Both the position numbers and the translations under genes were made by a program. A DNA stretch of 64,000 bases from Pirellulales bacterium. GTDB taxonomy: Bacteria > Planctomycetota > Planctomycetia > Pirellulales > UBA1268. The stretch lies in NCBI GenBank assembly GCA_040397585.1, contig JBBAVS010000004.1:717-64716 (forward strand). The letters run 5' to 3'. Under the pieces are notes generated by a model. The model made no database searches, had not been told where the DNA came from, and saw only the letters and a program-made list of their open reading frames with translations. This document shows positions 1 to 64,000 of this stretch, one piece after another. Numbering within the stretch: the stretch's first letter is position 1; each line of letters opens with the position of its first letter.

Positions 1-2
1 CC

Positions 3-374
3 AGCGACATGGCCTTCCAGACCTGCGCCCGGGCTGGCTTCCGCGAGGCCTTCCTGGCCACGAAGCCAGTGCTGCTCGAGCCGATCATGAAGATGGAGGT
101 GGAAGTGCCCGCCGACTTCCAGGGTCCGGTGACGGGCGAACTCAACAAGCGTCGTGGCCTGATCATCTCGACGGAGACCGTGGGCAACACGTCCACGATC
201 GTCGCCGAGGTGCCGCTGGCCGAGACCTTCGGCTACTCGACCGACCTGCGGAGCATGACGCAGGGCCAGGGCGTGTTCACGATGGAGTTCGCGAAGTACA
301 AGCCCACGCCGGGCAACATCCAGAAGGAAATCGTGGAAGAGCGAAAGAAGGCGGAGCTCGCCGCCGCCAAGTAA
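3..374 (+). CDS. fusA: Elongation factor G, C-terminal part (5' end lies upstream of the window)
   Basis: Frame is open from the window edge to TAA 372-374. Translation KPVLLEPIMKMEVEVPADFQGPVTGELNKRRGLI...AETFGYSTDLRSMTQGQGVFTMEFAKYKP is the conserved EF-G C-terminal sequence. Confidence 0.92.
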   Translation, partial: SDMAFQTCARAGFREAFLATKPVLLEPIMKMEVEVPADFQGPVTGELNKRRGLIISTETVGNTSTIVAEVPLAETFGYSTDLRSMTQGQGVFTMEFAKYKPTPGNIQKEIVEERKKAELAAAK

Positions 375-377
375 GTT

Positions 378-451
378 CAGGAAGCCCAATCGCGTAAGCG
401 ATGGGGACTGCCCGTAGCCAGAAAGCCCAATCGCGTAAGCGATGGGGACTG
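378..451 (+). repeat. Two tandem copies (41-nt period) of the CAGGAAGC-hairpin repeat, stem variant A
   Basis: caggaagcccaatcgcgtaagcgatggggactg at 378-410 and cagaaagcccaatcgcgtaagcgatggggactg at 419-451. Each holds stem CCCAATCGC, loop GTAA, stem GCGATGGGG. The first copy starts 3 nt after the fusA stop. Confidence 0.9.
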
Positions 452-1165
452 CCGAAAGTGGCCGCAGGTTTTCAACCTGCGGAATCCCTCCCTCCGATCC
501 CCGGGCAGGTTAAAAACCTGCCCCCACGTGAGCGGCCTGCCTTGCTCGCCCCTCTGCTCCTCCTGTTCCTCCCCCTCTCGGCCCTCGCCGCGGACCCCGC
601 TGCCGCCCCGGCCGACGTCCCGCCCCGCCCCACGATGCAACAGCTCCCCGCGGCCGCCTCGCTCGAGGCCCCGCCCACCGCCCGGGAGCTGGTGGATGCC
701 CGGGAGGAGTTCGAGCGGCGGTATCCCGGCATCCTGGCCCGCGGGCGGACCACGATCGGGGCGACGGTGATCGCCGACACCCTGATCGAGGCGGCGACCA
801 CGGAGGAGGATCGTGACGTCAAGTGGCTGATGCTTGCGGAGGCCCGGCGAATGGCCGTGGTCTCCGGCAATGCGAAGTCGCTCGACCGGGCGATCGTGCT
901 GGCGTCGGCCACCTACGAGTTCGACGCCGACGCGGAGGAGCTTCGGTCGCTGAAGGAGATTCCGGTGCGGCTGCTGGCTCCGGAGCGGGCGATGGCATTC
1001 GCCGAGGTGGCGGAGAAGGTGGCGGGGCGAGCGGAGAGCGACGGCCGCCGCGACCTCGCGATCATGTCGCTCAATCTCGCGGTCCGCGGCTGGCAGCGGG
1101 CGGGTGCGATCGACGCGGCCCGCAAGGCGGCGGCCCGGCACGACGAGTTGATCGCGGGGCCGTGA
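401..1165 (+). CDS. Hypothetical secreted protein; start codon uncertain, probably downstream of 523
   Basis: The longest ORF begins inside the repeat/palindrome region, so its first ~45 codons are probably not translated. It has a hydrophobic signal-like stretch ALLAPLLLLFLPLSALAADP (an in-frame TTG lies at 542). The Ala/Arg-rich helical body resembles the N-terminal half of the 36404-37867 product. Confidence 0.5.
   Translation: MGTARSQKAQSRKRWGLPKVAAGFQPAESLPPIPGQVKNLPPRERPALLAPLLLLFLPLSALAADPAAAPADVPPRPTMQQLPAAASLEAPPTARELVDAREEFERRYPGILARGRTTIGATVIADTLIEAATTEEDRDVKWLMLAEARRMAVVSGNAKSLDRAIVLASATYEFDADAEELRSLKEIPVRLLAPERAMAFAEVAEKVAGRAESDGRRDLAIMSLNLAVRGWQRAGAIDAARKAAARHDELIAGP
462..523. 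repeat. Two short perfect palindromes sharing GCAGGTT/AACCTGC arms
   Basis: ccgcaggtt-ttc-aacctgcgg at 462-482 and gggcaggtt-aaaa-acctgccc at 503-523. The same arms recur at 10786-10806. Confidence 0.85.
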
Positions 1166-1167
1166 GC

Positions 1168-1366
1168 CAGGAAGCCCAATCGCGTAAGCGATGGGGACTG
1201 CTGAGACTCAGGAAGCCCAATCGCGTAAGCGATGGGGATGGCTGAGACTCAGGAAGCCCAATCGCGTAAGCGATGGGGATGACGCCGTGCGGTTCGCGAT
1301 CGTACCGCTTACGCGGTTACGCTTCCTGAGCCGGATCGTACCGCTTACGCGGTTACGCTTCCTGAC
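1168..1366. repeat. Mosaic repeat cluster: three forward variant-A units (41-nt period), then two reverse variant-C units (36-nt period)
   Basis: Forward units lie at 1168-1200, 1209-1240 and 1250-1281. Reverse units gatcgtaccgcttacgcggttacgcttcctga(g/c) lie at 1298-1330 and 1334-1366. The cluster sits between convergent genes and starts 2 nt after stop 1163-1165. Confidence 0.9.
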
Positions 1367-1401
1367 GGCAGATCGCGGGGCCGTGAGCGGGGCACTCGCG
1401 A

Positions 1402-1854
1402 CTACTGCTGATAGTAGTGCGAGTAGTTCATGTACGTCGCACGGTGGCCGGTGGGGCGGATCGACTCGTCCAGCTGCCTGGAGCTCGTGTCACGGCCGAT
1501 CTGCTGCACCTGGTTCTGCAACTTTGACATCTGGCGGCGCTGCGACTGTTGCTCAATCTGTTGGAGCTGCTGCTGCACCTGCGGCTGCACCTGCGTTTGA
1601 TAGATGTTCTGTGCCTGCATCGGGTTGAAGCCCTGCTGCTGGAGTTGCATGTACGGACTGACTGCCGGTCTTCGATAGGTGCTATTCGAGAAGGGCAGTT
1701 CGGCATTGCCGGCACCACCGCCCGTTCGGCCGGCCGAGAAAGTCGACCGAGCCGGCTGGGCCTGAGCCGTTGACCCGGCCAGAGCCAGCATCGCGAGCGA
1801 TCCGAAGGCGATGACGGACGAGGAAGTCGTAAGGCGGATCGGAAAAGTGCTCAT
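1402..1854 (-). CDS. Small secreted Gln-rich protein (hypothetical)
   Basis: N-terminal signal-like SSVIAFGSLAMLALAGSTAQA. The central part is a Q-rich probable coiled coil, QTQVQPQVQQQLQQIEQQSQRRQMSKLQNQVQQI. I recognise no family. Confidence 0.55.
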   Translation of the reverse strand: MSTFPIRLTTSSSVIAFGSLAMLALAGSTAQAQPARSTFSAGRTGGGAGNAELPFSNSTYRRPAVSPYMQLQQQGFNPMQAQNIYQTQVQPQVQQQLQQIEQQSQRRQMSKLQNQVQQIGRDTSSRQLDESIRPTGHRATYMNYSHYYQQ

Positions 1855-1917
1855 GACTAGCTTGCCTTGCGTTGGTGTGAAAACCGACCGTCTTAGTTCG
1901 AGTTTACCAGTCTGTGC

Positions 1918-3243
1918 TCAGTTTTCGCCCTTCGTGGGCATCGCCGCCTCATACTGCCGGACCACCTGATCCATCAGGCCCTTGATCGCGGCCTTCACGA
2001 GCGGCTTGTCGTGGATCCAGGCGGCCACATCCTCGCCGTGGGCGGCATAGGTGTCACGCAGCCAGATCGGGGCGTCCGTCAGCAGCCAGGCCCGGAAGAG
2101 CAGCCACTGCGGGTTGTGCTCGCCATACACCTCGCGGGCAACCCAGCAGAAGTTGTTCGGGTTGAAGCCGAAGGGGAAGCGGTTGATCTGCTGCACGAGG
2201 CTCGTGCCGAGCAGGGTGAAGCCGAAGATCCGCTCGAATGGGGCCGTGACCTTGCCGATGATCGAATCGAAGGCGATCCACTGGTCCTGAGCGATGAACA
2301 CGCGGTCGCCCGGGAGCAGTTGGTAGTTGGTGGCCGTCGAGCCGCCCTTCATGATGGCCTCGATGTCCACCGGGAGCACCTGATCGCAGCCCACGCCCGA
2401 GGGTGCAGGCCGCGCGATCCAGATGTCTTTGCTCGAGAGTCGCGAGAGGCCATTGATCTGGGAGATGGCATCGAGCACGGTCTCATTGCCGGTCACCGGG
2501 AATCGGGCGATGTTATCGCCGAAGCCCGCGCCCTCGGTCACCACGTAATAGACCTTCGAGTTGTAGGCGAAAACGTCGAGGCTCACGAGCGGCGCGTCGA
2601 GGAACTGGGCGAGGTGCTTTTCGATCGCGACCTTCGCCTCTTCGAGCGTCAGGCCGGTCACGAATACGCTGCCATAGGTGCCGAGGTTGATCGTGCCGTC
2701 GGGGCCCACAAGGTGCTCACCGGCGATCTGCTGCTGACCGGCGGCCTGGGCGAGTGTGAGTGACACCTGCGGCTCCTTGAGCACCCGCTTGAGGTGCTTG
2801 AAGACGGCATCTTGGGCCTCCTCGAGCGACATGTTGCCCACCATCACCTTGCCGTACGACGGGCCGAGGTCGAGCATGCCGCCCGGCTCCACCACGTAGA
2901 GCCCGTTGATCGGCTGCTCCAGAAGCGTGCCCTCCACGATCACCTGGAGGCTGTCGAACGACTGGATCTTGAACGGAGGCTTCGGGACGACGCGGAGGGC
3001 GTCGATCAGGAGGATGTCGGGCGGCTCGATCACGTAGGCAGGCAGCGTCACCTTGGCGAGCTCCTTCGCCGGCATCCGGCCCGGTTCGGGCGGGCACTGG
3101 GCGTCGAGCATCACCTGCTGGGTCGTATTCCGCTGCGGGCGGCCGTAGATGTTGCAGCCGGTCGAGGTGAGCAGGGCAGCGAGCAGCGGCAGCACCACGC
3201 TTGTGCGAATCGTGCGGCTTTTCAGGGTCATGCGGCGGGCCAT
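1918..3243 (-). CDS. Polysaccharide export outer-membrane lipoprotein, Wza-like (Poly_export + SLBB), with an extra ~80-aa C-terminal module
   Basis: Start is taken at MARRMTLKSR (ATG complement 3241-3243), followed by lipobox-like LLTSTGC. It has YVIEPPDILLIDAL and repeated SLBB-like segments (GPDGTINLGTYGSVFVTGLTLEEAKVAIEKHL; PGDRVFI). The track ORF extends to 3525, but that upstream part lacks a signal peptide. Confidence 0.85.
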   Translation of the reverse strand: MARRMTLKSRTIRTSVVLPLLAALLTSTGCNIYGRPQRNTTQQVMLDAQCPPEPGRMPAKELAKVTLPAYVIEPPDILLIDALRVVPKPPFKIQSFDSLQVIVEGTLLEQPINGLYVVEPGGMLDLGPSYGKVMVGNMSLEEAQDAVFKHLKRVLKEPQVSLTLAQAAGQQQIAGEHLVGPDGTINLGTYGSVFVTGLTLEEAKVAIEKHLAQFLDAPLVSLDVFAYNSKVYYVVTEGAGFGDNIARFPVTGNETVLDAISQINGLSRLSSKDIWIARPAPSGVGCDQVLPVDIEAIMKGGSTATNYQLLPGDRVFIAQDQWIAFDSIIGKVTAPFERIFGFTLLGTSLVQQINRFPFGFNPNNFCWVAREVYGEHNPQWLLFRAWLLTDAPIWLRDTYAAHGEDVAAWIHDKPLVKAAIKGLMDQVVRQYEAAMPTKGEN

Positions 3244-3441
3244 GGCAAACTCCTTACGACCGGTACAGTCACTCCGATCGGAGTTATCGGCCGGGGGGGC
3301 CGGCAAACTTTGCTCAGGATTCCGGTCGGGGAAGCGGCGGGTCGGCCGGAAAAGCCCGCGAAACCCCCGGTCTCGCGACAATGACCTCAGCGGATCGTAA
3401 ACTTCGTTGGGATTTCGTAGGCCGGTTGCAGCGCTTTTCAC
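3244..3441. promoter_or_regulatory. Divergent control region between the Wza-like gene and the NusG-paralog-led gene run
   Basis: About 200 nt of non-coding sequence lie between divergently oriented first genes. I can define no promoter consensus, so this is a positional call only. Confidence 0.35.
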
Positions 3442-4116
3442 GTGCCGGGGCGAGGTTTTTCCTCGCCACCGACGGGAACGGAGTTTGCGCCAGGCGAGTC
3501 GCCGGTTTCGAGCCCTTTCAGCCATGTGTTACGCAGAAAGTTTCCCGAAGTGCCCATCCTTCCCAAGCAGCGAGACATCTATCCGCTCGGGCTGTTCGAT
3601 GAGCCGGAGCCGAGCCATGTGGTCGCCCCCGATGGCCATTGGGTGGCGTTCTACACGCTGGCTCGCCGCGAAAAGGACCTCATGCGGCGGTTGGAGGCTC
3701 TCGGCGTGCCCTTCTACGCCCCGCTCATCCAGCGGCGACTCCCTTCCGCTGGCGGCCGTGTCCGCACATCCTACGTTCCGCTCTTCCCAGGCTACGTGTT
3801 TTCCCTCGTTGACGATGAGCAGCGGCGCGCGGCCTTGGGCACGAACACGATCTCCCGCTGGCTTTCCGTTCCCGACGAGCGAATGCTTGAGCATGACCTT
3901 CGGGGCATCAAGCGACTCATCGACATCGACAAGCCGCTCACCCCGGAGGCGCGGCTCGAGCCGGGCCAGCTCGTTCGCGTTCGCAGCGGGCCGCTGCGCG
4001 GCACGGAAGGCACGGTCGTGGGCCGGAAGGGTTCACAGCGGCTCATCGTCGCGGTGCACTTCCTGAATCAGGGCGCCTCGATCGAGCTCGAAGACGTGGA
4101 TGTCGAGCGATTGTGA
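3442..4116 (+). CDS. NusG-family paralog (RfaH/UpxY/LoaP-like transcription antiterminator); true start may be in-frame GTG 3526 or GTG 3619
   Basis: NGN-like segment WVAFYTLARREKDLMRRLEALGVPFYAPL...YVPLFPGYVFS. KOW-like segment GQLVRVRSGPLRGTEGTVVGRKGSQRLIVAV. It is the first gene of a long co-directional polysaccharide gene run. Confidence 0.8.
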   Translation: MPGRGFSSPPTGTEFAPGESPVSSPFSHVLRRKFPEVPILPKQRDIYPLGLFDEPEPSHVVAPDGHWVAFYTLARREKDLMRRLEALGVPFYAPLIQRRLPSAGGRVRTSYVPLFPGYVFSLVDDEQRRAALGTNTISRWLSVPDERMLEHDLRGIKRLIDIDKPLTPEARLEPGQLVRVRSGPLRGTEGTVVGRKGSQRLIVAVHFLNQGASIELEDVDVERL

Positions 4117-4135
4117 CTTGGAAAAGGGATCACGG

Positions 4136-6160
4136 ATGACTGCCAAACGCTCTTGGTACGAACAGTTGCAGAACTCTACGTGGCTGAAATCGCGTTGGCC
4201 CACGCGCGAGTCATTGGTGGTCGCGGCGCTTTTGGCCGTCATCTTTCAGGTCACCTACCTGTTGTCTTTTCTGATCCGTGGCGAGCTTCTCTTCAAGCCG
4301 TCGGACGCGAAAACGATCATCTCGACGATTGGCTACGTTGTGGCCTTGAAAACCCTCGTGTTCTATGTCCGCGGCCTCTGTCACCGGCCGTGGAGGGCGG
4401 CACGGTTCCAGGATCTGAACAGCCTGATTCGCGCATCGACCGCGTCGCTCTTGATCCTCGTCGTCTACAACTACTTCGGCCAATACCTCATTCCCGACCG
4501 CGTGCCGATCCCGCGATCGGCGATGCTGCTCGACTGGGCGTTTACCGTCCTCGGGGTGGGCGGTATGCAGGCCCTCGCGCGAAGCGTCTTCGAAGAGTTG
4601 ATGCCGGCGACGCCTGCCGGCAAGAAGGTCGTTCTCTTGATCGACGCGTCGGAGCCGAGCCGGAGACTCGCCGAGGATCTTGGCCGCAACTGCTTCGTCG
4701 CCGGGTTTCTCGACGACGACCCAGCGCACTACGGCGTTCATTTTGGCAAGGCGCGTGTGCTCGGGCCGGTGGCCATGGCATCCGCCTGTGCAGGACGGCT
4801 GCGGGCGACCGATGTGGTCGTTCGCCAGGGCGCCATGTATGGCAACCGGCTGCAGTCACTCTACGACGCGTGCGCCGCCATCAACGTCCAGGTCAGCATC
4901 GCGGAACCTCCGCCGCTGATCGCCGGCACCACGCCCGTCGAATCTCATCCGGCGAAGGGGCACGGCTTCCGAGTCCGCAATATCGAGTTGCGCGATCTCC
5001 TCTCGCGTCCGCAAGCCAATCTCGCCGACAAGGACGCGCACGTGATGCCATTTCTGCGTGGCAAATCGGTGTTGGTGACCGGCGCGGGAGGCTCGATCGG
5101 AAGCGAGATTTGCCGCCAGGTCATGAGGTTTGGTCCCAAGCGGCTGGTTCTTCTGGAGCGCTCGGAGTACTCCTTGTTCGCGATCCATCGCGACATCGGG
5201 ATGCTCTATCCTCAATCGGTGACCGAGATCATCCCGGCTTTGGGCGATGTAACCAACGTCGATCGAACGGACCGCCTCCTGGCAGATCACAAGCCCGACG
5301 TGATCGTGCATGCTGCAGCGTTCAAGCACGTGCCTCTCATGGAGACCCATCCGATCGAGGCGGTGGAAAACAACACCCTCGCTACGGCAACGCTTGCCGA
5401 ACTCGCGGATGCACACGGGGTCGAGGCCTTTGTCGCCTTATCGACCGACAAGGCCGTCCATCCGTCCAGCATCATGGGAGCCTCCAAACTCGTCGCTGAG
5501 AGGTTTCTGCAGGCCTTTGGGCAGGCGTCTCGCACGAGGTTCGTGTCCGTTCGATTCGGCAACGTGCTGGGGTCGAGCGGCAGCGCGGTGCCGATTTTCG
5601 AGGACCAGCTGTCACGAGGCCTGCCGATCACCATCACGCATCCCGACGTGCGTCGCTACTTCATGACGATCGACGAGGCTGCCCAGTTGGTGCTCTTCGC
5701 GGGATCAATCAAGGGCTCCGGTGGCACATTTGTGCTCGAAATGGGCGATTCGCTCCGGATGGTGGATCTGGTCCATAGCCTTGCTTTCCTCATGCAAGTG
5801 CCCCGTGAAGACGTGAACATCCGCTATTGCGGATTGCGGCCCGGAGAGAAACTCGACGAGGAGTTGTTCTTCGAAGACGAAAGTCGTGAACTCACCGACA
5901 ATCCGCTGGTCACGCGGGTCACCCGTCCGACCCGATCCCTCGATGAGGTTCGTGGCTGGCTTGCAGAACTCAAGGATGCAGCCGCATCGGATCCGCAGGC
6001 GGCGGCCGCGGTGCTGATGGGCATCGCGCTGAATGACTGCGGGACTCATGTCGCCCAACACCCCGGCGCACCGTTTCCCGGCAGCAGCGTCGATTCCGAG
6101 GAGCCGACCGGGCATCGGGGTGCGGCAACGGCTTACTCCGAGATGCCTCGGTTGGGATGA
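4136..6160 (+). CDS. Membrane-anchored nucleotide-sugar 4,6-dehydratase/epimerase, CapD/WbpM/PglF family
   Basis: The N-terminus has several TM segments. It is followed by the Rossmann motif VLVTGAGGSIGSEICRQV, then HAAAFKHVPLME, STDKAV and FGNVLGSSGS. Confidence 0.9.
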   Translation: MTAKRSWYEQLQNSTWLKSRWPTRESLVVAALLAVIFQVTYLLSFLIRGELLFKPSDAKTIISTIGYVVALKTLVFYVRGLCHRPWRAARFQDLNSLIRASTASLLILVVYNYFGQYLIPDRVPIPRSAMLLDWAFTVLGVGGMQALARSVFEELMPATPAGKKVVLLIDASEPSRRLAEDLGRNCFVAGFLDDDPAHYGVHFGKARVLGPVAMASACAGRLRATDVVVRQGAMYGNRLQSLYDACAAINVQVSIAEPPPLIAGTTPVESHPAKGHGFRVRNIELRDLLSRPQANLADKDAHVMPFLRGKSVLVTGAGGSIGSEICRQVMRFGPKRLVLLERSEYSLFAIHRDIGMLYPQSVTEIIPALGDVTNVDRTDRLLADHKPDVIVHAAAFKHVPLMETHPIEAVENNTLATATLAELADAHGVEAFVALSTDKAVHPSSIMGASKLVAERFLQAFGQASRTRFVSVRFGNVLGSSGSAVPIFEDQLSRGLPITITHPDVRRYFMTIDEAAQLVLFAGSIKGSGGTFVLEMGDSLRMVDLVHSLAFLMQVPREDVNIRYCGLRPGEKLDEELFFEDESRELTDNPLVTRVTRPTRSLDEVRGWLAELKDAAASDPQAAAAVLMGIALNDCGTHVAQHPGAPFPGSSVDSEEPTGHRGAATAYSEMPRLG

Positions 6161-7392
6161 CGACGCTTCCTGTGAATCACGAGCGTTGGCGAGTGCCGTT
6201 CATGCGGCCGGATTTGCCGGAGTATGCAGAAGTGGCCGGCGCGATCACGGCCGCGTTCTCCGCAGGCATGCTCACGAAGGGCGATCAACTTCGTGGCTTC
6301 GAGAGCGACGCCTCGGCGATGATCGGAACCAGCGAGGCTGTGGGGGTGTCGAGCTGCACCTCTGGCCTGATGCTCGTGCTTGGCGCGCTGCGGCGGCTGG
6401 CAACCGTGGCGAAGTCGTGCGCGGCGGCGGGCGGGTGCGCAGGGGCGGCGTCCGCTGGCGATCACCGCGACGAAGTGATCGTGCCGAGTTTCATTTTCCT
6501 CGCCGCTCCAGCCTCGATCCTGTGGGCGGGGTACCGCCCCGTCTTCGTCGAAGTCAATCCTGAGACCTTCACGATTGATCCTCATGCCGTGCGGGCGGCC
6601 CTTTCGCCGCGGACGGCCGCGGTTCTGGGTTGCCACACCTTCGGGTGCCCGTGCGACGTCGAGGAGCTTGCATCGATCACGACCGCCGCCGGTGTTCCCT
6701 TGATTATCGACGCCGCGCACGGCTTCGGGGCATCCCGCCGCGGCCGTCCGGTTGGGGCTGGGGCGCTCGCCCAAGTGTTCAGCTTGTCCCCCACGAAACT
6801 GGTGGTGGCGGGAGAGGGTGGCCTTGTCGCAACATCGTGTTCCTGCCTCGCCGATCTCATCCGCATCGGTAGGGAGTACGGGAACGACGGGCGGTACGGA
6901 TGCGATGCGGCTGGGCTGAACGGTCGTTTGCCCGAAGTCTCTGCCATCATCGGCCGGGCGTCGCTCAGGCGGCTTCCGGAAGTGGCAGAGAAACGCCGGG
7001 AGGCATCACGGGCGTACGTCGACGCCCTGGAAGGAGTACCCGGCGTTGGGTTCCAGTCGATCCCCGCGGATTGCCAAAGCAGCTGGAAGGATTTCTGCAT
7101 CTCGATCAATGAGCGGGAAGCCAAACTCACTCGCAACGATCTGATGGGCGCCCTCGCCGCGAGGGGCATCGATACCCGCGCGTATTACTCCCCCGCCTGT
7201 CATCAAATGCGGGCCTTTGCGGAATACTTCGGTGATCGGCCGCCGCTGTCGATCACCGATCGGCTTGCGGCGAGCCTGCTCGCTCTGCCGATGGGCGCGC
7301 ACGTGACCTGCGAAGTGGCACGCGAGGTGGCGGCACAGGTTCGTGAGGCGGTTTTGGAAAGCCAAGAGGCCCGGCATGCCCGGTCTCGCTGA
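6157..7392 (+). CDS. DegT/DnrJ/EryC1/StrS-family PLP-dependent sugar aminotransferase
   Basis: IIDAAHGFGA and FSLSPTKLVVAGEGG (PLP lysine context). ATGA overlap with the upstream gene. It carries an unusual Ala/Gly/Cys-rich insert, ATVAKSCAAAGGCAGAASAGDHRDE. Confidence 0.88.
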   Translation: MTTLPVNHERWRVPFMRPDLPEYAEVAGAITAAFSAGMLTKGDQLRGFESDASAMIGTSEAVGVSSCTSGLMLVLGALRRLATVAKSCAAAGGCAGAASAGDHRDEVIVPSFIFLAAPASILWAGYRPVFVEVNPETFTIDPHAVRAALSPRTAAVLGCHTFGCPCDVEELASITTAAGVPLIIDAAHGFGASRRGRPVGAGALAQVFSLSPTKLVVAGEGGLVATSCSCLADLIRIGREYGNDGRYGCDAAGLNGRLPEVSAIIGRASLRRLPEVAEKRREASRAYVDALEGVPGVGFQSIPADCQSSWKDFCISINEREAKLTRNDLMGALAARGIDTRAYYSPACHQMRAFAEYFGDRPPLSITDRLAASLLALPMGAHVTCEVAREVAAQVREAVLESQEARHARSR

Positions 7393-8521
7393 AGCCGTCA
7401 AGCCGCCAGCCTTTCCGTCGCTCGATTCGATCGAGTCTGCGCTGTGGCCCGGAGCCGTGGTTCTCGTCTTCGCGGTCACCGCGGTGATGGTGGATGTGAT
7501 GATCATCCTCTCCACAAGGTTTCGACTCGTCGATCTGCCGAATCGCAGGAGTGCTCATGCCCTGCCGACCGCCCGCGGCGGCGGGATTGCCATCGTGATC
7601 ATGGTGTGCGTTTCGGCTCTGCTGACGGTGTTTCGCTGGCCGCAACTCGTCCCCCGCGTGCTCCTCGGCGTGATCCTGCCCGGATTGGCGATAGCAAGCG
7701 TAGGGATCGTCGACGACATCCGGCCTCTTCGTCCCTCGTTGCGGCTTGTGATTCAGGTTGCCGTTGCGGCGCTGATGACGGCCGTTCTTCAGCCCCTGCA
7801 AGGCATTCGCTTGCCGGGTATCGGAGACTTCGGCTTCGGCCCGTTCGCATGGCCGCTCACGATGATCTGGATCGTCGGCATGATCAACGCCTACAACTTC
7901 ATCGACGGCTCCGACGGAATGGCAGGGCTGGCCGGGGTGGTCGTCGGAACCTCGATGGCGGCCGTCGGATTCGAGACGGGCGCACTGGCGGCGATGCTTC
8001 TGGCTGCATTCGCGGCCGCGGCGTCCGGCGGATTTCTGGTGTTTAACTGGCAACCCGCCCGCGTGTTCATGGGCGACGTTGGCAGCGGTTTTCTCGGGCT
8101 GTTTTTTAGCGCGATTCCACTGCTGTTCACGCAGCCAACAAGCGAAACGTTCCTGCCGGCGATCCTCTGCCTTTGGCCCTACGTGTACGACACGCTCCTT
8201 TCGGTGGTGCGGCGCCTGTGGCACCGGAGGAATCCTTTCCAGCCGCATCGTGAGTTCTTGTTTCACCGCCTGATCCGCAGCGGCGTGAATCATGCAGATG
8301 CGGCATTGCTGTACGGGATCATGTCAGCATTCGGGGGCTTGCTGGGGTTCGCCATGGTCGACCCCGCCGCACCGCCGGCGCTTCGCGATGGTGCGCCGGT
8401 GCTGATCGCGGTCCTTGCCTTCATGATGACGTTTTTTATCGAGCGCCGTTGTCGCCAGGTAGGGCTGCCCTCCGCCGCCACGGCGTACTCGTCGGCCCTT
8501 CAAGAGCCGCCTTGTACGTAA
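7376..8521 (+). CDS. Polyprenyl-phosphate HexNAc-1-phosphate transferase, MraY/WecA family (glycosyl transferase family 4)
   Basis: Polytopic membrane protein with NAYNFIDGSDGMAG and VFMGDVGSGFLG motifs. Start is taken at MPGLAEA (ATG 7376), overlapping the upstream stop. Confidence 0.88.
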   Translation: MPGLAEAVKPPAFPSLDSIESALWPGAVVLVFAVTAVMVDVMIILSTRFRLVDLPNRRSAHALPTARGGGIAIVIMVCVSALLTVFRWPQLVPRVLLGVILPGLAIASVGIVDDIRPLRPSLRLVIQVAVAALMTAVLQPLQGIRLPGIGDFGFGPFAWPLTMIWIVGMINAYNFIDGSDGMAGLAGVVVGTSMAAVGFETGALAAMLLAAFAAAASGGFLVFNWQPARVFMGDVGSGFLGLFFSAIPLLFTQPTSETFLPAILCLWPYVYDTLLSVVRRLWHRRNPFQPHREFLFHRLIRSGVNHADAALLYGIMSAFGGLLGFAMVDPAAPPALRDGAPVLIAVLAFMMTFFIERRCRQVGLPSAATAYSSALQEPPCT

Positions 8522-9135
8522 CGAGTCTCAAGCGAGTGTTCGATGTTGCGGGAGCCACGGTGTTGCTGGTGGCGCTGGCGCCTCTCATGGTCGGCGTGGC
8601 GCTCGTCGTATGGCTGGTTCATGGGCGACCCGTTTTGTTTCGTGACGAGCGGGCTGGGCTTAACGGCGAGCGGATCGGCGTGACCAAGTTTCGATCAATG
8701 CGATCGCCTTCAGAGACTGCAGCAGGGTCATGCACGGACGAAGAACGCCTGACGCCGCTGGGCAGATTCCTGCGTCGCACGAGCCTCGACGAACTCCCCC
8801 AGTTGTTCAGCGTCATCCGGGGTGACATGAGCCTCGTCGGGCCGCGTCCGTTGCCGATGCGATATGTGTCCCGATACACGCCGCGGCAGGCGACGCGCCT
8901 GCGGGTTCGCCCCGGTTTGACGGGCTGGGCGCAGATTCACGGCCGCAACTCGCTCGCATGGCCAGAGCGTCTGGAATACGACGCCCAATACGTGGAAATG
9001 GCAAACCGCTGGTGGTCGCCGCTGCTCGACCTTTGGATCATCGCGGCGACCGTCGTTCAGGTGATTTGGCAGGCGGTCACGGGAAGGGGTGTTTCGTCTC
9101 CGGGGTATGCCACCATGCAGGAGTTCGCCCCGTGA
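8449..9135 (+). CDS. Small monotopic phosphoglycosyl transferase (bacterial sugar transferase, PglC/WbaP C-terminal type); start uncertain
   Basis: KRVFDVAGATVLLVALAPLMVGVALVVWL membrane hairpin, KFRSM, and DELPQLFSVIRGDMSLVGPRPL. Confidence 0.88.
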   Translation: MSPGRAALRRHGVLVGPSRAALYVTSLKRVFDVAGATVLLVALAPLMVGVALVVWLVHGRPVLFRDERAGLNGERIGVTKFRSMRSPSETAAGSCTDEERLTPLGRFLRRTSLDELPQLFSVIRGDMSLVGPRPLPMRYVSRYTPRQATRLRVRPGLTGWAQIHGRNSLAWPERLEYDAQYVEMANRWWSPLLDLWIIAATVVQVIWQAVTGRGVSSPGYATMQEFAP

Positions 9136-9392
9136 GCGAGTCCGTGCCTGCCGCGATCGCCGCCGCCATTCGCACGGTGCTCCACGACACCGGCCGCAAT
9201 GCGAAGTCCATCGAACCCGAGATGCTTCTGGCGTCCGACCTGGGTCTCGACTCGCTCGATCTCGCCCAGACGATCGTGCTTCTCGAACGGTCGCTGGGAG
9301 TTGATCCGTTCCGTTCCGGGGGCGGCACGCGTCCGGTCATTCGCACGTTCGCGGATCTCGTGGCGATCTACACGGAGGCACTGGGCCGGTGA
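9132..9392 (+). CDS. Acyl carrier protein
   Basis: 86 aa. GTG start in a GTGA overlap with the upstream stop. DLGLDSLDLAQ phosphopantetheine-attachment context. Confidence 0.8.
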   Translation: MSESVPAAIAAAIRTVLHDTGRNAKSIEPEMLLASDLGLDSLDLAQTIVLLERSLGVDPFRSGGGTRPVIRTFADLVAIYTEALGR

Positions 9393-10756
9393 CGTCAGGC
9401 ATCGACATTTCTCGAATCCACCGAGAGCCGGCTCCGGAGCGGCTCGCCCTGGCGATCGACGAGGTCGCACGGCAGTCTCCCGAACTGGTGGCCGTGGTGA
9501 CCGGGGCCGGAGGTTCGCAGCGCCGGGCCACCACGTTTGTCGAGCTCGCCGGCAAGGTAGCTGCGATCGAGGCAGGCCTGAAGTCCGCGGCACCCTCCGG
9601 CGTGATCGTGCGGTGTCGCGCGGTCGATGCGATCGTCGCCGTGGCGGCGGCATCTGGCCGTCAGGGTGTTCCAGTCGCGTTGCTCGCCGACGACGCTCGT
9701 GATCTGGTCGGCGACCTGAGCGGTTGGCTCGTAATCGACGACGCGCTGTCCATGTCGCCGGCCACACCCGGGTGCGGTTTGGATCGCGACGATGTGCCGC
9801 ACGTCGTGGTGGCCACGTCTGGCACGAGCGGCCCGCCGAAACTTGTCCAGCGAACGTGGGACGCCGTTCTGGCTGCCGCTCGGCTTGCTGAGCAGTGGCA
9901 GGGGCTCGGCTGGCTTCTGGCTTACGACGCCACCCGGTGGGCAGGTATCCAGGTGTGGGTGCAGTCGCTGCTCACGGGCGGTCGGCTGGTCGTTCCGGCA
10001 TCACGCGATCCCGACGTCGTGGCTCAGGCGATCGTGAACGAAGAGGTCGCGATTCTCCCGGCCACGCCCACGCTTCTGCGGCGGCTGATCGCCTCGGCGG
10101 ATCCGGCGGTCCTGTCGCAGGCGGTGGCGCAGCGGATCACACTGGGCGGCGAGGCGGCTGATGGCCCGCTTCTCGAGCAGACCAGGGCGACGTTTCCCGG
10201 GGCGAAGATCACGCACGTCTATGCCACCACGGAGCTCGGAGAGGTCTTTCGCGTGGCCGACGGTCGTCCCGGTTTTCCGGCGAGCTGGTTGGGTCGCGAG
10301 CTCCCTGGGGGCTCGCGGCTTTCCACGCGGCGCGACGGCGAGTTGTTGGTGCAGCTATCTCGCGACACCGCCGAGGTTGCCACGGGCGACGTGGTCGAAC
10401 GCCGGGGCGACCGCTTCGAATTTACGGGCCGTCGCAGCGACGTGATCGTCGTGGGCGGGGCCAAGGTGTTTCCGAAGCGCGTCGAAGAGGTTCTGCGCGG
10501 CGTGCCGGGAGTGATCGAGGCCCGGGTATATGGACAGCCAAGTGCGATCACGGGAGAACTCGTGGCCGCGGAGATCGTGCTGGCGAGCCCGCTTCCCGAT
10601 GGCACGAGCCCCGAGAGCATTCGCGCCGCAGTATTGGCATCATGCCGCGAGTCGCTCGAGCCACACGGAGTGCCAAGGATTCTTGACATCGTGAAGCGCA
10701 TCGTCACCACATCAGCAGGCAAAACCTCCCGCCGCCCCGCCGCCTCCGCCCCATGA
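9389..10756 (+). CDS. AMP-dependent (adenylate-forming) ligase, acyl-ACP/CoA synthetase-like
   Basis: AMP-binding core VVATSGTSGPPKLV, plus YATTELGE and a terminal GKTSRR. GTGA overlap with the ACP gene. Confidence 0.85.
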   Translation: MTSGIDISRIHREPAPERLALAIDEVARQSPELVAVVTGAGGSQRRATTFVELAGKVAAIEAGLKSAAPSGVIVRCRAVDAIVAVAAASGRQGVPVALLADDARDLVGDLSGWLVIDDALSMSPATPGCGLDRDDVPHVVVATSGTSGPPKLVQRTWDAVLAAARLAEQWQGLGWLLAYDATRWAGIQVWVQSLLTGGRLVVPASRDPDVVAQAIVNEEVAILPATPTLLRRLIASADPAVLSQAVAQRITLGGEAADGPLLEQTRATFPGAKITHVYATTELGEVFRVADGRPGFPASWLGRELPGGSRLSTRRDGELLVQLSRDTAEVATGDVVERRGDRFEFTGRRSDVIVVGGAKVFPKRVEEVLRGVPGVIEARVYGQPSAITGELVAAEIVLASPLPDGTSPESIRAAVLASCRESLEPHGVPRILDIVKRIVTTSAGKTSRRPAASAP

Positions 10757-10765
10757 AAAAAGAAA

Positions 10766-10806
10766 GTGGGTGCAGGTTTACGTGGGTGCAGGTTTTCAAC
10801 CTGCAC
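10766..10806. repeat. GCAGGTT/AACCTGC palindrome with an upstream duplicated half-site, just after the ligase stop codon
   Basis: gtgggtgcaggttta at 10766-10780 is repeated at 10782-10796. The perfect palindrome gtgcaggtt-ttc-aacctgcac lies at 10786-10806. Confidence 0.85.
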
Positions 10807-10900
10807 ATCCCCCACCCCATCGTCCTCCCTCACCGCCCTCCCGCAAACACCGCCCCGCCCTCTCCCCGCCTCCCGTGTCCCCGTCCCCCGTCTCCGTGAT
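10801..10900 (+). promoter_or_regulatory. C-rich, G-poor intercistronic tract (candidate rut-like Rho loading site)
   Basis: Hand count over 10801-10900 gives about 60 C versus about 13 G on the coding strand. The tract lies between the ligase stop and the likely SDR start. Confidence 0.3.
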
Positions 10901-11606
10901 CTCTGGTGGCTCTCGTGGCCTGGGGTTTGCGATCGTTGAATCGCTCCTCGCCCGCGGCAACCGCGTCGCCACGTTCTCGCGATCCGGTTCCCCTGCCCTC
11001 GAAGCCCTCGTCAACGCCCATCCCGATCTCCTTTACGTGCGCCTGGCGGATGCGGCGAGTTTGGCTGCGATTCGCGAGTTCGTGGCTGGCGTGGCAGCGA
11101 GGTTTGGCCGGATCGACCACTGCATTGCAAACGCCGCGATTGCCCATGAGGGTGTGCTCGCCACCATGCGAGACGACGAGATCGAGTCGATGGTCGCGGT
11201 GAACCTCACCGGTTCGATCGTGTTCGTCCGCGAGTGCGTGCGGCAGATGCTGATCGGCGCTGACTGCGATCGCTCGGTGACGCTGATCTCGTCGGTTGTC
11301 GCTGCGAACGGGTCGCCGGGCTTGTCCGTCTATGCGGCCACGAAGGCGGCCCTCGAGGGCTTTGCAGTCAGTCTTGCCCGCGAACTCGGGCCGCGCGGAA
11401 TCCGGGTGAACGCGATCGCCCCTGGATTTCTCGAGACGGAACTCTCCGCTTCGCTATCGCAGGACAACCGCGACCGCGTCGCTCGGCGCTCTTCAGTTGG
11501 GAGGATTGGCTCGGCCAATGACGTGATCGGACCGGTCGCTTTTCTTACGGGCTGCACCTCGGCATTCATTACTGGTCAGGTCGTGGGGGTGAACGGTGGT
11601 GCGTGA
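10875..11606 (+). CDS. Short-chain dehydrogenase/reductase, FabG-like (3-oxoacyl-ACP reductase type)
   Basis: VISGGSRGLGFAIVESLLARG Rossmann motif, NAAI, and catalytic YAATKAAL (YxxxK). Start is set at in-frame GTG 10875; GTG 10896 is also possible. The track ORF from 10770 runs through the palindrome and the Pro-rich tract. Confidence 0.82.
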   Translation: MSPSPVSVISGGSRGLGFAIVESLLARGNRVATFSRSGSPALEALVNAHPDLLYVRLADAASLAAIREFVAGVAARFGRIDHCIANAAIAHEGVLATMRDDEIESMVAVNLTGSIVFVRECVRQMLIGADCDRSVTLISSVVAANGSPGLSVYAATKAALEGFAVSLARELGPRGIRVNAIAPGFLETELSASLSQDNRDRVARRSSVGRIGSANDVIGPVAFLTGCTSAFITGQVVGVNGGA

Positions 11607-12285
11607 CACGCCGTCGCCGACTTTTCGGGCATCTCGATGCGAGCGCATCCTTATCGTTGGTGCCGGCGGCTTTGGTCGCGAAGTGTTGCAGTGGGCGCTG
11701 CATGCGTGGCCCGATGAGGCCCACAAGATCGCAGGATTCCTATCGGACGACCCCGAGGCACTCGCTGGGCAAAACTCCCAGTTCTCAATCATCGGCCCGG
11801 CAGCAGGTTATGAGCCCGCGTCGGGCGATGGTTTGGTGCTGGCGATCGGTATCCCGGGGATCCGGCGTCGCGTTGCGGAGATGCTGGTTGACCGCGGGGC
11901 GAACTTTCTTTCGCTCGTCCACCCCACGGCAATCGTCGCTAAGTCCGCGGTGGTGGGCAATGGAACGATCCTGTGCCCCTACACGATCGTGAGCGACAAC
12001 TGCCGACTCGGGCGGTTTGTGCTGATGAACTACCACTCGTCGGTGGGGCATGACGCGTCGGCGGCTGACTTCGGTGTGTTTTCGCCCTACGCCACGCTGG
12101 GAGGCGGGGCCGCGGTTGGCGAAGATGTTTTCCTCGGCTTGCACGCATCCGTAGGACCGCACGTGTCACTCGGGGACCGCTGCAAGGTGAGCGCGGGGTC
12201 TGCCGCGCTGGCGACCGCACCCGCCGACGTGGTAATCTGGGGTTCACCGGGGCGGCATCGCCGTCGGGTGGAGATCGCTCCTTAG
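11596..12285 (+). CDS. NeuD/PglD-family left-handed beta-helix sugar N-acyltransferase
   Basis: N-terminal Rossmann-like ILIVGAGGFGREVLQWA, followed by hexapeptide repeats (VVGNGTILCPYTIVSDNCRLGRFVLMNYHSSVGHD...). Confidence 0.8.
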   Translation: MVRDTPSPTFRASRCERILIVGAGGFGREVLQWALHAWPDEAHKIAGFLSDDPEALAGQNSQFSIIGPAAGYEPASGDGLVLAIGIPGIRRRVAEMLVDRGANFLSLVHPTAIVAKSAVVGNGTILCPYTIVSDNCRLGRFVLMNYHSSVGHDASAADFGVFSPYATLGGGAAVGEDVFLGLHASVGPHVSLGDRCKVSAGSAALATAPADVVIWGSPGRHRRRVEIAP

Positions 12286-12297
12286 CGCTTAGTTGTC

Positions 12298-13872
12298 ATG
12301 AGCACTATCGCTACTCCTTCGGTACCACATCCGCTCCTAACTGGCCCGGCAGCGATCGCCGGCAATCGCGCACCCGACGTTGTGCGCCAGCCACAGGTCT
12401 CTCTCAGGTCGAGTGATCTTGCCAGCCTTTTAGCGCTTGGGATCTTGGCAATAGGGTTTGTCGAACCGTACGCCTGCACGCGTCTTCAGATCCTGTTGAC
12501 GATCATCCTGGTTCTCCACCGGAGCCCGCTTTGGCTTCCCGCGTTGATCCTGATGCAGTTCACGCCCACCGACTTCAAGGGGGGCTATGGCGCGACGATG
12601 GACGTGCAATACGAGCGATTCGAAGGGCTCACAGTCTACGTGTTCGGATTCCCGCTCACCCCGAATTTCACGCTCGTGCTTTCGATGGTGGCTCGGGCAG
12701 CGTATGACATCATCACCTGGCCGGGCCGATTCCGCAGAGTGGTGTCGCCCTGGCTTTTGCTCCCGATTCTCATTGCCTCCGTCATCAGCAGCTACAACAG
12801 CGTATTTCTCGGGTTATTCGAGCGCGTCCCGGGATGGTCCGCTCCCTTGCGGACGGCGCTCGGCAGCCTCGCTCTGTGGTATGGCGTCTCCATCGCGACG
12901 GATTGGCCCGTCTACAAGGCGGTGATGCTCCGTCGCGTCAACCTGATCGCCGCGGCGTTCGTCTTGTCGGCGTTCTTCTTTCCAATGAACAACGTTCAAT
13001 ACTGCTTTCTGATTCCATTCGGTAGTGCATGTGCCATCGGTGTGCTCGCAGCAAAAGACATGCAGTTTCCCGCAGCGAAATCGCTCGCAATTGGATCGCT
13101 GACGATGAGCGCCTTGAACTACGTCGTGGGAACAAAGGCGTCGGAGGCGGTCATCGAGGCCACCAAGCGGTCATCCGGTGGCGTCGTGTCGCAGACCACC
13201 AACACGGTCATGGCCGGTGCGCCGATCGCCCTCATGCTGATCAGACCGCGAATCGTGTCGCCGAGTCATCTACGAATCGCATCGGTCGTGGCAACGATCG
13301 GTTTCGCGATTTACGTCTCTCTGCCGTTTTACTTGGCGAGCCTCAACAAGGATGTCGAGGTCAGAGCCAATACCGCCCAGACGTTCTATGAGCGGGCAGT
13401 GTACAAGCTTTTTTTCGAACGCGCTGCGATCTGGCGGGGCAAGATCAAGCTGATCTCCGCCCCGCCGTATGTTTTTGTGCCGCCGTCTCGCGAGTCCACA
13501 TGGGTTACGGCCGATGGACGTGAGCGGCGCTGGCGCGTGTCAGCCCACAACATGGTCTTGGAGCACTTGACAAGCGAAGGGTTGCTTTGCGGAGCCATCA
13601 ATCTCCTCATTGTGTTCGTGGGAGTGGTCGCGGCCGTCCGGGTCTGGCTGGCGCGGCCCGACACTTTCTCCGGCGTGCTTGCCACGACATACATCATCGG
13701 CATGATGTGGAACGGCTTCGGTTTGGGGAATTGCGTTGACAGTGCTGCTAGTTTCCTCCTCCTCACGACCGCCGGCGCGTGCTGCATTGCAGCGGCCGGG
13801 CCTGCCAGCGGACCAACGCTCGCGCTGAATGCGAATCGGCGCGGAGGCTCTCCGGCCATTGCGGCGTCGTGA
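12298..13872 (+). CDS. Polytopic membrane protein, candidate O-antigen/EPS polymerase (Wzy-like)
   Basis: At least 10 hydrophobic segments, no soluble-domain motifs, and placement inside the glycan locus. The functional call is by context only. Confidence 0.45.
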   Translation: MSTIATPSVPHPLLTGPAAIAGNRAPDVVRQPQVSLRSSDLASLLALGILAIGFVEPYACTRLQILLTIILVLHRSPLWLPALILMQFTPTDFKGGYGATMDVQYERFEGLTVYVFGFPLTPNFTLVLSMVARAAYDIITWPGRFRRVVSPWLLLPILIASVISSYNSVFLGLFERVPGWSAPLRTALGSLALWYGVSIATDWPVYKAVMLRRVNLIAAAFVLSAFFFPMNNVQYCFLIPFGSACAIGVLAAKDMQFPAAKSLAIGSLTMSALNYVVGTKASEAVIEATKRSSGGVVSQTTNTVMAGAPIALMLIRPRIVSPSHLRIASVVATIGFAIYVSLPFYLASLNKDVEVRANTAQTFYERAVYKLFFERAAIWRGKIKLISAPPYVFVPPSRESTWVTADGRERRWRVSAHNMVLEHLTSEGLLCGAINLLIVFVGVVAAVRVWLARPDTFSGVLATTYIIGMMWNGFGLGNCVDSAASFLLLTTAGACCIAAAGPASGPTLALNANRRGGSPAIAAS

Positions 13873-15047
13873 CGAAGCTATCTCGACGCTCAGAATCCCC
13901 CCCCCGTGTGCTGATCGTTCATCCGGCCATGGCGCCCTACCGCCTCGATCTCTTTAACTCGCTGCACGACACGCTTTCAGTGCGGGTCCTTTTTGCGCAA
14001 CCGCTCCCGGGCTACGACGCCAACCTTGATCGACGGGCCCTCCAGGATGCGTTTCGGTGCGAACACACCTTGCTCTCAGAACACAACGCTCCCTCCTTGA
14101 TGGCGATCGCGCGGCGAATGTGCTCGGAGATAAGCCGCTTGCGTCCCGACGTGCTCGTTACCCATGAGTTCTCCCAGGCAAGTGCCCTGGCCGCAGCGAT
14201 CGTCCGTTTCCGAGGCCGCCGCCTCCGCCACGTTGTCTGGACCACGAAGAATCCACACGAGATCGCTGCTACCCGCGGCATCCGCCTCGCGGCGATGCGC
14301 TGGCTGGCGCGCACCGCAGCCGCGGTCATGACCTACTCTGCAGAGGCTGCGGATCGACTCGCCAGCGTCGCGCACATGTCCCGCGACCGCTTCTTCGTCT
14401 GCGCGAATCACCAGGATCCCGTCCGGCTGCGTGGGTTGGCGGCGGAATCACTTCCGGCGGTGCTCGCCGAATGTCAGCGGCTCGATATTCTGCGCCGTAG
14501 CGCCGTGGTCGTCGTCTCTCGGCTCGCCGAGGAGAAAAACATCTCCGCGACGATCGCGGCCTTTCAGCAGGCGTTTGCCGACGACGACGACGTGTGTCTC
14601 GTGATTATCGGCGAGGGCCCGCTGCGCGTCGCTCTCGAGGATGCTGCGGCCGCGGGACCGGGTCGGGAGCGAATCCACTTTCTTGGACAGCGGGCGTCGC
14701 CTGCCGTGCAGGCTTGGCTCGCCGTGGCCTCGCTTTCGGTGTTGGCGAGCACGCGCGAGCCATACGGCGCAGTCGTCGGCGAGTCGTTGATTCAAGGCAC
14801 GCCGGTTTTATGTTCGGAAGCGGCTGGCGCTGCGTCACTCATCGACTCGCCATCGAAGGGCGCAGTGTTCTCGCCCGAACGGGTTGATCTGCTTGCCGCG
14901 CTGCTCCAAGCCTATCGGCCTGCCTTCGCCCCGATCGAGCAACTGGTCGCCAAGGCGAAGCCGCGGATCCCAGCCCCGACGGTCGCTGATGACGTCGCTG
15001 GGTTCGTGGCCGCAGTGTCGTATGCCGCGGGAGGTCGCCATGGCTGA
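13869..15047 (+). CDS. Glycosyltransferase family 1 (GT-B)
   Basis: VVVSRLAEEKN and the ASTREPYGAVVGESLIQGTPVL (EX7E) motif. GTGA overlap with the upstream gene. Confidence 0.82.
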   Translation: MTKLSRRSESPPRVLIVHPAMAPYRLDLFNSLHDTLSVRVLFAQPLPGYDANLDRRALQDAFRCEHTLLSEHNAPSLMAIARRMCSEISRLRPDVLVTHEFSQASALAAAIVRFRGRRLRHVVWTTKNPHEIAATRGIRLAAMRWLARTAAAVMTYSAEAADRLASVAHMSRDRFFVCANHQDPVRLRGLAAESLPAVLAECQRLDILRRSAVVVVSRLAEEKNISATIAAFQQAFADDDDVCLVIIGEGPLRVALEDAAAAGPGRERIHFLGQRASPAVQAWLAVASLSVLASTREPYGAVVGESLIQGTPVLCSEAAGAASLIDSPSKGAVFSPERVDLLAALLQAYRPAFAPIEQLVAKAKPRIPAPTVADDVAGFVAAVSYAAGGRHG

Positions 15048-15774
15048 AGCAGCCGTCTCCCGTTCGGAGCCGAAGGAAGCCTTCCCATACCGTCCGCCCA
15101 GCGACGAGTTGCGTCGTCGCTATGCGGAGATTTTCGCAATCGACAGTCCGCTGCCGCTGCGGGTTGGGAAGGTTCTCTTTGACAAGGTGGCGGCCGGCTT
15201 GATCCTCCTGGTGGCATCGCCAGTTCTGCTGCTCATCAAGGTGGCCTACACCATTGAGGGCTGGCTGATCCCGGAAAACGCCGGGCCTATGTTTTTCCAC
15301 TACAACGCCATGAGCGCAGGCCGCGTGATTCCAAAGTACAAGATCCGGCTCATCAAGCGAAAGTATATCGACGCCGAAGGCGCTGCCCGCGGGGATTGGC
15401 ACGCCTTCCAGGCCGAGTGGACGCCTAGCAGCCGCACCCACACCGGCCACTTCGTCAAGAAGTATTATCTCGACGAGTTGCCCCAGTTTTTCAGCGTACT
15501 CAAGGGTGACATGAGCCTCGTTGGGCCACGGCCGCTGGCCGTGCATCATTACGAGCGCGACCTCGCCCAGGGCAATGTGTCCCGGAAACTCCTCAAGGGC
15601 GGGATCCTCGGCATGGGCCACATCCGCAAGGGCACGAGCGAGATGGGCGACCCGTCGTTCGAATACGAATACATCGACCACTACATTCACTATCCCTGGT
15701 GGCGGCTGCTCGCGCTTGACCTGTGGATCATCTGGCGGGGCATTCGCGTGGTGCTCCAGGGGAAGGGACTCTGA
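15040..15774 (+). CDS. Phosphoglycosyl transferase (bacterial sugar transferase family), second copy
   Basis: KVLFDKVAAGLILLVASPVLLLI membrane hairpin and DELPQFFSVLKGDMSLVGPRPL. It carries an insert relative to the 8449 paralog. Confidence 0.85.
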   Translation: MAEAAVSRSEPKEAFPYRPPSDELRRRYAEIFAIDSPLPLRVGKVLFDKVAAGLILLVASPVLLLIKVAYTIEGWLIPENAGPMFFHYNAMSAGRVIPKYKIRLIKRKYIDAEGAARGDWHAFQAEWTPSSRTHTGHFVKKYYLDELPQFFSVLKGDMSLVGPRPLAVHHYERDLAQGNVSRKLLKGGILGMGHIRKGTSEMGDPSFEYEYIDHYIHYPWWRLLALDLWIIWRGIRVVLQGKGL

Positions 15775-16577
15775 CTTCCGCCCCCACTCGTTCGGCCAGC
15801 GGCGGCGGCATCGCAGCCTCCCGCGACACTCGGCCCGTCCTCGGCGTTTTCATCGACGTCGTCGACTGGAATTCGGCCGTGGACCGGATCATGGCCTGGG
15901 GTCGCGAGCGACGTGGTCGGGCGGTGTACCTGTGTAATGTGCACGTGGCGGTCACTGCGAGCCGCGATCCCGCCCTGGCTGCAGCGCTTCAAGCCGGCGA
16001 TCTCGTCCTTCCCGATGGCGCGCCCGTGGCCTGGATGCAGCGCAGGCAGGGGGCAGTGGGCCAGTCCCGCATCGACGGGCCTAACCTCATGGCCCAACTT
16101 CTGGCGGCCGCGGAACGCGACGCCCTGCCGATCTATTTGCTCGGAGGGTCGCCAACCGCCCTCGCCGCCTTGGAAAAGCAACTCGCGAACAGGTTTCCGA
16201 GGCTCCAGATCGCCGGCTCCTGTTCTCCTCCGTATCGCGAACCTACCCCCGAGGAAAATCAGCGGATGGTGGCGGCCGTCAATGACAGTCACGCAGGGCT
16301 CGTGTTCGTCGGTCTCGGCTGCCCCAAGCAGGAACTCTGGATCGCCCGCCACACGGCAGCAGTGCGTGCCGTCATGCTCGGCGTGGGGGCGGCATTCGAC
16401 TTCCATGCGAAGCTCAAGCCACGGGCGCCCGAGTGGATGCAGCGAAGAGGCCTCGAATGGGTGCACCGCCTTTGCAGCGAGCCGCGCCGTCTCTGGAAGC
16501 GGTATGTTTTCACGAACTCGGTGTTCGTGGTCCGCGCCATCTGGCAACTCACGATTGGTCGCGGCCTCGTCTCGTAA
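15723..16577 (+). CDS. WecG/TagA/CpsF-family glycosyltransferase (GT26); start uncertain
   Basis: VLGVFIDVVDWNSAV, DLVLPDGAPVAW, GPNLM, IYLLGG, and LVFVGLGCPKQELW. Confidence 0.85.
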   Translation: MDHLAGHSRGAPGEGTLTSAPTRSASGGGIAASRDTRPVLGVFIDVVDWNSAVDRIMAWGRERRGRAVYLCNVHVAVTASRDPALAAALQAGDLVLPDGAPVAWMQRRQGAVGQSRIDGPNLMAQLLAAAERDALPIYLLGGSPTALAALEKQLANRFPRLQIAGSCSPPYREPTPEENQRMVAAVNDSHAGLVFVGLGCPKQELWIARHTAAVRAVMLGVGAAFDFHAKLKPRAPEWMQRRGLEWVHRLCSEPRRLWKRYVFTNSVFVVRAIWQLTIGRGLVS

Positions 16578-16592
16578 GGGAGCATTCTTCGT

Positions 16593-17429
16593 ATGGTTGG
16601 GAAGTCCTTTAGGCATCTGATTCGTGACACGCCCGGCTTGCGGTACGTGGGCCGCGCTTTGCAGCGAACCAAATACGCCATCGTCGACGTGATGCTGCCG
16701 GATGTCGTCCGGACGCTGAGTTGGCTGTTTGCGTCTCGGGAGACGACGAATCTGACCTACGATCTCGAGACGATGAATCGGCAGTTCCTGGCCGCGTTCC
16801 TTGCCCATGTTCTGCACACACCGCGGGCTCAAGTGCTCGCGTATTTCGACGAGGTCGCGCAAGACGAGGATCTGTTGCGCTACTATCGCGAAACCCGTCA
16901 GCGTTCCCCGTTCGCCTTCATCACCGATCCAGAGATCCGGCTCGGCCGGCGACTCCTCTGGTATGCAGCGGTGCGGATCATGAAGCCGGCCGTCGTGGTC
17001 GAGACTGGGGTGGACAAAGGCCTCGGCAGTCTGATCCTCTGCGCGGCCCTGCTCCGCAATGTGGCCGAAGGCCGTCCGGGCCGTTACTTCGGCACCGACA
17101 TCAAGCCCGACGCCGGCTATCTGCTGGGCGGCAAGTATGCCGAAGTCGGCACCATTCTCTACGGCGACTCAATCGAAAGTCTGGAAAAGTTGCCCGAGAC
17201 AATCGACCTATTCATCAGCGACTCGGAGCATGATCCAAGGTATGAAGCGAGAGAATATGACACGATCAGCGGGAAGCTGGCAGGAACGTTTCTGGTCGTC
17301 AGCGATCAGGGAACCAGCTCATTGATGGAAGCGGCTGATCGGCAAGGCTGGACATTCCTCACGTTTCGAGAGCGGTCTACTGGGTCGGTTCTCCAGGGGG
17401 CAGACTTCGGAGTTGCCTTCCCGTCATGA
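16593..17429 (+). CDS. Class I SAM-dependent methyltransferase (Methyltransf_24 / O-methyltransferase-like)
   Basis: VVVETGVDKGLGSLIL and DLFISDSEHD resemble this methyltransferase fold. Confidence 0.6.
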   Translation: MVGKSFRHLIRDTPGLRYVGRALQRTKYAIVDVMLPDVVRTLSWLFASRETTNLTYDLETMNRQFLAAFLAHVLHTPRAQVLAYFDEVAQDEDLLRYYRETRQRSPFAFITDPEIRLGRRLLWYAAVRIMKPAVVVETGVDKGLGSLILCAALLRNVAEGRPGRYFGTDIKPDAGYLLGGKYAEVGTILYGDSIESLEKLPETIDLFISDSEHDPRYEAREYDTISGKLAGTFLVVSDQGTSSLMEAADRQGWTFLTFRERSTGSVLQGADFGVAFPS

Positions 17430-18646
17430 CGGGGCGGGCTGCGCGACACCGACCCAGCGACATGCGCGTCCTCGTCCTCCACAACGACTACCGCATTCGG
17501 GGTGGGGAAGAGTATCTCGTGCAGGCCGTGGCCAACACGCTGCGTGGCGGCGGCGTCGAGGTGGTGGAGTTTCGCAAGCAGCACGTGCACGGCCGCTATG
17601 GTGCGGCAACAGCGTTCTTCAGTGGGCTCGCCAATCCGTTCGCGATTCGAGAGGTCCGGTCGCTAATCGACGCAGTGAGACCAACCCACGCGTTCGTGGA
17701 AAACCTCTACCCGACGATCTCGCCGGCGGTGCTCGAGCCGATTCGAAAGGCCGGTGTGCCGGTGGTCATGAACATCCAGAACTTTCGCCTGGCCTGCCCC
17801 AACGGCCTTCACTACTCGCACGGCGAGATCTGCACGCGCTGCTTGGGCGGCAGGGAGTATTGGTGCGTGCTGCGAAACTGCGAGCGGTCGATGCTGAAGA
17901 GCACTGGCTATGCCCTGCGCAACGCGGTTGCCCGCTGGACGGGAGCGTTCACGGAACACGTCGATGTGTTCACGCCGCCGACCTCGTTTCACGCCCGCTG
18001 GTTGGCTGACCAGGGAATCACGGCCGATCGCATCCACGTCATCCCCAACATGGTTGATGACGACGAGGGCGGTGATTGCTCCGGGACTGGTGACTATGTC
18101 GGCTTCGCCGGCCGTGTCAGTCCGGAAAAGGGCGTGGAGGTGCTGATCGAGGCGGCGCGGCGGCTGCCGCGCGTGCCCTTCCGCATCGCAGGCAGCTTCG
18201 AGCGGATGCCGGCGCTGCCGGCCTCCGCCCCGGCCAATGTCCGCTTCCTCGGCCACCTCGGGCCGAAGGAACTCTCCGATTTTTACGCCTCTGCCCGCGC
18301 CGTTGTGGTGCCAAGCGTGTGGTATGAGGGTTTTCCCACGGTGATTCCGCAAGCCATGCTCCGCGGGCGGCCCGTGATTGCATCGGACATCGGGGGCCTC
18401 GGCGACGTCATCGACGACGGTGTGACCGGCCTGCTGTTCCCCATGGGCGACGCAGCCCACCTCGCGGAGCGAATCGACAAAGTGTGGTCTGATGCCAGCC
18501 TGGCGAGATCCATGGGCTCGGCAGCACGCGAAAAGGCCGTCCGGGAATACTCCCGCGCCCGCTACTTCGACCGCTTGATCGAGGCGTTCTCCGCCGCAGC
18601 GGGTCGGCTTGCCGCAACCGGCGGGGCGCGGGCACCCCGCACATGA
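17426..18646 (+). CDS. Glycosyltransferase family 1
   Basis: MRVLVLHNDY, GRVSPEKGVEVLIEAA, and VPSVWYEGFPTVIPQAMLRGRPVIASDIGG. ATGA overlap with the upstream gene. Confidence 0.85.
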   Translation: MTGRAARHRPSDMRVLVLHNDYRIRGGEEYLVQAVANTLRGGGVEVVEFRKQHVHGRYGAATAFFSGLANPFAIREVRSLIDAVRPTHAFVENLYPTISPAVLEPIRKAGVPVVMNIQNFRLACPNGLHYSHGEICTRCLGGREYWCVLRNCERSMLKSTGYALRNAVARWTGAFTEHVDVFTPPTSFHARWLADQGITADRIHVIPNMVDDDEGGDCSGTGDYVGFAGRVSPEKGVEVLIEAARRLPRVPFRIAGSFERMPALPASAPANVRFLGHLGPKELSDFYASARAVVVPSVWYEGFPTVIPQAMLRGRPVIASDIGGLGDVIDDGVTGLLFPMGDAAHLAERIDKVWSDASLARSMGSAAREKAVREYSRARYFDRLIEAFSAAAGRLAATGGARAPRT

Positions 18647-19485
18647 ACGCCGTGCCCATTGAAGTCAGCATCATCGTCGCCGCAAAAAATGCCAAGCATC
18701 TGCTCGGGGGGCTTTTTGAAAGCATCACCGCGCTGCCGGTCGAGTGCCGGTCAGCCTGCGAGGTGGTCGTTGTCGATGCTGCGTCGTCCGACGGGACTTC
18801 TGCTTGGCTTGAACGCACGGCGGCGGAGGATCGCAGCCTCTCGCTAAGATTCCTGTCGGAGCCCGACGCCGGCGTCGCCGATGCCTGGAACAAGGCAGTG
18901 CGGCTGGCGCGTGGAGAGTGGGTGCTGTTTCTCGGGGCCGACGATCGCGTGGCCGATAGCCTTGCGTTTTCCGCTGCAATTGCGGTGTTGGCTTCCACGT
19001 CGCCGGAGGTGGCGGTGGTGGCATTTCCAATTCTCGTATTCGGGCTGTCGCACGACTCCAGCGCGGTCTGCACTCCGGTCCTTGGCCGCACTAACGCGGC
19101 TTTCCAGCAGGTGAACACACTTCCACACCAGGGCGTGTTTCATCGCCGGGAAGTCTGGCAACGCCACGGCCTGTTCGACACACGATTCGTGTTGGCGGCA
19201 GACTATGAGTTTCTGCTGCGTCTGGTGTCGCGTGGAGAGCGGGTGGCGATCGCTGCTTCGCTCCCGCCCGTGCGCATGGCCGCCGGCGGGATCAGCAAGC
19301 AGGATCCTCTGCGGGTGCTCCGGGAGTTCCGCTTGGCCCAATCGCTGCACGGCGTGACGGGGTTGCGCTGGCGGTGGTGGGCCGCGCTGCTCAGAACCAT
19401 GATCCGCCGTACGTTGGCATCAGTGTTCGGCCCGGTCCGGTCGCGATCCCTGGTTTCGCTCATTCCTTCGGTTGGAATCCAGTAA
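18643..19485 (+). CDS. Glycosyltransferase family 2
   Basis: VSIIVAAKN, VVVDAASSDGT, and FLGADD. ATGA overlap with the upstream gene. Confidence 0.82.
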   Translation: MNAVPIEVSIIVAAKNAKHLLGGLFESITALPVECRSACEVVVVDAASSDGTSAWLERTAAEDRSLSLRFLSEPDAGVADAWNKAVRLARGEWVLFLGADDRVADSLAFSAAIAVLASTSPEVAVVAFPILVFGLSHDSSAVCTPVLGRTNAAFQQVNTLPHQGVFHRREVWQRHGLFDTRFVLAADYEFLLRLVSRGERVAIAASLPPVRMAAGGISKQDPLRVLREFRLAQSLHGVTGLRWRWWAALLRTMIRRTLASVFGPVRSRSLVSLIPSVGIQ

Positions 19486-20296
19486 CACCGTGAGCGACCA
19501 GGCGCCGATCTCCGTCATCGTGCCCTGCCACAACGCCAGGGCGACGATCGTCCGGGCGCTGCTGTCTGTGGCGGAGCAGACCATCGTGCCGGCCGAGGTC
19601 GTGGTGGTTGATGATGCCTCGACCGATGGCACGTCGCTTTTCCTCGAGGAGTGCCAAGCGGAGCGCTGGCCGTTCGTCCTCAAGGTCGTCCGCTTGGAAT
19701 CCCGTTCTGGCCCCGGCGTGGCCCGCAACACCGCGTGGCGAGCGGCAGCGTCAGCCAGCTGCTACGTTGCCTTTCTCGATGCCGACGATATCTGGCTGCC
19801 ACACAAGATCGAAACGCAACTCAACTGGATGGACAAGCATCCGGCGTATGGCTGGTCGGCTCACGCGTGTGGCATCTTCGATGGATCAGCGCGAGCCCGG
19901 CATGATGCGACACGGCGCGATGCCTCGCTTCGGTTCACGACGCTTTCTCGCCGTCGCATGCTCATCCGCAATCCCGTCGCCACTCCGACGGTCATGGCCC
20001 GCTGCCCCGCTCCCTCCCGGTTTCGTAGCGACTGGGACCGCTGCGAGGACCTCATGCTGTGGATTGATTGGCTCGATGCGGGCTATGCAGGCGCGCTGCT
20101 CGACCAGTCTCTGGCGCTGCTTGGCAGACCACCGAAGGCAGCCGGGGGCCTTACGGGCGATTTACGGGGGATGTTCGCCGGCGAACTGCGAATCTTCGAC
20201 ACGCTGGTCTTGGAGCATCGGATGTCGGCCAGCATGGCGGGCCTTTGGAGACTGTATGCGAGCGGGCGATTCCAGCTGAGGGCGATGCGCGCATGA
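19472..20296 (+). CDS. Glycosyltransferase family 2
   Basis: ISVIVPCHNA, VVVVDDASTDGT, and FLDADDIW. Confidence 0.85.
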   Translation: MESSNTVSDQAPISVIVPCHNARATIVRALLSVAEQTIVPAEVVVVDDASTDGTSLFLEECQAERWPFVLKVVRLESRSGPGVARNTAWRAAASASCYVAFLDADDIWLPHKIETQLNWMDKHPAYGWSAHACGIFDGSARARHDATRRDASLRFTTLSRRRMLIRNPVATPTVMARCPAPSRFRSDWDRCEDLMLWIDWLDAGYAGALLDQSLALLGRPPKAAGGLTGDLRGMFAGELRIFDTLVLEHRMSASMAGLWRLYASGRFQLRAMRA

Positions 20297-21480
20297 GTCG
20301 TGTGGCCGGCAGGAGACTGTTGCTCGTGCTCCCGAGCGGCACGAGTTTCCTCACGTTTCTTCGCGGGGTTGCGGATCGCTGGCGTGACATGGATGGCGCC
20401 GTGGCGGTGGCCTGCGGCCCAGACCTCGCGGGGCACGAGCAGAGCGAGTGGCCAGCGGGCGTGCAACGGCTGGCAATCCCCATTGATCGAGCAGGGGGAC
20501 TTTTGGGTACCGTCAGGGCGGCGAGCCGTCTACGACGCCTCGTGGCGGGGTGGCGGCCGGACATCGTGCACTCGCATTTTGCGACCGCCGCCTTGGTGGC
20601 GGCCGTGGCGTCGCTGGGAATGTCACCTCGCAACCCGCTGTGGATGGCCACATTCCATGGGCTGCACGCGACGGTCGCCACGACGTGGCGATCTCGGCTG
20701 GCGGGGCTTGCGGAATCTTTCTCTGCCGCGCGAATGTCAACAGCCTGGGTGCTAAATGACGAGGATTGGGTGTACCTGGAATGTCGCGTTAGTCGCGGAA
20801 TCGTGGAGCGGGTGCCGGGCTTCGGTGTCGGCTGCGACCTTGCCCATTTTGATCCCCAGCGATTCACCAGCGCCGAGAGATCCCGCCTCCGCGAGCAACT
20901 CGGCATGTCGCCACGGGCACGTGCCTTGATCTTCATCGGACGGTGCACCGCGTTCAAAGGCTTCAATGTCGCCATCAGGGCGTTTGAGGAGGCGGCCCGC
21001 TCTTACCCGGACTTGCATTTGATCGTCGTTGGCGCGATCGACGAAGTCCATGGCACGGGGCTCTCCGAGGAAGAGTGGCAGCGCGTAGTCTCGGACGACC
21101 GGATCCATCTCCTGGGCTGGCAGGCGGATGTGGCACGCTGGCTCTCGACGGCCGATCTATGTGTGTTTCCAAGTGAGCGGGAAGGCATGCCTGTCAACGT
21201 GATGGAGTCGCTGGCGATGGGCGTTCCCGTCGTTACGTTCGACTCGCGGGGGTGTCGCGACATCGTCCGCGACCAGGTCGATGGCACCGTCGTGCGGGAG
21301 CCGACCACGGCGGCACTCACCCGCGAGATCCAAGCCCTGCTTGCCGACACAAAAAAACTTGCCCGCTTGGCCTCCAACGCGGTGGCAGGCCGGGAGCGGT
21401 TCAATCGCCGCGGGTTCGTGGACTTCCAGATCGCAGCCTATGCCGAGCGGCTTGATGAGGAAATGCGGCAGGCGGCCTAA
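20293..21480 (+). CDS. Glycosyltransferase family 1
   Basis: Start at MSRVAGRRLLLV (ATGA overlap with the upstream gene). FIGRCTAFKG and FPSEREGMPVNVMESLAMGVPVV. Confidence 0.85.
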   Translation: MSRVAGRRLLLVLPSGTSFLTFLRGVADRWRDMDGAVAVACGPDLAGHEQSEWPAGVQRLAIPIDRAGGLLGTVRAASRLRRLVAGWRPDIVHSHFATAALVAAVASLGMSPRNPLWMATFHGLHATVATTWRSRLAGLAESFSAARMSTAWVLNDEDWVYLECRVSRGIVERVPGFGVGCDLAHFDPQRFTSAERSRLREQLGMSPRARALIFIGRCTAFKGFNVAIRAFEEAARSYPDLHLIVVGAIDEVHGTGLSEEEWQRVVSDDRIHLLGWQADVARWLSTADLCVFPSEREGMPVNVMESLAMGVPVVTFDSRGCRDIVRDQVDGTVVREPTTAALTREIQALLADTKKLARLASNAVAGRERFNRRGFVDFQIAAYAERLDEEMRQAA

Positions 21481-21685
21481 GAGCGATTCTCTCGGATAAG
21501 TTGTTGCTACGTACGAAGTCATAGTAAGGCTACCCTTTCCTCAGAATGCTCCCCGTTGACTCCGCTGGGCATCACAATCAACTCCTGGTGAAGTCGCGTC
21601 GAAGTATGTGCAGACCGTTTACTTGCCGCCGGGGAATACAACGGCTGCTCATGAGTTCAGGGCAAGATTGCTACGCGAAACGAGC

Positions 21686-22525
21686 ATGATTCACGTCGTC
21701 ATTCCCGTCCTTAACCGCTGGCACTTCACCGAGCCGTGCTTGATCGCGCTGCGGCGGCAAACCTGCCAGGAGTTCAAGGTTGTAATCGTCGATCATGGAT
21801 CCACCGACGGAACCCGGCAGCATGTTGCCGCCTCGTTTCCGGAAGTCACGTTGCTGATCGGCGAACTCTCGATGTGGTGGACCGCTGCTACGAATATGGG
21901 CGTGCGATACGCCCTGGCGGAAGGAACAGCCGCCGTCCTGACACTCAACAATGACACGGTGCCGTCAGACACTTACATCGAGGCTCTCCTGCAGGCAGCG
22001 CAGGTTGCGGGGCCTGACGCTCTGATCGGCTCAACTGCCCTTGACCAACGAACCGGAGAAACCGTCTCGACTGGCGAGCGCGTGAATTGGCTGTTGGAAA
22101 AGGCGGAAAGTCCCAGCATGCCAGCAAATTGCAGGCACGCCACGCTCGTGTCCTGCGAGCGATACCCCGGCAGGGGTTTGCTCGTGCCAGCGATAGTTTT
22201 CAGCACCATTGGGCTCTATGACGAGGACGCATTTCCCCATTACCTCGCCGACTACGACTTCTCCCAACGGGCTCGCGCCGCAGGTTTCGCTCTCTACTGC
22301 GCGACCGCGGCTACACTCGGCACGTATCCGGAGGAAACGAGTGGCAACAGCCTTTTAAAACGGAAGTCACTTCGGCACTATTTGCAGCACCTCTTCACGC
22401 GACGTGGCGGCGCCCAGTTAACAAGTTTCTATCGGTATGCCTTTCGGCATTGCCCAGTCTATGCGCTACCGTCTTTTTTGATGCTCGGAACCGCGCGTCG
22501 CCTTGCCGGCTATTGGCTTAAATGA
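21686..22525 (+). CDS. Glycosyltransferase family 2
   Basis: MIHVVIPVLNR, VVIVDHGSTDGT, and TLNNDT. It is preceded by a 205-nt AT-richer gap. Confidence 0.8.
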   Translation: MIHVVIPVLNRWHFTEPCLIALRRQTCQEFKVVIVDHGSTDGTRQHVAASFPEVTLLIGELSMWWTAATNMGVRYALAEGTAAVLTLNNDTVPSDTYIEALLQAAQVAGPDALIGSTALDQRTGETVSTGERVNWLLEKAESPSMPANCRHATLVSCERYPGRGLLVPAIVFSTIGLYDEDAFPHYLADYDFSQRARAAGFALYCATAATLGTYPEETSGNSLLKRKSLRHYLQHLFTRRGGAQLTSFYRYAFRHCPVYALPSFLMLGTARRLAGYWLK

Positions 22526-22550
22526 GGCACAACCTACGGGGCTCAACCCT

Positions 22551-23177
22551 ATGAACATGATCGACGCAAACGCCCGCCAGGTGTGGAGTGAGCATGATCC
22601 ATATACGATCGAGCGCTATACGGAGTTCTGTAGGTATCTCGCTGACGGACAAGCGATCCTCGACATCGGGTGCAACACCGGCCGCGGTGGGGAGTACCTG
22701 CGCGAGCATCTCCCCAACGCCTACCTATGTGGATTGGACCTGCTCGCGGATCGCGTTGCCCAGATTCCTGCAGGAATCTTTGATGAGATTCATTGCTGTG
22801 ACATCGTGACGTGGACGACGACGCGGAGATTTGACCGGATCGTTGCCGGAGAAGTGATCGAGCATGTGCCACCGGAGGTGTTCCACTCGATGCTTCTGAA
22901 GTGCCGGTCGCTGTTGACCGATTCCGGGATGATCATATTCACCACGCCGAATCCGCGGTCGCTGCTAGTCCTTCTTGGCCGCGACGCTGTGTTCCGTGAT
23001 CCGTCCCATGTTAATGTCATGACACCGGCGGACCTTAGGGTTGCTGCTACTAGGGCCGGACTGAAAGTCACCAGCATTCGCGGCACCGGTAAGGCCACGC
23101 GCATGTTTGGCCATCTGCCGTTTTTGCCGCTCTACGGCAGTTATGTCGCAGTCTTGCTTCGCGACGCCATGAAGTAG
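22551..23177 (+). CDS. Class I SAM-dependent methyltransferase
   Basis: ILDIGCNTGRGGEYL (motif I), FDRIVAGEVIEHV, and GMIIFTTPN. Confidence 0.8.
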   Translation: MNMIDANARQVWSEHDPYTIERYTEFCRYLADGQAILDIGCNTGRGGEYLREHLPNAYLCGLDLLADRVAQIPAGIFDEIHCCDIVTWTTTRRFDRIVAGEVIEHVPPEVFHSMLLKCRSLLTDSGMIIFTTPNPRSLLVLLGRDAVFRDPSHVNVMTPADLRVAATRAGLKVTSIRGTGKATRMFGHLPFLPLYGSYVAVLLRDAMK

Positions 23178-23227
23178 GAAGCGGAGTCACGTAGGCGTCC
23201 ATTCAAGAGACAAATCAGGGGTCCAAT

Positions 23228-23887
23228 ATGCAATTGAAGCGACTCGTACGGGCGATAGGGCGGCGCGTGCCGCTTGTGAGCCGGTACGAGATCCGGCGAA
23301 GAGACCGGTTTTTTGATGGACGCGACGCGTACCGACGCACGCGAGACGTACGGCCGCGTGATACCCGTGGCTTGACTCGCGTTCATTACGCATGTGGGAA
23401 GAACTTTCTTGCCGGCTGGCTGAATGTTGATTCCTATCGGCTGGGAAACACGACGGAGGCCTTCGAGTGCATCGATCTCGTGTCCCGGCATCCGTTTCGG
23501 CATGACAGCTTCGAGTTTGGTTATGCCGAAGACTTTCTCGAGCATTTGAACCAAGTCGACTCACTGCTGTTTCTGTTCGAGTGTCTGAGGACGCTGAAGC
23601 CGGGCGGCGTATTGAGGCTCGCTTTCCCGGGTCTGGAAGGTGTGCTCCGGAAGCATTACCCGGATCCCGGCTGGGAGACCGTCAATATCGCAAAAGAAGA
23701 GGCCTACACCCATTTCGATCACCTGCACTTTTATTCCAAGGAAGAGTTGGCCTTGGTCGCACGTCATCTTGGATTCCAGACGGCGACGTTCCATGCGTTC
23801 GGCGAATCGCCCTATCTGCCGCTTCGTGGGATCGATCACAGGGTCGCGCAGAAAGACCTCAATACTTACGCGGAGTTGCAGAAGTAG
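23228..23887 (+). CDS. SAM-dependent methyltransferase-like protein
   Basis: GWLNVD, FEFGYAEDFLEHL, and LRTLKPGGVLRLAFP resemble Methyltransf_11/23-type proteins. Confidence 0.6.
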   Translation: MQLKRLVRAIGRRVPLVSRYEIRRRDRFFDGRDAYRRTRDVRPRDTRGLTRVHYACGKNFLAGWLNVDSYRLGNTTEAFECIDLVSRHPFRHDSFEFGYAEDFLEHLNQVDSLLFLFECLRTLKPGGVLRLAFPGLEGVLRKHYPDPGWETVNIAKEEAYTHFDHLHFYSKEELALVARHLGFQTATFHAFGESPYLPLRGIDHRVAQKDLNTYAELQK

Positions 23888-23921
23888 TGGTGGCTCCTTT
23901 GCTGATCGCTCTCGTGTACGG

Positions 23922-24653
23922 ATGAGCCTCAGATCGGCCATCAGACGGATCCCGCTCTGCCGTGCGATTGGCCGGGCCTGGAACAGGCGCGTTTGGCTGC
24001 AGCGCGCCCGACAGCGGCAGTCCTATTCTCAGAACGGGGAGGACCGTGCCCTGCTGGAACTGTTCCCCGCTGACTTCAAGGGGATCTATGTCGATCTCGG
24101 CGCAAACCATCCGTATTTCATTAGCAATACGCATCTGCTTTACACGCGAGGCTGGCACGGCCTGTGCGTCGATGCCCTTCCCATGTTCGCGCCGCTCTAT
24201 CGTCGGCACCGCCCCCGCGACGTCTTCCTGAACAAAGGCGTGTCCATGACCGCAGGGGCGTTCGACTTCTACGAGATGGACGTTCCCGAGTTATCGACGT
24301 TCTCCCGTGAACTTGCGGATGACCTTGTCGCCAGTCGCCGCGCCGCGCTAACTGCGGTGCACCGCATCGAAGCCGCTCCCGTCTCGGAAATCATCTCCGA
24401 CTTCGCACCCCGCGGCAACTTCGACGTGCTGTCGATCGATGTTGAGGGACTCGATGCCGAGATCGTTCGATCCACCGACTGGGGGTTCGTGAATCCGCGC
24501 GTGGTGATCTGCGAGACCAGTTCGTTCGAGCATGATTGGACCAACGAGATTATCGGCTTGTTCGCCGCTCGCGGTTTTCGGCACTATCGACATGTCGGCT
24601 GTAACGACATCTTCGTGAACACGGCCCCCGGCCGCGATCCGGCCGCGGCGTAG
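23922..24653 (+). CDS. FkbM-family methyltransferase
   Basis: YSQNGEDRALLELF, YVDLGANHPYFISNT, and DVLSIDVEG. Confidence 0.75.
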   Translation: MSLRSAIRRIPLCRAIGRAWNRRVWLQRARQRQSYSQNGEDRALLELFPADFKGIYVDLGANHPYFISNTHLLYTRGWHGLCVDALPMFAPLYRRHRPRDVFLNKGVSMTAGAFDFYEMDVPELSTFSRELADDLVASRRAALTAVHRIEAAPVSEIISDFAPRGNFDVLSIDVEGLDAEIVRSTDWGFVNPRVVICETSSFEHDWTNEIIGLFAARGFRHYRHVGCNDIFVNTAPGRDPAAA

Positions 24654-24740
24654 AACCCCGATTTCAGTCGCCGAGATGCGCGACAAATGAACCAAAAAGA
24701 CACCGTGTCCCGTCAGGCCCGACGGGACCAGTTGCTCATC

Positions 24741-25622
24741 ATGCACACCATACGTGTAAATCTCGCCGGCGGGCTCGGCAATCAGATGTTCATGTATGCC
24801 GCGGGCAGGGCGCTGGCGGAACGCACGAGCGGAAGGCTGCTCCTGAATCGAGCGGCGTTCCGCCGCGACCGGGTGTTCAAGCGGGTGTTTTTACTCGACA
24901 GGTTTCCAGTGTCTGCCACCATCCTGCCGGACGATTGGTCGGGCCGTGCACTCGACGCGGTCGACTCGCTCTCGTTGGCATGTCCGTGGCTTGTTCCGGG
25001 ATTGACCGTGATACGCGAGCCTTTAAACAGCGGAGAATCGGCCTTCTGCGAGGAACTCCTGCGAACGGGCGAGGGACGTTCCGTGTCGCTGAGAGGCTAC
25101 TGGCAAGATGAACGATACTTTCGCGACTGTGCCGGGATTATCCGCCGTGAGTTCGCCCCGCCTCCCATCGGCGATTCATCGGCAGCGGAGTATCGTCTGC
25201 TGATCGAGCAGGCGCCACATCCTGTGGCGGTGTGTATTCGATTCTTCCGGGAAGGACCTGGCGAGACGAGCGAGCCCGGAATGATCATCGCAGCTTTCCG
25301 CCGTGTCGTGGCCGAGCATGCCCGCTGCGTTCCCGGCTGCCAGTATTTCGTGTTTACCGAGGAGCCCAGTTACTTCGGTGATCCAATGAGCCTGGGCGTC
25401 TATGCGACGGTTGTAAAAAACGGGTCACGAAATGAGGATGCGCCGACGCACCTGCACCTGATCTCGTTATGCCGCACGTTCTTCATCGGCTACAGCTCCT
25501 TCCACTGGTGGGGCGCATGGCTGGGCGAACACGCCTGTAAGAAAGTCACCTACCTGCATTTCCCGGGCCGCCGCGGCGCGGATTATGCGGCCGCGGGCTG
25601 GAACGTCGTGGACGTCGCATGA
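24741..25622 (+). CDS. GT11-family alpha-1,2-fucosyltransferase-like glycosyltransferase
   Basis: N-terminal LAGGLGNQMFMYAAGRALA, FVFTEEPSYF, and GYSSFHWWGAWLG match GT11 signature blocks. The HxRRGD block is diverged. Confidence 0.75.
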   Translation: MHTIRVNLAGGLGNQMFMYAAGRALAERTSGRLLLNRAAFRRDRVFKRVFLLDRFPVSATILPDDWSGRALDAVDSLSLACPWLVPGLTVIREPLNSGESAFCEELLRTGEGRSVSLRGYWQDERYFRDCAGIIRREFAPPPIGDSSAAEYRLLIEQAPHPVAVCIRFFREGPGETSEPGMIIAAFRRVVAEHARCVPGCQYFVFTEEPSYFGDPMSLGVYATVVKNGSRNEDAPTHLHLISLCRTFFIGYSSFHWWGAWLGEHACKKVTYLHFPGRRGADYAAAGWNVVDVA

Positions 25623-25677
25623 CACTGATAACGCAGACGATGACCGCCGCCATACGGCAGCGTCCGAGCCTGCCGTC

Positions 25678-27219
25678 ATGAAGACGAGGCTTGTATCCAT
25701 TGGCCGGCGGCTCTGGAGGAGTCAAGCCGCAAGGAATGCGGCGGCGTCCTATTTCGCGTTCGCATCGGCAGCAATCTGCGGACTGATATCCATACCGATC
25801 ACGGTCCGCTATCTCGACAAGGCGGAAATCGGGCTTTGGGCGGTCGTCAGCAACGTCGTCGCCTACCTTTTGTGGATCGACCTGGGGGTGGGCGAGGCGA
25901 CCGGTCGGAAGATGGCCGAGGCGATTGCCCATGACGACGCTGCTGAGGTCAACCGCTGGTGGACCACATCGCTCACGGTGTTGGCAATCCAGGGGGCGGT
26001 AATGCTAGCGTTAGCCTTGCTGCTGCTCCCATTTCTCAACAGCTTTCTTCGTCTCGATAGCCGGCTCGCGAGTGACGCGAGGTTTCTGTTTCTCGGCTTG
26101 GTGGCAGTTTCGGCGTTAGGTATGCCAGTCAGGGCTTATCCTGGGATTCTCCTCGCCCAACAAAGATTTTACTGGGTTTCCGTCGGCCACGGCATCATGC
26201 CCTGGGTGCAGTTACTGGTTTTTGCAACGCTCCTGAAACTGGGGTTCGGTATGCGATCCTATCTGGTCGCCAGCGCTGCCAGCTGTATGGTGGGCTGGAC
26301 GTTGTTCGTCATACAAACACACCGCGGTAATGCGAGGTTTTCGCTTGATCGTCAGGGCTTGACCAGGACTCGTCTCGCATCGCTATTTCGCTACAGCGGG
26401 TCGATCGCCGTCATGGGACTAACCACGACAGTCATGCAATCGCTGCCATCTTTGATTCTTGCACGCCTTGGTGGCCTCGCATTGGTCCCTGTGTACTCTT
26501 TCTCAAACTACTGCCCAGGAATGCTGCGCGGACTTACGTCGCGCACCGCTCATGCGTTTTATCCAAACCTCCAGAGGATGTTCGTTGTCGGTGAGCGAGA
26601 GCGGTTAATCGGGAAAGTCAAAGCGGTCAACCTTCTTGCGATCGGGATGTCGCTCGTGGCGGCTGGAGGAATCCTCGTCTGCAACCGAAGCATCGTGGAA
26701 TGGGTGGCACACAGAGACTTCTACGCCGGCGCGGTAGCGACAGGATGGATGGCCGTGTCCGTGATCATGCTGACGCTGCTTTCGTGCTTTACAGACCTCC
26801 TGCAGATCTCTGGGTCGTTGGGACGCATCGCTTTCCTGAATATGGTGCAGTTGATCGCGGGGGCGGTTTTCCTGTGGCTAGGCTACGGTTGGGCAGGAAT
26901 AGCAGGACTCGCTGCAGCCGCGGCGTTCGTTCCGATCGTGTTTCAGGGGCCATACGCACTGATTCGCGGAGCCGAGAACTGCGGGCTGAACCCCCGGCAG
27001 ATTGCTGGTCACATCTGCCTGGTTGCAGCGTTGGGATGCACGAGCGTCGTCATACTTTCCCACTGGCTATCGACACTCGCGATTACGTCTTCCGACGTGG
27101 TAGTGATTCACCGTATGACACGACTACCGACAGCGGCGGAATGGGTCGCAGGACTTGCAGTAGCTGTTCCAGGAGTTGCGATTGTGATGAGGCAGATAGT
27201 GCATCTCAAACGCCGTTGA
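25678..27219 (+). CDS. Wzx-like oligosaccharide flippase (MOP superfamily), copy 1
   Basis: About 12-14 TM segments and N-terminal NAAASYFAFASAAICGLISIPITVRYLDKAEIGLW. It is colinear with its paralog at 31539-33080. Confidence 0.78.
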   Translation: MKTRLVSIGRRLWRSQAARNAAASYFAFASAAICGLISIPITVRYLDKAEIGLWAVVSNVVAYLLWIDLGVGEATGRKMAEAIAHDDAAEVNRWWTTSLTVLAIQGAVMLALALLLLPFLNSFLRLDSRLASDARFLFLGLVAVSALGMPVRAYPGILLAQQRFYWVSVGHGIMPWVQLLVFATLLKLGFGMRSYLVASAASCMVGWTLFVIQTHRGNARFSLDRQGLTRTRLASLFRYSGSIAVMGLTTTVMQSLPSLILARLGGLALVPVYSFSNYCPGMLRGLTSRTAHAFYPNLQRMFVVGERERLIGKVKAVNLLAIGMSLVAAGGILVCNRSIVEWVAHRDFYAGAVATGWMAVSVIMLTLLSCFTDLLQISGSLGRIAFLNMVQLIAGAVFLWLGYGWAGIAGLAAAAAFVPIVFQGPYALIRGAENCGLNPRQIAGHICLVAALGCTSVVILSHWLSTLAITSSDVVVIHRMTRLPTAAEWVAGLAVAVPGVAIVMRQIVHLKRR

Positions 27220-27548
27220 GCAGAGCGTTGTAGGTCATGTTATGGAATGCACCGTTGCCATCCGCGGCCGCCGTCATTCGCTTAGAATTGCTGGCTTAAT
27301 ACGAAGCGTGGCGACTGCAGGCTCGATCGGGTAGCGATGAGAGGGAGGCGCGGTCGCGAGATTCTCACCAGTCAAACGCGTCGATACCCCAAGTACGTGC
27401 CGGCCTGCGAGGCACATGCCGATCGCACAATCGCATCAGAGCCGAGTGTCGCCTTGAATTGTCGTATCAATCACTGGTTTCGACACTCGAAGAATACGAA
27501 CCTTAAGACCTGGTTTGCTTACTCCCAAATTCCAAAGGAACGGCTGCA

Positions 27549-28289
27549 ATGAAGTCGGTTTTCGTGCGCCTGCTAAGTGCGCTTCGCCCCCTGAGTTTCA
27601 TCCGTCTCAGGCAATGGCCCCGATTCCTCGCGTATCGCCGTGGTTTAGGGCAAGGCGATGCGGCGTTCTATGTCCGTGAGATTGATCGCTCCCTGTTGTG
27701 CCGAGCTGGAACGACAGATGCTACCACCCTGGAACTCATCTTTTGCCTTCGTAGTCATTTGCCTCCGGAAGGCGTGCCGCCTCCAGAGGTCATAGTTGAC
27801 CTAGGCGCTAATGTGGGGTTTGCTTCAGCGCACTTTCGCCATCTCTATCCGGAGGCGGTGATCGTCGCGGTTGAACTCAATCCCGACAATGTCGACTACG
27901 CCGCCCGAAATCTTGCCAGCGCCCGCTGCGATCTCGTCAACGCAGCGATTTGGACCAACAACGGTTCCGTCCGTTGGAACGGCACAACAAAAGATGCGTT
28001 TAAGGTGGCGGCCGACGGATCTCATTCGGTAGAGGCTGTCACAATCGACAAGTTACTTGACGATCGTGGTTTACAGCGAGCGAACTTCGTAAAAATGGAT
28101 GTGGAGGGTGCCGAGTGGCAACTACTCCATAAGCCGGGTTTCCTCGATCGCATCGATTCGATCGTCATAGAGGTCCATGAGCCTGAATGGATGGTGGCGT
28201 TAGCGGAAGTTCTGGAGCAGAACGGCCTTATCGCTACTGTCTCCGCCGTTGACCCAAGCAGACTAACGGGTGTACGCCGCAGCATTTGA
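27549..28289 (+). CDS. FkbM-family methyltransferase
   Basis: VIVDLGANVGFASAHF, AVELNPDNVDYAARNL, and FVKMDVEGAEW. Confidence 0.8.
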   Translation: MKSVFVRLLSALRPLSFIRLRQWPRFLAYRRGLGQGDAAFYVREIDRSLLCRAGTTDATTLELIFCLRSHLPPEGVPPPEVIVDLGANVGFASAHFRHLYPEAVIVAVELNPDNVDYAARNLASARCDLVNAAIWTNNGSVRWNGTTKDAFKVAADGSHSVEAVTIDKLLDDRGLQRANFVKMDVEGAEWQLLHKPGFLDRIDSIVIEVHEPEWMVALAEVLEQNGLIATVSAVDPSRLTGVRRSI

Positions 28290-28450
28290 CCTAGTCTTTA
28301 CGTTCGATGTGTCGTGTCTGATTCTGCCATGAGTCGCCTGGGTATCCATCCTAGGCGCAGGCAAACTGAGAACATGCAACGCGAAAATGGAGTTGCACAG
28401 CGACGTGATCACTGAGACAGATCTCGTGATCGGTCTGATCAGTCAGGGCT

Positions 28451-30511
28451 ATGTGCGATTGGAGACCATACGTGCCGAATCACCCTGCAAGTAAACCTAG
28501 TCGTCGGTGTGCATTCCGAGACCAACAAGCACCATTCCCACTCGCATGGAGGTCAGTGCATCCAGTACCGGCAACTCTCGCGATGTTGATCTTCCTCTGC
28601 TCAACTACCGTCTTTTGCAGCGCGGGGTTTTTGGTTGGTATTCGCGTGGCTAAATGGCAGGTCGTGGCCGCTTTTCTATTCGCCGTTGGGGCAAGCTTTA
28701 TCGGACGCGGCAGCGTTAGGCAGCACGTACGCCGAGCCGCTGTGGTACTTGGTGTAATCGGGTGTGGCGTTTTCGCCTCGGGGTTGTCCGTGATGTATGC
28801 GATCCCGGATGCGGAAGGCTATCACCGCCCCGCAGCACAGATGATCGCCGACGGCTGGAACCCGGTGTTTGATGCGACACACGAGCGGCTCTCCAAACTT
28901 CTGGGACCCAATCCCGGGCTCCGGCTTTGGCACGTCGCCTATCTGCCGCGGGGCCTCTGGATCTTCAGCGCGGCGATGTACCGCGTAACGGGCTTCGTGG
29001 AATCGGGCGACGCGTTCAATGTCGTTCTGCTGGTCATCTGCTACCAGTTGATGAAGACGCTCCTCCTGCGGACGACCAGCCTCGGCGTTTGGGGCTGCAA
29101 CGCCGTCTCGCTTCTCGTATGCATCAGCCCGGTCGTGCCCTGGCAGCTATTCGGTGGCGGTAATGATGCTGCCTTCTATTTTCTCTTCATGATCTGCACG
29201 TGCGCGACCACGCTGTTTTGCATGACTGGTCGGTGGCAGTGGTTGGCCCATCTCGCCCTCGCCTTGCCATTACTGGTGAGTCTGAAGTTCTCGGGAATCA
29301 TCGTGGCATTCGCTCTGGGGCTCGTCGGCGCGTGCGCCTTGGTGCTTGGGCCATCATCGCACAGGGTTCAGCGGCTCACGCACTGGTGGCTTGCCCTCTT
29401 CCACGCCGGGGCGATCGGGGCCGTCATCGGGTTCTCGCCGTATGTGACCAACTGGGTGAACCACGGCGGGCCTTTCTATCCCAAGAGTTCGTTCGATAAG
29501 CGCGTTGTCGCGGAAGATCGGATCACCTATGACTTTCAGGACATGAACGACGACGCCCGACGGATGGGCTGGATTGGGCGGTTCTGCAGCGCGTATGTAT
29601 CTGACACCTTGGCCCAGGAGTATTACCAACGGACGGTGCGTCCCGACTTCGATCCGGTCATCCGCGTCAATGGCGGAGTCAAGGGATTCGGTGTGGTGTT
29701 CCGCGTCGCGTTTTTGCTCTCACTGGTAGCGCTGGCCTGTTTTCCGATGGGCTGGCTGCGACTTCCCATCGCAATAATCCTTTTGACCGTGGCCATGCAG
29801 CCATGGGAATATGTGGGGTACGCCCGGTACGTTAGCCAGTTTTATGCCCTGCCGCTGTTGGTTCTTGCCGGGGTGCTAAGTCACGTTCGATCGACGGGAC
29901 TGTTTCGTCAGCGATATCCCGTTGTTTGGGAGTTCCTGCCGACCGCCAGCCTCACAGTCGCGCTCGTGGCGTATGCGATACCACTCTGCATCGCATCGTG
30001 CAGTTGGCTCGCTTTACAATGGATCGTGTCGGTGCAGAATCTCGAGATCCTCGAAGCCATGAAGAGGGACGACAATCCACAGGTCTTCGCTGGCACGTTC
30101 TATGCCCGGCGTTCGCTGGACGGCGATTCAGGGGTGTCGGGCATACGCTTCCTCGACTTATCGCATGCGGATCGCGACCAACACGGCATCTATCATGTTC
30201 GTGACATGCCGGGGTACACCGCCTGCTCATCTTATTTCGACATGTACACCTATTTCAGCCCCCAGGACCTGCCTGGTCTGCCGCGGCTGACGCATGTACT
30301 GTCAAGGGACGATCCCGAGGTGAAGGCCTCGAGAGATCGACGAAACGCCGAGTTCTTCCTGCGAGAGTTCCTGCCAAAGCAAGTCTTTCGCCTGCCGCGA
30401 TACCTATGGCGCGTACTGCGGCTTCGGGCTGAGCAGTTCAGCCGCGCATGGTCGCGACACAACACCGCTCAACCGCTCGAGCCCCAACTGCAACTCGCCC
30501 CAGCCGCCTGA
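28451..30511 (+). CDS. Large polytopic membrane protein with a soluble C-terminal part; candidate GT-C-type glycosyltransferase or polymerase. Start may be ATG 28583
   Basis: More than 10 hydrophobic segments over about 480 aa, then a hydrophilic tail. It lies next to a polyprenyl-phosphate sugar synthase-like GT2. I recognise no diagnostic motif. Confidence 0.4.
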   Translation: MCDWRPYVPNHPASKPSRRCAFRDQQAPFPLAWRSVHPVPATLAMLIFLCSTTVFCSAGFLVGIRVAKWQVVAAFLFAVGASFIGRGSVRQHVRRAAVVLGVIGCGVFASGLSVMYAIPDAEGYHRPAAQMIADGWNPVFDATHERLSKLLGPNPGLRLWHVAYLPRGLWIFSAAMYRVTGFVESGDAFNVVLLVICYQLMKTLLLRTTSLGVWGCNAVSLLVCISPVVPWQLFGGGNDAAFYFLFMICTCATTLFCMTGRWQWLAHLALALPLLVSLKFSGIIVAFALGLVGACALVLGPSSHRVQRLTHWWLALFHAGAIGAVIGFSPYVTNWVNHGGPFYPKSSFDKRVVAEDRITYDFQDMNDDARRMGWIGRFCSAYVSDTLAQEYYQRTVRPDFDPVIRVNGGVKGFGVVFRVAFLLSLVALACFPMGWLRLPIAIILLTVAMQPWEYVGYARYVSQFYALPLLVLAGVLSHVRSTGLFRQRYPVVWEFLPTASLTVALVAYAIPLCIASCSWLALQWIVSVQNLEILEAMKRDDNPQVFAGTFYARRSLDGDSGVSGIRFLDLSHADRDQHGIYHVRDMPGYTACSSYFDMYTYFSPQDLPGLPRLTHVLSRDDPEVKASRDRRNAEFFLREFLPKQVFRLPRYLWRVLRLRAEQFSRAWSRHNTAQPLEPQLQLAPAA

Positions 30512-30585
30512 CTGCGTTGCAGCGTGCGGCTCTCACGGGCCGACACGGATCCAGAGCCATTTCCTTCTACATTCGGAACGAGATC

Positions 30586-31542
30586 ATGATCACCGACGAC
30601 CCAAAAACCGTATCCGCGCGACAGCCACGCATCGCCGTGCTCCTACCCTGCTACAACGAGCGGCTGACCATCGAGCGCGTCGTACGGGATTTCCGTACAG
30701 CTCTGCCCGAGGCCGAGATCTGGGTGTTTGATAACAACTCGACCGACGGGAGCCTTGAGCTCGCCCGGGCGGCCGGGGCACACGTCAGACGCGTCACTCA
30801 GCAGGGCAAGGGGCACGTGGTCCGCCGCATGTTTCAGGATGTCGATGCCGACTGCTACCTGATGGCCGACAGCGATGACACCTACCCCGCTGATGCCGCC
30901 CGCGCGTTGATCGGCCCCGTGCTGGCGGGCGAAGCCGACATGGTGATCGGTGACCGTCTTTCGAGCACGTACGCGGCAGAGAATAAGCGACGGTTCCACG
31001 GGTTTGGAAACTGGCTGGTGTGTGGCCTTATCGGGTGGCTGTTCAAGCAACGCGTTTCCGACGTCATGACTGGTTACCGGGCATTCGGATGGCGGTTTGC
31101 GAAGCATTGCCCAGTGCTATCGAGCGGCTTCGAGATTGAGACCGAAATGACGATCTTCGCACTCGACAAGCGCATGGCGATCGCGGAAGTGCCGATAGCG
31201 TACCGGGATCGACCGGAGGGAAGTTTCTCGAAGCTCAACACCATCTCAGACGGCTATCGTGTCATCGGTACGATTTTTGCGTTGCTGCGGAACTACCGGC
31301 CGATGTTCTTCTTCGGTTGGGTGGGGACGGCGTTGATTCTCGCAACCATCGTGCTGGCAACGCCCGTGGTCATCGAATACCTGCGAACCGGCGTTGTGCC
31401 GCGGTTTCCGACCTTCATTCTGGCGTGCACGCTGGCGATCTGCGGTGCACTGTCGGTCGTATGCGGCTTGATCCTTGCATCCACCAAGCGATATGGCGAC
31501 CAGCTGTTCGAAATCATGATGGCGCGAGATCGCCGTTCGTGA
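30586..31542 (+). CDS. GT2 polyprenyl-phosphate glycosyltransferase (GtrB/ArnC/DPM1-like) with two C-terminal TM helices
   Basis: IAVLLPCYNE, VFDNNSTDGS, MADSDDTYP, and DVMTGYRAF. The C-terminus is hydrophobic, FFFGWVGTALILATIVL...FILACTLAICGALSVVCGLIL. Confidence 0.8.
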   Translation: MITDDPKTVSARQPRIAVLLPCYNERLTIERVVRDFRTALPEAEIWVFDNNSTDGSLELARAAGAHVRRVTQQGKGHVVRRMFQDVDADCYLMADSDDTYPADAARALIGPVLAGEADMVIGDRLSSTYAAENKRRFHGFGNWLVCGLIGWLFKQRVSDVMTGYRAFGWRFAKHCPVLSSGFEIETEMTIFALDKRMAIAEVPIAYRDRPEGSFSKLNTISDGYRVIGTIFALLRNYRPMFFFGWVGTALILATIVLATPVVIEYLRTGVVPRFPTFILACTLAICGALSVVCGLILASTKRYGDQLFEIMMARDRRS

Positions 31543-33080
31543 GCAGCAAGCTGGCAGCTGGCTGGCGTCGACTGCGGGGCAGCCGGGCAGCGCGCAACGC
31601 AGCGGCGTCTTACTTCGCATTCATTTCAAACGCAGTCTGCGGGCTTGTTTCAATCCCAGTGGCGGTTCATTACCTCGACAAGCAGGAGATCGGACTTTGG
31701 GCGGTGGTAAACACGTTCGTGAGTTACCTGCTCTGGCTCGACATGGGCGTTGGGGATGCCACGGGGAGAAAGATGGCCGAGGCGATCGCCCACGATGACC
31801 CCCGGGAGGTCAACCGGTGGTGGACGACATCTGTGGTCGTGTTAGCGATTCAGGGCATGGTGATGTTTCTGGTCGCCCTTGGCGTTAGCCCTTGGCTGGG
31901 CTCTTCACTGGGGTTGAATGACGATCTTGCGGGTGAAGCCCGCTTTATGTTTCTCGGCGCGGTGGCCGTTTCGGCGGTCGGGATGCCCGTCAGGGCCTAT
32001 CCAGGCATTCTTCTGGCCCAGGAGCGGTTTCACTGGATTCCGGTTGCGCAGGGCTTCATGCCCTGGATTCACCTGGCGATCTTCGCCGCGTTGCTTCAAC
32101 GGGGCCTCGGGGTGCGCTCCTACTTGCCGGCCGTTGTGGGCAGTTGGCTCGCCGGATGGACGCTGCTCGTCGTACAGGCACACCGCGGTCGTGAGCGTTT
32201 CGCACTCGACCCACGCGGCCTCACACGCGAGCGATTGGCGTCGCTCTTTCGGTATAGCGGGTCCGTCGCCATCAACGGGATCGCCGCCACCGTCATGCAG
32301 ACGCTGCCCTCGTTGATGCTTGCCCGCATGGGAGGACTGGGTACGGTGCCGGCCTACACCTTTACCGGAGCAGGTCCCGGGATGCTCCGCACCCTGACAG
32401 CGCGGACGGCCCATGCCTTCTATCCGAACCTTCAGCGGATGTATGTCTTGCGGGAGCGGGAACGGTTTGCGAGGAAATACCAGGCCGTCAACCTGCTGGC
32501 CGTGGGCATGTCGCTCGTGGCCGCTGGAGCGGTCGTTGCAGGAAACCGCAGCCTGGTGGAGTGGCTGGCCGATGCCGACTTCTTCGCCGGCCCGCTTGCC
32601 AACGGCTGGCTGGCGGTGTCGGTGATCCTGCTATCGCTGCTTGCAAGCTTCACGGACCTTCTGCAGATCTCAGGATCGATGGGCCGAATCGCCGTCCTGA
32701 GTCTGCTCCAACTGGCCGGAGGCGTAGCCTTCACATGGCTTGGTTTCCGCTGGGCCGGCCTCGCGGGGCTCGTGGCGGCCGTTGCGCTGGTGCCGATTTC
32801 ATTCCAGGGGCTCTACGCGCTTTTTCGTGGGGCCGCAAACTGCGGCCTTCAGCCGCGGCAGCTCGCCGGATCCACCTCCATGCTGGCAGCGACCGGTTGC
32901 GTTGCAACGATCGCCCTTTCGTGGTGGCTTTCGACCCTCGCCATCGAGTCGCACGCGGTCACTCTGCTGCGCCGCACGACCCGCCTCCCGACACCGGCCG
33001 AATGGGCTGCGGGGCTCGCCGTGGCGCTGCCCGGCGCGGCGGTCATGGTGAGGCAGGTGTCGCGCCTGAGGCGGCTGTAA
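31539..33080 (+). CDS. Wzx-like oligosaccharide flippase, copy 2
   Basis: GTG start in a GTGA overlap with the upstream gene. It aligns by eye along its full length with copy 1 (for example GRKMAEAIAHDD..EVNRWWTTS, RTAHAFYPNLQRM and FTDLLQISGS are identical). Confidence 0.78.
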   Translation: MSSKLAAGWRRLRGSRAARNAAASYFAFISNAVCGLVSIPVAVHYLDKQEIGLWAVVNTFVSYLLWLDMGVGDATGRKMAEAIAHDDPREVNRWWTTSVVVLAIQGMVMFLVALGVSPWLGSSLGLNDDLAGEARFMFLGAVAVSAVGMPVRAYPGILLAQERFHWIPVAQGFMPWIHLAIFAALLQRGLGVRSYLPAVVGSWLAGWTLLVVQAHRGRERFALDPRGLTRERLASLFRYSGSVAINGIAATVMQTLPSLMLARMGGLGTVPAYTFTGAGPGMLRTLTARTAHAFYPNLQRMYVLRERERFARKYQAVNLLAVGMSLVAAGAVVAGNRSLVEWLADADFFAGPLANGWLAVSVILLSLLASFTDLLQISGSMGRIAVLSLLQLAGGVAFTWLGFRWAGLAGLVAAVALVPISFQGLYALFRGAANCGLQPRQLAGSTSMLAATGCVATIALSWWLSTLAIESHAVTLLRRTTRLPTPAEWAAGLAVALPGAAVMVRQVSRLRRL

Positions 33081-33081
33081 C

Positions 33082-33945
33082 GTGATCCCTGGGCGCCCGA
33101 GCCGCTCCATTCCTGCGGGGCGCCGTTCATCAGCAGGACGATACACGGCGGCATGGATGGCGATCACGTGCCTCGGCTGCGGCGGTGCGGACGGAGACCC
33201 TGTCGCTCACCCAGGGAATCGACCGGTCAGGCTCTATGTGGCCGCTGGGCAGTCGAATATGGTGGGGTTTGGCGCTTTTGCGGAAGCACGGCACCGCGTC
33301 CCGCATCCCTTGATCCGCTATCGATATCGATCCGACACGGGCACCGGCCTTGGGCCACTGCAGACCACCCCCCGTTTCTTTAAGCATGGCTCGATCCGGC
33401 AGGGAATCTCTGCCTTCTGCGATCGGGGAGTGGGGCCATGGTGGGCCTTTGCGCAGGAACTTGCAAAGCAGCGGTCTGATGCGGAGATTCGTATCCTGAT
33501 GGTCGCGGTCAACGGATCTTCGCTCATGGATTGGTGCCGGGACGGCGGTCTGCTCGACCAGGCGATCGAGTTCATCCGCGAAGAGACGTCGCGAGGGGCG
33601 ACGTTTGAGGGAATAATCTGGCACCAGGGCGAAGCAGGGGTCGGATCTGAGGACGGGAACTACGGCGAGATGCTGGAACAACTCATTCACAAACTTCGCT
33701 CTGAGACCGGCGCTGCCGATCTGCCATTCGTGGCCGCCACGCTGCCCGACGCGAGCCCAAACGCGGCGGAGGTCAACGCAGCCCTCGACCGGCTCGCAGC
33801 GAGTCTACCCGGATTCACCATTGTGGACGGCCCCCGTAAAACCATGTCCGACGCCGTGCATCTCGATACGGCCGCCAGCGAGTCGCTCGGGATCGCCATG
33901 GCGGAGGCTATGATGCGGTTATCAGCACCTGAAGCTGATCCCTAA
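33082..33945 (+). CDS. SASA/CE6-type carbohydrate O-acetylesterase-like protein (sialate O-acetylesterase fold)
   Basis: LYVAAGQSNMVGFG (GQSNM catalytic block), IIWHQGE, and a C-terminal DAVHLD. Confidence 0.7.
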   Translation: MIPGRPSRSIPAGRRSSAGRYTAAWMAITCLGCGGADGDPVAHPGNRPVRLYVAAGQSNMVGFGAFAEARHRVPHPLIRYRYRSDTGTGLGPLQTTPRFFKHGSIRQGISAFCDRGVGPWWAFAQELAKQRSDAEIRILMVAVNGSSLMDWCRDGGLLDQAIEFIREETSRGATFEGIIWHQGEAGVGSEDGNYGEMLEQLIHKLRSETGAADLPFVAATLPDASPNAAEVNAALDRLAASLPGFTIVDGPRKTMSDAVHLDTAASESLGIAMAEAMMRLSAPEADP

Positions 33946-34039
33946 TGGCGTTTCGATGCCGACAAGGCATACTACTTAAACCTCGTCTGACTCGAACTCG
34001 TCCCTTGTCTACTACCAATACGACTCAAATTCCGCTCGC

Positions 34040-35008
34040 ATGAACCCAGCCTCCCGCCTCGCGCTTAAGTCCCTGCGAAAACTTTACCGTGTTCTAAATC
34101 CGAACCTGCCGAACACCCATCGGGTATGGACCCTATTTTCCGTCAAGGACTACGCATCTCGCCTGATCGCGGCGGCGCTGCGAGCGCCGGAACCACTGAT
34201 GGTGGCTCGCTTTGGCTCGACGGAGATGTATTGCCTCACAAATTACTTGGGAGTGAAGCATCCGGATCGCTACAAGAACTGGCGATCGTATATCACCCGC
34301 CAGACGCCGGCGTGGTGGTGGGAGCCTCTTTCGACGTCGCGGATGTGCCATTATTCCGGATTCTTTCCCGAGGATCGGAAACTGATAGAGCAGTTCTGCG
34401 AACTCATGCTCGCCGATATTCGGGAGATCGACATCCTCGGGTCGTGGCTCGTAGCCGAGCAGTATTATTCTGCAGAACTTAAAAATGCGAAGCGCGTGGT
34501 CCTCGAGGATCTGGAGCCGTTCTTCTGCGAGCGGCCGTGGACCCATGCCCTAGCCGGGCTGAAGGTGTTGGTGGTCCATCCTTTCGACGAGACCATTCGG
34601 TCGCAGTACGCCAAACGAAGCCTCGTTTTTCCGGACGGCCTGCTCCCCGACTTTGAGCTACAGACGATCCGCGCCGTGCAAAGCCTCTGTGGCGAGCAAA
34701 CGCCGTTTCGTGATTGGTTCGACGCGCTTGACCACATGAAGAACGAAATCGCTCGCCGCGACTTTGATGTCTGTCTAATCGGCTGCGGGGCCTACGGCCT
34801 GCCGCTTGCCGCGCACGTGAAGCGGATGGGGCGGAAGGCGATTCACCTCGCAGGCTCGACGCAGCTCTTGTTTGGCATCATTGGCGGGCGTTGGGAAGAC
34901 TACATCGTCTACCCCTACATGAACCTCGTGAACGAGCACTGGGCACGGCCGGCCGCACACGAGCGCCCCAAAAATGCGAGTGCTGTGGAAAATGCCTGCT
35001 ACTGGTAG
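34040..35008 (+). CDS. Hypothetical protein, possibly a GT-D/DUF1792-like glycosyltransferase
   Basis: ARFGSTEMYCL and CLIGCGAYGLPLAAHVKRMGRKAIHLAGSTQLLFGIIGGRW resemble blocks I recall from DUF1792-type enzymes. This is a weak, memory-based call. Confidence 0.3.
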   Translation: MNPASRLALKSLRKLYRVLNPNLPNTHRVWTLFSVKDYASRLIAAALRAPEPLMVARFGSTEMYCLTNYLGVKHPDRYKNWRSYITRQTPAWWWEPLSTSRMCHYSGFFPEDRKLIEQFCELMLADIREIDILGSWLVAEQYYSAELKNAKRVVLEDLEPFFCERPWTHALAGLKVLVVHPFDETIRSQYAKRSLVFPDGLLPDFELQTIRAVQSLCGEQTPFRDWFDALDHMKNEIARRDFDVCLIGCGAYGLPLAAHVKRMGRKAIHLAGSTQLLFGIIGGRWEDYIVYPYMNLVNEHWARPAAHERPKNASAVENACYW

Positions 35009-36221
35009 AGAACCTTCGCAAGACGCGGGGGAAGGTTGTTCGTCGGAATCGACGAAACACTCACCGTCGCGGTATCATCTTCCGCTACTTGATGTCTACC
35101 GTGGCGTTGCGATCCTCTTCGTGTTTGCCCACCACGTCGTTTATTGGTCCCACGGCTTCGCCAAGATTCCATGGAGCGACCGAGGTGTGCGAAATCTTGG
35201 CGTTGCATGGCAGAACCTGGCTATTCTGCCCATGACACTTGGCCATGGTGGCGTAGCCGCTTTTTTTGTCATCAGCGGGTTCTGCATCTATCTGAGCCAC
35301 AAACGCGCTACCGAACGTGAATTAGTCAGTTGTAAGAAATCGCTTCCGGCCGCAGGCTGGGGATTGTTTTCCTGGAGGCGTTTCTGGCGAATATATCCGC
35401 CGTACATCATTGCAGGATGTCTGTTTCTGGTAACGGACGTCCTAACTGGTCAGTTGAGGGATGCTGCAAGTATTGCGAAGCAAGGCTCGACGCATGCCTT
35501 ACTGATTCATAACTTCTTCGAGGGCACGATGTATGGCATCAATCCCTCGTTCTGGAGCATCGCCGTCGAAGTCCAGTTATATGCCATCTTTCCTGCACTG
35601 TGGTGGCTCCTACGCCGCGTCGGTATGCCAAGCACGATGGCAATCGTCGCGATGATCGAACTGGTGATAAGATCTCTGGTCGCAGCCGATGTATTCCCTG
35701 TACAGGGTTCGTGGCGGTTGGTATCCCAGGGCCCGTTGGCGTACTGGTTTTCCTGGAGTCTCGGGGCGTGGTTATGCCACAACTGGCTCGGGGGACATCG
35801 TGGCATTTTGAATCGAACGCCGATCGTGGTCGGTATTGCCCTTGTCGCTGGCACCTGGTTATTTAGGGTCGCCGATGCCTTTTTTTTTACGGCCGTAGCG
35901 TTCTTGACCGCGCAGTTACTTAGCCGCCAGTTGCCGGTATTCGGAACGGCTCCATTAAGCGAGACGCATAAGATCACGAAAATACTTTCGGCGATGGGTA
36001 TTATCAGTTATAGCCTCTATCTTTTCCATCAGCCGTTGATCAGTGCTTCGCACGCCTGCTTGGTGCGTTTGGTGCCTGAAGCTTCACCTGCTTTCAAGTT
36101 GGTTGCGCTTCTTATGACGCTCGTGCCTATCGCGGCAGTGGCCTGCGCGAGCTACTTTTATCTGGAGAAGCGATCCGTGGCGTTCGGCAACTGGCTCGCA
36201 TCGCAGCTATCGATTGTATAG
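34974..36221 (+). CDS. Acyltransferase family 3 membrane O-acyltransferase (OafA/WecH-like)
   Basis: LPLLDVYRGVAILFVFAHH, FFVISGFCIYLSH, SFWSIAVEVQLYAIFP, and about 10 TM segments. Confidence 0.82.
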   Translation: MRVLWKMPATGREPSQDAGEGCSSESTKHSPSRYHLPLLDVYRGVAILFVFAHHVVYWSHGFAKIPWSDRGVRNLGVAWQNLAILPMTLGHGGVAAFFVISGFCIYLSHKRATERELVSCKKSLPAAGWGLFSWRRFWRIYPPYIIAGCLFLVTDVLTGQLRDAASIAKQGSTHALLIHNFFEGTMYGINPSFWSIAVEVQLYAIFPALWWLLRRVGMPSTMAIVAMIELVIRSLVAADVFPVQGSWRLVSQGPLAYWFSWSLGAWLCHNWLGGHRGILNRTPIVVGIALVAGTWLFRVADAFFFTAVAFLTAQLLSRQLPVFGTAPLSETHKITKILSAMGIISYSLYLFHQPLISASHACLVRLVPEASPAFKLVALLMTLVPIAAVACASYFYLEKRSVAFGNWLASQLSIV

Positions 36222-36403
36222 GACGAGGCCGGGCACAACTGTGACAACAACTCTGCTTGAAGGTTTATGGTAGTTTGTGTGCATTGCGTGGTGCACCGGA
36301 CATGGCAATCACCACGGATCCACAGCCTCCAAGGCGGGTTGAGCCTAAAGACGACATGCGAAATGACGGCCTTTTCAGTCGCCACGCGTTCGGAGGCCCA
36401 CCA

Positions 36404-37867
36404 ATGACCAGGCGCTCGGAATCAGCAAGGCAACTCTGTTTGCTGGTCATGTCGGTGATGATCTTCTCAACTACTGTCATAAGGAAAGTGGGCGCGCAGC
36501 CAGTTGAAGCTGCTCCGTCATTGCAGCAACGCGGGAAGGCGGCCGTGCCTTCGGCCGACGCCCGGCGGCAGTCAATGGATCGCGTCAAGGAGGTATTTCG
36601 GGAGGAATTCGCCAAGGCAACCACGCTCCCAAAGAAACGTGAGCTTGCCCGCGCCCTATTTGAACAGGCTAAGGGCAGCGGAGTTGTGGCAGATCGATGG
36701 GTCATGCTTGCTGAGGCCATGCGGCTGGCGACCGAGGCAACGGACGCCGACACCGCCCTTGACGCGATGGACGCAATCGGGAGCCAATTCTCACTCCCAG
36801 ACCCTGCCTGGCGGCTCGATGCTCTCACCCGGCTTGCCCCAAGGGCGACTGCCGAGACTGGCCAGAAGATTGCGGCAGCCTGTCTCGAGACGGCCAAGCG
36901 CGCGTTTGCCGCCGAGCAGGACCAAATCGCCCTCAAGGCCGTTGGAGTGGCCCTTGGGATCGCACGCAAGAATCGCGATGAGGACTTATTGGCCCGTGTC
37001 ACCCGATTCCAACAGAGCATTCGGGATCGACAGCGTCTCGAGAAAGAGTTGGAACCGCTGCTACGGGAGGTCGCCGAGTGGCCCACAAACGCTGCCGCCA
37101 ACACCGCGGCGGGAGCCGCGCTTTGCCTCAAGGCAAGCCGCTGGGAAGAGGGGCTGCCTATGCTCGCTCGCGGTGATGATCGTTCGCTGGCTGTCATCGC
37201 CGCAAATGAACTCGCGGAGTCGCACGGCGCGAAAGAGCGCGTTGCGCTCGGCGACCAGTGGTGGGATTGGGCGGAAACGCGAAAGAGTCCGCTTCAAGCC
37301 CTTGCCCAGTCGCGGGCCGTTTACCACTATTCGTTTGCCGTCAATGAACTGCAGGGCTTGGATCGGGTCCGCCTTGAGAAGCGAATTGATGCCATTCAGC
37401 GGCAGTCCGGCGGCACGGGCGAGACCATGTTTCTCGCCGATCTTCCCGAAAAGGAAGTTACTGGCCAGGATTCGTTTACCAAGGGAAACAACACCGCCCG
37501 CGGCGGCAAATTTACTGTTGGTGGCAAGTCGTTCGAAAAAGCTGTCACGGCAACTCCAAAAGGATCTGGCGCGACTTCAGCGGTCAAATACACACTGCCA
37601 ACCGGCAGCCGACGCTGTCGTGGAAAGGTCGCACTTTATCGCCCCGACCATGCAAAACCCGGCGACGAGCCACGAGATCCGGTATTATTCGAAGTTTTCG
37701 TCGATGGAGAGGCCATCTGGCGTTCTCCGCCGCTCAAGAAGCTCGATGATACGGCGTCCTTCGACGTGGATCTCGGAGCGGGGCGAACCCTGGAACTCCG
37801 GATGCACTACCCCGGTTCCAACTGGTGTGCGTGGGGAACGTGGCTCGATCCGGTAATCGTGAAGTGA
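36404..37867 (+). CDS. Secreted protein with an Ala-rich helical N-terminal half and a C-terminal NPCBM-like carbohydrate-binding domain
   Basis: Signal-like LCLLVMSVMIFSTTVIRKVGAQP. The C-terminus reads FLADLPEKEV...FTVGGKSFEKAV...LFEVFVDGEAIWRSPPL...LELRMHYPGSNWCAWGTWLDPVIV. Confidence 0.6.
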   Translation: MTRRSESARQLCLLVMSVMIFSTTVIRKVGAQPVEAAPSLQQRGKAAVPSADARRQSMDRVKEVFREEFAKATTLPKKRELARALFEQAKGSGVVADRWVMLAEAMRLATEATDADTALDAMDAIGSQFSLPDPAWRLDALTRLAPRATAETGQKIAAACLETAKRAFAAEQDQIALKAVGVALGIARKNRDEDLLARVTRFQQSIRDRQRLEKELEPLLREVAEWPTNAAANTAAGAALCLKASRWEEGLPMLARGDDRSLAVIAANELAESHGAKERVALGDQWWDWAETRKSPLQALAQSRAVYHYSFAVNELQGLDRVRLEKRIDAIQRQSGGTGETMFLADLPEKEVTGQDSFTKGNNTARGGKFTVGGKSFEKAVTATPKGSGATSAVKYTLPTGSRRCRGKVALYRPDHAKPGDEPRDPVLFEVFVDGEAIWRSPPLKKLDDTASFDVDLGAGRTLELRMHYPGSNWCAWGTWLDPVIVK

Positions 37868-37896
37868 CGCTGCCGTACGATCGCTGAGCAGGTGGA

Positions 37897-38532
37897 ATGA
37901 AGGCAATTCTTCGTCGAGTTTGGTACCGCTTCCGGTATCCAGGGATCACGGCTTGGTCGGGAGCAACCATCGGCGGCAACGTGCAATATGGTTCTCATGT
38001 GGTGTTGTGCCACCACGCCGCCATTCACGGCGTTGCCATCGGCTCACATGCTTACGTTGGGTCGCACGCCCGCGTTCAGTATGCGACAATCGGTTCGTTC
38101 GTCTCGATCGGTCCGGACGTATGCATCGGGCTCGGTAAGCATCCCGCCCATATGGTCAGTACGTATCCATCTTTCTACGCCTCTCACGCGAGCACCGTCG
38201 TGCACTTGGTAAACGAACCCAAGGTGGCGGAGTATGCAAGGGTCTCCATAGGCAGTGACGTATGGATCGGCGCTAGAGCCATGGTCATGGATGGCGTGCA
38301 CGTCGGTCACGGTGCGGTGGTCGGTGCCGGTGCCGTCGTCACAAAGGACGTCGAACCCTATGCAATCGTGGGTGGTGTTCCCGCGAGACTGCTGCGTTAT
38401 CGGTTCCCGCCAGACGTCATTGCCAGCTTGCTGGAGATCGAATGGTGGCGTTGGCCGTATCAGCAGATCCAGCAGCGTGCCGCGGACTTCGCGGACGTAA
38501 AGCGATTCATTGAGAAATATCGGAGTTCGTAG
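37897..38532 (+). CDS. Hexapeptide-repeat acetyltransferase of the xenobiotic (CatB/Vat-like) class
   Basis: [49 protein letters not shown], followed by EIEWWRWP. Confidence 0.8.
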
Positions 38533-38623
38533 AGCAAGTGGTGATCACTATCCGACTCGACGGCATTTTTTCACCGAGCCAGCCGATAATCTGGGCCCAT
38601 TGCTTTCCAGTGGAGTTGATTTC

Positions 38624-39415
38624 ATGAGTGGACGAGCAGCATGGATCGCGACGGTGAAGCGATTTCTTCGTCATCGCGGAATCCTTCTGGACCGCTATAC
38701 CTGCAGCACTTCGGCAGACCTGCGTCTTGTGCGCATGCTTAAGGCAAATGGCATCGATGTCGTGTTGGACGTCGGCGCGAACGAGGGAGGATACGCCTCT
38801 GCTTTGCGCGAGGCCGGATACTGCAACAAGATCCTGTCGTTCGAGCCTTTATCGCCCGCGTACGCGAAACTCGAGGTCGCTTCGGCGAGGGACGAATCCT
38901 GGATTGCAGCGCCTCGCATGGCCTTGGGGGATCACGACGGGAAGGTGACGATCAACGTCGCAGGAAACTCGGCGAGCAGCTCGATTCTTCCTATGACCGC
39001 CCGCCACAAGGCCGCAGCACCCGAGTCCGCCTATGTCGGATCCGAGGCAATCGAGGTCCGGAGACTAGACGGCGTGTGTCATCCATTTCTGGATACCGCG
39101 ACGGCACCTTTCCTGAAGATCGACACGCAAGGATACGAGAACCAAGTACTGGCAGGAGCATCAACGCTGTTGCCACGGCTACGGGGTGTACAGTTAGAAC
39201 TTTCACTGCACCAGCTTTACGAGGGTCAAAAGCTGTGGCACGAAATGATTGCGATATTGGAGGGCAGCGGATTCGAGCTCTGGGCCTTGGTGCCCGGGTT
39301 CTTCGACCCGCGCAGCGGGCGGATGCTTCAGTGCGACGCCATCTTCTTTCGCCCTCCAAGGGCGGCCACCCCGCCAGATGGGCAGGCCAGTGCAGTCCTG
39401 CCTCTTGGGAGTTAG
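38624..39415 (+). CDS. FkbM-family methyltransferase
   Basis: VVLDVGANEGGYASAL, SFEPLSPAYAKL, and FLKIDTQGYE. Confidence 0.8.
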   Translation: MSGRAAWIATVKRFLRHRGILLDRYTCSTSADLRLVRMLKANGIDVVLDVGANEGGYASALREAGYCNKILSFEPLSPAYAKLEVASARDESWIAAPRMALGDHDGKVTINVAGNSASSSILPMTARHKAAAPESAYVGSEAIEVRRLDGVCHPFLDTATAPFLKIDTQGYENQVLAGASTLLPRLRGVQLELSLHQLYEGQKLWHEMIAILEGSGFELWALVPGFFDPRSGRMLQCDAIFFRPPRAATPPDGQASAVLPLGS

Positions 39416-39463
39416 ACTGCATGCGGTGTCGGTCATTGTCCGGAATTCTGCATTTCCGAGTTT

Positions 39464-40420
39464 ATGAGTCTGCATATCGTCACCGGAGCCGCTGGCTTCA
39501 TCGGCAGCCATCTAACGGACGCGCTTCTGGCGCGTAAGGCGCGGGTGATCGGGATCGACGACTTATCGCTCGGCACCCGCCGGAATCTTGAGCCTGCACT
39601 GGCCAACGCGGATTTTTCACTGCTCGTTGAGGATCTCAACGCGAGCGATAACGTCTTGAGCCGGCTAGATACCGCCCTTGACGGTGCAGTGGTTGACACG
39701 CTCTGGCATCTGGCTGCCAACTCCGATATCCAAGCAGGGGTGGCTGACGCAGACGTCGACCTGAAACGGACGTTCCTGACGACATACTCCGCGCTTCGGC
39801 TCTGCCGACGATTCAGCATCAGGAGGGTGGTGTTCGCCTCCACGTCGGCAGTCTACGGGGAGCTGCCGGGACGACTCACGGAGGATGCCGGACCGCTTTT
39901 TCCGATTTCAAACTACGGGGCCATGAAGCTGGCGTCCGAAGCGACCCTCAGTGCCGCGCTCACCGATGTACTCGAATGGCTGGCGATCGTGCGATTTCCA
40001 AACGTAGTGGGATCGCGATCCACGCACGGAGCCCTGCACGATTTCATCGCCAAGCTTCGGGCGACGCCCGAGCGGCTCGTTGTGCTGGGAGACGGCACGC
40101 AGCAAAAGCCCTACCTTCACGTCGCTGATCTCGTCCGGGCATTGCTCTACATCAGGGATCATGCGCCGGAGCGCATCGCCTACTACAACGTTGGTGACGG
40201 AAGGACCTCTACGAGCGTTGCTGAGATTGCCCGGATCGTGATCAATCGGGTGAGCCCAAAAGCCGAAATCGCCTACACCGGGGGGAGCCGGGGCTGGGCA
40301 GGGGACGTTCCCTGCTTTCAGTACGACACGGGTAAAATTGAAGGCCTCGGCTGGCGGCCCACGATGTCGTCAACCGAAGCGATCTCCCGCGCGGTGGATG
40401 AACTGGAGGCCGCGCGATGA
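39464..40420 (+). CDS. NAD-dependent nucleotide-sugar epimerase/dehydratase (extended SDR)
   Basis: IVTGAAGFIGSHLTDALL, ASTSAVYG, and YGAMKLASE (YxxxK). Confidence 0.85.
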   Translation: MSLHIVTGAAGFIGSHLTDALLARKARVIGIDDLSLGTRRNLEPALANADFSLLVEDLNASDNVLSRLDTALDGAVVDTLWHLAANSDIQAGVADADVDLKRTFLTTYSALRLCRRFSIRRVVFASTSAVYGELPGRLTEDAGPLFPISNYGAMKLASEATLSAALTDVLEWLAIVRFPNVVGSRSTHGALHDFIAKLRATPERLVVLGDGTQQKPYLHVADLVRALLYIRDHAPERIAYYNVGDGRTSTSVAEIARIVINRVSPKAEIAYTGGSRGWAGDVPCFQYDTGKIEGLGWRPTMSSTEAISRAVDELEAAR

Positions 40421-42018
40421 GCACTGTCGTCGAAGCATCGTGTCAGTTGGTTATTCTTGCTGGCGGATTTGGCACCAGGCTCGCGGCGTTGACCGGTGGA
40501 CTGCCCAAAGCGCTCGTGCCGGTGGCCGGGAAGGCAGTGCTCGAGCGACAGGTGGAACTCGCGTCGCAGTATGGCTTGAAGCGCGTGCTGTTGCTGCTCG
40601 GGTATGGCTCCGACGAGATCATCCGCTGGACGCGGGACTGGATCGGCACGGAGACGGATTTCGCCTGGCAGATCGAGCTGGAACCGCGGGGTACCGGAGG
40701 CGCGCTGGTCGATGCCCTGCCGCTGCTCGACGAGCGCTTCGTCCTGTTTTTTGCGGATCAACTGATCGATTTCAACGTCGCCCGACTTGTTCAGCATCAT
40801 GAGCAGGCACGGAACGACGTGACGGTTGTCGTGCACCCCAATGATCACCCGCATGATTCGGATCTCTTGGAGGTTGGCACGGACGGCAGGGTGACGGCCC
40901 TGCATCGTCCCCCTCATGGTGCGCGGCTTCTGCGGAACACCGTGAACGCCGCGACGTACGTCATTGAGCGTCGCAGCCTCGAATCGCTTGTGGTTCCAGC
41001 CGGCGCCAAGGCTGATTTGGCGAGAGACCTGCTGCCGACCATGATTTCCCGGGGAACGCGGGTCGGTGCGTATCGCAGCCGGGAGTACCTCAAGGATATG
41101 GGCACTCCCGAGCGACTAGCCAAGGTCGAAGCCGACCTGGCGGCCGGGGTGGTGGCGAGCCGCCGGGGCGACTGCGCCATGCCGGCGATCCTCTTGGATC
41201 GCGACGGCACCGTGAACGTTGAGAAGGGTCGCATCGCACGTCCGCACGACATCGAGTTGACGGAGGGCATTGCGGCCGCGATCAAACGGGCACATGCGGC
41301 CGGCTTCCTGGCGGCAATCGTGACGAATCAGCCCGTCATCGCCAGGGGCGACTGCACGTTCTCGGAACTTGACGAGATCCATGGGCGGCTGGAGATGCTG
41401 TTAGCAGCGTCGCACGCCTACGTCGACGGCATCTACGTTTGTCCGCACCATCCAGATAGCGGCTTTGAGGGTGAGGTGCCGGAGTTGAAGGGGCCGTGCC
41501 GCTGCCGCAAGCCGAACACCGGACTTGTGGAAGATGCGGCGCGGGACCTCAACCTCGACATGGCGCGCTCGTGGCTGATCGGTGATTCATCCACCGATGT
41601 TGCCTGTGCCCTGGCTGCCGGACTTTTTCCGGTGTTGGTCTCCACCGGGCACGCCGGAACGGACGGACGGCACGCGATCGATGCCGCGCTGCGCTTTGAC
41701 TCCGCAGCGCAGGCCATCGATTTCATCGTCGATGCGTTTCCAGAGTTATGGCAGCGCTGCTCGGCGGCGATCGAGTGCGCCGATGCAGACGCAACGATCA
41801 CGGCGTTTGGCGATTCGATTGAGGCAGCGAATAATCTGGCGCGGCTGGCCGCGATCAGAGCGGCCAGAGCGGGAAGGCAGGTGTCGCTCCGGCTCATCTC
41901 CGCCGGCGGTGATGCCAGTGAAGGCCATCTTCACGACGGCATCCCAGTCGGCACGGTGATCAAGGCGGCGGTGGCATCGGACGCGATTGAGAACAATGAA
42001 GTGGTTTTGGCGACATGA
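40417..42018 (+). CDS. Fusion of a sugar-1-phosphate nucleotidyltransferase (HddC-like) to D,D-heptose 1,7-bisphosphate phosphatase (GmhB), plus a ~90-aa unknown tail
   Basis: N-terminal domain: ILAGGFGTRL...EPRGTGGAL. HAD/GmhB domain: ILLDRDGTVN, VTNQPVIARG, CPHHPD...CRCRKPNTGL, and IGDSSTDV. ATGA overlaps at both ends. Confidence 0.82.
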   Translation: MSTVVEASCQLVILAGGFGTRLAALTGGLPKALVPVAGKAVLERQVELASQYGLKRVLLLLGYGSDEIIRWTRDWIGTETDFAWQIELEPRGTGGALVDALPLLDERFVLFFADQLIDFNVARLVQHHEQARNDVTVVVHPNDHPHDSDLLEVGTDGRVTALHRPPHGARLLRNTVNAATYVIERRSLESLVVPAGAKADLARDLLPTMISRGTRVGAYRSREYLKDMGTPERLAKVEADLAAGVVASRRGDCAMPAILLDRDGTVNVEKGRIARPHDIELTEGIAAAIKRAHAAGFLAAIVTNQPVIARGDCTFSELDEIHGRLEMLLAASHAYVDGIYVCPHHPDSGFEGEVPELKGPCRCRKPNTGLVEDAARDLNLDMARSWLIGDSSTDVACALAAGLFPVLVSTGHAGTDGRHAIDAALRFDSAAQAIDFIVDAFPELWQRCSAAIECADADATITAFGDSIEAANNLARLAAIRAARAGRQVSLRLISAGGDASEGHLHDGIPVGTVIKAAVASDAIENNEVVLAT

Positions 42019-42995
42019 TTATCAGCAAAACACCATTGCGCATGAGTTTCGTCGGCGGGGGGTCCGATCTGCCGGCGTTCTATCGGGAGCACGGGGGCGC
42101 CGTGCTCTCCACCGCCATCGACAAGTACATCTACGTCACCGTCAACAAGCGGTTCGACGACTCGTTCCGGGTCAGCTATTCCCGGACCGAGGAGGTGGCG
42201 ACCGCCGCGGAAGTCCAGCATCCGCTCGCGAGGGAGTGCCTGACGTTGGTGGGATTTACCGGCGGAGTCGAGGTGACTTCGATTGCCGACATTCCGGCGA
42301 AGGGAACCGGGCTCGGCTCGAGCAGTTCGTTCGTCGTAGGCATGCTGCGGGCCCTGTATGCGTACACGGGGAGGTTCGTTTCCGCAGCCACGATCGCGAA
42401 GGAGGCCTGCGAGATCGAGATTGAGCGTTGCGGCGAGCCGATCGGCAAACAGGATCAGTATGCGGCCGCTTTTGGAGGCCTCAACGTGATCCGGTTCCAT
42501 CCAGATGGGAGCGTCGACGTGGAGCCGGTGATCTGTCCCATGGACGTCATCGCCAAGCTCCAGGCGCAACTCCTCACCTTCTACACGGGCGGAACTCGAA
42601 GCGCTTCGGCACTGCTCGCCGAGCAGTCCCGAAGCGTGGCCGGTGACACCGCCAAGCAGGCGGCGCTGCGGACGATGGTTTCGCTCGTGGGAGACGCCAG
42701 GAGGGCGCTGCAGGACGGGGATTTGGACGGATTCGGGGAGATCCTCCACGAGAACTGGCGACTCAAGGCTTCTCTCGCTCGCGAGATATCGAACTCCCAG
42801 ATCGACGACTGGTATCGCCGGGCGAGGTCGGCGGGAGCCATCGGAGGTAAACTACTCGGAGCTGGCGGCAGCGGCTTCCTGCTGATTCAGGTGCCGCAGG
42901 AGCGCCGCGAGGATGTCGTCAAAGCCTTGGCAGAACTCCGCCCCGTCCCGATGGGGTTCGAGCGCAGCGGTAGCCAGATCATTTTCTGTCATTGA
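42015..42995 (+). CDS. hddA: D-glycero-alpha-D-manno-heptose 7-phosphate kinase (GHMP family)
   Basis: MIISKTPLRMSFVGGGSDLPAFY, the GHMP motif PAKGTGLGSSSSFVVG, and KLLGAGGSGFLL. Confidence 0.82.
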   Translation: MIISKTPLRMSFVGGGSDLPAFYREHGGAVLSTAIDKYIYVTVNKRFDDSFRVSYSRTEEVATAAEVQHPLARECLTLVGFTGGVEVTSIADIPAKGTGLGSSSSFVVGMLRALYAYTGRFVSAATIAKEACEIEIERCGEPIGKQDQYAAAFGGLNVIRFHPDGSVDVEPVICPMDVIAKLQAQLLTFYTGGTRSASALLAEQSRSVAGDTAKQAALRTMVSLVGDARRALQDGDLDGFGEILHENWRLKASLAREISNSQIDDWYRRARSAGAIGGKLLGAGGSGFLLIQVPQERREDVVKALAELRPVPMGFERSGSQIIFCH

Positions 42996-43014
42996 ACGCG
43001 GATCGTAGTGCACG

Positions 43015-44346
43015 ATGACCGTTGAGCCACGGAAGGACTCCGACGCCCGAGTGCCGCACCGCGGGCGGCTGAACGTGCTGATCGTTGCGTCCATGTGCCA
43101 CCCTGATCGGGGGTCCGAACCGGGGCTCGGCTGGAAGTGGTCCACGCAGATCGCTCGCCACCATGACGTGACGGTCATCGTCGGCGAGTATGAGGAAAAT
43201 CGTGCGGCCATAGCCCGCGAGTTGGCCTCAAACCCGCAACTGGCCTCGGCGATGAAGTTTGAGTTCGTGCCGTGGTTCGAAGTGTCGCAAGGACGCTGGC
43301 AACGTGCCTTCGCGAGCGTGTATCAGCCGCTGTATTACGCGTGGTACGAGCAGTGGATGCGGAGGGCGCAGAAAGTGGCCGAGGGCCTCCTCACAGGTGG
43401 ACGGAGGTTCGATATCGCGCATCAGCTCACCATGATCGGATTTCGTGAGCCCGGCTTCTTGCAGGAGTTGCCGATTCCTTTCGTGTGGGGACCGGTCGGT
43501 GGCACGCAGAACGTGCCTTGGCGGCTCCTGCCGGCGCTTGGGGCAGTCGAGGGAACGCGGCACGGTTGCAGGAACGTGATCAACGAATGGCAGAAGCGTC
43601 GTCATCGTCGTTCCCGGGAGGCCTTTCAGCGTGCTGCAGCGATCATCGCCGTAGCAACTGACACGCAGCAAGAGATTCGTCGCCATCACGGAGTCGACAG
43701 TCGGGTCATCGCCGCGGCACTCTGTGAGCCAGGTCACCCCCGGAGCCGCGTTCGCAAGCCCCATGACGGACCGACACGTTTTGTGTTCACGGGCCTGCAT
43801 CTGTCGCGAAAGGGTCTGCCGTTCGCGCTTCGCGCACTGGCGAGGCTTCCGAAAGATATTGACTGGACTCTCGACGTAATGGGATCTGGTCCGCAATCGA
43901 CATCGTGGAAACGCCTGACCGATCGCCTGGGGTTGACGAAGCGAGTGACTTTTCACGGCTATGCGTCGCGCGAGAAACTCATGGACGTGCTTGATGGCGG
44001 CGACGTGTACCTGTTTCCGTCGCTTCTCGAGGGCTGGCCTGCGGCCATCGCCGAGGCATTGACCCTCGGCCTGCCGGTCGTGACGACCGATCTGCACGGC
44101 ATGAGTGACATGGTGACGGACGAGTGCGGGCGGCTTGTTTCAGCGACGTCGCCGGCGCGGCTGGTGAGCGGATTCGCCGACGCATGCATGGAGTTGGCTC
44201 GGAGTCCGGATTTGGTCGAGAGATTGTCACGCGGGGCCCTCCAGCGGGCGGAAGTCTTCGGGTCGGATGTGCAGGTGCCGCTCATCCTCGAAACCTACGA
44301 GGCGGCCCTCGCCGCCGCGAGACCACGGGCCGTCGCGTCGCCATGA
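43015..44346 (+). CDS. Glycosyltransferase family 1
   Basis: FTGLHLSRKGLPFALRALA and FPSLLEGWPAAIAEALTLGLPVVTTD. Confidence 0.82.
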   Translation: MTVEPRKDSDARVPHRGRLNVLIVASMCHPDRGSEPGLGWKWSTQIARHHDVTVIVGEYEENRAAIARELASNPQLASAMKFEFVPWFEVSQGRWQRAFASVYQPLYYAWYEQWMRRAQKVAEGLLTGGRRFDIAHQLTMIGFREPGFLQELPIPFVWGPVGGTQNVPWRLLPALGAVEGTRHGCRNVINEWQKRRHRRSREAFQRAAAIIAVATDTQQEIRRHHGVDSRVIAAALCEPGHPRSRVRKPHDGPTRFVFTGLHLSRKGLPFALRALARLPKDIDWTLDVMGSGPQSTSWKRLTDRLGLTKRVTFHGYASREKLMDVLDGGDVYLFPSLLEGWPAAIAEALTLGLPVVTTDLHGMSDMVTDECGRLVSATSPARLVSGFADACMELARSPDLVERLSRGALQRAEVFGSDVQVPLILETYEAALAAARPRAVASP

Positions 44347-47300
44347 ATCGTCTGCGGCTGGGACGCACGCTGGTGTGGGCATGGGCCATCCTCTTGCTGG
44401 GAGGCGTGCTTGGCTCGGCGTGGGGTGCCGAGGGCTTTCCTGATCCAAACCCGGTCTTCGAGGGCGGGACGGTCGGGCGACGGCGGCCGGAGTTGGTGGT
44501 GGACAGGGGGGCTCGTGACGCGCCGAACGACCAGCGGGAAGTGCTCGTGGAAAAGCCTTCACTTCGCGTCGGCAATAAGGTGGTTGCCGTGCGCTGGAGC
44601 GAACGGGCGGGAGGATCACCGGAAGACCACGTGATAAGCATCGTGGTCGATCGTGAGACGGTCGGGCGCATCGTCTTCTGGGGCGATGACGGAGCAGGAA
44701 ACTACGGTTATCCCTTCAAGGAACTGGGGCACTCGAAGCCGTCGCTGCAATACGACGAAGCGGCAGAGTCAATCACGTACAAGAAACCCTACCGTGCGCG
44801 GTCCGGCCAGGAAGCCGTGTTTTCCTACACGCTCCGAGCAGTCGGCGACAGCCGGGTGGAACTCTCGTGGACGCTCGGTCGCACCGAGGAAGACCTCGCA
44901 GCCAACCCTCAGCCGGGCGGCTTAGGACTATGGATGTCGTTTCCACGATACCGCGATGTCCGCGTCGATGTCGGCGGCAAACGGCTGGTGCCCGCTGATG
45001 TTCGTGAACTCCGCGAACTGAAAAGCATTTCTCATGCGGCCGCTGGATCGCTCGACTATGCCACGGATGATCCGCCCAAGGGATTCCGTGTCGAGGGGGA
45101 CGGGCTCAAGGGTGATCTTCGTGAGACGCTGGAGGAGTTGCCCGGCGGGGAGGCACGTTACCTGCTCGAATATCGCGTCGGCTATCCAGGGCAAGAAGCT
45201 GAGAACCGGCTCGTCATTGACCTTGGAGAAGCCGCATTCCAATCGCAAGACGTTCCGGCTCCGGTAGGTGGGCTTGATTTCTGGGCGGTTGATGCCACGC
45301 ACGTGCCGCGGTCGCCGGTGCGAAACGTGATGCCAAACCCGAGTTTCGAGCAAGGTCTGCGGTACTGGACGTGGATGGACGGAGGTGCCCGCTACGAGCC
45401 TTCTACGAAACCGCGATATGAGGTCGTTCCCGAGGGATGCGTCGGGCCGAGCGCCTTGCTCATCCGGGAAGCTCAGCCAGATTCCGCAGGGATGGTGAGT
45501 TTTCCGGTGCCGTTGGAGCATGGAGAGGTCTACACACTCAGCTTTCATGCCCGGGCAAACGCGGATAGCAAACTGGTCGTTTCGCTTCTCAGCGCTGGCA
45601 AGGCAGGGAAATTCAACTCGCCGAGGGGGCCTTGGGGCGACGTCGAAAACCCCGACGCATCATTCACGATCGGCAGGCAGTGGCGCCGCTACTCCCGGAC
45701 GTTCAAGGCCGACGTCGCGGGCATCCGGGTTGGCATCATGGCCACGCGCACCACCCTGATTGATGGCATCCAGTTGGAGAAGGGGCAGGCAGCGACCGAT
45801 TTCGTGGGGCCGCCCCTTGATGGGTTCCTGACGACCGCCGACCCCGACAACGCCTTGGCCGTTGGGCAGCCAGTTGCGGCGGCCTTCACTTGCACGGGTC
45901 TGCCTGGCACACGCGGTGTCATCGTGCTTGCCGCGAAGAATGCGTTTGGTGAACTCGTCTATCAAGGCCGGGGCCGGATCGTGCTCGGACGCTCCGGCGT
46001 TCAGAGTGTCCCGTTGCCGATCGACGGCAAGCGACTCGGTGAAGGTGTGTTCGTAGTCCAGGCCACCTACGAGATGCCCGACTCGTCGACGTACGTTGAC
46101 TACCACCGGTTTTCTATCATCCGGCCCCTTTCGAATCAGCATGCCACCAAGGATCTGTGCGGGACCATCGGGCTCTATGACAGGATCAGTCGGGGCGAAG
46201 ACCTGGCCCGCCGCCTGATGGAGTGGGGTTTTGGGTCCACAAGCTGGGGGTATGACGCCGATCAGCCGGGCGAGCGGGTGCGCCTCGAGGAGAAGTATCG
46301 AATCACGAATGTGGCCAATGTCCTCGAAACGAAGGACTCGGTCGCGCAGGGCTACATGGAGTGGCAGACTGTCAGCGATGATTTGGAGCGGCGGATCGAG
46401 GATGCGGCTTACCGACACGCCCGCCGCTACGATCCGCGCCGCGACAGGGTGTGGGCCTTTGGCAACGAGGAAGAGGGTTCGTATCTGGTGAGCCATGGTC
46501 TCTTCGAGGAGCATTTGAGGGCACAGTTGGCTACCGCACGAGGGGTTTTGCGAGCCATTCCGAACGCCATCATGCTGCCGACGTGCGGCACGTCGGGCTA
46601 CTCGCGGCTTCGCGGCTATGACGCCATGGAGGGGTATTTGAAGGCGGCCACGCATGCGGGGTGGCGATACGGGGGCATCGCCGTGCACCCTTATGGCAGC
46701 ATCGACGGCGGGACGCTCTCGATGCATGATCTGGACGAAGAGACGGCGCGGCTGCTGGAACAGATGAGGCGTTTTGGGTATGGCCCCGAGACGCCGATCT
46801 TCTACACGGAAATGTTCAACGTGCCGGAGACGTACATGCCGGCCTGGAAGGCTGACACGTGCTACGACGATTACGGTGCCGGCAAACCGACCTATGACTT
46901 CGGGAATCGGGAGTTCCTGCAGGCGGCTTCCGCGGCACGAGCAATCGTCATCATGGCAAAATACTGGCCGCAACTCAGGTCGGCCAATCTATGGGTTTCC
47001 AAGCCGTTCATGGACATGCGGTTGACGCCCCTCTTGCTCTGCAAGGCGATCAACACCCTCGGGTGGCAGATGAGCGAGGTGCGGCACCTCGCGGACATCA
47101 AGCCGAGTCCAAAGATTCGCGGCTATGTGTTCGAGCGTCCCGACGGAACTGGCGTTGCTGCCGTGTGGTGCATCGACCGTGATGTCGAACGAGGTTTCAG
47201 GCGCGGGCCGAGGATCCGTGTGCCCTTCAGTCAGCGCGTCAGCTTTCGAGACTTCATGGGATGTGAGCGAGACGCGGAAGCGGCGCAGGACGGATTCATC

Positions 47301-48338
47301 ACCATTCCGCTGACGTCGGCACCGCTCTTTATCTCAGGGGACGACGCGGCAGCGCTGGCGCGCGATCTGGCGAGCCTGACTCATGATGATGCCACCCTGC
47401 CACTGCAGGTGGTGATTCAGCCTGAGTCCGCTGGGGGACTGAACTGTGTGGTCAGGAATCGTACCGGCACCCGGCAGGCTGGGCACCTGACCGTCGCGGG
47501 CCAAGAAGAAACCTACGCCCTCGAGAAGGGCGGCGAGGTGCGGATCCAGATCAAGGATGGTCCGCGCGGAAACGAACCCGGACGCTTGAATCGTTGGTCC
47601 AGCGACGTGGTCCTCCAGCAGGATTCGGGCAAGGTGACGGAAATGCCCTTGGAGATGAGCTACTTTTACGTGCCGCGGATTCAGGGCGACCCGGACTGGT
47701 CGGCGGTAGCGCCACTGGAACTCGACGGGCGCCTTGGGGCGAACCGGGATCACACCGCACGCGCCTTTCTGCGCATGGCGTGGGATGACGAGGCTCTCCG
47801 CCTCTGCGTGGACGTTGAGGGCGACGGCCTTCGGGTGCCTGAGCGAGCGCTTCCGGGGGGTGAGCGACGCGGGCTCCAGAGCCTCGGCGATCCGCGGGTG
47901 GAGTTGTATTTGGATACGGCGGCAAACGGCCGGATCAGCGGCATCGACGGCCTTGACCATGACGACTATCAGTATGAGTTTGGGCTGCTGTCGTCGAACG
48001 AGGCGCTAGGCGCGAAGGTGAAGCGGGTGCGGGGCGTCTACCATCAGTTGGCAGACGGTGTGAATATGCCGACGGATGCCGATGTAGCGGAGGATGTTCC
48101 GTGCAGCTTCGCACACACCGGCAAGGGATATCGCCTCACACTGACGCTGCCGCAGCGTTTTGTGCTTCCCGTCACGTTGAAAGCCGGCGCGGCGTTCGGA
48201 GTGAACACGGTGGTGCGCGAGGATGGCCCATCGACCGATAGCGGCCCGCGGTCGAACGCCGCTGGGTTGGTCGCAGCGACTGACGATGGAGCGTCGCCGA
48301 AGCCTTTCACGTGGCCTGTCGCAGTTCTGGCCCCTTGA
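44343..48338 (+). CDS. Large (1331 aa) secreted protein: CBM4/9-like sugar-binding modules, a putative clan GH-A TIM-barrel glycosidase core and a C-terminal CBM9-like domain
   Basis: Start at MNRLRLGRTLVWAWAILLLGGVLGSAWGA (ATGA overlap with the upstream GT1). NPSFEQGLRYWTW. WAFGNEEEG (46461-46469 encodes GNE) and PIFYTEMF (Glu codon 46809-46811) lie about 115 aa apart. The C-terminus has LRMAWDDEALRLCVDV...VELYLDT. Confidence 0.6.
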   Translation: MNRLRLGRTLVWAWAILLLGGVLGSAWGAEGFPDPNPVFEGGTVGRRRPELVVDRGARDAPNDQREVLVEKPSLRVGNKVVAVRWSERAGGSPEDHVISIVVDRETVGRIVFWGDDGAGNYGYPFKELGHSKPSLQYDEAAESITYKKPYRARSGQEAVFSYTLRAVGDSRVELSWTLGRTEEDLAANPQPGGLGLWMSFPRYRDVRVDVGGKRLVPADVRELRELKSISHAAAGSLDYATDDPPKGFRVEGDGLKGDLRETLEELPGGEARYLLEYRVGYPGQEAENRLVIDLGEAAFQSQDVPAPVGGLDFWAVDATHVPRSPVRNVMPNPSFEQGLRYWTWMDGGARYEPSTKPRYEVVPEGCVGPSALLIREAQPDSAGMVSFPVPLEHGEVYTLSFHARANADSKLVVSLLSAGKAGKFNSPRGPWGDVENPDASFTIGRQWRRYSRTFKADVAGIRVGIMATRTTLIDGIQLEKGQAATDFVGPPLDGFLTTADPDNALAVGQPVAAAFTCTGLPGTRGVIVLAAKNAFGELVYQGRGRIVLGRSGVQSVPLPIDGKRLGEGVFVVQATYEMPDSSTYVDYHRFSIIRPLSNQHATKDLCGTIGLYDRISRGEDLARRLMEWGFGSTSWGYDADQPGERVRLEEKYRITNVANVLETKDSVAQGYMEWQTVSDDLERRIEDAAYRHARRYDPRRDRVWAFGNEEEGSYLVSHGLFEEHLRAQLATARGVLRAIPNAIMLPTCGTSGYSRLRGYDAMEGYLKAATHAGWRYGGIAVHPYGSIDGGTLSMHDLDEETARLLEQMRRFGYGPETPIFYTEMFNVPETYMPAWKADTCYDDYGAGKPTYDFGNREFLQAASAARAIVIMAKYWPQLRSANLWVSKPFMDMRLTPLLLCKAINTLGWQMSEVRHLADIKPSPKIRGYVFERPDGTGVAAVWCIDRDVERGFRRGPRIRVPFSQRVSFRDFMGCERDAEAAQDGFITIPLTSAPLFISGDDAAALARDLASLTHDDATLPLQVVIQPESAGGLNCVVRNRTGTRQAGHLTVAGQEETYALEKGGEVRIQIKDGPRGNEPGRLNRWSSDVVLQQDSGKVTEMPLEMSYFYVPRIQGDPDWSAVAPLELDGRLGANRDHTARAFLRMAWDDEALRLCVDVEGDGLRVPERALPGGERRGLQSLGDPRVELYLDTAANGRISGIDGLDHDDYQYEFGLLSSNEALGAKVKRVRGVYHQLADGVNMPTDADVAEDVPCSFAHTGKGYRLTLTLPQRFVLPVTLKAGAAFGVNTVVREDGPSTDSGPRSNAAGLVAATDDGASPKPFTWPVAVLAP

Positions 48339-48367
48339 AAGCCACAAGGCTTGTCTGCGCGAGTGCC

Positions 48368-48766
48368 ATGAGCCGACATCCGCGGCAGCCTCGTCGCTCA
48401 GCCTGGACCCTTACGGCAGCGACGTTCGGATACGCCTGCCTCCTGTTTTGGGCAACGCATGCGCCTGACGTGCGGCCGCCATCGATCGGTCCGCCGGGCG
48501 TTCCCTCCGACAAGATTTTTCATTTCCTGGGATACGCTGCGTTTGCCTTTCTTGCGACCCTGTCCCTCATCGTTTGGCGAGGCAGACACCGCGTCGTACT
48601 CATCACGGCGGTTTCGCTCGCCTTCATTGCGGGGCTCGATGAGCTTACGCAACCGCTGACGCATCGCGATGCGGAGTTTGCCGACTGGTGCGCCGATGCT
48701 GCGGGGGCTTTCGTAGGTGCCCTCCTCGCTCTTCGCTTGTTCGCGGCGGTGAGACAGTCAGGCTGA
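48368..48766 (+). CDS. VanZ-like family membrane protein
   Basis: DKIFHFLGYAAFAFL, GLDELTQ, RDAEFADWCADAAGAFVGA, and four TM segments. Confidence 0.7.
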   Translation: MSRHPRQPRRSAWTLTAATFGYACLLFWATHAPDVRPPSIGPPGVPSDKIFHFLGYAAFAFLATLSLIVWRGRHRVVLITAVSLAFIAGLDELTQPLTHRDAEFADWCADAAGAFVGALLALRLFAAVRQSG

Positions 48767-48786
48767 CACCCTGACGGAGTCTCTCC

Positions 48787-50760
48787 TTAAACCAGTCGCG
48801 TTCTCGGCGGGCGCACCTTCAAGGCCCCCGAAGAGTCGAGATAGGTCCGCCGGCATCTGTCGGCGTAGGTTCCCAAGGCGACGAGCAGCAGCGGCTTCAT
48901 CCAGTAGCTGGATCGCTGGTTTCTGACGAACTGCGTCCAGAGCCTCCGCACACCGTCGTGGTCGAGAAAAGGAATTGCGGCGAGGCCATCGATGCCTGCC
49001 TCGCATGAGTCGCGGAGTTGGTCGAACATCCAGTCTCCCAGGGGCAATGTGAATCCCGTTTTCTTTCGCTCGAGCACCTCGGGCGCGAGCAAATCACCAA
49101 CCGCGTCACGGAGGACCTTCTTCGGGGTGTGCCCTCCGCCAAGGTGGACGTGCCCGGGCGTCAGCCCAGCTTCCTCCAGGATTCTGCGGCCCACGAATGG
49201 CACCCGGAGTTCAATGGAGTGGGCCATGCTGTTCGTATCAGAGTCTCTCAGGAGCGTATTGCCCATGTAGTAACGGGTTTCGACGCACGACACGGCCCGA
49301 AAGACATCGCTGTTGGCACTGTTGCAGAGCCGCAGTTGGTCCTCGTCGAGAAAATGGTCGTCCAGTGAAAGAGCCGATGGCTCGAAGCCGAGCTGACGTA
49401 GTGTCGAGCGATCCAGCATCTGCTTGAGACTGAGGCAAATGTCAACGGGGTTTGCCGACGCATCGGCGAGCATTCGAAGCCGCGGCTGATATCGCCGGGG
49501 AATGAACGGCAGAAGCCCTGCGACCATGGCCTGACGGAGCCGCAGCGGCAGCATTGCCGCGATTCGTGCCGCCCTGAGAAGCTGCGGCACACGGAAGAAA
49601 TTGCCGTAGCCGCCGAAAATCTCATCGGCTCCAAGCCCGGAAAAAGCCACCTTGGCGTTTGCGGCGCGAACCGCGCCACTGATGATGAACGTGTTCAGGC
49701 CGTCGACACTCGGGCGATCCGCGGACGAAAGCCAGCGATCCCAGGTGTCGACGATGCTGTCGCGGGTGATGATGACTTGCTGATGGTGAGCTCCGATTCG
49801 CCGCGCCGTGATCTCGGCGACGTCCAGTTCGGACTTCATGCCGGGGCTCTCGAATCCGACGCAGAATGTGTTCACCGGCCCAATGGTTCGGGCCGCGAGT
49901 GACGCGATGACCGCGCTGTCTATGCCGCCGGAAAGAAAAAAGGCGAGCGGAACGTCTGAAGCGAGGTGCTCACGGACCGTTCTCTCCAGCGCTTCCCGTA
50001 GCGATGCGGCGGCCTCTTCGGGACGGCGGTTCGGCAGGGCCGCTGGCATTCGCCAGAACTCCACGCGAGCGCCCTCGATCACGTCGTTATCTCGCGGAGC
50101 GGCTCGAAGCCACTGATACGTGCCGCAGGGAAAGGACTTGATGGCCGCGTGGACGGTCAGAGGATCCTGCGGTGCGCCATAGGCGAGAAAGCCGGCCACA
50201 CCTGCCGGATCAAACTCGTCTGAAACCAGCCCGGAAGCGAGCAGGGTCCGGATCTCGCTTGCGAAGAGCAGGGCGCCGCGAGTGCGGGCGTAGTAGAGTG
50301 GCTTGATTCCGACCGGATCACGTGCCAACAGGACCCGCCGGCTCTTGGACTCGTAAAAAGCCAAGGCGAACATTCCGTCCAGCTCGTCGAGGGCCGCCTC
50401 GCCCCAGGCCGTGAGCGCCGCGAGCAGGACTTCCGTGTCGCCCGAACTGCGAAAGGTCACGCCCTGGGACTCGAGCTTTGCGCGAATCCCCCGGTAGTTG
50501 TAGATCTCGCCGTTGAAGACGAGACAGTTCCCTGTGGCGGCATCGAACATCGGCTGATGGCCGGCCATCGACAAGTCGAGAATCGCAAGGCGGCGAAAGC
50601 CGAGCGAGACCCAGATGTCGGCATGGTCGGTCGAGCCAAGGGGAAGCCGCTCGTAGCCCTCGTCATCCGGCCCGCGGTGGGGCATCGCCCGCATCATGCG
50701 GTGCGTGGCAGGTTCAATGAGGTCGGCATTCGTTCCAACGACGCCGCAGATGCCGCACAT
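48787..50760 (-). CDS. asnB: Asparagine synthase (glutamine-hydrolysing)-family amidotransferase, copy 1
   Basis: N-terminal nucleophile MCGICGV, GHQPM, NGEIYN, SGDTEV, and the PP-loop FLSGGIDS. Confidence 0.88.
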   Translation of the reverse strand: MCGICGVVGTNADLIEPATHRMMRAMPHRGPDDEGYERLPLGSTDHADIWVSLGFRRLAILDLSMAGHQPMFDAATGNCLVFNGEIYNYRGIRAKLESQGVTFRSSGDTEVLLAALTAWGEAALDELDGMFALAFYESKSRRVLLARDPVGIKPLYYARTRGALLFASEIRTLLASGLVSDEFDPAGVAGFLAYGAPQDPLTVHAAIKSFPCGTYQWLRAAPRDNDVIEGARVEFWRMPAALPNRRPEEAAASLREALERTVREHLASDVPLAFFLSGGIDSAVIASLAARTIGPVNTFCVGFESPGMKSELDVAEITARRIGAHHQQVIITRDSIVDTWDRWLSSADRPSVDGLNTFIISGAVRAANAKVAFSGLGADEIFGGYGNFFRVPQLLRAARIAAMLPLRLRQAMVAGLLPFIPRRYQPRLRMLADASANPVDICLSLKQMLDRSTLRQLGFEPSALSLDDHFLDEDQLRLCNSANSDVFRAVSCVETRYYMGNTLLRDSDTNSMAHSIELRVPFVGRRILEEAGLTPGHVHLGGGHTPKKVLRDAVGDLLAPEVLERKKTGFTLPLGDWMFDQLRDSCEAGIDGLAAIPFLDHDGVRRLWTQFVRNQRSSYWMKPLLLVALGTYADRCRRTYLDSSGALKVRPPRTRLV

Positions 50761-50913
50761 GGAACGTGATGCCGAGTTCGTCGCTGGGAGGGGGCATGTG
50801 CGGGACGCGGGTGAGCAACTCTCCGCCCTTAGATATTAGTCGACGAGACGCCGGTTTCCAAGCGGTCGCGACGTCGCACTACCCGTGCGGATGTCCGCCT
50901 TCAGGCCCGAGGA

Positions 50914-52833
50914 TCAGCCGTGGCGGCTTAACGATTCGACATAACTTCCGAGTGACACAAGCAGCATGGGTTTCATCCAATAACTGTGCTCGCGGTCTGA
51001 AACCATGTCGGACCACAAGGCAGAGGTGGCCGCATGATCAAGAAACGGAACAGATGACAGAGCACCGACCGCGGCTTCACACGAGTCCCGAAGCCCGCCG
51101 AACATCCAGTCATGCACCGGCAAGGTGAAGCCGGTCTTTGCTCGGCTCATGATGCGATGTGGCACCACATCGGCGACCGCCTTTCGCAGGAGATGCTTCG
51201 GCGTGTTGTCGGGGCCTCGATGAACTCGACCGCTCAACCGCGCCGCGCGTGTGGCAAATCGCGGAGAGACGAAGGGCACTCGCACCTCGATCGAGTGGGC
51301 CATGCTGTTGATGTCGGTGTCGCGCAGGAGCGTGTTGCCCATGTAGAGCGACGACTCTGCCCTCGACACGGCAACGAAAGGGTCGCTGTCGAGATCGGCG
51401 AAGAACCGGTCCACCTCCCCCGGCAGGTAATCGTCGCGCAGCCCGAGTTCCGCCGCCGGTAGCCCTAGCGCGGTGAGCATTTCAGGCAAAAGGAACTGTC
51501 TCAGGCCGAGCGTGGTTTGGACACCAGACCCGCCGCAGTCGGCGAGGAGTCGCAAGCGGGTTCGATACCTCCGCGGCGCCCAGCGGGCGACAAGGTTCGC
51601 CGCTTCTCGTCGCGGGCCCGCGGGGAGGACGGCGATCCGCTTGAGGATGGGCGACAGCCGTCGCACACGCTGAAAGCTGCCATAGCCTCCAAAGAGCTCG
51701 TCGGCGCCGAGCCCGGACAAGGCGACGATTACCCCCGCCTTGCGAACGGCGTGGCAGACGATGAAAGTGTTGAGGCCGTCCACGCTCGGGCGATCGGCGG
51801 CGGCCAGCCATCCGTCCCATAACCCGCGAATGTCGCGATCATTCAGCAGAATCTCCGTGTGGTCGCTGCCGAGCTCGCGGGCTGTTGCGGCAGCCACCTC
51901 CGTCTCCGATTGCATCGACGGGCTGTCGAATCCAACCGAATAGGTCGAGATACGGCCGAAATGCCGGGTGGCCAAGGCAGCAATCGCCGTGCTGTCGATG
52001 CCGGCGGACAGAAAGCAGCCAGTCCGAACGTCCGCGATGAGGTGGCTCGCGACGGTTTCGTCCAGCAGCGAACGTATTTCAGCGACGGCGTCCGATTCCG
52101 ACACCGTATGGTCAACGGGCGGATATTGCCAATACTCGACAGGAGGCTGGTGTGAGAGCGTCTTCGTGGTGTCGTCGGTGGAAATCCATTGATAGCAACC
52201 CGACGGGAACGAGCGAATGTCCCTATGGACGGTCAGCGGATCCTGGGGGGCTCCGTACATGAGGAAGCTAGCGACCCCCGCTGGATCGAGGTCTTTGCTG
52301 ACGAGTCGCGAGGCCAAGAGCGGTCGCACTTCGCTCGCGAACAGCAGGCGGCGAGGAGTCTCAGAGACGTACAGCGGCTTGATGCCGAGCGGGTCACGCG
52401 CCAAGAGAACTCGCCGCGTCGACGCCTGGTAGAAGGCCAGCGCGAACATGCCGTCCAGCCGTGCCAACGCGTGTTCGCCCCATGTGGAGAGGGCTTGAAG
52501 GAGTACCTCAGTGTCGCCCGAGCTTCGCAACCGTATGCCCGCCACCATCAGCTGGGCGCGAAGCTGGCGGAAGTTATAGATCTCACCATTGAAGACGAGA
52601 CAATCCCCAGTCGCAGGATTGAACATCGGCTGATGCCCAGCCGGAGTGAGATCGAGGATCGAGAGGCGGCGAAAGCCGAAGCCTGCGGAAAACTGCGCCC
52701 CGTCCGCGTCAAGTCGAAGTTGCTCGTAGCCGGCGTCGTCTGGCCCCCGATGGATCATGGCATCCATCATGCGACGAACAGCTGGCTCTATTTCAGCCCG
52801 TTCGTCACTCAACACGCCGCAGATGCCGCACAT
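50914..52833 (-). CDS. asnB: Asparagine synthase (glutamine-hydrolysing)-family amidotransferase, copy 2
   Basis: MCGICGV, GHQPM, NGEIYN, SGDTEV, and FLSAGIDS. It is colinear with copy 1. Confidence 0.88.
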   Translation of the reverse strand: MCGICGVLSDERAEIEPAVRRMMDAMIHRGPDDAGYEQLRLDADGAQFSAGFGFRRLSILDLTPAGHQPMFNPATGDCLVFNGEIYNFRQLRAQLMVAGIRLRSSGDTEVLLQALSTWGEHALARLDGMFALAFYQASTRRVLLARDPLGIKPLYVSETPRRLLFASEVRPLLASRLVSKDLDPAGVASFLMYGAPQDPLTVHRDIRSFPSGCYQWISTDDTTKTLSHQPPVEYWQYPPVDHTVSESDAVAEIRSLLDETVASHLIADVRTGCFLSAGIDSTAIAALATRHFGRISTYSVGFDSPSMQSETEVAAATARELGSDHTEILLNDRDIRGLWDGWLAAADRPSVDGLNTFIVCHAVRKAGVIVALSGLGADELFGGYGSFQRVRRLSPILKRIAVLPAGPRREAANLVARWAPRRYRTRLRLLADCGGSGVQTTLGLRQFLLPEMLTALGLPAAELGLRDDYLPGEVDRFFADLDSDPFVAVSRAESSLYMGNTLLRDTDINSMAHSIEVRVPFVSPRFATRAARLSGRVHRGPDNTPKHLLRKAVADVVPHRIMSRAKTGFTLPVHDWMFGGLRDSCEAAVGALSSVPFLDHAATSALWSDMVSDREHSYWMKPMLLVSLGSYVESLSRHG

Positions 52834-52927
52834 TCAGAAAAGCCCAATCCCTGTCCGCTTTTTCCCCATTATGGTGGGCTCCCCCCTAAAAGGCGAGAGG
52901 AGGTGAATGGCGGCTGAAAAAGTTGCG

Positions 52928-52952
52928 AAAACGGTCGAGAGAAACGGTCGAG
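52928..52952. promoter_or_regulatory. Direct repeat AAACGGTCGAG x2 in the divergent intergenic region
   Basis: aaacggtcgag occurs at 52928-52938 and 52942-52952. It lies between the divergent asnB-type gene and the GalU-like gene. Confidence 0.25.
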
Positions 52953-53112
52953 CGATAGAGGAGACGGTACATGAGCGGGACTCTGATAACCACCGTCCCA
53001 GGTCGGCCTTTCGCGTATGAAAGGATTCCCCGGCCGCGGGCCTGGAGGCTTGCTTTTCGGTCATCTGCAGCCATCCTGTTGAGGGTTCGACCGCCGCGGC
53101 AGGGCAATCCCC

Positions 53113-53952
53113 GTGAAACTACGCCGAGCCGTGATCACCGCCGCCGGGCGGGACGGGCAGCAACTTCCCCTGCAGCGGCTGATCGACCGCGATGGCATCC
53201 CCAAGACGGCCCTCCAGATCGTCGTGGAGGAGGCCGTGGCGGCTGGGACCGACGAAATCGCCATCGTCGTGCGGCCGGGCGATGAGGCGGCGTTTCGGGC
53301 TGCCGCCGGGGGCTCGGCCTCGCGGCTCGAACTTCTACCCCAGGTCGAGCCGCTCGGCTACGGAAACGCCATTCAGGTAACCCGGGCGTTCGTTGGTGAT
53401 GAGCCGTTCCTGCACTTCGTCGGTGACCACCTCTATGTGAGCGATGGGGCCGCCCGCTGCGCACAGCAACTCGTGGCCGTGGCGGAGGCTGAGGATTGCT
53501 CAGTGTCGGCCGTGCAGGCCACTCGCGAAAGCATGCTGCCGTTCTATGGAACCGTTGGCGGACGACGCGTGCCCGAGTCTCGGGGCCTGTATGAAGTCGA
53601 AACGGTCGTGGAGAAGCCCACGCCGACCCGGGCAGAGCAAGACTTGATCGTGCCCGGCCTTCGTGCGGGACACTATCTTTGCTTCTTCGGCATGCACGTG
53701 CTCACGCCTGCCATCTTCGACCTCTTGGCGGCGCTCGGCGACGCGGGTCAGCGGCAGCTCTCGCCGGCCCTCGCCCAGTTGGCGGCACGCGAGCGATATC
53801 TCGCCTACGAGGTTCATGGCCGGCGCTTCAATCTCGGCGAGACGTATGGCCTGCTCGTGGCCCAACTCGCCCTTGGGCTCGCCGGCCACGACCGCACGGA
53901 GATCCTCGCGCAGATCGTCGAACTCCTCGCCCGGCAGCCGCAGGCGCGCTGA
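53113..53952 (+). CDS. GalU-like sugar-1-phosphate nucleotidyltransferase with a diverged glycine-rich loop
   Basis: GTG start. [14 protein letters not shown] sits where the GxGTRxLP loop is expected. Also [23 protein letters not shown], and VVEKP. Confidence 0.65.
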
Positions 53953-53954
53953 CC

Positions 53955-56900
53955 ATGGCCGCCACCGTGCCATCGCGGCTCGTCGCGATCATCACCGCCG
54001 CCGACCCTGCCACGCGGGATCAGTCGATGGAGTCCGTGTGTCGAGGGGCTGCGCTCGAGGAGTTGCTCGGGGAGAGCGCCGCGCTCGAGCGGTTTCGCCG
54101 CGAAAGCGGCAACCTCTACGAACGCGTGAGGGCATTGTTTTTTCTCTACGCGATCCACCGGTTTCATATGCCGGCACGGCTGGCAGGGGAGGTCCCCATC
54201 GCTTACGCGATTGGGCTTCCTGAGGGAGAGAGCCGTGGGGTCGGCCATCTCGATGCCGCGCTGATTCCCTACGAGGGCTACCAGCATCTGCTGAACCGGC
54301 GGTTCGAGGAGGCGATCGAGACTTTCCTTTCGACGCAGGAATCCAACGGACCGTCGGACGCGGTCTCCAGCGCCCTCGCGACAGCGTATCGCGATCTCGG
54401 GCTCCAGACGCTGGCCAATCAGGTGCGGCGGAGCGTCCGCAGCCTTCGCGGCAACCAATGGATGTTTCGCGTTGGCCATCCCGCCGATCACGCCCTGCGC
54501 ATCCGGCCGGAACTGCTCGCCAAGTCTGCCGTCGGGCCGGATGGCGCGGGCATGTATCCGGTGCTTCGGGAATCGACGCCCGTCCGGATGGATCTCTCGC
54601 ATTCCGGGTGGAGCGACATCTTCTTCCTCGGGATGGACTTTCCCGAGGGGGCGCGGGTGCTCAACGTGTCGATCGACCTCGCCGTACATGGTCGCGACGC
54701 GGCCCCAAAGCCTCCGGTCGAAGCCTATCTGCGGGTGATCGACGAACCCGTCTTGAGGCTCACCAGTGTGGACCTCGGCGCCACGGCCGAGATCACCGAT
54801 CTTGCGGAGGTGTTTGATTTTGCCCGCGACTACCTCGGCCTTTTGAAGGCAGCCGTGATCGCGGCCGGGATCGTGCCCCCGGGTGTGGAGGGATCGGGCG
54901 AAAACCTGGCGACGCTCCTCGAACGCGTTGTCGGTCCCGGCTTGGGCCTCGAACTCGTCAGCAGCGTCAACAACATCCCGAAGGGATCGCGGCTTGCCGT
55001 ATCCACGAATCTGCTCGCGGCGTTGATCGCCGCCTGCATGCGGGCCACCGGACAGGCGGCAGCGCTCACCGGGCAACTCACCGAAGCCGAACGGCGGCTC
55101 GTGGCGGCGCGGGCCATCCTCGGCGAGTGGCTCGGCGGCAGCGGCGGCGGCTGGCAAGATTCCGGGGGCGTCTGGCCCGCGGCGAAGCTCATCCGGGGTG
55201 TCGCGGCCGCGGAAGGCGATCCGGAACACGGCATGAGCCGCGGCCGGCTCCTGCCGCGGCACGACGCCGTGAAGCTCGGGGCCGACCTCCAGGAGTCGCT
55301 GGTACTCGTGCACGGCGGGATGGCACAGAACGTGGGGCCGATCCTGGAGATGGTGACCGAAAAGTATCTCCTGCGGAGTGAGACTGAATGGCGGGCCCGG
55401 CAGGAGGCGGGGGAGGTGCTCGACGAGATCATCGCCGCCGTGGAGGCGGGCGACGTGAACCGGATCGCCGCGGCCACGACGCGAAACTTCTTTGGCCCGA
55501 TTCAGGCGATCATCCCGTGGGCGACGAACCTCTACACCGAAACGATCATCGACCGCGTGCGGGAGCGGTTCGGTGACCGCTTTCGTGGCTTCTGGATGCT
55601 CGGCGGTATGTCGGGCGGCGGCATGGGATTTATCTTCTCGCCCGAAGCGAAGGCCGAGGCCCAGGAGGCCCTCGCTGAGATCATGCGGCAGGCGAAGCGG
55701 GAACTGGAACATGCCCTTCCGTTCGCCATGGAGCCCGTCGTCTACGACTTCGCCGTCAACGACCGCGGCACGTGGGGCGACCTGCTGTCTGGCCCTGCCG
55801 CCTTGATGCCCGCCGGCTATTACGCGTTGACGGTGCCCACGCTCTTGAAGCGGCAGACGCTACCGCCGTCGCGGCGGGCCGAACTCGACGCCTTCGGGGC
55901 CGCCTGTCGGACGCAGCCCCAGCTCGCCGGGATGGTGGACACGCTCTTCGACCGGCTCTTCCCGCGGACAGCCGGGCGGGGGTCGGCGGCCGATCTTCGC
56001 CGCCTGCTGTCCGACCTCGGCTTCGATGAGGTGCAGCACGAGCAGATTCGCGCCGACCTGCAGCACGGGCGGATCGGCCTGGCGCAGAACCGGCTTCCCG
56101 CCGCCACCTCGCTCGAAGACGTGGAGGATAACGATGTGAGCTTTTCAGGATCGCGCGACGAGGCGACGTTTCGGGAGGCAGGCCTCGTGGCCCTTGCCCG
56201 CGGCGAAGCGGCGGTCGTGACCCTTGCCGCCGGCGTGGGCAGCCGCTGGACGCAGGGGGCCGGCGTCGTCAAAGCCCTGAACCCCTTCTGCCGGCTCGGC
56301 GGCCGGCACCGATCGTTTCTGGAGGTGCACCTTGCGAAGACGCGGGCGACCGGCCGGATGGCCGGTATGCCGGTGCCGCACGTTGCCACCACGAGCCACC
56401 TGACGCACGAGCAGATCGCGGCGGCGATCGCCCGCTGGAACGTGGCCGACCTGCCGGTCGTGCTCTCGCCGGGCCGTGCCGTGGGGCTCCGGATGGTGCC
56501 GATGACCCGTGATCTGCGGTTCGCGTGGGAGGAACTCTCGCATCAGGTGCTCGACGAGCAGAAGCAGAAGGTACGCGACAGCCTGCATGCGGCGCTGCTC
56601 GCCTGGGCGGAGTCGGCCGGCGAAGGAAGCGACTACACCGACAACCTCCCGCTCCAGTGCCTTCACCCCGTAGGGCATTGGTACGAGATCCCCAACATGC
56701 TCCGCAATGGCGTGTTGCGGACGCTCTTGGCCGAGCGGCCGAATCTCCGCTGGCTGTTCCTCCACAACATCGACACCGTCGGAGCCGACCTCGATCCCGC
56801 CCTGCTGGGCCGGCACATCGCCGGCGCATCGTGCCTGACGTATGAGGTGATTCCGCGGCGGATCGAGGATCGCGGGGGCGGACTGGCCCGCGTCAACGGT

Positions 56901-57350
56901 CGCCCGCGGCTGGTGGAAGGCCTGGCGATGCCTCGTGAGGAGGACGAGTTCAGGCTGCGTTTCTACAACACGCTCTCGACGTGGATCGACATTGATCGGC
57001 TCCTCGGCGTGTTCGGGCTTGGGCGAGGTGATTTGGATGACGAGGCGAAGGTGGCCGCCGCCGTCCGGTCCGTCGCTGCCAAGGTGCCGACCTACGTGAC
57101 GCTCAAGGACGTGAAGAAGCGGTGGGGCCATGGCCAGGAGGACGTGCTTCCCGTGGCGCAGTTCGAAAAGCTCTGGGGCGACATGACGGCGCTGCCCGAG
57201 GTGAGTTGCCGGTTCGTCGTGGTGCCTCGGCAGCGCGGGCAGCAGCTCAAGGACGTGGCCCAGCTCGACGGGTGGCTTCGGGATGGCTCCGCGGCGTACG
57301 TCGAGCGGCTCTGCGACTGGGGGTCGCGATCTCAGCGGGCCAGTCGGTAG
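53955..57350 (+). CDS. Large fusion protein: GHMP-kinase-like (fucokinase-type) region plus a C-terminal UDPGP-family (UDP-sugar pyrophosphorylase-type) nucleotidyltransferase
   Basis: [20 protein letters not shown] and [15 protein letters not shown] resemble GHMP motifs II/III. The C-terminal [31 protein letters not shown] and [12 protein letters not shown] resemble UDPGP-family blocks. Start at MAATVPSRL (ATG 53955). Confidence 0.55.
54192..54224 (-). repeat. Variant-A hairpin repeat unit embedded in frame in the 53955-57350 CDS
   Basis: gtccccatcgcttacgcgattgggcttcctgag is the exact reverse complement of the unit at 378-410 (minus its terminal base). It is 33 nt, or 11 codons, read as [11 protein letters not shown]. 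Confidence 0.9.
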
Positions 57351-58531
57351 ATCAGCAGTGCCACCAGCATTGCGACTGTCAGCGCTCCGCCGACGAGCAG
57401 CGGGATTGGTAGGGGGGGGTTCGCTGCCTCGATTGCGAACGTGACGAGTTGGTTGGGCGTGCCGACGGCGCCGTTGTCGGCGACCGCCAGTAACGTGCGG
57501 TGGCCATCAGGAAGTTTGGGCCCCAAGCAAAGGCCCTCAATATTGCATCCAAGTTGGTCCTTCCAGAGCAGGACCTTGGGAACGCTCGCATCTTCGCGAG
57601 AAGACAGATTCGAGTCCACGTCGGTCACATCGTCGATCCCGCGCGGATCGACCAAATAGAGCCGATTCTCGAACGGCGGCAGTCCGGGGGTTCCCGAACG
57701 CTCCAGCACGAGAAGATGGTCGTCGTCGATCACGTTCACGGCGGCAACGCCCGACAACGGTTCGCCACCGAACACGCGAACGAAGTCATGAGGAGGATCC
57801 ACCCGATACGGCAGTTGTTTCGGGTGCCGTTCGCCGGTTTCTTCGGGCGGCTGAAGCGCGATGCATGTCAGCCGCACGACCGTGCCATTCTCCGCCGTTG
57901 CCCCCGGCCCGTCGGCCGGAAGGGCCTCCTCATTGGCCGTCCAGAGGTGGCGACCATCCGCTTCAACGGCGAGTGATTCAAGGCCTCGGTTGTACCGCTG
58001 GTTGACCAGTTTGTCCGGGATTGGAATCACCCCGAGCAGGCTCCCGTCGGCAAGCGAGATCGCGCGGATTGCCGGTGTGTCTTCCTCCACCACGAGCAGG
58101 CAGCGGCCGGGATCGGGAAAGCCCTGGCGGACTCGGCGGGCGGCGATCCGTTGCTGAAGCGGTTCCGGGCACGGGGCGATGTCTTCGTAATCGTGCTTCT
58201 CGGAAAGCGTGAGCACACGGACGTCGCGCGGCTCCTGGGGAGTGCCGTCGCGCGCTAGCGCGAGCGTGAACAGGACCACGTTGTCGCTGTTGTCCATGAT
58301 CGCCGCATACTGCTCGTCGCCGAGCCAGGCGATGCCGCTGAGGCCCGTGATCGGCACGTCGTTTCCAGCCTGATCGGCCGCCGACTGCGGCAGCATCACC
58401 GATCCGCGCTGCACGATGCGATACGGCGGCTTCGAGGGAGCCGCTGCGGAATCCGCGGCATGCACGCACTCGACGAGGGCGAGCGATGCGCAGAAGGCCA
58501 GGGCGACGGCAGCGGTCCGAACGAGGGGCAT
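57332..58531 (-). CDS. Secreted beta-propeller-like protein (possibly phytase-like/esterase family) with a C-terminal TM anchor
   Basis: Signal peptide [43 protein letters not shown] resembles the phytase-like family. The C-terminus reads [29 protein letters not shown]. Confidence 0.45.
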
Positions 58532-58600
58532 ACGACGGTTTTACCACGGCAGCGGCGCGGGTCACTCTGCCCGGGGCAGGGGTTTTGCTAGGCTCCCACC

Positions 58601-59923
58601 ATGCCGAGCCCCGCCCCAGAGCCCATTTCGCCCCGGCCCCTGACCATCTGGCTCGTCAATCCGTTCGACGACATTCCGGGTGAAGGGCCGCCGCCCCTCC
58701 GCTATTGGACGCTTGCCCGCGTTCTCGCAGCCCGGGGGCACGACGTCACCTGGTGGACGGCCACCTGGAGCCACCGCCGCAAGGCGATTCGCACGGCCCC
58801 TCTGGGGATTCGCGAAGACGAGGGCTTCGCCGTGCGGCTCGTGGCGGTGCGGCCGTATGAGAAGAATGTGTCGCTGGCTCGGATCGGTAGCCATCGCGAC
58901 TTCGGCCGCACCTTCGAGCGGCTGGCGAACGAGTCGATCTCGTCGGGCCAGCTGGAACGCCCCGACATCCTCCTCGCGAGCCTGCCGCCGCTCGAAGGCC
59001 CCGAGGCTGCCGCCCGGCTCGCCCGCAGGCTCGATGCGACGTTCGTGCTCGACGTTCTGGACGGCTGGTCGGATGCGGCCGAGGGCATGCTGCCCGGGCC
59101 AGGTTTTCTCAAGCGCCTGCTGGCGCCGTTCGTGGTTGGAGGCCTACGGACTCGGCTGAAGGAGCTGCTCGATGCCGCCGACGCCGTCTCCGCGGCCACG
59201 CAAACCTATGCCGACACCGTGCTCCGCGACGCCCCCGCCGCGCTGCCCCGCCACGTCTGCTACCTCGGTGCCTACCCGCAGGAGTTCGCCGCACCGCCGC
59301 GGGCCATCGACCATGTGCCGCTGCCCGATGGCAGCAGTGACGCGGCGACCGCACCGCCGGCGCTCGAGTGCGTGTATGCCGGCTCGCTGGAGACGGGCCA
59401 GGATCTCGACGTGCTGCCCGCCGCCGTGCGGCAGTTGGCGGCCGCCGGAGTGAACGCCACGATCCATGTGGCCGGCACGGGCGCGGCCGAGGCCACGCTC
59501 CGCCGGGCCGCTGCCGGGCTTGGCGGACCCTGCCGGCTCGAAGTGCACGGGCTCCTGCCGCGTCCGGGATATGTGCAGCTTCTGTCGCGGTGCGACGTGG
59601 GGCTCGTGTGCGTGAAGCCCGAGTCGCTGGTCGCCGTGCCCTACAAGGCCTGCGACTACGCTGCGGCGGGCCTGGCCCTCGTGAACGCCCTTCCGGGCGA
59701 ACTCCAGCGGCTGATCGACGAGCATGCCGCCGGCGTTGCCTACACGGCCGGCGATGCCGCGTCGCTCGCTCGGGCGATCGCCGGCCTCGCTGCCGACCGC
59801 AGCCGCTTGGCGGCATGTCGCCAGGGAGCCCGCCGGCTCGCCGCCGCAGAGTTCGACCGCGAACGCACGTATCCGAAGTTCGCGGACTGGCTCGAGAGCG
59901 CGCATGCAAGCCCAGCGGCGTGA
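58601..59923 (+). CDS. Glycosyltransferase family 1
   Basis: IWLVNPFD, a GT-B C-terminal half (YAGSLETGQDL...VPYKACDYAAAGLALV), and a last five codons plus stop that lie inside a repeat unit. Confidence 0.72.
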   Translation: MPSPAPEPISPRPLTIWLVNPFDDIPGEGPPPLRYWTLARVLAARGHDVTWWTATWSHRRKAIRTAPLGIREDEGFAVRLVAVRPYEKNVSLARIGSHRDFGRTFERLANESISSGQLERPDILLASLPPLEGPEAAARLARRLDATFVLDVLDGWSDAAEGMLPGPGFLKRLLAPFVVGGLRTRLKELLDAADAVSAATQTYADTVLRDAPAALPRHVCYLGAYPQEFAAPPRAIDHVPLPDGSSDAATAPPALECVYAGSLETGQDLDVLPAAVRQLAAAGVNATIHVAGTGAAEATLRRAAAGLGGPCRLEVHGLLPRPGYVQLLSRCDVGLVCVKPESLVAVPYKACDYAAAGLALVNALPGELQRLIDEHAAGVAYTAGDAASLARAIAGLAADRSRLAACRQGARRLAAAEFDRERTYPKFADWLESAHASPAA

Positions 59924-60019
59924 GCCGTGGGGACCGCGTCCAGCGTCGGGGCGATCGTACCGCTCACGCGGTTACGCTTCCTGAGTTTCAGGAAGCCCAG
60001 CGGCGTGAGCCGTGGGGAC
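59903..60019. repeat. Repeat cluster: forward variant-B unit, reverse variant-C' unit, forward variant-B unit
   Basis: 59903-59934 is catgcaagcccagcggcgtgagccgtggggac. 59953-59985 is gatcgtaccgctcacgcggttacgcttcctgag. 59989-60019 is caggaagcccagcggcgtgagccgtggggac. Loops are GTGA. Confidence 0.9.
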
Positions 60020-60104
60020 CTCGGCCGAGCGAGCTCTTGAGCCCACCAACTCGACGGCGTAGAATGTACGCCCGTTCATCATTTTCCCTTGTGGGGAGCT
60101 ACCC

Positions 60105-60317
60105 ATGAACGCCGACACGATTCGTGAGTTTGTCAGACGCCAGCCGTTCGAGCCGTTCGTGATCCGCCTGTCGAACGGCGAGACGCACGAGGTGCGGCAT
60201 CCGGAATGCCTGCTCGTCACAAAGACCAAGGTGATCGTCTACTACCCAGATGACGACCGCACCGTGCATCTCTCGTTGATCCACGTCAACGCCGTGGAAA
60301 CCCTCCAATCGACCTGA
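60105..60317 (+). CDS. Small hypothetical protein (70 aa)
   Basis: ATG is preceded by GGGGAG. Compact ORF with good GC3 bias. I recognise no family. Confidence 0.5.
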   Translation: MNADTIREFVRRQPFEPFVIRLSNGETHEVRHPECLLVTKTKVIVYYPDDDRTVHLSLIHVNAVETLQST

Positions 60318-60338
60318 TGCCTCTTCGGGGGGAAGTCC

Positions 60339-60842
60339 ATGAACGCCATCCCCACTCTCGCGACGCTGATGCATGCCATTCACCGCGAGAAACTCGAGGT
60401 GGTGTTGATCGGCAATGCTGCAGCCGCGATGCATGGTGCCCCAGTCACCACCCTCGATTTCGACTTCATGTTCCGTGACACGCCGGTCAATTTGCGGAAA
60501 CTCAAGCGCGTGGCGGATGCCATCGAGGCCACGATCATGCGGCCGTTCTACCCGGTGTCGAAGCGCTATCGGATGGTGGACGATGGCACTGGGCTTCAGG
60601 CCGACTTCATGCCCGTGATTCATGGCGTGAAATCATTCGAGAGCCTCAGGTCGCGGGCCGAGGAGCGAAAGGTGGGGAGCCTGTCGCTTCTGATCGCCTC
60701 GCTCGACGACATCATTGCCAGCAAGAAGTGCGCAGGCCGGGACCGCGATCTGGCGGTGCTGCCGGTGCTCGAGAAGACACGGCGGGAGGCATTGCCAATG
60801 CCCGTCATCGGCGCGAAGCCACGGAAACGAGGAGAGGGTTGA
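60339..60842 (+). CDS. Nucleotidyltransferase-fold protein (MNT/AbiEii-like minimal NTase)
   Basis: VLIGNAAAAMHGAPVTTLDFDFMF fits the G-x-(10-13)-D-x-D pattern of minimal NTases. C-terminal ASLDDIIASKKCAGRDRD. Confidence 0.5.
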   Translation: MNAIPTLATLMHAIHREKLEVVLIGNAAAAMHGAPVTTLDFDFMFRDTPVNLRKLKRVADAIEATIMRPFYPVSKRYRMVDDGTGLQADFMPVIHGVKSFESLRSRAEERKVGSLSLLIASLDDIIASKKCAGRDRDLAVLPVLEKTRREALPMPVIGAKPRKRGEG

Positions 60843-60845
60843 CTC

Positions 60846-61028
60846 ATGGTGAAGCGAAAGCCTGGCAAGGGCAAGCAGGCACGTGGCCGCAAGGCGACGC
60901 TCGACGCGCTCGAGGCGGAGAGCGAACGGCAACTCATCGAGTTGATTCGCCGTCGGCTCGCGCTGCCGCTGGAGAAGCGGATGAACTTCCTCCGCAAACG
61001 CCTGCCGGGTGGCGGAAGTTGTTTGTGA
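60846..61028 (+). CDS. Small basic hypothetical protein (60 aa)
   Basis: Starts 4 nt after the upstream stop. Lys/Arg-rich N-terminus MVKRKPGKGKQARGRK, followed by a predicted helix. Confidence 0.4.
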   Translation: MVKRKPGKGKQARGRKATLDALEAESERQLIELIRRRLALPLEKRMNFLRKRLPGGGSCL

Positions 61029-61038
61029 GTCAGGGTGC

Positions 61039-61071
61039 GATCGTACCGCTCACGCGGTTACGCTTCCTGAG
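61039..61071 (-). repeat. Single reverse variant-C' hairpin repeat unit
   Basis: gatcgtaccgctcacgcggttacgcttcctgag, identical to 59953-59985. It starts 10 nt after stop 61026-61028. Confidence 0.9.
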
Positions 61072-61098
61072 TCGGGCATCGCGATCGTGAGATGATGC

Positions 61099-62616
61099 AT
61101 GGCTGATCACCCTGCCACCGCCGAGCCGCCGCAGACGCTCCTCGCGTCGCTCGCCCACCTCGGGCCCGGGATCGTGCTCGCCAGTTCCATCGTGGGCAGC
61201 GGGGAGCTGATCGCCACCACCACCACCGGTGCCCAGGCGGGATTCGTACTCCTCTGGCTGATCCTCGTCGGCTGCGTGATCAAGGTGGCCGCCCAGGTGG
61301 AGATCGGCCGTACCACGCTCACCTGGGGCCGCACCGCGCTCGACTCCTTCGACCGCGTGCCCGGCCCGCGGCTCGGCGGCCGCGGCTGGATCTACTGGGC
61401 CTGGGCCGTGATGACCGCGCTGATCGTCGTGCAGCAAGGCGGCATCGTGGTGGGCGTGGCGCAAACGCTCGCGGCCGGCCTGCCGCTCACGTCCGCCGGT
61501 CGCCAGTGGAACGCCGCCCACGACGAGGCCGCGGGGCTCGTGGTGGCCGAGGCGTCGGCGCGGCGTGGGGGCGACGTAACTGCGGCCGACGGCCTCGCCG
61601 GAAAGCTTGCCGCCGCCCAGACCGCCGCGGCGGCTCTCCCGGCGCCGTTCGACGAGACCGCTTGGTGCGTGATCACCGGCCTCGTCACCGCCGCGCTGCT
61701 CGCGCTCGGCCGCTATCGGCTCATCGAACTGGTGTCGCTCGCGCTCGTGGGCACGTTCACGCTCGTCACCCTCCTGGCCCTCGCGCTGCTCCAGGTCGAT
61801 CCGGTGTGGGCGATCTCGGGCCGTGAGCTCGCCAGCGGCCTCGTGCCCGCGCTGCCCCCCGCGATCGGCGGCCGCTCGCCCATCGTCACGGCGCTGGCCA
61901 CGTTCGGCATCATCGGCGTGGGGGCGAGCGAACTGATGATCTATCCCTACTGGTGCCTCGAGAAGGGCTACGGGGCCGCGGTGGGGCCCCGCGACGACTC
62001 GCCCGCCTGGGCCCGTCGGGCCAAGGGCTGGCTCCGCGTCATGCAGCTCGACGCCTGGGCATCGATGGTGGTCTACACGCTCGTGACCGTGTGCTTCTAC
62101 CTGCTCGGGGCCGCCACGCTTGGCCGGCTGGGGCTCGTGCCCGCCGGTGGCGAAATGGTGCGGACGCTCGGCGCGATGTACACGCCCGTGTTCGGCGCGT
62201 GGGCGGGCGGGGCGTTTCGGGTGGGCGCGTTCGCGGTGCTCTATTCGACGCTGTTCGTGGCAGCCGCCGGCAATGCCCGAATGGTGGCCGACGGGCTGAT
62301 CCTGGCCCGCTGGCTGCCGGCCGACGAGCGGTCGCGGGCGGCCTGGGCGCGGCGCATCTCCGTGGCCTGGGTCCTGGTGGCGACGCTACTCGCCCTGCTC
62401 ATCCGCCAGCCGGTGGCCATGGTGCTGGCCAGCGGCATCGCGCAGTCGGTGATGCTCGCCGCCATCGGGGTCGCGGTGGTGTTTTTTCGGTGGTGGGAGA
62501 CCGATCCGCGGCTCGCCCCTTCACGGGCCTGGGACGCCCTGCTGGCGGCGTCGGTGGCGGGGCTCGTGACGGTGGGCCTGTGGACGGTGTGGGAAAAAAT
62601 CGCATCGGCGTGGTGA
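61099..62616 (+). CDS. Nramp-family divalent metal cation transporter
   Basis: LGPGIVLASSIVGSGELIATTTTGAQAGFVLLW, VIKVAAQVEIGR, and about 11-12 TM segments. Confidence 0.8.
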   Translation: MADHPATAEPPQTLLASLAHLGPGIVLASSIVGSGELIATTTTGAQAGFVLLWLILVGCVIKVAAQVEIGRTTLTWGRTALDSFDRVPGPRLGGRGWIYWAWAVMTALIVVQQGGIVVGVAQTLAAGLPLTSAGRQWNAAHDEAAGLVVAEASARRGGDVTAADGLAGKLAAAQTAAAALPAPFDETAWCVITGLVTAALLALGRYRLIELVSLALVGTFTLVTLLALALLQVDPVWAISGRELASGLVPALPPAIGGRSPIVTALATFGIIGVGASELMIYPYWCLEKGYGAAVGPRDDSPAWARRAKGWLRVMQLDAWASMVVYTLVTVCFYLLGAATLGRLGLVPAGGEMVRTLGAMYTPVFGAWAGGAFRVGAFAVLYSTLFVAAAGNARMVADGLILARWLPADERSRAAWARRISVAWVLVATLLALLIRQPVAMVLASGIAQSVMLAAIGVAVVFFRWWETDPRLAPSRAWDALLAASVAGLVTVGLWTVWEKIASAW

Positions 62617-62618
62617 AC

Positions 62619-62686
62619 ATCCCCACGGCTTACGCCGTTGGGCTTCCTGGGGCAGTCCCCACGGCTTACGCCGTTGGGCTTCCTGG
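62619..62686 (-). repeat. Two tandem reverse units (36-nt period) of the hairpin repeat, stem variant D
   Basis: atccccacggcttacgccgttgggcttcctgg at 62619-62650 and gtccccacggcttacgccgttgggcttcctgg at 62655-62686. The first starts 2 nt after the Nramp stop. A GC hairpin ggggcgg-gaag-ccgcccc follows at 62686-62703. Confidence 0.9.
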
Positions 62687-62802
62687 GGCGGGAAGCCGCC
62701 CCCAGACTGGTGTTGCCTAAAACCCGCTTTCCGGGAACGATGCCGGGGCTCCCGGCTTCCGGCTACCGGACGCGGCCGACTGCCGCAGGCGACCGTCTCC
62801 CG

Positions 62803-64000
62803 ATGGCTGAACACCACTCCCACCACCATGCGGCTCCCAGGGTCAGGCCGTGGAAGCGGCTGACCGACGCCCTGCGCTTCGAGCGGAGCGACCTCTGGAC
62901 GGTGATCGCCTTCGCGACGGCCGTGGGCGTGCTCTCGATCGTCACGCCGGCAGCGATCGAGGCCCTCGTCAACACCGTGGCGTTCGGAGTGCAGCTCTGG
63001 CCGGTGGTCGTGCTCGCGGGCGTGATGTTCGGGTTTCTCGTGCTCTCGGTGATGCTCCGGGCGATGCAGCTCTTCGTGGTGGAGTGCCTGCAGCGGCGGT
63101 TCTTCGTGCGGACGGCCGACGCCTTCGCCGACCATTTCGCGCGGGCCGAAATGGAGGCCTTCGACGGCCGCAATCCCACCGACATCGTGAACCGGTTCTT
63201 CGAGGTGGCGTCGGTCCAGAAGGCGTTCGCCACGCTCCTCGTCGACGGCATCGGCGTGGTAATGGTGACGCTCGTCGGCCTGATGGTGCTCGCCTTCTAC
63301 CATCCGTATCTGCTCACGTTCGCCGCCGTGATGGCGGCCCTCGTGTTCTTCCTGCTGTTCGTGCTCGGGATCGGCGGCGTCAACTCGAGCATCGCCGAGA
63401 GCTACGCGAAGTTCGACGTGGCGGCCTGGCTCGAGGAGTTGGCGAAGTGCCCGCACACATTCCGCTTTGGCCGCGGGGGCGAGTTGGCGCACCAGCGGGC
63501 CGACGAACTCGCCGACGCCTACCTGACCGCGCGGCGGCGGCATTTTCGCGTGGTCTGGCGGCAGACGCTCTTCGCGTTCCTGCTCGAGGCGGTGGCGATG
63601 ACGGTGCTCCTCGGCCTCGGCGGCTGGCTGGTGATCAACCGCCAGCTGACGCTCGGCCAGCTCGTGGCCGGCGAACTGATCGTGGCCCTCGTGCTTGCCG
63701 CGATTTCCAAGAGCGGCAAGTACATCGAGACCTTCTACGACCTCCAGGCCTCGCTCGACAAGCTCGGCGTCCTTGATCAGCTACCGCTCGAACGCGAGGG
63801 GGGCGAACTGCTGCCCGCGGTCGATCGGCCGATGGAGGTGGTGGCCGAGATGCGCCGCTGGACGCCAGGCGGCCACAGCGGCGAGCCGCTGCGGCGGCTG
63901 GAGCTCGCCGCGGGCGAGCGGGTGGCCGTCTGCGGGCCTTCGGGCAGCGGCAAGACGCGGCTCCTGGAAACGCTCGCACTGCTGCGGGTGCCCGCCGAGG
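62803..64000 (+). CDS. ABC exporter, fused TMD-NBD (HlyB/type-I-secretion-like), 5' part; continues beyond the window
   Basis: Not in the supplied ORF track. I translated this frame by hand from ATG 62803 and it is open to the window end. Translation begins MAEHHSHHHAAPRVRPWKRL, has hydrophobic TMD segments, and reaches Walker A VAVCGPSGSGKTRL at about 63930-63965. Strong GC3 bias. Confidence 0.75.
   Translation, partial: MAEHHSHHHAAPRVRPWKRLTDALRFERSDLWTVIAFATAVGVLSIVTPAAIEALVNTVAFGVQLWPVVVLAGVMFGFLVLSVMLRAMQLFVVECLQRRFFVRTADAFADHFARAEMEAFDGRNPTDIVNRFFEVASVQKAFATLLVDGIGVVMVTLVGLMVLAFYHPYLLTFAAVMAALVFFLLFVLGIGGVNSSIAESYAKFDVAAWLEELAKCPHTFRFGRGGELAHQRADELADAYLTARRRHFRVVWRQTLFAFLLEAVAMTVLLGLGGWLVINRQLTLGQLVAGELIVALVLAAISKSGKYIETFYDLQASLDKLGVLDQLPLEREGGELLPAVDRPMEVVAEMRRWTPGGHSGEPLRRLELAAGERVAVCGPSGSGKTRLLETLALLRVPAE

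Follow-up and report, generated by a model that had tools for sequence, protein, structure and literature searches.

Probable REP/BIME-type palindromic repeats in a freshwater clade of Pirellulales

The small hairpin units dispersed over a stretch of Pirellulales DNA (64,000 nucleotides, analysed as a whole and termed here the window) are probably lineage-specific palindromic repeats of the REP/BIME type that belong to a freshwater clade of Pirellulales (Planctomycetota). The repeat family is previously undescribed, although the kind of bacterial repeat is well known; no paper in the searchable literature contained its core sequences. Spread and turnover of the family take place at the DNA level: between close relatives, copies appear, multiply in tandem, decay and disappear. 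A first-pass annotation of the window, made from the sequence alone, had pointed out the likeness to REP/BIME elements, and this likeness is supported by the occurrence of the family in many species, by compensatory changes in the stems and by the alternation of two unit classes, as detailed below.

Structure of the unit and its stem classes

A unit begins with an unpaired 7-nt 5' tag (CAGGAAG), continues into an 8-bp stem that contains one extrahelical A, and is capped by a GTNA loop. The stems fall into two classes, about 76% identical to each other: class 1, with CCC...GGG arms (CAGGAAG-CCC-A-ATCGC-GTAA-GCGAT-GGG-G), and class 2, with CGT...ACG arms (CAGGAAG-CGT-A-ACCGC-GTAA-GCGGT-ACG). The first-pass annotation had listed 14 units at six loci, and all 14 are present in the window: a covariance model trained on family members and run over the window with filters off returned exactly 14 matches, scoring 30.6 to 50.6 bits, and the next best match reached 10.7 bits (Table 1). 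In the same window, CAGGAAGC was counted 16 times against 2.5 expected. The coordinates used here are those of the 29-nt core and differ by 0 to 2 nt from the earlier 33-nt coordinates. The periods reported for the arrays, 41 nt for forward and 36 nt for reverse ones, were correct, and the four stem versions that preserve pairing are as described.

Table 1. Repeat units in the window, given as core coordinates (CM, covariance model)
Feature	Position	Strand	CM score (bits)	Context
Class 1 unit	378..406	+	50.6	3 nt past the fusA (EF-G) stop codon (374)
Class 1 unit, tag CAGAAAG	419..447	+	47.3	Tandem copy, 41 nt after unit 378
Class 1 array, three units (1168, 1209, 1250; period 41 nt)	1168..1278	+	50.6 each	Begins 2 nt past the stop codon of ORF 401-1165
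Class 2 array, two units (1300, 1336; period 36 nt)	1300..1364	-	47.4 each	Tail-to-tail with array 1168..1278, gap 21 nt (modal gap of the family); 38 nt from the stop codon of minus-strand ORF 1402-1854
Class 1 unit inside coding sequence	54194..54222	-	50.6	
Class 1 unit, degenerate tag ATGCAAG	59904..59932	+	30.6	
Class 2 unit, inverted between two class 1 units	59955..59983	-	47.5	Tail-to-tail gap of 22 nt and head-to-head gap of 5 nt to its class 1 neighbours
Class 1 unit, stem CCCAGCGGC/GCCGTGGGG	59989..60017	+	46.1	Forms an inverted repeat with unit 59955 (59959-60013; 26-nt arms, 81% complementary)
Lone class 2 unit	61041..61069	-	47.5	12 nt past the stop codon of ORF 60846-61028
Two class 1 units, stem CCCAACGGC (62621, 62657; period 36 nt)	62621..62685	-	49.3 each	Start 4 nt past the stop codon of the Nramp-family gene 61099-62616

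Pairing was assessed on 451 units from 1.68 Mb that were anchored on the tag and loop only, with the arms left unconstrained. All eight stem pairs are formed in 401 of them, and at least seven of the eight in 426. The outer helices CCC/GGG and CGT/ACG mix freely with the inner sequences ATCGC, ACGCC, ACCGC and ACGGC, each arm keeping its matching partner; the stem variants are modular and compensatory. The fourth stem position, which had been described as an unpaired or mismatched A, is indeed A in all 14 window units, and the base is retained in 434 of the 451 anchored units. It is best taken as a bulge (3 bp, then A, then 5 bp), because this is the sole reading that fits the CGTA...TACG class. 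The accompanying claim that the loop is always of the GNRA type holds within the window (GTAA in 10 units, GTGA in 4) but not among the relatives: across the anchored units the loop is GTAA in 245, GTGA in 177 and GTCA in 29. The tag is exact in 162 of 200 units of a family sample, and the folding energy of single units is -11 to -14 kcal/mol, with z-scores of -2 to -3.5.

Distribution, array grammar and turnover

Scans of sequence collections show copies in relatives as well, at least 546 units at no fewer than 213 loci in MAG species and metagenomes. The family is present in at least 12 Planctomycetota MAG species and on many freshwater metagenome contigs, and about 95% of its units are extragenic according to crude gene calls; few copies are intragenic, about one of the 14 window units and a few percent family-wide. 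Unit-rich relatives include the MAGs JBBAVQ01 and JAGWWA01, and JBJTDZ01 and GCA_029981755.1 are further carriers. Matches in Terriglobia, Nitrospira and Bradyrhizobium genomes were rejected as chance, their arms being unpaired. Viral contigs contained one isolated foldable match (L218:5506), located inside coding-like sequence. The repeats also break assemblies and MAG contigs, with several loci ending at arrays or adjoining runs of N.

The order of units within arrays follows a strict grammar. Adjacent inverted units belong to different classes at 71 loci and to the same class at one, and adjacent direct units belong to the same class at 62 loci and to different classes at none. Linkers have modal lengths of 2-3 nt and 21 nt, the head-to-head ones measuring 2-10 nt and the tail-to-tail ones about 21 nt. 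Array periods of 82, 92 and 102 nt occur in the family, the largest arrays contain 10-11 units, and some MAGs have the class 1 unit as part of longer composite repeats (~110-200 nt) with outer inverted motifs.

Comparison of orthologous sites shows how copies come and go. Downstream of fusA, there are one, two or three units depending on the relative: loci L188 and L210 both have a class 1 unit at the site orthologous to unit 378, and the 98%-identical L188 lacks the copy corresponding to unit 419, which is a case of copy-number variation. In L093, degenerate relics and different composite elements occupy sites where the window units are intact; its copy orthologous to unit 61041 is degenerate with a broken stem, and its site corresponding to 62621 holds one degenerate copy only. 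At the site of unit 59989, L095 carries CCCAACGGC, and across 14 kb of an 83%-identical relative (L097, from GCA_046339335.1) no units were found. One and the same 29-mer is predominant in many species, although their orthologous proteins share only 75-85% identity; this points to ongoing homogenisation or spread. No clean pair of empty and filled intergenic sites with defined borders was recovered among the sampled loci, so that the case for transposition, as opposed to local duplication and old dispersal, stays indirect.

Gene context, search for a partner enzyme and rival explanations

Two window units are part of genes. The sixth locus of the first-pass annotation is not intergenic; unit 54194 lies within conserved coding sequence, in frame in the gene of a UDPGP-domain protein (53955-57350, +), where it encodes an 11-aa peptide in a variable linker. 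Protein alignment places this peptide in 8 of the 120 closest homologues, and the in-frame unit is an insertion limited to a sub-clade. L097 has an empty site at the insert position, and L095 and L096 have 45-nt tandem duplications there, with the peptide in one to two copies. In addition, one homologue (P0010) has no insert, and another (P0023) has a different repeat in the same linker. The second case, at the fifth locus, had been correctly read as overlapping a stop codon: the GTGA loop of unit 59904 provides the TGA (59921-59923) that terminates the glycosyltransferase gene 58601-59923 (Pfam GT1 match). The L093 orthologue of this gene ends on its own TAG and has no unit there. Units can alter real proteins, by an in-frame insert of 11 aa or by replacement of the C-terminus and stop codon, and they create false ORF starts, as in ORF 401-1165, which begins within a unit.

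Otherwise, units are found mostly in spacers at gene 3' ends. Divergent spacers contain them about half as frequently as others do (18/184 versus 157/876, p=0.006). In the window, five of the six loci have a stop codon no more than 12 nt away or overlap one. The first units had been placed 2-10 nt past the stops at 374, 1165, 61028 and 62616; they do follow these stops, at distances of 3, 2, 12 and 4 nt. The expected enrichment next to stop codons did not materialise beyond what spacer length predicts. With gene calls from a crude GC3-based caller, adjacency was observed 16 times against 17.1 expected in convergent spacers and 14 times against 11.7 in tandem spacers, the latter being a weak test because the caller over-extends gene starts. 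The covariance model found no unit in some 3'-end spacers of the window, for example 48339-48786. The units are followed by ACTG, ATGG or ATCG and never by a T-tract. Intrinsic (Rho-independent) termination was rejected on this ground and because terminator-like sites in 1-2000 never coincide with units. An Rfam search of the window gave no match at gathering scores, and its E-value mode returned nothing but noise from miRNA-hairpin models, with scores far under threshold.

The RAYT/IS200-like gene that had been proposed as a partner was not found in the 1.68 Mb flanking the 546 units: among 11,310 ORFs of at least 80 aa, there was no significant match to RAYT or another Y1 transposase (best E-value 0.037). 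The search combined phmmer with E. coli RayT, the motif HUH...Y(x2)NP and a Y1 profile built from seven seeds, and covered 90 genome loci and the window, then 125 more loci, at ~8-15 kb per locus. A typical RAYT would have been detected, since the RayT proteins of E. coli, cyanobacteria and Chloroflexota still share 40-45% identity. Furthermore, the RAYT gene of E. coli-type systems is itself flanked by BIMEs, and there was therefore some chance of meeting it near the units. A tblastn search of plasmids yielded no planctomycete RAYT seed. All-against-all clustering of neighbour genes revealed no recurrent transposase beside the units; the only recurring clusters were ABC ATPases, large repeat proteins and spurious ORFs across arrays. 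The genes bracketed by units are housekeeping genes, and no full-length gene-carrying element bounded by both hairpin classes was seen around the units.

Several other explanations deserve consideration. The units could primarily be cis-acting RNA elements of 3' UTRs, with each copy under selection as a U-tract-independent terminator, a barrier to 3' exonucleases or a site for an RNA-binding protein; such a putative protein would read the purine-rich tag, the bulged A and the GNRA-like loop. On the one hand, this would fit the closeness of most window loci to stop codons, the depletion of units in divergent (promoter) spacers, the covarying stems with their conserved loop and bulge, and the stable folding of single units; moreover, E. 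coli REPs have been reported as 3' UTR regulators (bioRxiv 10.64898/2026.03.23.713779). On the other hand, units of either class are oriented without bias relative to the gene upstream of them (54 in sense, 48 in antisense), reverse-strand loops have the sequence UUAC or UCAC, and GTCA loops violate the GNRA rule. Proximity to stop codons does not exceed the spacer-length expectation, several 3'-end spacers of the window have no unit, orthologous copies are decayed or missing in close relatives, one copy sits inside coding sequence, and there is neither a T-tract nor an Rfam match. We consider this explanation unlikely. The hints of an RNA-level role that the window itself had offered do not survive at the family scale, where loop type, orientation, stop-codon excess and T-tracts all fail to bear them out.

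Even less likely, in our judgement, is a MITE-like origin of the units from the end hairpins of an autonomous IS (e.g., of the IS200/IS605 type), with mobilisation in trans by the IS and not by a single-copy domesticated RAYT. The ends of IS608-type elements are likewise tagged hairpins with an extrahelical base (PMC3479197), the class 1 unit lies within composite repeats in some MAGs, and abundance depends strongly on lineage, all of which such an origin would accommodate. However, neither a Y1 transposase nor a recurring transposase family accompanies the units in the 216 sources searched, gene-bearing elements bounded by the two hairpin classes were not encountered, and a single master sequence across at least 12 species suggests long vertical persistence, which is more RAYT/REP-like than the bursts of IS and MITEs. 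Integron attC-type recombination sites, which act as folded single strands after cassette ORFs, are likewise imperfect palindromes with an extrahelical base, and here the units often come right after stop codons and bracket three small genes (60105-61028). Nevertheless, attC sites are ~57-141 nt long and the units 29-33 nt; the core sites RYYYAAC/GTTRRRY are absent from the units, which occur in both orientations and in head-to-tail arrays without intervening cassettes and flank housekeeping genes such as fusA; and the three small genes are syntenic in relatives rather than variable cassettes. Size, core-site content and array structure effectively refute the attC explanation, to which we attach almost no weight.

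Proposed mechanism and relation to known repeat systems

Returning to the REP/BIME-type reading, we infer a mobilising enzyme by analogy with other systems. As in REP-RAYT and IS200/IS605, the folded single strand with its tag, bulge and hairpin would be the recognition site of a host-encoded enzyme of the HUH/Y1 type, and the activity of this putative enzyme might keep the master sequence nearly identical across species. Local duplication and slippage would make arrays grow and shrink, and mRNA 3' ends would be affected, if at all, as a secondary result of stable hairpins placed in 3' UTRs. That tag, bulge and loop are so strongly conserved could be explained just as well by selection for an RNA role or for the binding of some other protein.

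In E. coli, the unpaired 5' tag and the bulge of REPs are needed for RAYT binding (PMC3479197), and BIMEs carry REPs in alternating orientation (PMC2817692). The units described here share with the E. coli elements (Y, Z1 and Z2; TnpA-REP) an imperfect palindrome of 30-35 nt, an unpaired 5' tag, a bulge or mismatch in the stem, and a high copy number with location mainly in spacers at gene 3' ends (counted here in sampled loci). Shared with BIMEs are two alternating hairpin classes, fixed short and long linkers, arrays of variable length, and copy numbers that differ between strains or relatives. However, the tag is CAGGAAG (7 nt) and not GTAG, the stem has 8 bp instead of ~12-14 bp, a conserved GTNA forms the loop, direct arrays of a single class with 41- and 36-nt periods are common, no RAYT was found in the 1.68 Mb searched, and the host belongs to Planctomycetota and not to Enterobacteria.

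REPINs of Pseudomonas and other Gammaproteobacteria resemble this family in their short-spacer inverted doublets, which can fold into one long imperfect hairpin, and in having a master sequence common to related species with lineage-specific abundance. In contrast to REPINs, whose arms are near-identical, the doublets here combine arms from the two classes, and many units are singlets or members of direct arrays. REP superfamilies with the tags GTAG and CGTC have been described, and such repeats were also reported in Planctomycetes (Di Nocera et al. 2013, PMC3733652). They too are short stem-loops with a conserved unpaired end tag, but CAGGAAG fits neither tag, and the present family therefore falls in neither described superfamily. 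Rickettsia palindromic elements (RPEs) offer a parallel of another kind: like unit 54194, they insert in frame into a conserved gene and add a peptide in a tolerant region. RPEs, however, measure ~100-150 bp and are often intragenic, whereas the unit here has 33 nt (45-nt period) and is rarely intragenic.

A more far-reaching version of the REP/BIME-type reading can be put forward only tentatively, as we think it rather doubtful: the family may represent a third type of tagged REP system, its tag, bulged-A hairpin and loop being read by an enzyme other than a canonical RAYT (a very divergent HUH protein or another nuclease or recombinase). Such a system would be confined to the freshwater Pirellulales clade and sufficiently active to remodel the ends of genes and to supply proteins with peptide modules. 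To our knowledge, work on REP/BIME and REPIN-RAYT systems has dealt almost exclusively with Proteobacteria. The present family, well defined and abundant in freshwater Pirellulales that are uncultured, differs from E. coli BIMEs in its tag but shares their alternating two-class grammar. This suggests that the mechanism behind the grammar is general and not peculiar to enterobacteria, and should the partner enzyme prove to be something other than a RAYT, a new activity in the processing of single-strand DNA would be indicated.

Unit structure and array grammar

The window has 16 copies of the motif CAGGAAGC, where shuffled sequence gives an expectation of 2.5, and a structure-aware scan of the window (a 9-4-9 hairpin after AAG) regained 14 repeat units. 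The first-pass annotation had proposed this same number, and it was borne out by a covariance model of the family (R1, built from 60 distinct members): with its filters disabled, R1 gave exactly 14 matches in the window at 30.6-50.6 bits, the next best reaching 10.7 bits. The spacing given in that annotation is also correct, with a period of 41 nt in forward arrays and 36 nt in reverse arrays, as are its four stem versions and the A at stem position 4. The R1 scan found no CAGGAAG units at 1918-53000. This region is a long polysaccharide-related gene cluster, mostly on the + strand, with Poly_export and several glycosyltransferases; its GC3 bias is weaker than at the window ends, and its counterpart in relatives has two asparagine-synthase paralogues.

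Repeat units and associated repeats in the window and in related loci
Feature	Start, coordinates or locus	Strand	Basis or source
Forward units	378, 419, 1168, 1209, 1250, 59904, 59989	+	R1 scan
Reverse units	1300, 1336, 54194, 59955, 61041, 62621, 62657	-	R1 scan
GCAGGTT-NNN-AACCTGC palindromes	464-480, 505-521, 10788-10804		copies in window
Class 1 unit embedded in ~200-nt-period repeat	L006, L016, L026, L046, L051, L066, L069, L076, L088		MAGs JBBAVQ, JAGWWA

The predicted common structure is an unpaired tag of 7 nt (CAGGAAG) followed by a hairpin with a 4-nt loop, in whose stem a bulged A separates 3 outer from 5 inner base pairs; the position-4 A is placed outside the helix because the CGTAACCGC/GCGGTACG class pairs only in this way. 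Stems fall into two classes. In class 1 the outer helix is CCC/GGG, with inner helices ATCGC, ACGGC or GCGGC in the window; in class 2 it is CGT/ACG, with the inner helix ACCGC in the window and additionally ACGCC and ACGGC in relatives. Single units are predicted to fold at -11 to -14 kcal/mol; the units have no Rfam match, and no window unit has a T-tract on its 3' side.

To guard against circularity, a search of the 1.68 Mb gathered around units was anchored on tag and loop alone (AGGAAGC, 8 free bases, GTNA), with the arms free. It returned 451 units, 401 of them pairing at 8/8 positions and 426 at 7/8 or more; 434 carry A as the bulged base. Across the family, outer and inner helices mix modularly, each always with its matching partner, and double (compensatory) changes occur at five of the eight stem pairs, which confirms and extends the compensatory stems claimed for the window. 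The loop, said to be always GNRA, is so in the window (GTAA or GTGA) but not in relatives: GTCA accounts for 29 of the 451 loops (GTAA 245, GTGA 177, GTTA 0). Single-stranded DNA, too, forms very stable C(GNNA)G loops, closed by a sheared G·A pair, and such a DNA loop would fit GTCA better than the RNA GNRA rule does.

Neighbouring units (at most 150 nt apart) follow a grammar. Inverted neighbours belong to different classes in 152 pairs and to the same class in 1 (71 versus 1 loci), whereas direct neighbours share a class in 93 pairs and differ in none (62 versus 0 loci); gaps peak at 2-3 nt head-to-head and 21 nt tail-to-tail. These class rules and fixed gaps result in arrays of alternating units that have a period of 82, 92 or 102 nt and reach 10-11 units. 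The window arrays at 1168-1364 (+1 +1 +1 -2 -2, strand and class; tail-to-tail gap 21 nt) and 59904-60017 (+1 -2 +1) both obey the grammar. Class 1 and class 2 units in an inverted pair are about 76-81% complementary to each other, and the pair can also adopt a single long imperfect hairpin. The resemblance to REP/BIME elements noted at first is borne out by this class alternation; within BIMEs, Y and Z units reportedly alternate. E. coli BIMEs have the same design of tag, bulge, spacing and alternating orientation. Both the unpaired 5' tag and the bulge of E. coli REPs are required for RAYT binding (PMC3479197), and REPs within BIMEs are regularly spaced and alternate in orientation (PMC2817692).

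Spread and genomic context

Species-representative genomes, scanned with a degenerate pattern, gave at least 90 loci; among the matches listed, genuine units occur in at least 12 MAG species of Planctomycetota, the majority of them labelled Pirellulales. A metagenome scan added at least 120 loci, nearly all on JGI metagenome contigs. Three matches whose arms do not pair, from Terriglobia, Nitrospira and Bradyrhizobium, were rejected as chance. The sole viral-contig match (L218:5506-5533, IMG/VR UViG_3300033076_000175) folds 8/8 with the stem CCGAACTGC/GCAGTCGG, a variant observed nowhere else, and lies within coding-like sequence; it may be due to chance.

By crude GC3-based gene calls, about 95% of units are extragenic, and they occupy 21% of convergent, 17% of tandem and 10% of divergent spacers (divergent versus rest, p=0.006). 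No orientation bias relative to the upstream gene was seen in either class (54 sense, 48 antisense). The adjacency to stop codons described for the window is real, but there is no enrichment beyond that expected from spacer length, either in tandem (14 observed, 11.7 expected) or in convergent spacers (16 observed, 17.1 expected). In the window it arises because units fill short 3' spacers; several of its 3'-end spacers are without any unit. Units can also give false N-terminal extensions in ORF calls. For example, the longest-ORF start of 401-1165 (+), an ATG at 401, falls within the 3' arm of unit 378 (GCGATGGGG), from where the ORF runs on through unit 419; its true start is probably downstream, near a signal-peptide-like stretch.

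Unit 54194 lies in frame within gene 53955-57350, encoding an 11-residue peptide in a variable linker of a conserved UDPGP-domain protein, which recalls the palindromic elements of Rickettsia (PMC10969869). Of the 120 closest homologue clusters, 8 have the peptide, and each of these shares 85% identity or more with the protein of the window. Related loci L095 and L096 have it twice with a 45-nt period, and in L097 the site is empty. In the homologue P0023, from another lineage, an unrelated repeat of 30 aa (RIPVAPAPGFDGKAVAGDVGEGRGIDGVGA) is present in about three copies within the same linker, which may thus be a site where repeats insert preferentially.

Turnover at orthologous sites

Syntenic contigs were reached through proteins homologous to the 1,131-aa one encoded in the window. 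L095 (~96.5% nucleotide identity) has the layout of the window, with point changes in one loop and one stem; L093 (85-90% nucleotide, 95% protein identity) has degenerate relics opposite the window's intact units 61041 and 62621/62657; and 14 kb of L097 (83% protein identity) are free of units. In the window, the final codons of a glycosyltransferase gene are replaced by unit 59904, whose loop supplies the stop codon, while the L093 gene ends at its own TAG. Downstream of fusA there is one unit in L188, two in the window and a +1 -2 +1 array in L210. Two L093 spacers (15990-16080 and 17150-17240), where the window has different units, hold a composite element of ~110 nt in which a spacer separates a GCCCGCGGCC-TTAC-GGCCGGTCGGC hairpin from GTA[C/T]AAG-CCCAACGGC-GTAA-GCCGTGGGG, a class 1 hairpin with a variant tag.

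An 18-nt direct repeat, GATCGCGGGGCCGTGAGC (1150-1167 and 1371-1388), flanks the entire 5-unit array of the window and corresponds to the 3' end of ORF 401-1165, stop codon included. A minus-strand gene of ~1 kb, located between the array and a 150-aa gene in L188, L210 and L141, is missing at this junction of the window, which suggests a repeat-associated deletion or rearrangement. Elsewhere, units lie on either side of three small co-oriented genes (60105-61028; 70, 167 and 60 aa), whose synteny is kept in L093 and L095. The product of 167 aa matches DUF6036 (nucleotidyltransferase family) weakly and below threshold, and the genes may be a toxin-antitoxin-like module.

Other repeats accompany the units. 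A second small palindromic family, GCAGGTT-NNN-AACCTGC (perfect stem of 7-9 bp, 3-nt loop), has three exact window copies and one with two mismatches, against 0.13 expected. Two of its palindromes directly follow the fusA-proximal units, and it recurs in the related MAG loci L033, L039, L077 and L081 and in L188, often interleaved with CAGGAAG units. The ~200-nt-period repeat, missing from the window, has outer inverted motifs GGCACGGGCAGCCCCTCG ... CTCGGGGCTGCCCATGCC on either side of the hairpin and resembles a larger, MITE-like composite.

Nature of the family

BIMEs have been reported to flank RAYT genes (PMC3479197). The RAYT gene that the first-pass annotation suggested looking for had no significant match among 11,310 ORFs from 216 sources, 8-15 kb per locus (best E-value 0.037), in searches with E. 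coli RayT, the HUH...Y motif and a profile from seven Y1 proteins of several phyla. RayT of E. coli is 40-45% identical to those of cyanobacteria or Chloroflexota; therefore, a typical RAYT would have been detected. Because 8-15 kb per locus was sampled, this absence is weak evidence, and the link of the units to a RAYT is a putative one. The data demonstrate the unit structure, the array grammar, the turnover, the in-frame insertion into a gene and the stop codon donated by a unit. Recognition by a single-strand DNA enzyme, like any effect on mRNA, is something we infer.

No transposase recurred beside the units in the sampled loci. That the units are RNA 3' UTR elements, IS-derived MITEs or attC sites is less well supported than the REP/BIME-type reading. 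The CAGGAAG units form a lineage-specific family of REP/BIME type, new in itself and in its tag, which behaves as repetitive or selfish sequence at the DNA level. The family is ordinary in kind, yet clean and undescribed, and it comes from a phylum where such systems have barely been studied.

What the first reader, a model, noticed from the sequence alone, without database searches (positions are those of the whole stretch)
9132..12285. ACP + adenylating ligase + FabG-like reductase + NeuD/PglD acyltransferase: a module for a non-acetyl N-acyl decoration of an amino sugar
These four translationally coupled genes follow the dehydratase and aminotransferase pair that would make a 4-amino-4,6-dideoxy-HexNAc-type sugar. 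A dedicated carrier protein, an AMP-forming ligase and a ketoreductase feed a PglD-like acyltransferase. This argues that the amino group receives a custom acyl group, such as a hydroxyacyl chain, rather than acetate. As I recall, the V. cholerae O1 rfbK-O genes (ACP-like, ligase-like, dehydrogenase, acetyltransferase-like) do this for the tetronate on perosamine. The composition here is different.
Basis: inference. Interest (0 to 1): 0.62.

Follow-up and report, generated by a model that had tools for sequence, protein, structure and literature searches.

The report
Carrier-protein acyl cassette for sugar N-acylation
An uncultured freshwater planctomycete has a bacillosamine-type sugar operon containing a carrier protein, a loading enzyme and a reductase related to the mupirocin 'priming cassette'; these probably give the sugar's 4-amino group a short hydroxy-acyl group instead of acetate, but this has not been tested biochemically.

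Summary
The four genes are real and lie at the stated coordinates: ACP 9132-9392, ANL ligase 9389-10756, SDR 10875-11606 (not 10770) and PglD/VioB-like acyltransferase 11596-12285. They follow PglF-, PglE- and PglC-like genes. Two corrections apply. The ligase and SDR are not translationally coupled, because a 118-nt genome-wide repeat element separates them. The reductase is not a plain FabG.

All three donor-side proteins have their closest characterised relatives in the mupirocin/thiomarinol priming cassette:
- SDR: best solved-structure match is MupS.
- ACP: best solved-structure match is MacpD.
- Ligase: a family profile scores MupQ/TmlQ at 214-230 bits, against 130 for the best solved ANL enzyme.

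That cassette makes 3-hydroxypropionyl- or 4-hydroxybutanoyl-ACP from malonyl- or succinyl-CoA.

The block PglC-ACP-ligase-SDR-PglD recurs in about 20 planctomycete genomes from several families. Its PglD-like partner belongs to a distinct subfamily found in genomes that carry the trio-type ligase. In other bacteria the same trio pairs with other acyltransferases.

Most likely the trio supplies an omega-hydroxyacyl-ACP that the PglD-like enzyme puts on the 4-amino sugar. This is a new variant of known logic. The acyl group and the ACP-dependence of the transferase remain inferred.

The parts
4100..6160 (+). PglF/WbpM-type membrane-anchored UDP-GlcNAc 4,6-dehydratase. Context gene that makes the 4-keto-6-deoxy intermediate.
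   Evidence: PF02719 Polysacc_synt_2, E 1.6e-99. Best NCBIfam is PseB/FnlA-like, below cut-off. Syntenic in L004, L006, L008, L011, L013 and L015.
6157..7392 (+). DegT/PglE-type PLP aminotransferase. Context gene that makes the 4-amino-4,6-dideoxy-HexNAc acceptor.
   Evidence: PF01041, E 2.6e-83. Best NCBIfam hits are the C4 aminotransferases DesI and PseC, below cut-off.
8449..9135 (+). Small PglC-like phosphoglycosyl transferase. Its stop overlaps the ACP start. The true start may lie downstream of 8449.
   Evidence: PF02397 Bac_transf, E 5.4e-58, residues 28-206. Immediately precedes the ACP in all related loci. Absent from the ligase-free genomes of the same family.
9132..9392 (+). Stand-alone acyl carrier protein of the MacpD type.
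   Evidence: PF00550. Best solved-structure match is MacpD 6tg5. 47% identity to MacpD over 43 aa, E 5e-7. Ser41, L42, A45, L51, E52, D58-P59-F60 and Y80 are invariant across trio ACPs plus MacpD and TacpD.
9389..10756 (+). ANL adenylating ligase, in the sister clade of MupQ/TmlQ. Predicted to load the acyl unit onto the ACP.
   Evidence: PF00501 and PF13193. All catalytic motifs are invariant. 26-28% identity to MupQ/TmlQ, E 3e-28 and 8e-34. Best hit of MupQ/TmlQ in the window's own genome. Clade with MupQ+TmlQ at 99/99 against 5 other ANLs. The family profile scores MupQ-type ligases at 190-230 bits, against 130 for MenE and 67.5 for DltA.
10757..10874 (.). Spacer holding a REP-like palindromic repeat (GTGGGTGCAGGTTTTCAACCTGCAC) plus a half copy. 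It breaks the ligase-SDR coupling seen in relatives.
   Evidence: Sequence. At least 233 copies of the core palindrome in the 4.27-Mb genome; predicted hairpin. In L001 the SDR start overlaps the end of the ORF that holds the ligase.
10875..11606 (+). Classical SDR related to MupS, not the housekeeping FabG. Predicted reductase acting on the ACP-bound unit.
   Evidence: PF13561/PF00106. TIGR01830 FabG scores 170.7, below the cut-off of 297.75. Best solved-structure match is MupS 4yxf, E 7e-47. 38-44% identity to MupS-clade proteins against 32-35% to FabGs, with a shared 'GGSxGLG / ATFSR' signature. In the tree, trio SDRs group with the MupS clade at 80/81, while FabG plus the genome's own FabG (contig C83) sit apart at 100/98.
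11596..12285 (+). PglD/VioB/NeuD-like left-handed beta-helix N-acyltransferase. Predicted to transfer the ACP-borne acyl group to the C4 amine.
   Evidence: PF17836 PglD_N and PF00132. TIGR03570 scores 153.1 against a cut-off of 160.8. Solved-structure matches are VioB 6e-20, WeeI 5e-19 and PglD 1e-15, with the catalytic His aligned. The subfamily signature 'SPY...SK(V/I)SA(N/G)S...PG' replaces 'GxG(A/S)...PA'. Co-occurs with the ligase.

Best explanation
The locus makes a bacillosamine-type starter sugar whose 4-amino group is acylated from a dedicated carrier protein rather than from acetyl-CoA. Every enzymatic step below is inferred; only the genes, motifs, homology and synteny are shown.

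Proposed steps:
1. The PglF-like dehydratase and the DegT aminotransferase convert UDP-GlcNAc to UDP-4-amino-4,6-dideoxy-HexNAc.
2. In parallel, the MupQ-related ligase adenylates a carboxylate and loads it on the holo-ACP.
3. The MupS-related SDR reduces the ACP-bound unit.
4. The PglD-like beta-helix enzyme, using catalytic His152, transfers the resulting hydroxyacyl group from the ACP to the C4 amine.
5. The PglC-like transferase puts the sugar phosphate on undecaprenyl phosphate, starting a Wzx/Wzy-type polysaccharide.

By analogy with MupQ/MupS/MacpD and TmlQ/TmlS/TacpD, the loaded unit would be the free carboxylate of malonyl-CoA or succinyl-CoA. The SDR would then reduce the CoA-thioester end to a primary alcohol, giving 3-hydroxypropanoyl- or 4-hydroxybutanoyl-ACP.

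My odds: about 0.6 that the trio supplies the acyl group used by the PglD-like enzyme, and about 0.4 that the group is such an omega-hydroxyacyl.
For: Homology of all three donor-side proteins to the mupirocin priming cassette:
- SDR: best solved-structure match is MupS; 39% identity, E 4e-53.
- ACP: best solved-structure match is MacpD; a shared invariant signature.
- Ligase: MupQ/TmlQ E 3e-28 and 8e-34; 99/99 clade; profile scores of 190-230 bits for MupQ-type ligases against 130 for the best solved ANL enzyme.
- MupQ and MupS each pick the window's ligase and SDR as their best hit in the whole genome.

Link between the trio and the PglD-like enzyme:
- The order PglC-ACP-ligase-SDR-PglD recurs in 19 loci of the family, and in G323 (family f121, L027) and G497 (family f110, L059).
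- Family members without the ligase also lack the PglC-like and PglD-like genes.
- A PglD-like subfamily with an altered C-terminal motif goes with the trio-type ligase. The second PglD-like copy in L027, the solved acetyl-CoA enzymes and seven ligase-free genomes keep the usual motif.
- No ketosynthase or other acyltransferase is present in the operon. A self-sufficient cassette fed by a primary metabolite fits that.

The trio behaves as a portable acyl-donor module. It sits with an MBOAT and an unclassified DltD-position gene in Asticcacaulis and Devosia EPS loci. It sits with KAS III and an alpha/beta hydrolase in the Azospirillum brasilense Sp7 pseudaminic-acid/flagellin island.

Amino sugars carrying N-(4-hydroxybutanoyl), and bacillosamine carrying N-hydroxyacyl groups, are known in nature (PMC3210612).
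Against: - No biochemical or glycan-structure data exist for any member of this clade.
- The ligase is only 26-28% identical to MupQ/TmlQ. The SDR clade joins the MupS clade with only moderate support (80/81). Substrate and chemistry may therefore differ.
- Gene order differs: ACP-ligase-SDR here, ligase-SDR-ACP in PKS cassettes.
- No PglD-family enzyme has been shown to use acyl-ACP. The solved relatives use acyl-CoA.
- The subfamily signature could be plain lineage history rather than a change of donor.
- In family f106 the ligase and the PglD-like gene are not adjacent.
- L014 and L016 carry the ligase without a detectable ACP, SDR or PglD-like gene.
- Other planctomycete loci (L057, L058) pair a much more MupQ-like ligase (44% identity) with an ordinary SDR and a PglD-like protein that keeps the usual motif.
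Confidence: 0.55

Rival explanations
1. This is the same overall logic with classical chemistry. The ligase loads a free keto acid (acetoacetate, pyruvate, 2-oxoglutarate or oxaloacetate) on the ACP. The SDR acts as an ordinary ketoreductase and gives 3-hydroxybutanoyl-, lactyl-, 2-hydroxyglutaryl- or malyl-ACP. The PglD-like enzyme then transfers that group to the 4-amino sugar.
For: The SDR has the full FabG-type catalytic set and scores well against FabG models and FabG structures. N-(3-hydroxybutyryl)-bacillosamine and 4-N-(2-hydroxyglutaryl)-bacillosamine are known natural sugars (PMC3210612). With a family profile, the best solved relatives of the ligase are free-acid ligases such as MenE and 4-chlorobenzoate-CoA ligase.
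Against: All three proteins are closer to the MupQ/MupS/MacpD set than to FabG, AcpP or free-acid ligases. The genome has its own FabG elsewhere.
Confidence: 0.2
2. The PglD-like enzyme is an ordinary acetyl-CoA-dependent acetyltransferase that makes diNAcBac. The ACP/ligase/SDR trio serves another acceptor, such as O-acylation of the polymer or a lipid, through a transferase encoded elsewhere.
For: All solved relatives (VioB, WeeI, PglD, PerB) use acyl-CoA. In alphaproteobacteria and Azospirillum the trio works with quite different transferase candidates. In family f106 the ligase and the PglD-like gene lie apart.
Against: No other acyltransferase lies in the conserved block or in the following 22 kb. 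The trio is wedged between the PglC-like and PglD-like genes in three families. The PglD-like subfamily with the altered motif goes with the trio-type ligase, and L027 carries a second, canonical PglD-like copy beside it.
Confidence: 0.15
3. The trio is an aminoacyl-carrier system of the Dlt or AlmEFG kind. The ligase activates an amino acid such as alanine, glycine or serine, and the sugar receives an N-aminoacyl group.
For: The planctomycete ligases have 'YDATRW', which resembles the NRPS A4 'FDxS' motif. TIGR01733 matches at 61.6 bits. N-aminoacyl 4-amino sugars exist (PMC3210612). The alphaproteobacterial loci have MBOAT + unclassified DltD-position gene + carrier + ligase, a Dlt-like layout.
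Against: The Asp is replaced by Gln in the alphaproteobacterial clade, and its alignment to A-domain Asp235 is ambiguous. DltA scores only 67.5 bits with the family profile, against 214-230 for MupQ/TmlQ. A conserved SDR has no role in such systems.
Confidence: 0.05

Closest known systems
MupQ / MupS / MacpD priming cassette of mupirocin (Pseudomonas fluorescens), and TmlQ / TmlS / TacpD of thiomarinol
   Same: Both have three components: a stand-alone ACP, a short ANL ligase of about 450 aa, and a classical SDR whose gene directly follows the ligase gene. All three are homologous here. The known products are 3-hydroxypropionyl- and 4-hydroxybutanoyl-ACP (PMC10098928).
   Different: Identity is low (ligase 26-28%, SDR 38-39%), and the window's proteins sit in separate sister clades. 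Gene order is ACP-ligase-SDR rather than ligase-SDR-ACP. The ACP lacks the C-terminal extension of MacpD. The acceptor is not a ketosynthase/PKS but a PglD-like sugar N-acyltransferase in a polysaccharide operon.
Flavobacterium psychrophilum O-antigen genes wfpC-wfpG (Qui2NAc4N-3,5-dihydroxyhexanoyl)
   Same: pglF and pglE are combined with a locus-specific ACP, a ketoacyl-ACP reductase and a PglD homologue. That homologue is predicted to transfer the ACP-borne acyl group to UDP-Qui2NAc4NH2, and the glycan structure is known (PMC6519341).
   Different: There the acyl chain is built by two ketoacyl-ACP synthases. Here there is no ketosynthase, and a MupQ-type ligase takes that place. Sequences were not compared.
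Campylobacter jejuni / Neisseria bacillosamine pathway (PglF, PglE, PglD, PglC)
   Same: Homologues of all four enzymes are present in one operon.
   Different: A carrier-protein cassette is inserted between the PglC-like and PglD-like genes. The PglD-like protein belongs to a subfamily with altered C-terminal beta-helix turns. An extra WecA-like transferase and a second Bac_transf gene are present.
Vibrio cholerae O1 rfbK-O (tetronate on perosamine)
   Different: The composition differs: an iron-type alcohol dehydrogenase and a LuxC/E-like protein there, an SDR here. Not tested, because no sequences or open papers were at hand.
Dlt (DltA-D) and AlmEFG carrier-protein decoration systems
   Same: A dedicated carrier protein and an ANL ligase deliver an acyl group to an envelope glycopolymer. 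The alphaproteobacterial relatives of the trio even sit beside an MBOAT.
   Different: The ligase is far from DltA (67.5 bits against 214-230 for MupQ/TmlQ). An SDR is an integral part. The transferase here is cytoplasmic and PglD-like.

Membership tests
MupQ/MupS/MacpD-type priming cassette | Stand-alone ACP of the MacpD type with a phosphopantetheine serine | tested here: met
   Ser41 in DSL. Best solved-structure match is MacpD. S41, L42, A45, L51, E52, DPF58-60 and Y80 are invariant with MacpD and TacpD. The MacpD C-terminal extension is absent.
MupQ/MupS/MacpD-type priming cassette | ANL ligase belonging to the MupQ/TmlQ lineage | tested here: met
   Sister clade at 99/99 against 5 other ANLs. 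Profile scores of 214 and 230 bits, against 130 for the best solved ANL enzyme. Best genome-wide hit of MupQ/TmlQ. Identity is only 26-28%, and outgroup sampling was small.
MupQ/MupS/MacpD-type priming cassette | SDR belonging to the MupS lineage, encoded directly after the ligase | tested here: inconclusive
   Best solved-structure match is MupS, with shared signature positions. The joint clade has only 80/81 support and includes a long branch. The genes are adjacent, but in this window a repeat element separates them.
MupQ/MupS/MacpD-type priming cassette | Substrate is the free carboxylate of malonyl- or succinyl-CoA, and the CoA thioester is reduced to an alcohol | not testable with these tools
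   Needs enzyme assays. The function is known only for MupQ/S and TmlQ/S (PMC10098928).
MupQ/MupS/MacpD-type priming cassette | Hands its product to a ketosynthase of a PKS or FAS | tested here: not met
   No ketosynthase lies in the operon. True MupS-clade cassettes sit directly upstream of a KS or type I PKS. So the trio works like the cassette but is not a PKS primer.
PglD/NeuD/VioB sugar N-acyltransferases | N-terminal PglD_N domain, hexapeptide beta-helix and catalytic histidine | tested here: met
   PF17836 and PF00132. His152 aligns with the catalytic His of PglD, VioB and WeeI. TIGR03570 scores 153.1, just under its cut-off of 160.8.
PglD/NeuD/VioB sugar N-acyltransferases | Acyl-CoA (usually acetyl-CoA) as donor | not testable with these tools
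   The C-terminal 'GxG(A/S)...PA' turns of the solved enzymes are replaced by 'SK(V/I)SA(N/G)S...PG' in the trio-linked subfamily. That these turns contact the nucleotide end of CoA is my recollection of the PglD structures, not a result obtained here.
FabG (3-oxoacyl-ACP reductase) | Equivalog-level match and orthology to the fatty-acid-synthesis reductase | tested here: not met
   TIGR01830 scores 170.7 against a cut-off of 297.75. The genome's FabG is on contig C83 and groups with a solved FabG at 100/98, apart from the window's SDR.
Bacillosamine (Pgl) pathway | 4,6-dehydratase, C4 aminotransferase, N-acyltransferase and small PglC-type phosphoglycosyl transferase in one locus | tested here: met
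   The stereochemistry of the sugar is not testable here.
Dlt / AlmEFG aminoacyl-carrier systems | DltA/AlmE-type amino-acid-activating ligase | tested here: not met
   DltA scores 67.5 bits with the family profile, against 214-230 for MupQ/TmlQ. The putative A4 Asp is not conserved across the family.
V. cholerae O1 RfbK-O tetronate module | Homology of the ACP, ligase, dehydrogenase and acetyltransferase components | not tested
   No sequences or open papers were available. The comparison rests on recollection only.

The most novel reading that the evidence does not exclude
A polyketide-type 'priming cassette' (a dicarboxyl-CoA-activating ligase, a thioester-reducing SDR and a dedicated ACP) has been recruited repeatedly into glycan biosynthesis as a portable omega-hydroxyacyl donor.

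It would feed PglD-like N-acyltransferases in planctomycetes, MBOAT O-acyltransferases in alphaproteobacterial EPS loci, and a KAS III or hydrolase in the Azospirillum flagellin/pseudaminic-acid island.

This would be the missing genetic basis for 4-hydroxybutanoyl, 3-hydroxypropanoyl and similar groups on bacterial sugars. It would also be the first case of a PglD-family enzyme that takes its acyl group from an ACP.
Probability: 0.4. Interest if true: 0.65.

Novelty: new variant of a known kind. Interest (0 to 1): 0.55.

Why it matters
Non-acetyl N-acyl groups on bacillosamine, quinovosamine and nonulosonic acids are common antigenic determinants, yet the genes that supply most of them are unknown.

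If this cassette makes omega-hydroxyacyl-ACP for a PglD-like transferase, three things follow:
- It gives a genomic marker for predicting such decorations from sequence.
- It extends the recently described Mup/Tml priming chemistry from antibiotics to cell-surface glycans.
- It adds ACP-dependent members to a transferase family thought to use CoA donors.

It also gives a first biochemical handle on the surface polysaccharide of an abundant, uncultured group of freshwater planctomycetes. The parts are small soluble proteins, so the idea can be tested directly in E. coli.

Tried and rejected
**Literature**
- Searches for ACP-dependent N-acylation of bacillosamine, for tetronate/rfbK-O and for MBOAT+ACP+ligase systems found nothing useful. 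The exception was the F. psychrophilum paper.
- The original MupQ/S paper (ACS Chem Biol 2020) is not held. I used its summary in PMC10098928.

**Look-ups that failed**
- The thiomarinol plasmid pTML1 is not in the plasmid collection.
- The Hyphomonas protein P0222 is not on record.

**Lines of reasoning dropped**
- I tried to read substrate class from the A4 motif ('YDATRW' against NRPS 'FDxS'). Profile alignments to CBL and MenE place the Asp differently, and the alphaproteobacterial clade has Gln there.
- I considered whether the 1-4 kb inserts between the SDR and PglD-like genes in L006, L011, L013 and L017 hold further biosynthetic genes. Judged by eye from the first residues of their ORFs, they looked unrelated (an ATPase-like and a possible toxin-like ORF). 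They were not scanned against any family library.
- I first counted ligase presence with a single-sequence search at E<=1e-40. This missed divergent members (G333, G497, G304 and the f125 genomes), which a profile search found. The co-occurrence table was revised accordingly.

**Not done**
- I ran no structure predictions, because the tools return no coordinates from which a pocket could be read.

Full report
**Observation**

The + strand of window 3.4-34 kb is one long polysaccharide operon. In order it encodes:
- a NusG-like protein (3442-4116);
- a Polysacc_synt_2 (PglF/WbpM-type) 4,6-dehydratase (4100-6160);
- a DegT aminotransferase (6157-7392);
- a GT4 WecA/MraY-like transferase (7343-8521);
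- a small PglC-like Bac_transf (8449-9135);
- the four genes of the finding;
- a Pfam-less 524-aa predicted membrane protein, glycosyltransferases, methyltransferases, a second Bac_transf, WecG, a Wzx-like flippase and a SASA esterase.

The four genes are as follows.
- **ACP**, 9132-9392. PF00550 match, with Ser41 in 'LGLDSLDL'.
- **ANL ligase**, 9389-10756. PF00501 and PF13193 match. Every adenylation core motif, including the A10 lysine, is invariant in the family.
- **Classical SDR**, ending at 11606, with Asn/Ser/Tyr/Lys in place.
- **PglD_N + hexapeptide acyltransferase**, 11596-12285. Its histidine 152 aligns with the catalytic His of PglD, VioB and WeeI.

The junctions PglC/ACP and ACP/ligase are GTGA overlaps, and SDR/PglD overlaps by 11 nt.

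The ligase/SDR junction is different. The ORF called from 10770 starts with a Pro-rich stretch that no homologue has. Relatives begin 'M..VS(I/V)(I/V)SGGSRGLG' right at the ligase stop, so the start here is GTG 10875. The 118-nt gap contains the palindrome GTGGGTGCAGGTTTTCAACCTGCAC, which occurs at least 233 times in this 4.27-Mb genome. The observation therefore stands, with one junction uncoupled by a repeat insertion.

**Conservation**

The ligase has many relatives at 61-89% identity, all from planctomycete MAGs. In 19 fetched loci the order is NusG-like, dehydratase, aminotransferase, GT4, PglC-like, ACP, ligase, SDR and PglD-like wherever the contig is long enough. In four loci 1-4 kb of apparently unrelated DNA is inserted between the SDR and PglD-like genes.

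The cassette is lineage-restricted:
- In a sample of 301 genomes across the phylum, only the window's own genome had a close ligase.
- In 201 genomes of the order, 21 had one.
- In the window's family, 11 of 16 had one.

The five family members without the ligase also lack a close PglD-like gene. Four of them lack the PglC-like gene as well. The fifth has a PglC-PglD fusion of a different type. The same PglC-ACP-ligase-SDR-PglD architecture appears at 36-46% identity in other families: L027 from G323 and L059 from G497.

**What the trio is**

It does hit FabG models, but below the equivalog cut-off.

- **SDR.** Against all solved structures the best match is MupS (E 7e-47), ahead of every FabG.
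- **ACP.** The best solved-structure match is MacpD.
[quoted passage not shown] The thiomarinol counterparts give 4-hydroxybutanoyl (PMC10098928). I took the MupS sequence from the alignment and used it to fetch a mupirocin locus (L031) and a thiomarinol-type locus (L033).
- **Pairwise comparisons.** The window ligase matches MupQ at 26% identity (E 3e-28) and TmlQ at 28% (E 8e-34). The ACP matches MacpD at 47% over the core. The SDR matches MupS at 39% (E 4e-53).
- **Genome-wide check.** In the window's own genome, MupQ/TmlQ and MupS/TmlS pick exactly these two adjacent genes as their best hits. The unrelated ligase MupU does not.
- **Trees.** MupQ+TmlQ is sister to all trio ligases at 99/99 against five other ANLs. 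Trio SDRs group with MupS-like SDRs at 80/81. The genome's own FabG (contig C83) groups with a solved FabG at 100/98.
- **Profile scores.** A profile of the trio ligases scores MupQ-type ligases at 190-230 bits. The best solved ANL enzyme (MenE) scores 130, DltA 67.5, and the genome's other ANLs 41-62.
- **Signatures.** The SDRs share 'GGSxGLG' and 'ATFSR'. The ACPs share S41, L42, A45, L51, E52, DPF and Y80.

The true MupS clade (50-60% identity to MupS) sits in ligase-SDR-ACP order directly upstream of a KS or type I PKS. The glycan-linked trio is therefore a sister lineage with a different gene order and a different client.

**Link to the acyltransferase**

The operon has no ketosynthase and no other acyltransferase.

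The trio-linked PglD-like proteins form a subfamily. The C-terminal beta-helix turns 'GxG(A/S)...PA' of VioB, WeeI and PglD are replaced by 'SK(V/I)SA(N/G)S...PG', and 'SPY' replaces 'AP(G/N)'.

- L027 carries both kinds side by side. The copy after the SDR has the new motif, and the copy before the ACP has the usual one.
- Seven genomes with no MupQ-family ligase have only the usual motif.
- All genomes with the trio-type ligase have the new motif. This includes family f106, where the two genes lie apart, and G333, where a profile search found the ligase.
- G497 is a partial exception. Its ligase is adjacent, but its PglD-like motifs are only intermediate ('SPY', 'SLSAGA', 'PA').

This pattern is confounded by shared ancestry, but it fits a change of donor.

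A further variant was found in L057 and L058. There, ligases 44% identical to MupQ sit next to PglD-like genes that keep the usual motif, together with ordinary SDRs. A small upstream ORF in L058 may be an ACP, but I did not test it. Pairing of MupQ-family ligases with PglD-like enzymes has thus arisen more than once.

**The trio elsewhere**

- In Asticcacaulis and Devosia, ACP-ligase-SDR follows an MBOAT and an unclassified gene in the position DltD holds in dlt operons, inside EPS loci.
- In Azospirillum brasilense Sp7 plasmid p3 the trio lies between an alpha/beta hydrolase and a KAS III. This is in a pseudaminic-acid island just upstream of a flagellin gene.
- In L028 it sits beside a second ANL and a PLP decarboxylase.

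The trio therefore behaves as a self-contained acyl-donor module that serves several kinds of transferase.

**Mechanism**

All steps are inferred.
1. The dehydratase and aminotransferase make UDP-4-amino-4,6-dideoxy-HexNAc.
2. The ligase loads the ACP.
3. The SDR reduces the bound unit.
4. The PglD-like enzyme N-acylates C4.
5. The PglC-like enzyme starts the lipid-linked glycan.

By homology the unit is most likely malonyl- or succinyl-CoA, attached through its free carboxylate and reduced to 3-hydroxypropanoyl or 4-hydroxybutanoyl. This would explain why the cassette needs no further genes. A 4-hydroxybutyramido amino sugar and N-hydroxyacyl bacillosamines are known in nature (PMC3210612).

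At 26-39% identity, a different acid cannot be excluded. Possibilities include a keto acid reduced to 3-hydroxybutanoyl, lactyl or 2-hydroxyglutaryl. An amino-acid substrate is unlikely.

**Comparison and novelty**

The closest characterised system for the donor side is the Mup/Tml priming cassette. For the overall logic the closest is F. psychrophilum wfpC-G, where the ACP-borne chain is built by ketosynthases (PMC6519341). The V. cholerae rfbK-O module is also comparable, from recollection only.

The combination of a MupQ/S/MacpD-type cassette with a PglD-like transferase inside a Pgl-type block has not, to my knowledge, been described or tested. I rate it a new variant of a known kind.

Earlier notes of this scan had flagged sister loci. 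In a Bacteroidota genome, a follow-up agent reached the same Mup link with a GNAT as transferase. I treat these notes as leads, not as independent support.

Noticed in passing
window 10757-10874; genome-wide in G000: A REP-like palindrome, GTGGGTGCAGGTTTTCAACCTGCAC, occurs at least 233 times in the 4.27-Mb genome. It is often found in tandem arrays and in both orientations. One and a half copies sit between the ligase and SDR genes.
   Followed up: partly
window 7343-8521, 8449-9135, 14884-15774: Three initiating (polyprenyl-phosphate) sugar-phosphate transferases lie in one operon: one WecA/MraY-like GT4 and two Bac_transf proteins. The first two are conserved side by side in all related loci.
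   Followed up: partly
window 3442-4116: A NusG/KOW paralogue opens the operon and is syntenic in the related loci (62-70% identity). It may be an operon-specific antiterminator of the RfaH/UpxY kind.
   Followed up: no
L020 4870-9706 (Asticcacaulis); L025 5172-10039 (Devosia beringensis): A five-gene set with a Dlt-like layout sits in EPS loci: an MBOAT, a protein of about 350 aa with no Pfam match in the position DltD holds in dlt operons, an ACP, a trio-type ligase and an SDR. The ligase family is widespread in Alphaproteobacteria (Hyphomonas, Henriciella, Mesorhizobium, Terricaulis).
   Followed up: partly
L030 7385-13940 (Azospirillum brasilense Sp7 plasmid p3): ACP, trio-type ligase, SDR and KAS III, preceded by an alpha/beta hydrolase, lie inside a pseudaminic-acid (pseI) glycosylation island directly upstream of a flagellin gene. 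This suggests an acylated nonulosonic acid on the flagellin.
   Followed up: no
L058 3748-6878 (G304); L057 2892-8369 (G327): Other planctomycete families carry a ligase 44% identical to MupQ next to a PglD-like gene and an ordinary (not MupS-like) SDR. In L058 a small ORF (3748-4056, possibly an ACP, not tested) lies upstream. In L057 a 353-aa ORF (6105-7166) that looked KAS III-like at its N-terminus follows the ligase; it was not scanned either.
   Followed up: partly
L027 6725-16859 (G323): This is a richer amino-sugar locus. It holds an aminotransferase, an epimerase/dehydratase, a PglC-like gene, a formyltransferase, a PIG-L deacetylase, two different PglD-like genes flanking ACP-ligase-SDR, and a third hexapeptide transferase.
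   Followed up: partly
L015 13913-16781; G450 contig C39: A second ligase-SDR copy lies a few kb downstream of the first. A fragment of the PglD-like gene (residues 149-225 only) sits between them. This looks like a local duplication with decay.
   Followed up: no
L014 and L016: In this variant locus a 62%-identical ligase follows two GT4 genes, with no detectable ACP, SDR, PglC-like or PglD-like gene nearby.
   Followed up: partly
window 12001-40000: The part of the operon downstream of the PglD-like gene has lower G+C (56-61% against 65%) and has no counterpart in the related loci. This is typical of a serotype-variable region. It holds several FkbM-type methyltransferases and a SASA-family esterase.
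   Followed up: no
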